IMG/VR virus record: IMGVR_UViG_3300029305_002985 | Location: 4,092-68,091 of that record | Strand: one strand, 5' to 3' | Source: a virus | Length of the DNA: 64,000 nucleotides | Shown: one piece after another, positions 1-64,000 of the stretch | Numbering within the stretch: the first letter of the stretch is position 1 | How the letters are laid out: each line of letters starts with the position of its first letter | Notes under the pieces: generated by a model | Databases searched by the model: none | What the model saw: only the letters and a program-made list of their open reading frames with translations | Told to the model about the DNA's origin: nothing | Made by a program: the position numbers and the translations under genes

Positions 1-103
1 AGCGCCATTGCGCCAAAAGAAAGACCCTCTTCATTCATCAACTCTACCAACTCGCTAGATTTAGCAAAGTTTTCTGCTTGCTGAAGGTCTTTCTTATCAA
101 TCT
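1..103 (-). CDS. hypothetical protein (partial, continues beyond window start)
   Basis: ATGATG start at 98-103 preceded by GGAGG RBS; reads MMFEIDKKDLQQAENFAKSSELVELMNEEGLSFGAMA off the window edge. Confidence 0.4.
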
Positions 104-202
104 CAAACATCATATCTAATTCCTCCTTTTCTGGATAATCACACCTTTTCAACCACTTAAGGCAGACCAGTGCTCATATCATCTTTTTTATTTCATAATA
201 AC

Positions 203-231
203 ATTATAACATAAATTAAAATAAAAGTCAA
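203..231 (-). promoter_or_regulatory. sigma70-like promoter (TTGACT-17-TATAAT on minus strand), just after terminator hairpin
   Basis: reverse complement reads TTGACT/17 bp/TATAAT. Confidence 0.6.
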
Positions 232-251
232 GCGCGGCGTTTAAGCCGCGC
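232..251 (-). terminator. GC-rich hairpin terminator (gcgcggc-gtttaa-gccgcgc)
   Basis: perfect 7-bp GC stem followed on minus strand by T-rich tract. Confidence 0.55.
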
Positions 252-255
252 CTAG

Positions 256-525
256 TTAAAAGGCAAAGTAGCCAGTCTCAGGCAGACTAAAGCAGCCTGG
301 TCCAGGATCTACTTCATGCTTCTCGTTTGTGATAATAGGCACTTCCGCCAACTGGATGCGCTCAGCAATCGTTTGTACTGACTCTTTGACATCATAATAT
401 TCATCGCCATCGCAATCAGTAGTGATTACTCTTGTGTGATCATGCACTCTATAAATGGCGCTGACATGATCAAGGTTAAAAAGGACTGGGTCATTACCAC
501 TGTCTGTCAATTCAATGAAACTCAT
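256..525 (-). CDS. hypothetical protein
   Basis: 89-aa ORF, co-oriented, tightly packed. Confidence 0.5.
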   Translation of the reverse strand: MSFIELTDSGNDPVLFNLDHVSAIYRVHDHTRVITTDCDGDEYYDVKESVQTIAERIQLAEVPIITNEKHEVDPGPGCFSLPETGYFAF

Positions 526-1031
526 TTATTATTCCTCGCTTTCAAATAATCTTCACGCATAATCTCGTAGCGTTTTACATCATAAAGTTTATTATCTTGA
601 AGTCTCGTTTCTTCTTTCTCTATGCAAAGAATGCGGCCGCCATATCTTCTGCAGAGATTGTCATAGGTTTTCTCAACAGGATTACCAATGACAACACCAA
701 AATCTAATTTGTGTAAATTAAACTTAGTAAACATATCATCGACAGCATGCAATACATCTCGCCCAAATTCAGGAGAGCCAGGCAAGAAACTTAAAATACC
801 AAGACTTTGCGCCTTCGGCACTGAGCGGACTACATAATAGGTAATCAAACCCAAGATTTTCCCGTTCTTATCAATAGAAACAAACTCATGCCAATTATTA
901 GTCTTATCTTGAATATCAATATCGCCCCACGTGGTATTATAATTATAATACTTGTAATAATCATCAAACCATAACTGACGATAAATTTTCTCTATTTCTT
1001 CTTTATATAAAATAGCAGGTTTTAACATCAT
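522..1031 (-). CDS. hypothetical protein
   Basis: 169-aa ORF overlapping neighbours by 4 nt. Confidence 0.55.
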   Translation of the reverse strand: MMLKPAILYKEEIEKIYRQLWFDDYYKYYNYNTTWGDIDIQDKTNNWHEFVSIDKNGKILGLITYYVVRSVPKAQSLGILSFLPGSPEFGRDVLHAVDDMFTKFNLHKLDFGVVIGNPVEKTYDNLCRRYGGRILCIEKEETRLQDNKLYDVKRYEIMREDYLKARNNK

Positions 1032-1032
1032 A

Positions 1033-2208
1033 TCACTTCCTTATAATCACACATTTTTCCGCGGCGCGAGTTACTGCTGTATACAGCCAACGCTTGTGCT
1101 CTTCTGCGCTAAACGGGAATCTTTCTTCTCTTACTAAGACCTTGTCCCACTGAGAACCTTGAGATTTATGGCAAGTGATGGCATAGCCATAAGTGAACTC
1201 AAAAGGCACAAGATTATGAGTGCGGGGATTCTTGCTAAGGGCATACTTTGTTTTCCAATCAAGGCCAGGCGCGCCAGTCATGATAAGTTTAGTATCCATA
1301 GCTAGCTCGGGGAACATAGCGCCGGTATCAGAAGTAAACTCTGCTACCGTAATATCAAACTGACCGCCGCCGTTGATATAATAAGGATATTTGACAAATG
1401 AAGTGTAAACCTTATCAATATATCCGATAGTACCATTCACAAGCGGATCTCCATTATTTGCAATAGTATCCCAGTAGTTGCGGAGACAGATAACCTTATC
1501 GCCTTCACGCGGATTGCCTTCATGCCCCATCAGCTCGCGCATCTGATTATTGATGTTGACTCTTGTTTCATTGGTAGCACAGATGATTTGATCTGCCCAC
1601 TGCATCATGCCCGTATTCAAATCCTTGGGATCAAAAATCTTTACATCATTACCATTGAAAAGCTCAAGCGGCTTTCCCTCACGGATTGCCATGCTAAGTC
1701 TAATGATTTCAGACTCTTGCGCCTGCCGCATAATTTCATCAAGAAAGACATGGGGTTTATCCAACAGGTGGTTATCATCTTTTGGATCGATAGGTGGTAA
1801 CTGACCGGGATCTCCGAGGAAGATTACATATACAGAATACTTTAACAGTTGCTTTACGAGATCAATGGGTGCCATAGAGCACTCATCAACAATGACAATA
1901 TCATATGGGATCATCTCAACCGGCTTGCGGAAGAAAGTTCCATCAGGGCGTGGAAAGTGCTCAAAAAGCAGTTTGTGGAGAGTCGATACATTCTTATTTC
2001 CTTTTGAAAGAAGAACCTGCGCGGCCTTGCCGGTAAAGGTGGCATAACAGACAGCATCTTCATCTACGCCTAGAGACGAGACGATAAAGCGGACAAGCGT
2101 GCTCTTACCAGATCCCGCATAGCCGCTGATTACTGTATATTTTTCATTATTATGATAACGCTCAACGGCGACTTTTAATCCTTGCTCTTGTTTATTTGTT
2201 AGTATCAT
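1033..2208 (-). CDS. dda: SF1 DNA helicase, Dda/RecD-like
   Basis: Walker A GYAGSGKST, DE box IVIVDECSM, C-terminal ...CHKSQGSQWD...TAVTRA motifs typical of Dda/RecD family. Confidence 0.85.
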   Translation of the reverse strand: MILTNKQEQGLKVAVERYHNNEKYTVISGYAGSGKSTLVRFIVSSLGVDEDAVCYATFTGKAAQVLLSKGNKNVSTLHKLLFEHFPRPDGTFFRKPVEMIPYDIVIVDECSMAPIDLVKQLLKYSVYVIFLGDPGQLPPIDPKDDNHLLDKPHVFLDEIMRQAQESEIIRLSMAIREGKPLELFNGNDVKIFDPKDLNTGMMQWADQIICATNETRVNINNQMRELMGHEGNPREGDKVICLRNYWDTIANNGDPLVNGTIGYIDKVYTSFVKYPYYINGGGQFDITVAEFTSDTGAMFPELAMDTKLIMTGAPGLDWKTKYALSKNPRTHNLVPFEFTYGYAITCHKSQGSQWDKVLVREERFPFSAEEHKRWLYTAVTRAAEKCVIIRK

Positions 2209-2513
2209 CTTCCATACTCCCTTTCAAGTGTAAATGCCGTGTCTCGCAAGTGCTCAACAACTCTTTGAATTTGATCCTGTAATTCTTCAATAGTGTCTTG
2301 TGCTTCTATATTTCCATCGTGATAGCCATCATGAAACGCATTTAATGCGGTGGTTTCTTCTTGTTCTTCTATTGTTTGAATAAGATCTAATACTTTCATT
2401 TCAAGCATTCTGCGCTCTACGGGCAAATTCATTCTATCATACATTTCAAGTTGAGGCTCTACGAGTTCCCAAATTAATTCTTTTGTAGCATCAGTCATAG
2501 TCTTTCCTCTCAT
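2205..2513 (-). CDS. hypothetical protein
   Basis: 102-aa acidic ORF. Confidence 0.5.
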   Translation of the reverse strand: MRGKTMTDATKELIWELVEPQLEMYDRMNLPVERRMLEMKVLDLIQTIEEQEETTALNAFHDGYHDGNIEAQDTIEELQDQIQRVVEHLRDTAFTLEREYGR

Positions 2514-2533
2514 TTCTCTTAATTTCTATATAA

Positions 2534-2562
2534 ATTATAACAAATTTTTTATGAAAAATCAA
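2534..2562 (-). promoter_or_regulatory. conserved phage promoter module (-35 TTGATT / 17 / -10 TATAAT on minus strand)
   Basis: plus strand attata-17nt-aatcaa; copy of ~40-bp repeated motif. Confidence 0.6.
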
Positions 2563-2642
2563 TAAAAGAGGTTTCAGGTGAAAAAAATCTAAAACCTCTT
2601 TTTGATTCGGGATTACGGTCGTAGTCTACCCAAGCACTAGCT

Positions 2643-2912
2643 TTAAATGAAGAATACTCCTTCACTATCTTTTAAAGTACAGCATGGCTTTATAACACCA
2701 TCAATCCAATCCCTATACGAGATTGTGTTTAATTGTTTATCAAGATAAATAGTGTGCCATCGTTGCCCAATTTTAGGTTGACATAAATATTCTTTATTAC
2801 CTTTGATAATAGTGATATTAAACTCTGGAGTCTTAATGGTAGTTGAAGAATTTTCAGCCTCGTCTAATAAGATATATAATATTTTTTTCATATTAATTCT
2901 CCTTAAAAGCAA
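2643..2912 (-). CDS. hypothetical protein
   Basis: 89-aa ORF. Confidence 0.45.
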   Translation of the reverse strand: MLLRRINMKKILYILLDEAENSSTTIKTPEFNITIIKGNKEYLCQPKIGQRWHTIYLDKQLNTISYRDWIDGVIKPCCTLKDSEGVFFI

Positions 2913-4708
2913 TATTTACTTTCGCCCACTATCTCATAATCTTCAATAAACACCTGCGGCGTCACCCATCCATTCCACTCATTAGCGTTGCACTTACCAA
3001 CGATGTTGAGTTCGACATATCCGCTGGTGTTAGAAAGTGTATCGCAGAGATCATCTGGAGCGTCGAATAGCATAAGGGATACCCTGGACGGGAGGGTAAT
3101 CTTGAGGGTGTTGTTTTTCTTAACATAGACATTAACCATGTCTTTTGATACTCTAATAGATTCCACTGCGACAAGAGCTTCATCAATATCCTTACCTTCC
3201 AAATCGGCCAATCGGGCAATGTCAAGGATTTGTTCTCCATCTACGCTCACTCCTTTATAAATATAATCTACATAATATACAGGCTCTTCTGACATATCGC
3301 GCAAAGCGAGGTCTGTGGCGGCAATGAACTTGTCAATATTGTACTCTCTGATACCAATGCCGAAAGCGCCTTGGTGTCCAGCTACAAATGTTGTAAGCTC
3401 AGTCGCTTCACATAAATCTTTAAATTCGGTGACACCTGCAAGATCGCATCCGCGCGCACTTCCTTGATATACTATATTATTAAATTGTATTAATGGGTTG
3501 CCTTTACCATCAAAAGCAGTCATTGGGATTTCAGTTTTAGTGAGAATACAACAAGGTCTTTGATACTTAGCCATAAATTTATTCGCAACAAGGCCCGCTA
3601 CATTCTTATCAACCTCACCAGGCTCAAGCAAGAATAACAAGACTTTATGATCAAGCAAGTTTTGCTCTTCAATCATAGATTCAAGCTTCTTAAGTGTAGC
3701 ATCTTGAACCTTGGTCTGGCGCGCTTTTACATTAGCGGCAACGCGCACTGCTTGCGTTACTAAAGATTCTGTCTCTCCTGCTTTATGCCCGCGCTTTGTA
3801 GAAGGGATGATATTATGAGCCTTGAATTTTAAGAAAGATTTAAACATAAGTTCTTTTTCATCAGCCTCGCCACTACGCACCATTGCATTAACAAAAGGCG
3901 CGATATAGAAGGCGGCGCCCATAGGGGTGATTTTATCACCGAGTGAAAAAGCATTGCGCTCAGCCATTGAGTAGATGAAGGGATTATGGATGTTTTCCTC
4001 TTGAAAACCCTTCATAATTAAATGCTTTGTTTCAAGAGAACGCATCGACATCATATCTGCGGTATTGCCTAAAGCTACTAGGTCTAGGTAATTATTCGCA
4101 TAGTTAGCGCCAAGCAGATGATCCAGGTATCGACAGAATTGCCAAGTAATACCTGCGCCACTAAATGACTTATTCGGATAATCACAGAGTTGATTGTTGA
4201 TGATAATTGCGTTAGGTGAAATAATCTCTGCTTCGTGGTGGTCAAGCACCAACACATTGACGCCTTTTTCGATAAACTTCAAGTGATATTCATAGTCATT
4301 TGAAGATGCGTCAGGACAGATGATTAATGAGTATTTTGCGGCGGTTGAGTCTACATCAACATCGCTCAAGCCGTGTTGTTTGCCGCTATGGATGAACCAA
4401 TCTAGGTTATTCTGAACCCACGCGGGGAATAGATCGTAGAGATAATTGATTAAGAGTGCGGCAGAGGTAAACCCATCGCAGTCACAATCAACGATTACAA
4501 GCGCGCGTTGGTTAGCATTCATAGCGCCAACCAAAACTCGTGCTGCTTTTAAGAGGCGGTCGCCGCCAAGTTTCATAAAGTCATTTATATCAGCATCTGT
4601 TGTATTGAGCCAGTGCTGGATTTCAGATCTAGCTATTCCGCGGTTTGTTAGCACTTGCTCTAGTGCGGAATAGCTAGGGTTAATTGGATTTATTAATTTA
4701 TATTTCAT
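2903..4708 (-). CDS. recJ: DHH-family phosphoesterase, RecJ-like ssDNA exonuclease
   Basis: DHH motifs VIVDCDCDGFTSAA, LDHHEAE, and DHHA1-like C-terminal region. Confidence 0.8.
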   Translation of the reverse strand: MKYKLINPINPSYSALEQVLTNRGIARSEIQHWLNTTDADINDFMKLGGDRLLKAARVLVGAMNANQRALVIVDCDCDGFTSAALLINYLYDLFPAWVQNNLDWFIHSGKQHGLSDVDVDSTAAKYSLIICPDASSNDYEYHLKFIEKGVNVLVLDHHEAEIISPNAIIINNQLCDYPNKSFSGAGITWQFCRYLDHLLGANYANNYLDLVALGNTADMMSMRSLETKHLIMKGFQEENIHNPFIYSMAERNAFSLGDKITPMGAAFYIAPFVNAMVRSGEADEKELMFKSFLKFKAHNIIPSTKRGHKAGETESLVTQAVRVAANVKARQTKVQDATLKKLESMIEEQNLLDHKVLLFLLEPGEVDKNVAGLVANKFMAKYQRPCCILTKTEIPMTAFDGKGNPLIQFNNIVYQGSARGCDLAGVTEFKDLCEATELTTFVAGHQGAFGIGIREYNIDKFIAATDLALRDMSEEPVYYVDYIYKGVSVDGEQILDIARLADLEGKDIDEALVAVESIRVSKDMVNVYVKKNNTLKITLPSRVSLMLFDAPDDLCDTLSNTSGYVELNIVGKCNANEWNGWVTPQVFIEDYEIVGESKYCF

Positions 4709-4994
4709 AGTAGAAATCCTCTGCTTTTACAATTTTAGTTTGTTTAACATAAATATCACACCCATACTCACTTTTACCCAGTGTTTTATATTCAATAGCC
4801 CAACAGCCATCGTTTATAGGGGTACATTTAATAAGTTTTTTGCACTTAGGGGGCATTGTAATACCACATGCGCTTTTAACATAGAGAGGCCGTGTTTTCC
4901 AATAGACCGCTCTTACGATACCCCAAATACGATACAAAAAAATAATACTGGGAATTAAAAGTATAATAAGACAAACCCACAAAAATATTATCAT
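4698..4994 (-). CDS. hypothetical membrane protein
   Basis: 98-aa ORF with N-terminal hydrophobic helix. Confidence 0.4.
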   Translation of the reverse strand: MIIFLWVCLIILLIPSIIFLYRIWGIVRAVYWKTRPLYVKSACGITMPPKCKKLIKCTPINDGCWAIEYKTLGKSEYGCDIYVKQTKIVKAEDFYYEI

Positions 4995-6103
4995 AATCTC
5001 ACTCTCTCCTTAAATAATTTCATAAATGTCTCCTTCCCGCAGTCAATGGGAGAATCTTTATATCCTAACAGGTCACCGCGTTTATCAAACATAAACGATA
5101 CCCTGCATAACTTTCCATACTTATCATGAAGCTGAGTTAGCTTCTTTGTCCACTGTTTAAACTCTGCATCGCCAATCTCTTTAAACTGCTTATCAAAAGC
5201 AATCACAATCTCGCGCGCACCATATTTCAAAAGCAAATCTACTTGATGCTGAATAAGGTTGCTTCCGCAGGTTGCAACAGAACAGTCTGAGTCCATTCCA
5301 AAAAGTGATGCATAGTGCAGACACGACTTCTCGCCTTCGAATACAATGGCGACGCCCATATTTCTTATTACTTCTTTTGCATTATTAAGATTATATAATG
5401 CGAAACCAAGAGGATGATTATACATCGTGCCATTAAGCACAGCGGGTCTGTATTTACCATAAGCCTCTTCTTCTTTAATCAGCGTGCGAGCGCGGATCCC
5501 AATGAGGCGGCCAAGGTCATCATAATGCGGAATAATGATGCCCTGCCCTACCGGATCATAGCAAATACCTCGTGCGTTCATTACCTCTTGATCAATTCCT
5601 TCACGAATCCACGGTTCAATGCGCGGACGAGGTAAAAACCGCAAAATATTTTCATTAATTTCTTTGAACTCGACAACTTTTTTATTAACGATGAGTTCGC
5701 TATTTTGTTTATAATTTCTAAGAATTTCCCAATCACGGAGTTTTTCTTGAACGTTATCAAAATTTTCTTCATCATTTGCCTCAATGCCGAAATAAGTTGC
5801 GACAATCTTCATCGCGCGAACCAAGGTTATTTCTTCTCCTGTCTGAGCCAATGCTTTACGAACTAGCTCAAAGATGTCAAAACTATCGCCGCACTGTGTA
5901 TAGCATCTGAAAAGATGCGTATTGCCATAGTAATAAAGTTTATGCGAACCCTCTCCCGCAGGATTGTGGCAGATTGTGCGCGACACAAAACACTCGCCTT
6001 GTGTCGCATCATAGCGCGGATCGCCGCCAAGTTCTGCCACGAAGTCATAGACTTGTTGAAGAGTGAGAGAGTTTTTTATTTCGTCTTTATCATACTTCTT
6101 CAT
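4991..6103 (-). CDS. dnaG: DnaG-type DNA primase (CHC2 zinc finger + TOPRIM)
   Basis: CHNP...HKLYYY...FRCYTQCG zinc-binding motif; TOPRIM-like IVFEGEKSC. Confidence 0.8.
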   Translation of the reverse strand: MKKYDKDEIKNSLTLQQVYDFVAELGGDPRYDATQGECFVSRTICHNPAGEGSHKLYYYGNTHLFRCYTQCGDSFDIFELVRKALAQTGEEITLVRAMKIVATYFGIEANDEENFDNVQEKLRDWEILRNYKQNSELIVNKKVVEFKEINENILRFLPRPRIEPWIREGIDQEVMNARGICYDPVGQGIIIPHYDDLGRLIGIRARTLIKEEEAYGKYRPAVLNGTMYNHPLGFALYNLNNAKEVIRNMGVAIVFEGEKSCLHYASLFGMDSDCSVATCGSNLIQHQVDLLLKYGAREIVIAFDKQFKEIGDAEFKQWTKKLTQLHDKYGKLCRVSFMFDKRGDLLGYKDSPIDCGKETFMKLFKERVRL

Positions 6104-6633
6104 TGATTAGCTCCTGTACTCTTGATTGAATAACACTCTCTTGTTTCTTCATCAATATCTGGTTTTCTATGAGCGCAACCACAATTAGACCGATGATAAT
6201 CACACCACATACACATTCCTAGATGACCTTTCAATCTATTGATTGTCATTGTCCATTCAGGAATTTTGCCTATTCCGTCAAGAGACATAGGATCATCGAT
6301 CACGGGAAGCTCTGCTCGCTTGCCGCGCTTAGGTTTTTCTTCTGTTGGTTTAAGCTCAATATAACTACCATTTTTAAAACGAATAACAGTTCTATCTGCG
6401 GTTTCGTTGTGTGTTACATACACTGGCTTTTCATCATATTCAAGATCAGACTTCAGTTGCGCGGGAGCTTCGGTTTTTTCACACTCGCAATAATCCTTGC
6501 ATTGACCATGCATATCAAGATCAACTACATATTGATCACAGATGCCCTTATAATTATAAAGGCAAGTTGTTGCATTACATTTCACTATTGTATTCTTTTG
6601 ATCCATTAAAACCCCTCCTGAAAACCTGACCAA
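6100..6633 (-). CDS. cysteine-rich hypothetical protein
   Basis: 177 aa with many CxxC pairs. Confidence 0.5.
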   Translation of the reverse strand: MVRFSGGVLMDQKNTIVKCNATTCLYNYKGICDQYVVDLDMHGQCKDYCECEKTEAPAQLKSDLEYDEKPVYVTHNETADRTVIRFKNGSYIELKPTEEKPKRGKRAELPVIDDPMSLDGIGKIPEWTMTINRLKGHLGMCMWCDYHRSNCGCAHRKPDIDEETRECYSIKSTGANQ

Positions 6634-6794
6634 TCTGTTGCATCTATTTCTTCTCTATAAATTATTCTTAAAATATCTTCTCGTAGTTGATTACAGTCAC
6701 CAAAATATGGGCAAGAGTTACAATTGCGTATTGCTTGGATGCAACATCTTACTCCTTCTTTTATTTTATTACGATGCCATTCTGAACAATTCAT
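6606..6794 (-). CDS. small cysteine-rich protein
   Basis: 62-aa ORF, CxxC motifs. Confidence 0.4.
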   Translation of the reverse strand: MNCSEWHRNKIKEGVRCCIQAIRNCNSCPYFGDCNQLREDILRIIYREEIDATDWSGFQEGF

Positions 6795-6806
6795 TCTTTC
6801 TCCTCC

Positions 6807-8348
6807 TTAAAACGCACTTAAATCTACACTTCTCTTTACATTAATCTTAAAGTCTTCCATCTCAATTAATTCGTAATCATACTTTGTTACAAACAGCGGA
6901 TCAAATCTACATATGCCGCGCTTTGCATCCATCCATACCAACACGCCCTTCCAGCGGCCGCGACGGTTCTTATAGATACTCATTTTTACATTAGGCATAG
7001 CACAACCCAGTCTCTTAATAACGGGCTGCAATGCCTCTCTATCTTTATCCGTGATTTCAAGCATGATCATACCAGCGTCAATCTTGTCTGCAATTGCTTT
7101 TGCGCCACGAAGCAAGTTTTGGTCATAAACCTCTGCTTCACGATAATCGCCATTTAACTGAGTAGCCGACATAATAAACACACCATACTGATTACAAATA
7201 TCCTTAAGTCGAACAGAAATCATAAATAAGATATTGTCCTCACGGAGTTTTACGCCACCAGAGCGGCGAGTGATTTCCTCAAGGATTTTCATTGAGGTAT
7301 GAATATAGTCATGGAATACATACTTAATATCATTATCGCGGATATTCTTCTTAATAACATTTTCAATATCTTGAAGCGAGAAATCAGGCAATGCTTCAAA
7401 ATACACTTTACCTTGCTTAAGCAAATCAACTGCATGCATCGCGCGCTCCCATTCGCCTTCCTCATACATACCGGTCAATAGATGCTCTTCATCAACGCCG
7501 GATAAGAAAGCAATCATCATGGTTTGAACCTCGCTAAGATCCTGCTCTGTTGCGATATACAAAGTTGCTTGCGGCTCACCAATGTTAATCCACTCTTTTT
7601 TCTCGGCGTCATACATAGAACCACATCCAATATAGCACGCGTCTCCGATCATAGAACGAGATTTACCAACACCAGTTGCCGCACTGCGCAAGTAGAACTT
7701 TTTCAATCTTGCGCCACGCAGAATAGTATTCATATACTTACCATAAAGCGGATAACCTAGCTCAGGCGCTTGCTTCAGGGTTTCAAGCAGCAATTCGACA
7801 CCGGATCCCGCCTGAACTGCCTCATATTCACAATTGTCAACATAGGTTAATTTAATATCAGAAATCTTCTTGTCGATCATATCAGCGATTTCAACAAGAG
7901 TCATATTATCCAATCTATCCTCTTGATACTGCTTTTTCTTGGTATCAAGAATATTATCAACATCATACAACCAAGAGAGATCCATACCACACTTTTCGTT
8001 ATACATACGAAGTAAGGTCATTTTCTTCATGCGGTCATAGTAATATTGAAATGCTGTTTGCTGTGTGCTTTCTTTAAGCATAGCAAGATATTCTGCGCCC
8101 TTGTTAACCTTAAAGTTAGCTTGTCTCTTAGGACGCTGCGCAAGATAGTCTTCAATAGCATTAAGAGTAATCTCTTTTGCACCAAGTGCATGAAGATTAT
8201 AAATCGCGCCAAACAGAGTTAAGTGAAACTCTTCAACAAAATCTTCTTCGTGGAAGTGGAAATTTTCATTATCCAATAGAGATGGATCATTATAGATACC
8301 ACCAATTACCTGCACTGTTGCAGGAATATCTACATACTTGCTACTCAT
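6807..8348 (-). CDS. dnaB: DnaB-like replicative DNA helicase
   Basis: RecA-like C-terminal domain with Walker A ATGVGKS and DnaB-type N-terminal domain. Confidence 0.85.
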   Translation of the reverse strand: MSSKYVDIPATVQVIGGIYNDPSLLDNENFHFHEEDFVEEFHLTLFGAIYNLHALGAKEITLNAIEDYLAQRPKRQANFKVNKGAEYLAMLKESTQQTAFQYYYDRMKKMTLLRMYNEKCGMDLSWLYDVDNILDTKKKQYQEDRLDNMTLVEIADMIDKKISDIKLTYVDNCEYEAVQAGSGVELLLETLKQAPELGYPLYGKYMNTILRGARLKKFYLRSAATGVGKSRSMIGDACYIGCGSMYDAEKKEWINIGEPQATLYIATEQDLSEVQTMMIAFLSGVDEEHLLTGMYEEGEWERAMHAVDLLKQGKVYFEALPDFSLQDIENVIKKNIRDNDIKYVFHDYIHTSMKILEEITRRSGGVKLREDNILFMISVRLKDICNQYGVFIMSATQLNGDYREAEVYDQNLLRGAKAIADKIDAGMIMLEITDKDREALQPVIKRLGCAMPNVKMSIYKNRRGRWKGVLVWMDAKRGICRFDPLFVTKYDYELIEMEDFKINVKRSVDLSAF

Positions 8349-8869
8349 ACTTCTTCATCCTCTTCCTCATAATCTAAATTAAATAAACGCGGCGGGCGTC
8401 GTTCAATCCGCGGAGGCTCGATTATAAATTCTCTTACCCGTGCCACACACTGCGACACATCTTTATCTTCATTACTGATCGCCGCCACATACAGTGCATA
8501 ATAATATGCGCACGCTTGATCATAAACATATGGAATGATACCAATGCCGCCATTTGCTTTCTCAATATCATTTCCTTTTAACTCAAACCACCAGCGCAAT
8601 GTTTTACACATTCCGCTATAACTATATCCATAGGTGTCTCGATACTCTTTAATCTGTTTCCAAACTCTTGGATTAGGAGTCGAGCCAAATAGATGTTTTA
8701 TATATTCAACGAGTTCTTCATAATCTCGCTCTTCTTGTGTTTTATTAGCTTGATGCTTTTCATGGCACTCTGTATGCGCATAACGATTAGTGCGCGGCTT
8801 TACAAATGGTTCTACATTTGCATCGAACGACACGCCACAATATAAGCATTTAACTATCTTCTTTGCCAT
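8345..8869 (-). CDS. hypothetical zinc-finger protein
   Basis: 174 aa; CLYCG...HTECH motif. Confidence 0.5.
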   Translation of the reverse strand: MAKKIVKCLYCGVSFDANVEPFVKPRTNRYAHTECHEKHQANKTQEERDYEELVEYIKHLFGSTPNPRVWKQIKEYRDTYGYSYSGMCKTLRWWFELKGNDIEKANGGIGIIPYVYDQACAYYYALYVAAISNEDKDVSQCVARVREFIIEPPRIERRPPRLFNLDYEEEDEEV

Positions 8870-8899
8870 TTTCTCTCTCCTTTACAGTCTTATATAAAT

Positions 8900-8928
8900 A
8901 TTATAACATATTTTTTATAAAAAATCAA
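8900..8928 (-). promoter_or_regulatory. conserved phage promoter module
   Basis: attata-17nt-aatcaa (minus: TTGATT/17/TATAAT). Confidence 0.65.
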
Positions 8929-8961
8929 CAAGGCGCTATTACGCGCCTTGTTGACATATGA

Positions 8962-9972
8962 TCATGATGGCATGATATCTCTGAGTTCTGTGACGATAAG
9001 GTCAAGTGCTTCAACCTGTTCTCTGGAGCATTGAGAAACTTTCACACCGCGGCCCAGATATTTTTCAATGATCTGAGTAATACGGGGTTGCCAGCTTGCC
9101 GCAAATACTTCTTCATCAACGGCATTGACGATATGAGAGAGAATTTCATTGAATTGAGCCATAAGAGCATCAAAATCAAGTTCGATGGTAGTCATATCGA
9201 CATATAGATTATTGCGCTCTTCTGTGAAATACTGAGTACCCTCTTCAGCGGCTTGCTTATCAATTGCCTCGCAGATTGCATTTACAAGGTTCTGATAAGA
9301 GAAGACGATAGAGTCGGGAGTGTGCTTGAAGCGGCTGCCCGCTACGAAGCGAGGGGTTCCGCGCATAAAGAGTCTGACCTCATTGCCGCCATCAGGCAGG
9401 TCGATACATCTGGAATAACCAATGATGTCCGCCATACGGGAGACAATATTACGCGGCTTGCTATCAAGAGTAGGAACGATTTGGTTATACTCTTGACCAT
9501 TTTGGTCTTTAAAGGTCTTATCAACTGCGTGAGAAATAATTACTAGACCATAGTTGAGCTGAAGGATCATACGAAGAGCTTCATCGAACTCTTTTGCGGC
9601 GAGCTTATAGCCCTTGCCGTATGCAATATCCCCGATTGTATCAACGCTATTGTTAGAGCAGATATAGCGTTCACAGTAGTCGTATGCGATATCTGCGGTG
9701 TCGATGATGATAGTTTCGAAACGCTCTTTAACCTTGGGATCCTTGAGCTGACGAAGGAACTTGCGGAATTCGCCCCATGAGTTAATGGGTTGCGCCATCG
9801 CGCCGGGAATGGTATTATAACCTTTCTCAAATGCGGCGATCAGGTGCTTAGGGAATTTTGTAGCAGTAGTGGTTTTACCAGACTTAGGTTCACCATAAAA
9901 GAACACTGCATACCCCCTCAGGTCACGAGAGACCTGATGGGGTTGAATATCAAGAAGATTAAAATCAGCCAT
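8962..9972 (-). CDS. AAA_24/Sak4-like recombination-replication ATPase
   Basis: Walker A GEPKSGKTT, Walker B IIIDTAD. Confidence 0.7.
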   Translation of the reverse strand: MADFNLLDIQPHQVSRDLRGYAVFFYGEPKSGKTTTATKFPKHLIAAFEKGYNTIPGAMAQPINSWGEFRKFLRQLKDPKVKERFETIIIDTADIAYDYCERYICSNNSVDTIGDIAYGKGYKLAAKEFDEALRMILQLNYGLVIISHAVDKTFKDQNGQEYNQIVPTLDSKPRNIVSRMADIIGYSRCIDLPDGGNEVRLFMRGTPRFVAGSRFKHTPDSIVFSYQNLVNAICEAIDKQAAEEGTQYFTEERNNLYVDMTTIELDFDALMAQFNEILSHIVNAVDEEVFAASWQPRITQIIEKYLGRGVKVSQCSREQVEALDLIVTELRDIMPS

Positions 9973-9988
9973 TGATTAAAACCTCCGA

Positions 9989-10957
9989 TTAGAATGTGAA
10001 GTTGCCAACCTTAGCTTTTGCAGCAGCAGGTGCGGGAGTTGCTGCGGCGGGAGTTGCCTTGGTTGCCGCATACTCTTCACGACGCTTTCTCATTTCAGCG
10101 AGCATAACCTCACGGTCGCCCTTAGCCTTAACGATCTCTTCGCCGGTCATTACCTCAGGATCGCCAAAGTCATATGCTTCCTTGGCGGTACCAGTGATGA
10201 TCCATTCGCGCTGTCTCTTCTCGAAAGTGCGGACAGAAGACTCGCCAAACGCAGACTCTTCAACAGACTCTGTGATAGTTGTTGTGCAATTGATCTTACC
10301 CCAAACTTTGGTGTAGATAGGACCTTCCTCAAGATCAAGGCTCTCGAAATAGCTCATACCCTGAGGATTGCGAACTACGAGATCAAGAGGAAGGATCTCG
10401 TTGCGGAAGTTGAATACAACGCCGCGAACATTGGTATAATCCTCAGTACCTTTCTCTTCATCGCCCTCTTTGTGAGTAATTGCGGAAATCAACATATCAA
10501 CCTTGAAAGAGCTACGCTCATTCTCTGCGGGAAGCTCATTTACGAAAGAAATGAAGCTACCCTCATTAACCTTTGTAGAAACAAGACGATCCTCATTGTT
10601 CTCAGTTACATAGAACTCGTTAAGACCAAGAGAACCATCAATCTTAACTTTATCTGCGGCATCCTTACCATCAGTGAGCCAAGTCTTAGGAGCATCGATC
10701 AGTCTCTTAAGAGCTGCGAAGTTAGGATTAGCCTTACCAGACTTGCTATAAACAGCAGTCACATAGGTGAAGTTTACGGGAATAACATTCAGACCCATTT
10801 CGTCGATTGCGACATTCACAACACCAGAGATAAACTCAGTGCCGGGGTTCTTAGAATTAGGGCCAGAGACCTTAAGCTCAAGCTTGTTGCGGCCATTGGG
10901 ATCGCCGAAAGAGTGAACATAACCAGATACAGTAATAGTGTTTAAATTCTTACGCAT
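9989..10957 (-). CDS. hypothetical protein with Ala/Pro-rich C-terminal tail
   Basis: 322-aa ORF. Confidence 0.55.
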   Translation of the reverse strand: MRKNLNTITVSGYVHSFGDPNGRNKLELKVSGPNSKNPGTEFISGVVNVAIDEMGLNVIPVNFTYVTAVYSKSGKANPNFAALKRLIDAPKTWLTDGKDAADKVKIDGSLGLNEFYVTENNEDRLVSTKVNEGSFISFVNELPAENERSSFKVDMLISAITHKEGDEEKGTEDYTNVRGVVFNFRNEILPLDLVVRNPQGMSYFESLDLEEGPIYTKVWGKINCTTTITESVEESAFGESSVRTFEKRQREWIITGTAKEAYDFGDPEVMTGEEIVKAKGDREVMLAEMRKRREEYAATKATPAAATPAPAAAKAKVGNFTF

Positions 10958-11015
10958 AACATTTTCTCCTTAATTCATTAAAATTTCGTTTTTACTTTTT
11001 TAATCCGATACTTAT

Positions 11016-11044
11016 ATTATAATTAAAATTTTTAGTAATGTCAA
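11016..11044 (-). promoter_or_regulatory. promoter (TTGACA/17/TATAAT on minus strand)
   Basis: consensus -35 and -10 with 17-bp spacer. Confidence 0.6.
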
Positions 11045-11421
11045 TCTGTTTCTTCTTTAGACTCAGGGAAGACTACGGAGCAGGTTTTGCCTACCTCGGT
11101 CAAAGAATAACAAATCGGACTACCATCAATTTTTTCAACATATCCATCAGTAATGAGCTTGCGGATAGAGCCGGAAACTGCGCGGGAAGTGATGAACATT
11201 CCTTCACCAATCTCCTTTGCCTTCATTACATTATTATAGTGCTGATAATTGTTCTGCATCCAGACGAGGATCTCCGCGCCTTTCTGCGTAAATGCGGGCT
11301 TCTCTTTTACTTCAGTTGCTTTAAGCGCTTCAAAGTAATCGACCGCCGCCTGGGGAATTGCATTTGTGGAATGGCTGAAAAGCGCCTCTACGGTTTCAAT
11401 AAAAATTTCTCTGTTGGTCAT
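11041..11421 (-). CDS. hypothetical protein
   Basis: 126-aa ORF. Confidence 0.5.
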   Translation of the reverse strand: MTNREIFIETVEALFSHSTNAIPQAAVDYFEALKATEVKEKPAFTQKGAEILVWMQNNYQHYNNVMKAKEIGEGMFITSRAVSGSIRKLITDGYVEKIDGSPICYSLTEVGKTCSVVFPESKEETD

Positions 11422-11459
11422 TTAATAATTACTCTCCTTTTGTTTTTTCTGATATAATA

Positions 11460-11488
11460 ATTATAATTTATTTTTAATAAAAAATCAA
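11460..11488 (-). promoter_or_regulatory. conserved phage promoter module
   Basis: attata-17-aatcaa. Confidence 0.6.
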
Positions 11489-11498
11489 TTAAAATGGT

Positions 11499-12326
11499 TT
11501 AATCTATAATGAACTCTTGTGCATAAGGGAGGGACTTGACCCATTCGCAAAAGCTATGCCATTCAGTGAGTTTATGATTTTTGCGCTGATGGTACATACT
11601 GCGAAGGTTTTCGTAGTTCATCGTTACAGTGCGGGTTTGAAGCCAACCATTGGGGAGCCAACGGACAAGCTCTTTCCAGTAGCGTTTGTCTTTTGTTTCG
11701 TTGTATTTAACACGAAGACTTTCAAGCATATCTAATAATCCATCTGCGCAAGAAATAAAATCATGCAAGGGATATTCCATAGGTGATGGATTATTAAAGA
11801 TATCTACCATATCATCATAGTCGTCGGTCTCAAAGCAATCAAGCGTAATTGGCGTAGAAGCCAACTTGTGCATCGTGCTTGTGCTATTTGCAGTAGTGCC
11901 TACCTTATAGGTGTCAAACTCTTTCCACCAATATAGCGGTGCAGTAATATCAACAGATACCATAATTTGGCGCAGGAACTTACGATGCGAAGGATCTCCT
12001 GCATGAATCAGACGCAGAGCCAGATCCATATCGTTGGGTCCGATGATATTGTTTTCTGCAGCATGCTCGCCCCATTGTGTGCAACGAGTTGACATATCAT
12101 AAAGATAGTCGCTTTGCTTGTGATATTCTTCCTCATAATCTCCATCAACCAGGTTCGCTAAATACTTTTCAGTAATCTGATGAATGGTTTCAGCCTTCCA
12201 CTCTTCATCCATGCCATCTGCCCAAATATTAAAGCAGCTATCTGCTTTGCTCCACGAGGCAAGAGCATTGCGCATACCACGGAGGGCCCCCTCAAAATTC
12301 ATTACTCTTGTGTGTTCAAATTTCAT
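11499..12326 (-). CDS. hypothetical protein
   Basis: 275-aa ORF. Confidence 0.55.
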   Translation of the reverse strand: MKFEHTRVMNFEGALRGMRNALASWSKADSCFNIWADGMDEEWKAETIHQITEKYLANLVDGDYEEEYHKQSDYLYDMSTRCTQWGEHAAENNIIGPNDMDLALRLIHAGDPSHRKFLRQIMVSVDITAPLYWWKEFDTYKVGTTANSTSTMHKLASTPITLDCFETDDYDDMVDIFNNPSPMEYPLHDFISCADGLLDMLESLRVKYNETKDKRYWKELVRWLPNGWLQTRTVTMNYENLRSMYHQRKNHKLTEWHSFCEWVKSLPYAQEFIID

Positions 12327-12327
12327 T

Positions 12328-13563
12328 TTACTTATTTCCTTTCGTTTTATTCAGTCCAAAATCTTTAGTCTGATACATATCAATATATGTTCTTTCTTTC
12401 TCATTTAAATCTGCGGCCGAGCATACTTCTAACACTTCAAAGGTAAAGTTCTCAATACCTTTTTCTCTTGTGAAAGCATAAAGCTGGCTGGTAACGGGCG
12501 TATCAATGCCAAGAGAACATTTGATATGCTCAATCCAACGATCTTTGATATTGCGGGCTTGGCCTACATAGGAAAGACCTGAGTCGATATGTGTAATTTT
12601 ATAGATGCCACACGCGCCAACTGCGCCCGCGCGATTAGCAAGATCATTTGCTCTATCGCGGTAGAAAGTAGACCAGATAAGCATACGCAAAGGTCTCGGC
12701 TCACGTAAATTATGCTCAATACTACGCAGATACGATATATCGGTTTTATCCGCTTCGCTAATCTGTAATGTGTAATATGTAGCATTTTCTTTGATTTGTT
12801 GTTCGCGGAGCTGCGCTTCTAATGCGGCAGCCTTGGTTGCACGGATTTTATCTAACTCTGCACGAGTTGCAGCTAGCTCTTTCTCTAAGTCTGTCTGTAA
12901 TGTAGCATATACCTCGGTCAGCCGCTTGGTAAGAGCTTCATGCTCTTTAATAATATCTTCTTTAGACGCGGCAAGCAGATCCTGTTGCTCTGCATAAACA
13001 GATTGAAGTTTCTTTTCTAGTTCATCATATTCTCGCTCTAGATTTTGCTCTTCTAGCTCGAGATTGTCTGCGTATTGCTCAAAGGCGTTACGCAGTATTT
13101 CCTTCTCTGACTCTTGCTTTTCGGCAATGGCAAGGTTGAGTTCGTTAAGGCGAGCAGTTGCCGCTTTTTGTTGACGCGCGACGGTTTCTTCAGTTTCCTT
13201 GAGTCGGATCATTGCATCATCTTGTTGTCGATTAATAACTTCAAGTTTTGCCTATTCACGCTCAAAAACTACTATTTGTTGATGACGGCTGTCTTTGAGT
13301 TTTTCTATTGCATCATTTAATTCATTTTCTGTAATTTGTTTAATTTGTATAGTTTTTTCTAATTGTGCGCTTTCTTGCAAAATTTTTGCTTGATTTTGAA
13401 GTAATTCAGAATTTCGTCTGTGAATTCCTTCTTGTTCTTGTAAAAGTTGCGCGTTCTAACGCTCGATCTCTGTGTCTAGTTGCTTTCTCTTGTGCCAGAT
13501 AAAGGCGGCAAAACCTAGACTGCCGCACGCCGCCAAGACACATAAAATACATACTATAATCAT
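12328..13563 (-). CDS. membrane-anchored coiled-coil protein with C-terminal GIY-YIG nuclease domain; two in-frame TAG codons (13252-13254, 13456-13458)
   Basis: N-terminal TM helix MIIVCILCVLAACGSLGFAAFIW, ~300 aa of heptad coiled coil continuous across both TAGs, C-terminal GIYKITHIDSGLSYVGQARNIKDRWIEH; ORF track truncates it at 13212. Confidence 0.65.
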
Positions 13564-13769
13564 TCGAGTTCCGCCATCATTTCTTTAAGAAGTTGTTTGA
13601 TACCATCAGCAGTCTCTCCATTTGGGAAGATACGAGTATAGTCTTCTTGATCCATTGCAATAGCCATACCATACCAACTATGGTCCTCTCCTAAATCAGG
13701 CAAATCTGGTATCTCATGAGGAAGGCTATCTGGGGTAATACCAATATATATATTTACTTCATATGTCAT
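13560..13769 (-). CDS. hypothetical protein
   Basis: 69-aa ORF. Confidence 0.45.
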   Translation of the reverse strand: MTYEVNIYIGITPDSLPHEIPDLPDLGEDHSWYGMAIAMDQEDYTRIFPNGETADGIKQLLKEMMAELE

Positions 13770-13787
13770 AACTATCTCCTTATAAAA

Positions 13788-13816
13788 AGAGGCTCGCTTT
13801 AATGTTGCGAGCCTCT
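13788..13816 (-). terminator. rho-independent terminator hairpin
   Basis: agaggctcgc-tttaatgtt-gcgagcctct followed by T-run on minus strand. Confidence 0.6.
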
Positions 13817-13835
13817 ACTAGTTGTTATGCGCTTA

Positions 13836-14081
13836 TTACTCAGCGTCGGGATTGAAAGCACGGCCTTCGTCAGTGAGGCGAACATACTTAACAGTGCCAC
13901 CAGTGATAGCAACTTCCTCGCGAGCCATGAGGCCCTTGCGCTGGAATGCGGAGGTAACAATGCCGTTTACCTGCTTGTCAGTAAGACCAGTTGCAGCAGC
14001 AATGTCCTTTGCAGTGAAGTCCTGGCCATCGTGAGCAACAACCCAATCATAAACGATTCTTGAATTTTCTTTGAGTGCCAT
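13836..14081 (-). CDS. small DNA-binding-like protein
   Basis: 81-aa ORF, HTH-like. Confidence 0.5.
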   Translation of the reverse strand: MALKENSRIVYDWVVAHDGQDFTAKDIAAATGLTDKQVNGIVTSAFQRKGLMAREEVAITGGTVKYVRLTDEGRAFNPDAE

Positions 14082-14148
14082 AATAAAATCTCCTTTAATA
14101 TAAATGAATTTTGTATCCGATGGCGCGTACCATCTTTCTTACATCTAT

Positions 14149-14177
14149 ATTATATTAAAAATTTTATTTAATGTCAA
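14149..14177 (-). promoter_or_regulatory. promoter (TTGACA/17/TATAAT)
   Basis: consensus hexamers on minus strand. Confidence 0.6.
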
Positions 14178-14377
14178 AGAAGTTCATTTGAGGCTATATA
14201 GTCTTCAAGCGCCATCATTTCTACCAGAGTTAATTTACTCACTAACTCCTCGATACGCGCTTCTGCGGCTTCTTTATTTTCGCCGCGTTTGATCTACTTC
14301 TCTAATGCTACGATTTCTTTTGCAATAGGCGCTAGGGTCTTCTTCATTGCGCGTCTATCTTCTCTATTCATTGCCAT
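14174..14377 (-). CDS. small hypothetical protein with one in-frame TAG (14294-14296)
   Basis: MAMNREDRRAMKKTLAPIAKEIVALEK[TAG]IKRGENKEAAEARIEELVSKLTLVEMMALEDYIASNELL; otherwise ORF-free gap. Confidence 0.35.
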
Positions 14378-16377
14378 AGTGCGAATAACTCCTCTTCTGT
14401 AATAATCTTTACGCCCAATGATTGAGCAGTTTTGTTCTTTGCGGAAGTGCTAGTTGAATCGTTATTAATTAAATAACTAGTTTTAGACGACACTGAGCCG
14501 ACTACTTTTCCACCACGAGCTTCGATTTCCGCCTTCAGTAAGTCGCGGTTTTTATAGTTTTTGAGTTTACCTGTGATTACAAATGTGAGCCCTTCAAGCG
14601 GATTACCATTTTTTACCAGTTCGCTCTCTCTATCTTTAATTTCAACATACTTCATATCAAACATACGATCTGCTTCATAATAGTCAAAATCAATCAAAGC
14701 AGTTTCTTTTTCAGCGCCAAACCCTTCAACAGTCTTAATATCAAAACTGAAAGGATCCTTTACCCAACATCTGAACGAAGCATAGTCTTTAAAGATCTCG
14801 ACTAGCTTCTTCGCATAGGTTTTACCAATCAACGGGATACCAAGCGCCGCGATATAGTCCTCTAAATAACAGTGTCTTGCTTCTTCAATAGAGTCAAGAA
14901 TACGCTGCACACTCTTCTCACCAAAACCAGGCTTCGCAATCCACTCTTTGAAACGCTCTTGTAGTTTAAACAGATCGCGCGGGCCCTTAACCCATTCCCA
15001 CTCGATCAGCTTAGAAAGCGTTGCTTTAGACAAATGCTTAATATCCAAGCCCTTTTTACCACAGAAATGATCAAGTCTATTGATAAGTTTTCCGGGACAG
15101 TACTCGTAACCACAAACCAGTTCAATCGTTCCGGAATCTGAAGTCATAATGTCAGTGGGTTCGCCGCAAATAGGGCAAGTCTTAGGCGGGGTAAGGAAAC
15201 ATACATTAGGATCTTTAAGAAAATATGCGGGATCACATCCAAATATCTCGTCTGCGCATTGTGCCTTAGAAATTTGAGGAATGATCTGATTTGCTTTATA
15301 TACCCAGATCTTTTGACCTTTAACTACCCAAGGGCCGTTGAACAAAGTCTGCATTGTATTTAGATTGTGCATACTTGCTCTCGATACCTCTGCGCCGTCG
15401 ATATTAATAGCGTCAAAGATAGCCACAGGAGTTAAAACTCCAGTTCTGCCCATAGACCACTCAATATCCTGCAAAGTGGTTTCATATTCATCGTCATAGA
15501 ACTTATATGCCAATCCGCCGCGGAAGTGGTGATCAGTTCTGCCTGCAGCCTCATATTCCGCGCAGTTGTCCCATTTAAAGACAATACCATCAATAGGATA
15601 TCCTTCATTTCGAGCGATAGTTTGTAGGCTACCGATCATATCTTCAATACTCTCATAATCATCATGCTCAAAGAACGGAACAACTTTGAAATTATGCTTA
15701 TACAGCCATAAGAGCTTATCGCTCAAAAAGTCAATATCATTTACAACTGTGCGGCAGTCCCAGGCGACGAAAGTTAGGCCTCGCCATGAGCATTCCTGAC
15801 TATTCAAAAGACGAATACTACCTGCCGCAAAGTTACGAGGATTTGCGTAGTCTTTGCTATATTTTTCAAATGTCTGTGTATCGCAAATAACTTCACCATC
15901 TACTTGCAGGAAGCCGGCATAGTTAATCTTTTTGGGAATACTTGGCATAATTATAGCATTATGAGTAACATCTTCTCCTTCAAAGCCATCGCCGCGAGTC
16001 TCTGCTTGGATTAGGCGGCCACCGTCATAAGTAAGGCGACAAGTAAGACCGTCCAACTTCAACATTGCAAGCCAATGTTTGTTATGAACGAAATCAACTA
16101 CATCCTCAATATCTTTTGTTTTATCAAGTGAAAGCATAGGCAGACCTTTGTGCTGAACCTTAATAAGCTCCGGCATTATATTATGAGTAATATGCTGAGT
16201 AGGAGAGTCCTCAAGAATAAGATTTGGATAATTGTGTTCAAGCTCAACCAGCTCAAAATACTTATCATCCCATTGCTTATCAGTCCACACCGGAACCCCG
16301 CGGTCATATGCTATTGTATTTTCATTTAATTCTTTTACAAGTTGTTTCATTCGAGATAAAGCGTCAAATTTTTCCAT
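14368..16377 (-). CDS. ligA: NAD-dependent DNA ligase
   Basis: adenylation motif KLDG, OB/zinc/HhH region, C-terminal BRCT. Confidence 0.9.
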   Translation of the reverse strand: MEKFDALSRMKQLVKELNENTIAYDRGVPVWTDKQWDDKYFELVELEHNYPNLILEDSPTQHITHNIMPELIKVQHKGLPMLSLDKTKDIEDVVDFVHNKHWLAMLKLDGLTCRLTYDGGRLIQAETRGDGFEGEDVTHNAIIMPSIPKKINYAGFLQVDGEVICDTQTFEKYSKDYANPRNFAAGSIRLLNSQECSWRGLTFVAWDCRTVVNDIDFLSDKLLWLYKHNFKVVPFFEHDDYESIEDMIGSLQTIARNEGYPIDGIVFKWDNCAEYEAAGRTDHHFRGGLAYKFYDDEYETTLQDIEWSMGRTGVLTPVAIFDAINIDGAEVSRASMHNLNTMQTLFNGPWVVKGQKIWVYKANQIIPQISKAQCADEIFGCDPAYFLKDPNVCFLTPPKTCPICGEPTDIMTSDSGTIELVCGYEYCPGKLINRLDHFCGKKGLDIKHLSKATLSKLIEWEWVKGPRDLFKLQERFKEWIAKPGFGEKSVQRILDSIEEARHCYLEDYIAALGIPLIGKTYAKKLVEIFKDYASFRCWVKDPFSFDIKTVEGFGAEKETALIDFDYYEADRMFDMKYVEIKDRESELVKNGNPLEGLTFVITGKLKNYKNRDLLKAEIEARGGKVVGSVSSKTSYLINNDSTSTSAKNKTAQSLGVKIITEEELFALWQ

Positions 16378-16411
16378 TTTATTATCTCCTTATAATTCTT
16401 TTTATATAATA

Positions 16412-16440
16412 ATTATAACATATTTTTTAATAAAAATCAA
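16412..16440 (-). promoter_or_regulatory. conserved phage promoter module
   Basis: attata-17-aatcaa. Confidence 0.65.
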
Positions 16441-16442
16441 AA

Positions 16443-16461
16443 GGAGAGCATAGAGCTCTCC
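16443..16461 (-). terminator. terminator hairpin fused to -35 of next promoter
   Basis: ggagagc-ataga-gctctcc then TTTTGATTTTT on minus strand. Confidence 0.55.
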
Positions 16462-16468
16462 CCTTGAG

Positions 16469-16876
16469 TTAGTGCTTTGCGCCACCTAGCTTATCTGCCC
16501 ATGCCTCTGTATAGAACCAATAGTAAGATTTGTTATGCTTTTCTCTCCAACTATCGAAGAAGCCTGCCCAAATCAGAGAGGGGATACCGATAACAAAGAG
16601 ATAAAGTGGACCTAAATAAGCACTCTGAACGCTATGCCCATATTCGTGCTTAATATAGTTTTGTTGCCATTCGGTTTCTTTTTCAGGGTCATAATAGAGG
16701 AATCCAGCCTGCGGAAGGAAGATGTGACTACCAAGCGACATACCGCCGCCATTCTTCCAACGATAGAGCTTTACTCCTTGATATTCTCCGATCAGTTGAC
16801 CGGAGAATATCCAGATAACTACTAGTGCAACGAGGTTCTAAAGCAACTCCCAAGTCCAGTTTTTGGCTTGTTTCAT
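16469..16876 (-). CDS. membrane protein with one in-frame TAG (16838-16840)
   Basis: ATG overlaps gyrA stop (ATGA); MKQAKNWTWELL[TAG]NLVALVVIWIFSG... continuous with annotated 16469-16741 ORF. Confidence 0.55.
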
Positions 16877-19215
16877 AACTTAATCACTTTCTGCACTATG
16901 CTGTTTTTTATCATTTGGTTACCGAGAGAGGCGCGGCCAAGCTTAGGAATTTCAGTTGCAGAAAAGCAGATTGAGTTTGGTTTACCAACGAGAAGAATAT
17001 TATCTTCATCGCTGATAAGAGCAGCGCCAACTACAGGAACTGCGCCATTACCAACCTTTAATCCCTTGCCGCCACGGCCTTGAGTCGGGAACTCACGGAG
17101 CTCGGTCTTTTTTGCAAGACCATTTTCAAAGAATACTGCAAGACAGTCAGTATCATGCTTAATAGGCAATCCCTTAAGCACGCTGTCGCCTTCTACAAGT
17201 TTAATTGCCTTAACACCTGCGGCAACGCGTCCGATCGCTGCAATACCCTTAGACTCGAAGCGAATTGTCATGCCGCCGGTTGTAAGCACGATAAATTCTT
17301 CTTCGTCTGCGAAAGTCACATTTGCAAGACTATCGCCTTCTTTGATATTAAGAGCGATAATGCCAGTGCTCTTCTTGGTGTTGCAGTATTCCTCAAGATG
17401 AGTTTTCTTAATCAAACCATTCTTTGTAAAGAAGAATACATACTTTGGTTTACTCTTGCGGAAGAGAGATGTGATTGCGATAACCTTTTCATCATCTTCC
17501 ATCTTAATCAACGAAGCAATGCGCACGCCCTTAGAAGCATTAGTTCCTGCTGGGACTGCATCTACCAAGAGTCGATACATCTTACCTTTTGTAGTAAATG
17601 CCATCAAAGTGTCAACTGTATTTGTAGCAATTACATCAAGCACTGCCTCATCTTCAGTTTTAATGCCCTTACCATTGCGACGTTGCACCTTAAATGCTGC
17701 GGCAGGCACTCGCTTAATGTCGCCATTTTGAGTCATAATGATTACGCACTCTTCAGGCACTACGAGTTCTACTGCTTTCTCTTCTTTAGGCACCTCGATC
17801 TGCGCAAGTTCTGTGCGGCGAGCGTCTCCATATTTCTTTACAATAGCAGACAATCTATCGCGCAGAATATTATACTGGCGATCTTGGCTACTCAAGATAT
17901 CGTTAAGATTTTCAATAGTCGCCTTAAGCTCGGCTGACTCTTGCTGAAGCTCAACTTTTTCCAAACCTGCTAACTTACCAAGCTTCATATCAACAATGGC
18001 TTTTGCCTGTGCCTCAGAGAAGCCATAGGTTTTGATCAGCGCATCTTTAGCGGTTGCCGCACTTGTAGATTTCTTAATTAATGCGATGATATTGTCAATA
18101 TCTTCAAGCGCACGAAGCAAACCATCTACGATATGATCACGTTCAGCCGCCTTCTTAAGATCGAAATCAACTTCATTTTTAATGCAATTTACATTGTGAT
18201 TGACATAAATCTCAATGCACTGCTTAAGATTTAATTCAACTGGTGTCTTATCTACAAGAGCCACTTGGTTATATGAGAACGAGGTTTGAAGGCTACTCTT
18301 TGCAAATAGATGTCTTACAACAGCATCGGGATTTGCAGTTTTATCACACTCAATGACAATACGCATACCCTTCTTATTACTTTCATCGCGAAGATTGCTA
18401 ATGCCTTCAATTTCTTTCTTATCAGATAACTCGCCAAGCTCTGCAAGAAGCGCTTCAGTTTCTACTCCGTAAGGGATCTCGTAGAATATGATATTTTGTT
18501 TTTCAATTTTATATTTGCCACGAAGTTTTACACTACCACGACCTGTAGCCATAATCTTCGGAATATCCTCTTTATTAATGACGATACCACCCGTGGGGAA
18601 GTCAGGTCCAGGAAGCATAGGCTCGCCGCCTTCCATATAAGTGAAGATTGCGTCAGCCACTTCGCACAAATTATGCGGCGCCCAGTTACATGCCATAGCC
18701 ACGCCAATACCTGTATTAGGATTACATAACAGGTTCGGGAATACTGCGGGAAGCGTTACTGGTTCTTCATCAGAGTCGTCATAGGTCGGCATAAACGGAA
18801 CATTACGCTTTTTCAAGCCTGCAAGTAATCCATCTTCAGCCAGCTTATCTAAACGAGCCTCGGTATAACGCTGATGCGCAGGGCCATCGCCGCCGATATT
18901 GCCCATGTTGCCGTGGAAGTCAATCAGCGGATAGCGCAATACCCAAGGCTGCGCCAAACGAACCAGCGCGCCGTAGATTGAGCTATCTCCATGAGGGTGA
19001 TAAGAACCCATTACATCACCGACAATTTTTGCACATTTTACATGAGGCTTAGAGGAAGCGCGGCCGCCTGCAAATGCTCCATAGATAATTCTACGCGCAA
19101 CAGGCTTAAGACCACAAGTGGCGTCAGGAATAGCACGGTCAGTATTAACCGCAACCGCATATTCAATAAAGTTTGTGCCTAGCTCTTGGACTAGATCAAT
19201 TTGCTTATACTCCAT
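16873..19215 (-). CDS. gyrA: type IIA topoisomerase subunit A (GyrA/ParC-like)
   Basis: AIPDATCGLKPVARRIIY...YHPHGDSSIY...QRYTEARL catalytic Tyr region, C-terminal beta-pinwheel repeats. Confidence 0.9.
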   Translation of the reverse strand: MEYKQIDLVQELGTNFIEYAVAVNTDRAIPDATCGLKPVARRIIYGAFAGGRASSKPHVKCAKIVGDVMGSYHPHGDSSIYGALVRLAQPWVLRYPLIDFHGNMGNIGGDGPAHQRYTEARLDKLAEDGLLAGLKKRNVPFMPTYDDSDEEPVTLPAVFPNLLCNPNTGIGVAMACNWAPHNLCEVADAIFTYMEGGEPMLPGPDFPTGGIVINKEDIPKIMATGRGSVKLRGKYKIEKQNIIFYEIPYGVETEALLAELGELSDKKEIEGISNLRDESNKKGMRIVIECDKTANPDAVVRHLFAKSSLQTSFSYNQVALVDKTPVELNLKQCIEIYVNHNVNCIKNEVDFDLKKAAERDHIVDGLLRALEDIDNIIALIKKSTSAATAKDALIKTYGFSEAQAKAIVDMKLGKLAGLEKVELQQESAELKATIENLNDILSSQDRQYNILRDRLSAIVKKYGDARRTELAQIEVPKEEKAVELVVPEECVIIMTQNGDIKRVPAAAFKVQRRNGKGIKTEDEAVLDVIATNTVDTLMAFTTKGKMYRLLVDAVPAGTNASKGVRIASLIKMEDDEKVIAITSLFRKSKPKYVFFFTKNGLIKKTHLEEYCNTKKSTGIIALNIKEGDSLANVTFADEEEFIVLTTGGMTIRFESKGIAAIGRVAAGVKAIKLVEGDSVLKGLPIKHDTDCLAVFFENGLAKKTELREFPTQGRGGKGLKVGNGAVPVVGAALISDEDNILLVGKPNSICFSATEIPKLGRASLGNQMIKNSIVQKVIKL

Positions 19216-21106
19216 ATTGCGCCTCCTTACTGTGATCTTGGATATATTTCTTTCTCGGTGCCACGCCAGTTCCCATTAACTGGTCAAATAATACATCTGC
19301 GGTTCTAAGGTCATCAACTGTAACCTGGTTTAAAATTCTTTGAGTAGGGTCTACGAGGATTTCAGTCTCCTCCGCGCTCATCTCACCAAGACCTTTGAAG
19401 CGGCTAATCGTATATTTCTTGCCAACATGAGACTTGGTAAATTCTTCAAGAGCTGCATCATCTTTAATATACACATAAGTGTCTTTGCCGATTGTAGCCT
19501 TATACAAAGGTGCCACAAGAGCATATACATAACCTTCTTCGATTAACTGCGGACAGAAGTTCCAAATAAAGGTGTAGAACAGATTGCGAATATGCGAACC
19601 GTCTACATCTGCGTCCGCCGCGATAATGATCTTACCATAACGCAAATCATCTTCATCATAGGTGAGCTTCATAGTCTTAGGATCGACGCGGAGACCAAAT
19701 GCCTCAATCATAGTCATAATTTCTGCATTCTTTTGCACCTTGTCAAGCGGCGCCTTTTGGGTATTAAGAATTTTACCGCGGACAGGCATAACCGCCTGAG
19801 TTTCATTATCTCTTGCTTGCTTTAGGTTTCCAGATGCGGAATCGCCCTCTGTTACATAAATCTCACATTTGCTTCTGTCTTTAGAGTAGCAATCTGCAAG
19901 TTTACTGTCGAACTTAAGAGCCTTTTCTTTCTTCTTCTTTTCTCCACGAGCCTTGTCTCTTGCGTTCTTTGCGGCCTCGCGCGCCTTTCGTGCGGCAAGT
20001 GCCTTATCTGCAATAGTTTTGATTTCTTTCTCGTTCGCCGCAAACCAATAGCCAAGCTCTTCTGTAAGAGCCTGAGTAAATGGACTCATATTGATCTTGG
20101 TAATTGTGCTCTTGACCTGTGCATCATAAGATACATTCGGCGCGGTGATATTGAATACGATATACATACCCTCTTGGATATCATCACCAGAGAGGTTTTC
20201 GTCTTTTTCTTTTAACCACTTCTTATCACGGAAGAACTTGTTGAACTCACGGGTTAACACAGTTTTAATCTGCGTGATATGCGGGCCTTTTTCGGTAAAG
20301 CCCGTATTTACATAGGGAACAAGAGTTGACGAGTAATTGCTTGTATAGGTAAGGATAAAGTCCATCTTCTCCTTGCCTTCTGCAAAATTCATAGAAAATC
20401 TATTATTGATTATTTCTTTATCTTTTACTGCTTTATCTGCTAAATCATTTAATCCACGAGTTGAATGATAAACAGTTTTTTCCCCATTATCGTTAAGATT
20501 GATGGTAAGTCCAGGACAGAGACAAGTGATTGTTTCAAAAAGAGAGTGGATCTTGGATATCTCTACCTCAGGATGAGTGAAAAATTCTTCACTTGGAGTC
20601 CAAGATACAAAAGTTCCATGCCTGCTTTTATCACAGTTTTCAACAAAACGATTATCAAAAACGCCCTCTTTAAATTCTACTATTTCACTAACACCTTCTC
20701 TCCAGGTTGTAACTTGTAATTGGTGAGATAAAAAAGTAGTAATTTTTGATCCAATACCAAAGCTACCGAGAGAGGTTCCTTCATAAGTTCCGTCCTCGCG
20801 GTATTTACCTGAAGTATTAAGCACAGAGAATGCGGCTTCGAGAATAGTTTTTCCATCGTCTCTAAATTCATTAGCTAAAAATCCTTGACCTTCATCTTTA
20901 ACATAAACTTTTGCGCCATCAATAGACACATCGATCTGATTACCATGGCCTAGTCTAAATTCATCGACCGAGTTTGAGATAATCTCAACCAAAAGCTGGG
21001 TTGCATAAGTGGTATCACCTGCATACACACCAGGTCTAAGTCGAGTAAACTCAAGAGGTGACAAACTCTCAATCGAATCTTTGTTGTATAATTTATTATC
21101 TGTCAT
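19205..21106 (-). CDS. gyrB: type IIA topoisomerase subunit B (GyrB/ParE-like)
   Basis: GHKL ATPase motifs, TOPRIM EGDSA, PLRGKILN. Confidence 0.9.
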   Translation of the reverse strand: MTDNKLYNKDSIESLSPLEFTRLRPGVYAGDTTYATQLLVEIISNSVDEFRLGHGNQIDVSIDGAKVYVKDEGQGFLANEFRDDGKTILEAAFSVLNTSGKYREDGTYEGTSLGSFGIGSKITTFLSHQLQVTTWREGVSEIVEFKEGVFDNRFVENCDKSRHGTFVSWTPSEEFFTHPEVEISKIHSLFETITCLCPGLTINLNDNGEKTVYHSTRGLNDLADKAVKDKEIINNRFSMNFAEGKEKMDFILTYTSNYSSTLVPYVNTGFTEKGPHITQIKTVLTREFNKFFRDKKWLKEKDENLSGDDIQEGMYIVFNITAPNVSYDAQVKSTITKINMSPFTQALTEELGYWFAANEKEIKTIADKALAARKAREAAKNARDKARGEKKKKEKALKFDSKLADCYSKDRSKCEIYVTEGDSASGNLKQARDNETQAVMPVRGKILNTQKAPLDKVQKNAEIMTMIEAFGLRVDPKTMKLTYDEDDLRYGKIIIAADADVDGSHIRNLFYTFIWNFCPQLIEEGYVYALVAPLYKATIGKDTYVYIKDDAALEEFTKSHVGKKYTISRFKGLGEMSAEETEILVDPTQRILNQVTVDDLRTADVLFDQLMGTGVAPRKKYIQDHSKEAQYGV

Positions 21107-21392
21107 TATTTTCCTCCTTTAATAGCCTTAGATCGGCATCTCCCTCGCAAAAGACAACTCCGCCATAGCTTAATGAATTATCAATAATAACCTTATGATT
21201 TTTATAACTATTTATTTCAGATGACCGCTTATCTTCAAAAGTAAGAATATCATAGGTTGATTTATTCATCTTTAAGATAGTGCTTTTTTTTCTGTAAGCA
21301 TCTTGAATAGTTAATATTTCATCAAATATCCAAAAGATATTATAGCCTGACGCCTGTATTTTCCCATTTTTAATTTTAGGTTCTACTGTCAT
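21096..21392 (-). CDS. hypothetical protein
   Basis: 98-aa ORF. Confidence 0.45.
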   Translation of the reverse strand: MTVEPKIKNGKIQASGYNIFWIFDEILTIQDAYRKKSTILKMNKSTYDILTFEDKRSSEINSYKNHKVIIDNSLSYGGVVFCEGDADLRLLKEENNDR

Positions 21393-21429
21393 TTAGTCTT
21401 TTTCTCCTTTATTTTTATTTTATATACAT

Positions 21430-21458
21430 ATTATAACATATTTTTTATAAAAAATCAA
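21430..21458 (-). promoter_or_regulatory. conserved phage promoter module
   Basis: attata-17-aatcaa. Confidence 0.65.
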
Positions 21459-21462
21459 CAAA

Positions 21463-21481
21463 AGAGCCACGAAGTGGCTCT
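21463..21481 (-). terminator. terminator hairpin
   Basis: agagccac-gaa-gtggctct + T-run. Confidence 0.55.
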
Positions 21482-21495
21482 TTTGAAATGTCTTA

Positions 21496-21975
21496 TTAAA
21501 TCATTGGCACAATACCGTGATTTTTTTGTAAAAACGCTTGATAATCTTGCTCTAATTTATTATCTAAATCATATCCTGTTTTTAGATTAAAAAATTTGAT
21601 AACTGTTTTCATGCCACTTTTATATTGCTTTTTTGCATTCATTACCATCAAAAAGTGACTACCTAATAAATAAGCTCTACAACGAAAGTCCGCGCTGCCG
21701 CCAGTTTGTGCTCTCATATTATATCCATTTAAATAGGTATTATAAACATGAATCCAATATTTTTCTCTTTGATTAGCCTCTTGCAGTGTAGGGATATTCT
21801 CTTCTAAAATTTCGTGGGTAAAGTTCTGCCAACCCCATAGAGTAATGGCTAAATTAAATAAAAACTGTGTTTTGTATCCTTTACCGTTGGCCCAGCGGGC
21901 TTCAGGCTCTTTAGAAGTTTGTCCTATATAACATTTTCCAGTGGGACTTGTATGCTTATAAATACACCAACTCAT
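21496..21975 (-). CDS. GIY-YIG domain protein (homing-endonuclease-like)
   Basis: N-terminal CIYKHTSPTGKCYIGQTSKEPEARWANGKGY. Confidence 0.6.
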   Translation of the reverse strand: MSWCIYKHTSPTGKCYIGQTSKEPEARWANGKGYKTQFLFNLAITLWGWQNFTHEILEENIPTLQEANQREKYWIHVYNTYLNGYNMRAQTGGSADFRCRAYLLGSHFLMVMNAKKQYKSGMKTVIKFFNLKTGYDLDNKLEQDYQAFLQKNHGIVPMI

Positions 21976-22005
21976 TCATATTCTCTCCTTTGCTTTTATA
22001 TTATA

Positions 22006-22034
22006 ATTATAATATAATTAAATTAAAAAATCAA
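22006..22034 (-). promoter_or_regulatory. conserved phage promoter module
   Basis: attata-17-aatcaa. Confidence 0.55.
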
Positions 22035-22103
22035 TAAGGGCGCTTTGAATTAATCAAAACGCCCTATCAGAAAGGAAGGTAATTATATTATATCAAAAAT
22101 TTT

Positions 22104-22604
22104 TTATTTTGTCAAGCCGTGCTTCATTCTAAGTGTTGCTTGTAATCCGCAAATCATTGCATCTATTTGTAGTTTAATCATTGGTAAAGTTTTTGCAGAA
22201 ATACCATCGTGGAAAATCGGACAATAGGCTTCGTTAAGCGCAGTATCTTTTCTATTCTCATAATACCATAAAGCAAAGGCATCTTGAACGCGCTCAAGAT
22301 ATTCGATCATATGCTGCGCAGAGTCTGGATCGCCGCAATCAAACATACTTAAATCGCAATCAAAATAATACATATCTGTTGCTCTATTGTAATATAAAAT
22401 AGCATCATTCAAACTTTGGAAAGATGCAATTTGTGGTTGACCTCTTGCAGGAAGCGCCCAGATAAATTTGTTGTCAAGATAATTAAATTCATCATCAACC
22501 CAGTCGCTATACATCTTTTTACAATATCTCTTTCGTTGATTATATTTGCGGCTCTCAGTGCGTAGTAGTCGCTTAAGCCAACGATTAAATTTGGATTCTT
22601 TCAT
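22104..22604 (-). CDS. hypothetical protein
   Basis: 166-aa ORF. Confidence 0.5.
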   Translation of the reverse strand: MKESKFNRWLKRLLRTESRKYNQRKRYCKKMYSDWVDDEFNYLDNKFIWALPARGQPQIASFQSLNDAILYYNRATDMYYFDCDLSMFDCGDPDSAQHMIEYLERVQDAFALWYYENRKDTALNEAYCPIFHDGISAKTLPMIKLQIDAMICGLQATLRMKHGLTK

Positions 22605-22639
22605 CTATATGTTTCTCCTTTTGAGCAGATAAAATTCTT

Positions 22640-22736
22640 TGGCGGCCCCTCTGGGATTCGAACCCAGATCTGCGCCTTCAGAGGGCGACTTATTGCTGAT
22701 TTAGAGTCAGGTGTTCTACCATTAAACTAAGGGGCT
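22640..22736 (-). tRNA. tRNA-like gene, candidate amber suppressor tRNA-Sup(CUA); 97 nt with CCA end
   Basis: acceptor AGCCCCT/AGGGGCC, U8, D-arm GTTT-AATGGTA-GAAC, hairpin CCTGA-CUCUAAA-TCAGC (anticodon CUA with U33, A37), second hairpin CGCC-CUCUGAA-GGCG, T-arm CTGGG-TTCGAAT-CCCAG. Confidence 0.6.
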
Positions 22737-22752
22737 ATTTCTTTATATCTAT

Positions 22753-22781
22753 ATTATAATAAAATTTTCAGTATAAGTCCA
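22753..22781 (-). promoter_or_regulatory. promoter-like element upstream of suppressor tRNA
   Basis: minus strand TGGACT/17/TATAAT. Confidence 0.4.
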
Positions 22782-22803
22782 CTCAATGCAGAAAAGAGGC
22801 TCT

Positions 22804-23313
22804 TTAATCAAGAGCCTCTGTTACCATATTGATATTATAATCTTCTATCATCGCAAGAAAGTTTTTCATATTTCCAGTTGCCAGCGCATCAGCAAGCTCA
22901 TTGCCAACAACTTCAGAGTGTCCGGGACACTTCTTAATAACTACATTAAAGAAATCGCGCGAGAGATAGCCATAGATTTCTTTCATTAGGTCAAGATTTT
23001 CAACTGTCTTTTTCTTACTATTGACCCAACCATTTTTTGCCCAGTTCCACATCCATTCATTACAAGCGTTGACTACATACGCAGAGTCGGAGTAGATGAT
23101 AAATTGCGTTTCAGGGTGGTCCGCCGCATACATAAGCGCACAAATCATTGCGCGAAGCTCCATCTGATTGTTGGTTGCATTTGGGATCTGATTGTGGTGG
23201 TAATAGTGAAGAAGGTTCATTTCAGTTTCATCAAATACTAGCATTCCCCAGCCGCCAATGCCGGGATTACCTCCTTGCGCGGAGCCATCTGTAAATATAA
23301 AGTGATTAGTCAT
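22804..23313 (-). CDS. rnhA: ribonuclease HI
   Basis: FTDGS...ELRAMICAL...YSDSAYVVN...WAKNGW motifs. Confidence 0.85.
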   Translation of the reverse strand: MTNHFIFTDGSAQGGNPGIGGWGMLVFDETEMNLLHYYHHNQIPNATNNQMELRAMICALMYAADHPETQFIIYSDSAYVVNACNEWMWNWAKNGWVNSKKKTVENLDLMKEIYGYLSRDFFNVVIKKCPGHSEVVGNELADALATGNMKNFLAMIEDYNINMVTEALD

Positions 23314-23914
23314 GCATTAAAGTCTCCTCTCTTGCGCGATATTCGCCACAGATGTGTCTATACTTTTGTTCAAGTTGGTGATACTCAAATTTCTCCATTG
23401 GATCAAAATTGCACTCCTCCATCTCCGCAAGGTCTGCAAGAGTGACAGAGATAAACCACTTAACGGCAGGATGCATCTTCAAAGGTTTCTCTGCTTTTGC
23501 CTTCCACCACTTGTATTCTGCGGCATAGGAGAAGTTCTTACCTATATACGCACGGCCGGCGCCAAGATAGTCACATAGAAGCTCAAGTACATCGTCGAAA
23601 GGCATAAGTAATGCTTTGCCGCCGTTATCAAGGTTGTCTACCCAAAACTCGTAATGATGTCTATTGCGTCCTTTGTGGTGCATCCATGCTTTAGACCAAC
23701 CTTTATCTTTCTTTGCGGCGTCGATAGGGGAAGAAGTGCCCTGATAGTATCTTACGCTTTCCCAGAACTCGGTAGGAGAAAATTTGGACATATCGTGCCA
23801 AATGCCGCGCCAAGTGATACCAGCCTTGCGGCAATAGTGGAATACCCATCTTTTGTGAGTGCAAATCTTATGAAAATGCGCGAATATATTTTTAATTTTT
23901 ATGCGGGGTGCCAT
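23306..23914 (-). CDS. hypothetical protein
   Basis: 202-aa ORF. Confidence 0.5.
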   Translation of the reverse strand: MAPRIKIKNIFAHFHKICTHKRWVFHYCRKAGITWRGIWHDMSKFSPTEFWESVRYYQGTSSPIDAAKKDKGWSKAWMHHKGRNRHHYEFWVDNLDNGGKALLMPFDDVLELLCDYLGAGRAYIGKNFSYAAEYKWWKAKAEKPLKMHPAVKWFISVTLADLAEMEECNFDPMEKFEYHQLEQKYRHICGEYRAREETLMHD

Positions 23915-23958
23915 TAAAATTCCTCCTCTGTGGTTTAATCCATTTTTATTACATTATA

Positions 23959-23987
23959 ATTATAACATATTTTTTGATAATTTTCAA
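23959..23987 (-). promoter_or_regulatory. conserved phage promoter module (-35 TTGAAA)
   Basis: attata-17-tttcaa. Confidence 0.55.
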
Positions 23988-24047
23988 ATGGGCTTCTAAA
24001 AATTAGAGTTCAAAATCAAAGAGGACGCCGCGAGGGCGTCCGCTGAT

Positions 24048-24356
24048 TTATTTGCTTTGAATATATTCGTTAATTGCGCCCTTGGACTCAGCTAAAGTTT
24101 GCATTTTATTAAGTGCTTCATCAACCATTTTAGAGAATAGATCAAAAGATATCCACATACGCAGAACGGGGAACTTTTCCAAGAACTGATCATATACTAC
24201 GCGCAGTTTGAGAGCACCAGTGTCAGAACCGAGCCGCTTCTCTGCTTCGATCACCGCAAACAGAAGCCACTCTTTTGCATTTTTAACTCCAAAGAGGGTT
24301 AATACTGTCAAAATGCCCAACACTGCGGCAATAATTAATGCTATAATCCACCACAT
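24048..24356 (-). CDS. hypothetical membrane protein
   Basis: N-terminal TM helix. Confidence 0.45.
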   Translation of the reverse strand: MWWIIALIIAAVLGILTVLTLFGVKNAKEWLLFAVIEAEKRLGSDTGALKLRVVYDQFLEKFPVLRMWISFDLFSKMVDEALNKMQTLAESKGAINEYIQSK

Positions 24357-24853
24357 TACTCTTCACCCCCTGTCTTATGCAAGTCACCAAGCTTTTTATC
24401 TCTTGAAAGAATTAGCTTATGATAGTTGTTACTCAGCTGATTAATATTATACTTGCATACATCAATATCTTGACGCAGCTTAACCATCTTTTCGCCAAGC
24501 TTCAACATGGGGAATGAATACCCGTTAAAGTTGCGCGTATCCATCATCTCTGCGAAGAAGTCTTGCAGCCCTTTAAGTTCCGCGCGAAGCTCCCTCAGCC
24601 GCATTTTCTCTGCCTTTTTAAGTGCCTTGATTTCCGCAAGTTCGCATCCGAAATACTTGCTCGGATACTCTTCATTAGCGCGCATCTGAACTGTTGCAGA
24701 AAAATTGCCATATCTGGTTGAAATCTCTACCATAGAGACGCCGGTTTCTTCGTTATAATTTGAATTTTTCAGTTTATACTTCATTGGATACCTCCTCAAA
24801 ATGCGTATCTTTAAAAATTTGCCATAGTCTATTGATTTCGTGGCAGTTATCAA
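24356..24853 (-). CDS. hypothetical protein
   Basis: 165-aa ORF. Confidence 0.5.
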   Translation of the reverse strand: MITATKSIDYGKFLKIRILRRYPMKYKLKNSNYNEETGVSMVEISTRYGNFSATVQMRANEEYPSKYFGCELAEIKALKKAEKMRLRELRAELKGLQDFFAEMMDTRNFNGYSFPMLKLGEKMVKLRQDIDVCKYNINQLSNNYHKLILSRDKKLGDLHKTGGEE

Positions 24854-24883
24854 TAAACCACATCATCATCGGGATTATAATAT

Positions 24884-25459
24884 TCATTCTACCAAATCCT
24901 CCTTTTCATAAAGCAACTCTTTGCAGCGCTCCATTTCCGCCTTGATATCAGCGATAACTTGATCCATAGATACGGGGTATCCGTCGTGACTGTCAACACC
25001 TACATGGTAAATATAAGGATTACCCTTATAGAAATTGCCCGTCTGATGCGTGTGTCCATAGAGGCACAGGTTCGTCTCCCAGATATTCTCTACATTCAGG
25101 TTGGTTCCATCAGTAGGAAAATGCGAGAGATAAAAATTGAGCTTCTTATACTTAAAACGGGCGGCGAGCTGTACATCGAAGCCAAGCTCGTTATACAACT
25201 TCTCTCTTGTTCCCGTATCATGGTTGCCAAGGCAGATATGGATCTTACCATTGAGCTGCTTAACACACTCGATACCCTTTTCGCGGTCGCCGAGCATCAA
25301 ATCGCCCAGAATCCAGACTTCATCTTCCGGGCCTACGACTTCGTTGAATTTGCGAATTTGCTCTCTGTTCATTTCCTCGACATCCGCATAACCGCGGGCG
25401 CCCCATACGAACTCTCTATCGTGTCCAAAATGCAAATCACTTGTTACAAAAATTGCCAT
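24884..25459 (-). CDS. calcineurin-like metallophosphoesterase
   Basis: DLHFGH...GDLM...GNHD...GHTH motifs. Confidence 0.8.
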   Translation of the reverse strand: MAIFVTSDLHFGHDREFVWGARGYADVEEMNREQIRKFNEVVGPEDEVWILGDLMLGDREKGIECVKQLNGKIHICLGNHDTGTREKLYNELGFDVQLAARFKYKKLNFYLSHFPTDGTNLNVENIWETNLCLYGHTHQTGNFYKGNPYIYHVGVDSHDGYPVSMDQVIADIKAEMERCKELLYEKEDLVE

Positions 25460-25962
25460 TACGCTTCCACTTCCTTTCTAATTACCTTTTCTTCAGGTGA
25501 TACTTCAATAATAGTATTATAAATATACTTGTCCTCTTGAAACTCAGGAGGCTCCATCTGGTAAAACATTCTTTTGATAACCGAGGGCGGCACATATGCG
25601 CGAGTGCCTTTACGGTTTTCATTGCGTTCAAGCGCCACTTCGCAAGGGGTATTCATCCAAACCAAGTCAATGCAATCGAGTTTGACAGGGATTGCGCGGA
25701 GTAGCTTAAGACGCGAAGATTTAGTCAAATGAGTTGCGTCAACCCATACAGTTGCGCCACTCTTGAGCTGCTTTACAATGCGCTTGATAAAAGTATTAAA
25801 TACTTCTCCTTCGTGAGAGAAATACTCTTCATCTTCGCGCACAATAGAGAAGCGCACTTCATCGCGTGAAACATATTCATCAAACGCGGGACACATATTC
25901 TCTTTTGCGTAAGTGCTTTTCCCCGAACCGGGGATGCCGCACATAAGAATAATCTTATTCAT
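25459..25962 (-). CDS. P-loop kinase, polynucleotide kinase (Pnk kinase-domain)-like
   Basis: Walker A MCGIPGSGKSTYA; size and context with phosphatase and RNA ligase. Confidence 0.65.
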   Translation of the reverse strand: MNKIILMCGIPGSGKSTYAKENMCPAFDEYVSRDEVRFSIVREDEEYFSHEGEVFNTFIKRIVKQLKSGATVWVDATHLTKSSRLKLLRAIPVKLDCIDLVWMNTPCEVALERNENRKGTRAYVPPSVIKRMFYQMEPPEFQEDKYIYNTIIEVSPEEKVIRKEVEA

Positions 25963-26449
25963 TCTTCAACTCTCCTTCGTAAAACTTATCAATAGCTTGG
26001 CAATATAGCCACTCACAAAAACCAACTTCGGGATCAGACTGAATGGTATGACGAGCGTGCTGTGGCAACATCTCGCTCACATCATCATCAAGGATCAGAA
26101 AATTTTCAACATCGGGGTGTTCATCAAGCCACATTTGAATTTCATGTCCGCGCCCGTAATTGGCGGCGGTCGGTGGCAGATGAATAGTCCGATCAAGGAT
26201 CAATGAGCTGTCCATGAGTCCGCCATGAAGCAGGCATTCGCGCCAGTTGCTATTAAGGCGCCAGTCAGAGATAACAACGATTTGAAAATTGTAAATCTGG
26301 CAAAATGCTTCTACCCATTGCACCGCATCACGATTATTAACTGCGCCGTGGTGAGGCATATTCATTGTGAACTCTTGGGCAACTGGATCCCACATAGGCA
26401 CATTTACAACACCATCGTAATCTAAAAACAGGATATTCATTACGCTCAT
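25955..26449 (-). CDS. HAD-like polynucleotide 3'-phosphatase-like protein
   Basis: N-terminal FLDYDGVVN (DxDG motif). Confidence 0.55.
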   Translation of the reverse strand: MSVMNILFLDYDGVVNVPMWDPVAQEFTMNMPHHGAVNNRDAVQWVEAFCQIYNFQIVVISDWRLNSNWRECLLHGGLMDSSLILDRTIHLPPTAANYGRGHEIQMWLDEHPDVENFLILDDDVSEMLPQHARHTIQSDPEVGFCEWLYCQAIDKFYEGELKNE

Positions 26450-26475
26450 TTTCCTTTCTTTTCTTTATCATATAT

Positions 26476-26504
26476 ATTATAACATATTTTTTATAAAAAA
26501 ACAA
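26476..26504 (-). promoter_or_regulatory. conserved phage promoter module (-35 TTGTTT)
   Basis: attata-17-aaacaa. Confidence 0.55.
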
Positions 26505-26506
26505 AT

Positions 26507-26527
26507 AACGCTCCCAATGGGAGCGTT
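26507..26527 (-). terminator. terminator hairpin fused to promoter
   Basis: aacgctccc-aat-gggagcgtt. Confidence 0.55.
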
Positions 26528-26540
26528 ATGAGTATTAAAA

Positions 26541-27329
26541 TTAAATAATGTGCAAATATGTTGTTCCGCCAACATCAATGGTTTTAGAACCACTGTTAAA
26601 ATCAAGAATTGTGTTAAAGTCTGTAACAAATTCTGTATCAGCAAGTTTACGAGTAAAGTCCTGGTCCTCTGAAGAAGTACCATTAGACAATTTAATTGTG
26701 CCACTGGTAATGCTCAACGAGTTACCTCCTGCAAGAGTTTTTGTTTCTTGCTTAGCGACTTTGTTTGTAGCGTCGTAGTATGCTAAAACTACCGTTGTAA
26801 GATCCTTTACTGCAGCATCGTCAGCAATATCAAAGTGAGCATAATCTCCAGCTACCGCAAAAGCATCAAAAGTAAATGTGAATGCGGCAGGGTCTCCATT
26901 AGGAGCCATAGAAAGGCTTAAATTAGATTGAAGTTTAGCCTTAGGAATAGTAATCACGCAAGCATGATCAGCACCAGTTTCAACATCTCTCCAAAGAGTA
27001 TGCGCGGATACGGTATAATAACCAGCATAGCTATCTGCAGAAAGGGTGTAACGCATAAATTTAGATTTGCCAGGGGTAGCAACAGCGCCCTTGCCAAGAA
27101 GTGCGGCAAAGCTCTCAGTTGTTAAAATAGCGTTCTCAACTGTAAAAGTAAGAGTCTTTTCACCTTCCCAAGCAGCGAGTCTTGCAAAACCACGACCACC
27201 CTAAGCATATACTGTTGTAGATGCGCTCTCCATAGTGGACATTTTAGCAGTATCAATAATGAAGTTTAGTCCTTTGCCATCGATGCTAGTAAAGATACAA
27301 TCGCAAACTTCACGAATACCAAATCTCAT
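26541..27329 (-). CDS. putative virion structural protein (tail-tube/Ig-like) with one in-frame TAG (27201-27203)
   Basis: strong RBS AAAAGGAGG + ATG at 27329; MRFGIREVCDCIFTSIDGKGLNFIIDTAKMSTMESASTTVYA[TAG]GGRGFARLAAWEGEKTLTF... continuous with annotated ORF 26541-27056. Confidence 0.6.
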
Positions 27330-27379
27330 ATGTATATTTCCTCCTTTTATATCAAAAATAAGTTGCGGCAAGCTTCTTT

Positions 27380-27408
27380 ATTATAATATAAAAATTCCTT
27401 AAAGTAAA
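27380..27408 (-). promoter_or_regulatory. weak promoter-like element
   Basis: TATAAT with poor -35 (TTTACT). Confidence 0.3.
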
Positions 27409-27448
27409 TTAAACAAAGTTGACCAAAAGAGGCGCGTTTCCGCACCTC

Positions 27449-27598
27449 TTATAAAACAGCCTCAATCGCCGCGAGTGCGTCTTGAATAGCTTCAAACTGT
27501 TCCTGTGTCAAATGTGGGTTGTTATCCCAAAAGAAGATTAAAGCCTGCTGAATAACAGCGACTTCATCCTCTAATAACTGCGGCTCATAAGTCATCCG
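27449..27598 (-). CDS. small hypothetical protein
   Basis: 49-codon ORF MTYEPQLLEDEVAVIQQALIFFWDNNPHLTQEQFEAIQDALAAIEAVL. Confidence 0.35.
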   Translation of the reverse strand, partial: RMTYEPQLLEDEVAVIQQALIFFWDNNPHLTQEQFEAIQDALAAIEAVL

Positions 27599-28746
27599 TT
27601 TAGCGCCTCCTCAATTCTTTCAGTGATTTCGTCAATAGAAAGTCTATCAAGCCACTCCTTCGCAGTGATATAATACTTGTTATCATATCTCTTGCAAAGA
27701 AAGTCGCAATAAGGAGAGTTCTTTACTGCCATATAGAAGTCCTTCTTTGATGCAATATTCATCGCGTTGAAGACATTCCAGTCGCACTCCATTTCTGCGG
27801 CGAGGGTGCAGCCAGCATCCTTGATTGCATTGACAAAGCCAATATAGTCCTCGTTATACGCGCAGAAGTCATCAATTATTTCCTCACGGATCAGTTTGAT
27901 TACCTTCTTTACATTAATGCTATTGTTAAAGCGCAAATGAGAGGCGATAAGATACTGCTCAGACTTGACCTTAACGCGATCAAACTTTGCATCGCACACA
28001 ACAAAACCTTCTTCGTCTGCGCCCATAAGCTTGGTTGCCGCAATGCAATCTTCAAGAGTATGCAAATAATAAGTCTTAGGGAACTTAATCATAGGACATT
28101 CGCGCCCAAAAGAGAGTTTATAGCGCTCAATGTCATGCTCTTTTCCAAATTGGTCGCGGATGCCGATCAAATAAATTGCGTCATCGGGATAGAGAATGGT
28201 CATGCGATTATCAGGAGATACAAGCTCAAACATATAAACGCAAGTCTTGTCAAGCCAAGCGAAGAAGTCTGAAGTAGAATAATTATTATTTCTACGCAGC
28301 GCGCGCAAAAATAGATCATAGTAGCTCAGCTTCATATTAGGCACATAAGCATAACGCGCGTCGATAGTGCCATTGGTAGAGATATGCCAGCCGCCATGAT
28401 ACCAAACTTTGATCAAAGAGCCGTCAACCTTTTCAGTTACTCTTGCGCTCTTCCAGTCGATCTCGGGCACATAGCTCTCGCCATAGTTTCCAAACTTATC
28501 AAAAGGATGACATACGCACTGATAACGCTCAGAGAGATTGTCGTAATACATGATACATCCTCTAGCCTCGCGGCAAAAGGCAAGGTTAAAGTCAGAGGAA
28601 AGCTGGTTATACTTCAAAAGGTAGTATGCACCATTGATTGCGGGCGCAGTGCTGATTTTGATGTTATAAGGCTCAGCAGAAAGAATCTTTTGCCAATCCT
28701 TCTTATGAGCGTTCATAAACTTAACAAGTTCCATTATATCATACAT
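27592..28746 (-). CDS. RNA ligase, T4 Rnl1-like
   Basis: nucleotidyltransferase motif I TEKVDGSL, motif IV EGFVV, motif V KVK. Confidence 0.7.
   Translation of the reverse strand: MYDIMELVKFMNAHKKDWQKILSAEPYNIKISTAPAINGAYYLLKYNQLSSDFNLAFCREARGCIMYYDNLSERYQCVCHPFDKFGNYGESYVPEIDWKSARVTEKVDGSLIKVWYHGGWHISTNGTIDARYAYVPNMKLSYYDLFLRALRRNNNYSTSDFFAWLDKTCVYMFELVSPDNRMTILYPDDAIYLIGIRDQFGKEHDIERYKLSFGRECPMIKFPKTYYLHTLEDCIAATKLMGADEEGFVVCDAKFDRVKVKSEQYLIASHLRFNNSINVKKVIKLIREEIIDDFCAYNEDYIGFVNAIKDAGCTLAAEMECDWNVFNAMNIASKKDFYMAVKNSPYCDFLCKRYDNKYYITAKEWLDRLSIDEITERIEEALNG

Positions 28747-64000: not shown

Follow-up and report, generated by a model that had tools for sequence, protein, structure and literature searches.

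A tRNA gene that carries two anticodon-like hairpins poses the question of which hairpin is decoded on the ribosome and what the other one does. Such a gene lies in the 64,000-nucleotide stretch of phage DNA analyzed here (the window), where ARAGORN calls a 97-nt tRNA at exactly 22640..22736 on the minus strand. The call returns anticodon CTA and no sense anticodon, and the gene sits 15.6 kb from an array of 30 tRNA genes (38366-50766). The first-pass annotation of this DNA had described an isolated tRNA with an amber-reading CUA in its first hairpin, and both points are confirmed by the ARAGORN call and by Rfam. Specifically, the gene scores 55.5 bits against RF00005 (gathering score 29), and in the Rfam alignment the anticodon arm falls on the first hairpin, with 24 nt left over as an insert in the variable region.

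Architecture of the tRNA(CUA) gene

The tRNA has the sequence AGCCCCUUAGUUUAAUGGUAGAACACCUGACUCUAAAUCAGCAAUAAGUCGCCCUCUGAAGGCGCAGAUCUGGGUUCGAAUCCCAGAGGGGCCGCCA, and all of its parts are given here on the minus strand. On reading the sequence, the 5′ acceptor strand AGCCCCU (22730..22736) faces a 3′ strand AGGGGCC that is followed by discriminator G73 and an encoded CCA end (22640..22650), and A1 is mismatched with C72. The D arm (22713..22727) is of class-I type, with a 4-bp stem (GUUU/GAAC) and a 7-nt loop (AAUGGUA), and the T arm (22651..22667) reads CUGGG-UUCGAAU-CCCAG. The earlier description of a good acceptor stem, D arm, T arm and CCA end therefore stands for the last three and fails for the acceptor stem at A1·C72. 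U8, A14, G18G19 and the T-loop GUUCGAAUC are all present, and these core nucleotides are invariant across the alignment of the family described below.

Between the D and T arms lie the two hairpins. Arm 1 (22695..22711; C-CUGA-CUCUAAA-UCAG-C) is the decoding anticodon arm according to ARAGORN and the Rfam placement, and its helix covaries. It has a 4-bp stem topped by a C27·C43 mismatch and a 7-nt loop in which CUA (22704-22702) occupies positions 34-36, preceded by U33 and followed by a purine at 37 (A36-A37-A38), as is expected of an amber suppressor. A single-stranded 7-nt linker, AAUAAGU (22688..22694), leads to arm 2 (22673..22687; CGCC-CUCUGAA-GGCG), a putative pseudo-anticodon arm whose loop displays CUG (22681-22679) and then A. 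A second linker, CAGAU (22668..22672), has the 5-nt length of an ordinary class-I variable loop, and the anticodon stem and T stem are thus separated by 27 nt.

At more than 10 nt, the extra arm has the length of those in class-II tRNAs (Ser, Leu, bacterial Tyr, Sec) and in the nematode nev-tRNAs, where a long extra arm is an identity element tolerated by the ribosome. In those molecules, however, it is the length and orientation of the arm that are read, and they combine a class-II D arm, with its 3-bp stem and enlarged loop, with extra-arm linkers of 1-2 nt, neither of which is found here. The window tRNA instead has a 4-bp D stem, a 5-nt remnant of the variable loop and an anticodon-like loop in the extra arm. 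The linker from arm 1 to arm 2, 7 nt in the window tRNA, is only 1-2 nt in most members of the family.

A sigma-70-like promoter candidate (TGGACT-17-TATAAT, 22753..22781, minus strand), identified as a match in a consensus scan, ends 16 nt upstream of the tRNA 5′ end, and the tRNA would probably be transcribed from this promoter of its own inside the replication-gene module. A sister phage contig, L268, keeps both hexamers and carries the tRNA at the same syntenic position with 97/97 identical nucleotides amid flanks that are ~93% identical, which we take as a sign of selection on the tRNA. Megablast of positions 20000-26000 against GenBank phages gave no match, and the closest homologues of the phage RNase H are less than 42% identical. 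The host possibly belongs to the Bacillota, a phylum in which many members have no GlnRS.

Several other features of the locus were considered. A terminator-like match on the plus strand at 22673-22687 is just arm 2 seen from the opposite strand. The idea that one arm is spliced out or excised was rejected, as the joined loops would leave stem strands that are not complementary and there is no intron signal. In the Rfam search of the window, no non-tRNA family reached its gathering score and no ribozyme was found beside the tRNA. The single-sequence folding energy of the tRNA was no better than that of shuffled sequences (z = -0.66) and is given no weight here.

The meaning of UAG in the window phage

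Among the 50 gene models of the window, 35 terminate with TAA, 15 with TGA and none with TAG, and 12 in-frame TAGs are distributed over six genes that contain no internal TAA or TGA. Recoding is sparse, with 12 TAG codons vs 430 CAA or CAG, and the TAGs persist in relatives at 7-14% DNA divergence (synonymous:non-synonymous changes, 1113:474).

One indication of meaning comes from the tail-tube gene (YomU_Tube, PF27173; 26541..27329, minus strand), whose one TAG (27203-27201) aligns with a Gln that is invariant in 25/25 homologues and is replaced by CAA in L268. The tail-tube homologues P0121 and P0193 translate under table 11. A GIY-YIG homing-endonuclease gene (52784..53671, minus strand) has six in-frame TAGs and no TAA or TGA. 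Its counterpart in relative L001 keeps all six and has a seventh TAG opposite a CAA of the window, and about two-thirds of the differing sense codons between the two genes are synonymous. TAG and CAA are thus exchanged between relatives in two genes, the tail tube and the homing endonuclease. A standard-code homologue of the endonuclease, P0003, has Q at three of the six TAG positions. A further homologue, P0001, is 95% identical with Q at all six, and was rejected as independent evidence because its gene also has TAG and was translated under code 15.

The remaining four genes, likewise on the minus strand, are a coiled-coil and GIY-YIG gene with two TAGs (12328..13563; TAGs at 13458 and 13254), a 135-aa gene with one (16469..16876; 16840) and a 218-aa gene with one (35531..36187; 35818), the last two TAGs being kept in L268 and the 218-aa gene having an Mtd_N-like segment downstream of its TAG, and a 193-aa gene model with one TAG near its end (51226..51807; 51285), which is the weakest case of the six. 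Judged from these alignments and codon exchanges, UAG is a sense codon for Gln in the window phage. The recoding of TAG to Gln with which the tRNA had been tentatively linked is thus borne out by the invariant Gln, the swaps with CAA and the lack of TAG terminators.

This assignment bears directly on what the suppressor carries. The long extra arm, a G73 as in tRNA-Ser and the ARAGORN label, tRNA-Pyl, could suggest a class-II type (Ser, Leu, Tyr) or pyrrolysine suppressor that gives TAG one of those meanings, but the TAGs align with invariant Gln and swap with CAA, and the D arm is class I, with extra-arm linkers of 7 and 5 nt. The label itself arises from the anticodon alone. A tRNA-Pyl has a 3-nt variable loop, a shortened D loop, a 6-bp anticodon stem and neither G18G19 nor the T-loop consensus, so that the G18G19, T-loop consensus and 27-nt variable region found here are incompatible with it. 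We regard such a suppressor as scarcely credible.

Within the 64-kb window, the phage has the features of a code-15 (TAG to Gln) phage. Known code-15 phages (Lak, crAss-like, Agate) likewise combine a phage tRNA(CUA) and UAG as Gln with a standard-code host (10.1101/2021.08.26.457843; PMC12636597), and recoded homing-endonuclease and tail-tube genes are known from them (10.1101/2021.08.26.457843). The window differs in its sparse recoding and in the second arm, as the code-15 phage papers, in the literature that was searchable, describe no second sense-anticodon arm. The charging route of code-15 suppressor tRNAs has been stated as an open question (10.1101/2021.08.26.457843).

Sense triplets in the extra arm of phage suppressor tRNAs

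We next consider whether arm 2 is peculiar to this locus. Long phage tRNAs were collected with search patterns that did not contain the arm-2 triplet motif, and tRNA(CUA) and tRNA(UCA) were counted as unique sequences among the matches listed. All 37 long class-I-bodied phage tRNA(CUA) among these matches have CUG or UUG at the tip of the extra hairpin, a number that, like the other family counts and their Fisher P values, overstates independence as the members share descent. YUGA occurs at the arm-2 tip in 36 of the 37 listed, vs 5 of 81 ordinary class-II variable arms. Covariation supports all five helices of the two-arm family, arm 1 included, and in the arm-2 stem three pairs show 11, 8 and 9 compensatory double changes, while U57 and G58 of arm 2 (tRNA numbering) are invariant in alignment A3. 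On this comparative evidence, the conserved and covarying CUG hairpin is more than a chance pattern. The Gln anticodon that had been noticed in the second hairpin is therefore a family feature, and the 27-nt extra arm, which had been viewed as structurally unusual, is instead a conserved design of many phage suppressor tRNAs. This design is far from universal, as the second arm is missing in ~80% of phage tRNA(CUA) in a mixed sample. True class-II CUA tRNAs (L126, L132, L276, L336, L438, L479) differ in having no anticodon-like CUG-A loop; the UUGA match in L126 is due to chance.

Around the triplet, arm 2 is heterogeneous among CUA members, with stems of 3-6 bp and loops of 3-8 nt. Several loops are CUG triloops closed by U-A, which is the shape that the anticodon loop bound to E. 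coli GlnRS was reportedly found to take by Rould et al. in 1991. This heterogeneity is informative as to whether arm 2 could be the true anticodon arm. The gene would then encode an ordinary tRNA-Gln(CUG) into which a hairpin was inserted, or a molecule that decodes CAG as well, and dedicated suppression would be lacking. The secondary structure is the same under both readings, and deleting arm 1 in silico converts the window tRNA into a canonical 74-nt tRNA-Gln(CUG) according to ARAGORN, which returns tRNA-Gln for 27/37 listed CUA members so treated, the window tRNA included. Nonetheless, the arm-2 loop measures 3-6 nt or 8 nt in at least 17 of the 37 listed members, and many members have a stem of only 3-4 bp, dimensions that should preclude decoding on a ribosome. 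The in-frame TAGs call for a UAG reader, the covariance model and ARAGORN both put the anticodon in arm 1, and the A36-A37-A38 of arm 1 is typical for readers of U-starting codons. When the opposite arrangement was sought, with the CUA arm following a sense arm, eight matches came up and none was a real case. That arm 2 is the decoding arm is, in our estimation, highly improbable.

The CUA set yielded a prediction that was then tested, namely that long opal suppressors should bear a Trp anticodon. The extra arm indeed contains CCA in each of the 27 unique long phage tRNA(UCA) among the matches listed. In 14 of the 27 listed it is displayed in a 7-nt NUCCAAN loop (exactly CUCCAAA in eight), on stems of 3 to 7 bp, only one of which is shorter than 5 bp. 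The motifs of the two classes are mutually exclusive among the matches listed: YTGA is present in 36/37 CUA vs 0/27 UCA tRNAs, and TCCA in 0/37 vs 26/27. The acceptor ends of the listed UCA tRNAs are also tRNA-Trp-like (A1:U72 in 20/27, G73 in 23/27), and deletion of arm 1 in silico gives an ARAGORN tRNA-Trp in 21/27 of them. A strict sense triplet in arm 2 is thus observed in two suppressor classes. We define two-arm phage suppressor tRNAs by a class-I body, a stop-codon anticodon in arm 1 and, 3′ of it, a further covarying hairpin that displays at its tip the sense anticodon for the amino acid inserted; the window tRNA and all 37 CUA and 27 UCA members listed answer to this definition.

In terms of origin, the two hairpins of the window tRNA had been called near-identical, and a duplicated Gln-type anticodon arm with one copy mutated to read amber had been suggested. 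The likeness holds for the loops, which agree at 6/7 positions, but not for the stems, which agree at 3/10, the level of chance. Across the family, arms 1 and 2 of one molecule are no more alike than arms from different molecules, so the duplication finds no support in stem likeness. The loop likeness is attributed to shared function, and an ancient duplication may still conceivably have been the source of arm 2.

A possible separation of charging from decoding

On balance, we lean toward the view that the window tRNA is a phage amber suppressor that inserts Gln, and that the Gln-charging enzyme of the host reads arm 2 as a pseudo-anticodon. In the five-helix cloverleaf, arm 1 (CUCUAAA), at the canonical anticodon position, would pair with UAG on the ribosome and permit full-length translation of at least five or six TAG genes, including those for the tail tube and homing endonucleases. 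Arm 2, between arm 1 and the remnant 5-nt variable loop, would display CUG followed by A to host GlnRS, or to a non-discriminating GluRS whose product is then handled by GatCAB. Acting jointly with the weak A1·C72 pair, G2:C71 and G73, it would let a tRNA whose decoding anticodon lacks G36 still receive Gln with efficiency and specificity. As both hairpins adjoin at the 26/44 junction, the enzyme could see arm 2 in two ways: by an arm exchange, in which arm 2 takes over the position of arm 1 stacked below the D stem, or by arm 2 swinging on its single-stranded linkers. The tRNA-Gln and tRNA-Trp calls obtained on deletion of arm 1, and the CUG triloops noted above, speak for this reading in terms of geometry.

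The identity elements of the tRNA agree in part with those of E. coli tRNA-Gln. The set recognized by E. coli GlnRS comprises a weak 1:72 pair, G73, G2:C71, G10, U35, G3:C70 and G36. The window tRNA has A1·C72, G73, G2:C71, G10 and U35, but C3:G70 in place of G3:C70 and A36 in its decoding arm, and G36 is found only in arm 2. Among family members, 1:72 is unpaired in 14/34 and G:C in none, and among the matches listed G73 is present in 27/37 and G2:C71 in 31/37 CUA members. Bodies were assigned to isotypes by nearest neighbour and per-isotype HMMs. With arm 2 removed and the anticodon masked, the window body scores best with Lys, Asp and Thr profiles, not Gln, and the most frequent best match of the family bodies listed is Gln (18/37), followed by Trp (12).

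A more conservative reading also has the suppressor charged with Gln, but leaves arm 2 passive, a leftover of its origin or a generic stabiliser, with identity coming from C34, U35 and the acceptor end. CUA tRNAs are indeed known, intrinsically good GlnRS substrates (PMC12636597; 10.1101/2021.08.26.457843), and a 2025 preprint reports that 28/29 phage tRNA(CUA) assayed inserted Gln in E. coli extract (PMC12636597). With the arm missing from ~80% of sampled phage CUA tRNAs, it is not essential for Gln charging generally. Moreover, the tip of the variable arm lies far from the anticodon-binding-domain site in a canonical L-shaped tRNA (Mukai 2020, PMC7590224), which is why arm exchange or linker flexibility must be assumed for recognition. 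A neutral relic would, however, be expected to decay, whereas the triplet stays constant amid compensated changes in the sequence and length of the stem and in the size of the loop; it becomes CCA exactly where the decoding anticodon is UCA; and these motifs are rare in ordinary class-II variable arms. We consider a passive arm rather unlikely.

Conservation shows only that something reads the triplet, and the partner need not be a synthetase. A modification enzyme, GatCAB or a phage protein could be involved, or the arm could act as a decoy for an anticodon nuclease or a synthetase-regulating sponge. A nearby set of T4-like RNA ligase 1, kinase and phosphoesterase genes, which resembles a tRNA-repair module, fits such a role. 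Against this, the triplet agrees with the inserted amino acid in the Gln class as well as in the Trp class, the anticodon is a major identity element for both synthetases, and no specific alternative partner is indicated. A non-synthetase partner accordingly strikes us as improbable.

Recognition of arm 2 by the charging enzyme has a designed precedent. In the work of Mukai (2020), a variable-arm hairpin showing GUG (His) recruits an anticodon-binding domain while CUA decodes UAG, and the engineered pseudo-anticodon arm raised aminoacylation of the amber suppressor, with a modest effect (PMC7590224). That system is synthetic, built on a 9/3 allo-tRNA body and dependent on a HisRS to which an additional anticodon-binding domain was fused (PMC7590224), whereas the window tRNA is natural, has a class-I body, concerns Gln (and, in the family, Trp) and presumably uses an unmodified enzyme. 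The thrS operator and other anticodon-arm mimics in mRNA are likewise recognized by synthetases according to identity rules, but they sit in mRNA leaders and serve translational feedback rather than aminoacylation (PMC9976931). For a second arm with a sense anticodon in a natural tRNA, no published description was found in the portion of the literature covered.

The E. coli suppressor supE (glnV44), a tRNA-Gln(CUA), offers a cellular comparison. It shares with the window tRNA the CUA anticodon, G73 and a weak 1:72 pair, and it accepts Gln even though position 36 is A. At 75 nt it is a class-I tRNA, and it differs from the window tRNA in its single anticodon arm, its G3:C70 and its origin by point mutation from a cellular gene.

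We are evenly divided on the broader proposal that this is a phage-wide solution, in which a non-decoding arm shows CUG/UUG (Gln) or CCA (Trp) while the first arm reads the stop codon and the arms may exchange. If the proposal is correct, reading by the synthetase and reading by the ribosome would be separated within a single natural tRNA, which would help to explain why phage stop-codon recoding is limited to Gln and Trp. A conserved arm with a cognate sense anticodon offers a concrete hypothesis that is testable by mutation. It would also provide a natural template for engineering efficient and specific suppressor tRNAs, so far synthetic only (PMC7590224), and tools that call isotypes and genetic codes would need to know the two-arm architecture, given the tRNA-Pyl label.

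A last feature of the family concerns the top of the anticodon stem. Position 27:43 is non-Watson-Crick in 85% of 41 long CUA tRNAs (30/34 in alignment A3), compared with 25% of 1155 phage sense tRNAs. In Blastocrithidia, Kachale et al. (2023) reportedly found a tRNA-Trp with a 4-bp anticodon stem whose near-cognate CCA reads UGA, and a weak top pair of the anticodon stem accompanies stop-codon reading in both cases. Unlike that near-cognate CCA, the window anticodon is fully cognate to UAG, and the weak 27:43 pair may therefore serve hinge flexibility instead.

Fold and conservation of the suppressor tRNA

The window tRNA (22640..22736, minus strand) is a conserved five-helix molecule with CUA at the canonical anticodon position. 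ARAGORN calls a 97-nt tRNA with anticodon CTA at this site, and the Rfam tRNA model scores it at 55.5 bits against a gathering score of 29. The ARAGORN label "tRNA-Pyl" was set aside, as this name follows from the anticodon CTA only. Read from the sequence of the minus strand, the tRNA comprises an acceptor 5′ strand (AGCCCCU), a D arm (GUUU-AAUGGUA-GAAC), a hairpin bearing CUA (arm 1, C-CUGA-CUCUAAA-UCAG-C), a linker (AAUAAGU), an extra hairpin bearing CUG (arm 2, CGCC-CUCUGAA-GGCG), a second linker (CAGAU), a T arm (CUGGG-UUCGAAU-CCCAG) and an acceptor 3′ strand (AGGGGCC) followed by G73 and CCA. All of the features that the first-pass annotation had described at this locus are present, to which we add an A·C mismatch at 1:72 and a C·C mismatch at 27:43. 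The Rfam alignment assigns the anticodon arm to the first hairpin and treats 24 nt as a variable-region insertion.

All five helices appear in the minimum-free-energy fold, the energy of which is no better than that of shuffled sequences (z = -0.66), so thermodynamics alone is no proof of the structure. With respect to conservation, an identical 97-nt tRNA is found in the sister phage contig L268 in the same gene order (RNase H, tRNA, 166-aa gene). The 2.8 kb around the gene are 93% identical between the two phages, and the absence of any difference where ~7 would be expected per 97 nt indicates that the tRNA is under selection. A sigma-70-like consensus match (TGGACT-17-TATAAT, minus strand) lies 16 nt upstream, and both of its hexamers are conserved in L268. 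Two plus-strand candidates at the locus were rejected, namely a spurious ORF and a "terminator" call produced by the arm-2 complement.

UAG as a glutamine codon

UAG is a sense codon in the window, where the majority of genes are intact with the standard code. Six genes are full length only with TAG read-through, and these contain 12 TAGs and no internal TAA or TGA. They encode a GIY-YIG homing endonuclease (52784..53671, six TAGs), a coiled-coil and GIY-YIG protein (12328..13563, two TAGs), the tail-tube protein (26541..27329, one TAG), two products without assigned function (16469..16876 and 35531..36187, one TAG each) and a weaker case (51226..51807, one TAG). The 50 window gene models contain 430 CAA/CAG codons and terminate in TAA (35) or TGA (15), never in TAG. 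All six endonuclease TAGs are kept in the metagenome relative L001 (~90% DNA identity), and roughly two in three of the sense codons that differ there encode the same residue. L268, which is 86-93% identical to the window with a synonymous to non-synonymous ratio of 1113:474, likewise retains the TAGs at 35818 and 16840. Retention amid mainly synonymous change argues against decay as the origin of these codons. The pattern matches published recoded phages, in which homing-endonuclease and tail-tube genes are preferentially recoded (Borges et al., 10.1101/2021.08.26.457843). A third homing-endonuclease-like GIY-YIG gene, beside the topoisomerase genes (21496-21975), has no in-frame TAG.

Judging from protein alignments, the amino acid at window UAG codons is glutamine. 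Specifically, the TAG of the tail-tube gene lines up with the Q of a TTVYAQGG motif, a residue invariant in 25/25 aligned homologues down to 38% identity; the two homologues that were checked both translate with the standard code. The same codon is CAA in L268, and a CAA of the window endonuclease is a seventh TAG in L001. These observations bear out the TAG-to-Gln recoding that the first-pass annotation had proposed as a fit, and establish TAG as a rare glutamine codon of the window genome. In P0003, an endonuclease homologue that uses the standard code, Q occupies three of the six TAG positions, and two of these are Q in ~15 homologues; a second homologue, P0001 (95% identical), is not independent evidence, because its own gene has TAG and is translated under code 15. 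Isotype scoring on the tRNA body does not call the window tRNA Gln. The alignment of TAG positions with Gln, the class-I D arm and the tRNA core all contradict a Ser, Leu, Tyr or Pyl identity.

Taken together, it is very probable that the window tRNA is a Gln-inserting amber suppressor. As such it is an ordinary case; suppressors of this kind are already known from phages (PMC12636597; Borges et al., 10.1101/2021.08.26.457843). The tRNA would be transcribed along with early or middle genes, charged with Gln by a host enzyme, and would then compete with RF1 at UAG, allowing the tail tube and homing endonucleases to be made. Read-through may time these products to late infection, as has been proposed for recoding in other phages (Borges et al.).

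A second arm matching the attached amino acid

Arm 2 recurs across a family of phage tRNAs. An IMG/VR pattern scan that fixed only the CUA loop and T loop, followed by ARAGORN on the matches, yielded 39 unique tRNA(CUA) of 88-97 nt among the matches listed, mostly on phage contigs of 80-400 kb. The body is truly class II (Ser/Leu-like) in two of them and class I, as in the window tRNA, in 37. The tip of the extra hairpin is CUG or UUG, both Gln anticodons, in all 37 of these class-I-bodied matches listed, and is followed by A in 36. The 27-nt extra arm that was earlier regarded as structurally unusual is real, and it is not peculiar to the window tRNA. The family members are related by descent, and the scans are bound to their fixed loop and T-loop patterns. 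The two-arm type occupies about one-fifth of phage tRNA(CUA) loci in a mixed sample, with further members on contigs that were binned with Bacillota and Acutalibacteraceae genomes; one such contig is a relative of the window phage.

The arm-2 tip is constrained to a Gln anticodon on a stem that varies. Stems are diverse in sequence and length (GCC/GGC, CUGG/CCAG, GUGGGG/CCCCGC, CACGG/CCGUG, UUCC/GGAG), and loops range from a CUG triloop with U-A closure to the 7-nt CUCUGAA; nonetheless, no member of a 34-sequence MAFFT alignment departs from the U and G of the triplet. An independent RNAalifold prediction from the family alignment recovers five helices, one of them arm 2. Pair counting finds 11, 8 and 9 compensatory double changes in three arm-2 pairs, with 92.7% of cells paired overall versus 36-47% when the partners are slid. 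At the same loci, ordinary Ser, Leu and Tyr tRNAs show YUGA in 5/81 of their variable arms. The acceptor ends fit Gln: among the matches listed, 1:72 is never G:C (U:A in 16, A·C in nine, other weak pairs in the rest), with G2:C71 in 31/37 and G73 in 27/37.

Were arm 2 to display the anticodon of the attached amino acid, long opal suppressors (Trp) would be expected to carry CCA there. An IMG/VR scan for a CUUCAAA loop with a long variable region gave, among the matches listed, 27 unique tRNA(UCA) of 93-100 nt on phage contigs. All 27 of those listed have CCA in the extra arm, preceded by U in 26; in 14 the loop is a 7-nt NUCCAAN, carried on a stem of 3 to 7 bp (at least 5 bp in 13 of the 14), and in eight of these it is exactly CUCCAAA, the anticodon loop of tRNA-Trp. 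Their acceptor ends are also tRNA-Trp-like (A1:U72 in 20/27 and G73 in 23/27 of the matches listed). The motifs are mutually exclusive between listed CUA and UCA matches, with YTGA in 36/37 versus 0/27 and TCCA in 0/37 versus 26/27; the P values for these contrasts, 1e-18 to 1e-26, ignore shared ancestry and are descriptive only. Since some CUA and UCA members have near-identical D and T arms, decoding anticodon and arm-2 triplet switch together on similar bodies. The long tRNA(UCA) loci (L140-L259, e.g. L249, L247, L179, L255 and L160) include at least 3-4 different tRNA bodies, some with class-II-like D arms.

The first-pass annotation had taken the two hairpins for near-identical copies of a duplicated arm, one mutated to read amber. 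The likeness holds for the loops (6/7 positions) and fails for the stems (3/10). Across the family, arm 1 and arm 2 stems are no more alike within than between molecules, which leaves no sign of recent duplication and gives that origin no support; dissimilar stems would also block mispairing between the arms. With arm 1 removed in silico, ARAGORN sees the window tRNA as a canonical 74-nt tRNA-Gln(CUG), and the same deletion gives tRNA-Gln in 27/37 CUA and tRNA-Trp in 21/27 UCA members among the matches listed, so arm 2 and its 3′ linker are sized like a normal anticodon arm and variable loop. Arm 2 as the true anticodon is nevertheless disfavoured: model alignments place the anticodon in arm 1, the genome needs a UAG reader, and relatives have short arm-2 loops. 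Loops of 3-6 or 8 nt occur in at least 17/37 listed CUA matches, many on stems of 3-4 bp, and by our reasoning such hairpins should be unable to decode on the ribosome. The reverse order, with a sense arm first and a CUA arm second, was scanned for and not found. It is the exposure of the triplet that is conserved, and this suggests a protein as its reader.

GlnRS and TrpRS depend strongly on the anticodon. Arm 2 could be a pseudo-anticodon for the anticodon-binding domain of the Gln-charging enzyme, offsetting the G36 lost from the decoding arm. In the E. coli GlnRS complex of Rould et al. (1991), 32·38 and 33·37 pairs reportedly extend the anticodon stem while bases 34-36 are splayed out; in several family members, a CUG triloop is closed exactly by U-A and U·G pairs. 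On this comparative evidence, we lean slightly toward a role for arm 2 in synthetase recognition. Arm 2 could also be no more than a passive relic or stabiliser, given that CUA tRNAs are already GlnRS substrates and that the majority of phage suppressors lack the arm, but this leaves unexplained both the invariant triplet on a varying stem and the switch to CCA. Reading by a factor other than a synthetase is improbable.

For synthetase recognition, a real geometric difficulty is that the tip of a variable arm lies far from the anticodon position (Mukai 2020, PMC7590224). Arm 2 could stack under the D stem instead of arm 1, or swing alongside arm 1, because the hairpins adjoin each other at the 26/44 junction, the 27:43 pair is weak and the linkers are single-stranded; one secondary structure is common to both conformers, so sequence analysis is blind to the choice. 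The 27:43 pair (columns 30/46 of the 34-member alignment) is G·U or a mismatch in 85% of 41 long CUA tRNAs counted and 52% of long UCA tRNAs, versus 25% of 1155 phage sense tRNAs. This weakness may provide hinge flexibility, or may relate to the effect of short anticodon stems on stop-codon reading.

Class-II tRNAs use their extra arm as an identity element through shape rather than a triplet, whereas the two-arm family conserves the tip triplet. We found no description of the second arm in the main recoded-phage survey (Borges et al. preprint), the 2025 functional screen of phage suppressors (PMC12636597), reviews of tRNA identity and non-canonical tRNAs, or a full-text literature search of incomplete coverage. 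The closest precedent is an engineered one, in which an amber-suppressor allo-tRNA was given a GUG pseudo-anticodon arm within its variable arm and was then histidylated better by HisRS fused to an extra anticodon-binding domain (Mukai 2020, PMC7590224). Natural anticodon-arm mimics include the thrS operator and similar mRNA leaders (PMC9976931).

Genome surroundings and related loci

The window is a segment of a large phage genome (43% G+C) with almost every gene on the minus strand. The suppressor tRNA, flanked by the RNase H gene and a 166-aa gene without assigned function, sits inside a replication and nucleic-acid-metabolism module with topoisomerase II subunits, an NAD-dependent DNA ligase, a DnaB helicase, a RecJ-like protein, a T4-type RNA ligase 1, a kinase and a phosphoesterase. 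Three of these genes, all <6 kb from the tRNA, resemble a T4-like tRNA-repair module: the phosphoesterase (Metallophos, 24884-25459), the KTI12/AAA_33-type kinase (25459-25962) and RNA ligase 1 (27592-28746). No aminoacyl-tRNA synthetase or release factor was found among the scanned window proteins.

The main array of 30 tRNAs called by ARAGORN (38366-50766, minus strand) lies 15.6 kb away. It includes A34 anticodons, unusual for bacteria, in Ser-AGA (41387-41473), Leu-AAG (42068-42152) and Arg-ACG (50611-50684) tRNAs, all on the minus strand, and a tRNA (45390-45464) given a two-base anticodon by ARAGORN that yet scores 45.6 bits in Rfam. A repeat of ~40-45 bp, 89-97% identical, recurs between tRNA genes (39510-39554, 44085-44129 and 45513-45550), with a fourth copy inferred from alignment at ~52.4 kb, downstream of the recoded endonuclease. 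The repeat may serve these loci as a common promoter or terminator.

Elsewhere in IMG/VR, many phages have two tRNA(CUA) genes, one of 73-75 nt and one long two-arm gene, adjacent at L008, L016, L017, L027, L028 and L041 (several pairs are only 5 nt apart) and also present at L010, L038, L039, L019, L021 and L025. Two loci (L029 13538-13599 and L034 359-420, minus strand) hold a ~105-nt tRNA-like gene with a CUCUAAA anticodon loop and no ARAGORN call, whose 34-nt extra region has a GAGU-AUUAA-CUC hairpin and no YUGA tip. Four phage contigs of 330-370 kb (L262, L263, L265 and L267) share a conserved tRNA-like sequence, also without an ARAGORN call, with a CUA-containing loop (CCUCUAAAA) and a CUGAC-GUGGAA-GUCAG hairpin in place of the D arm.

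Within the window, a sigma-70-family factor with regions 1.2 to 4 (28734-29732, annotated via its L268 orthologue) lies just upstream of the RNA ligase gene. An 835-aa protein (30732-33239), whose L268 orthologue matches MVP_shoulder (the major-vault-protein shoulder domain) with a faint Vault_3 match, adjoins a 502-aa Band_7/SPFH protein (33964-35472); both are unusual phage content.
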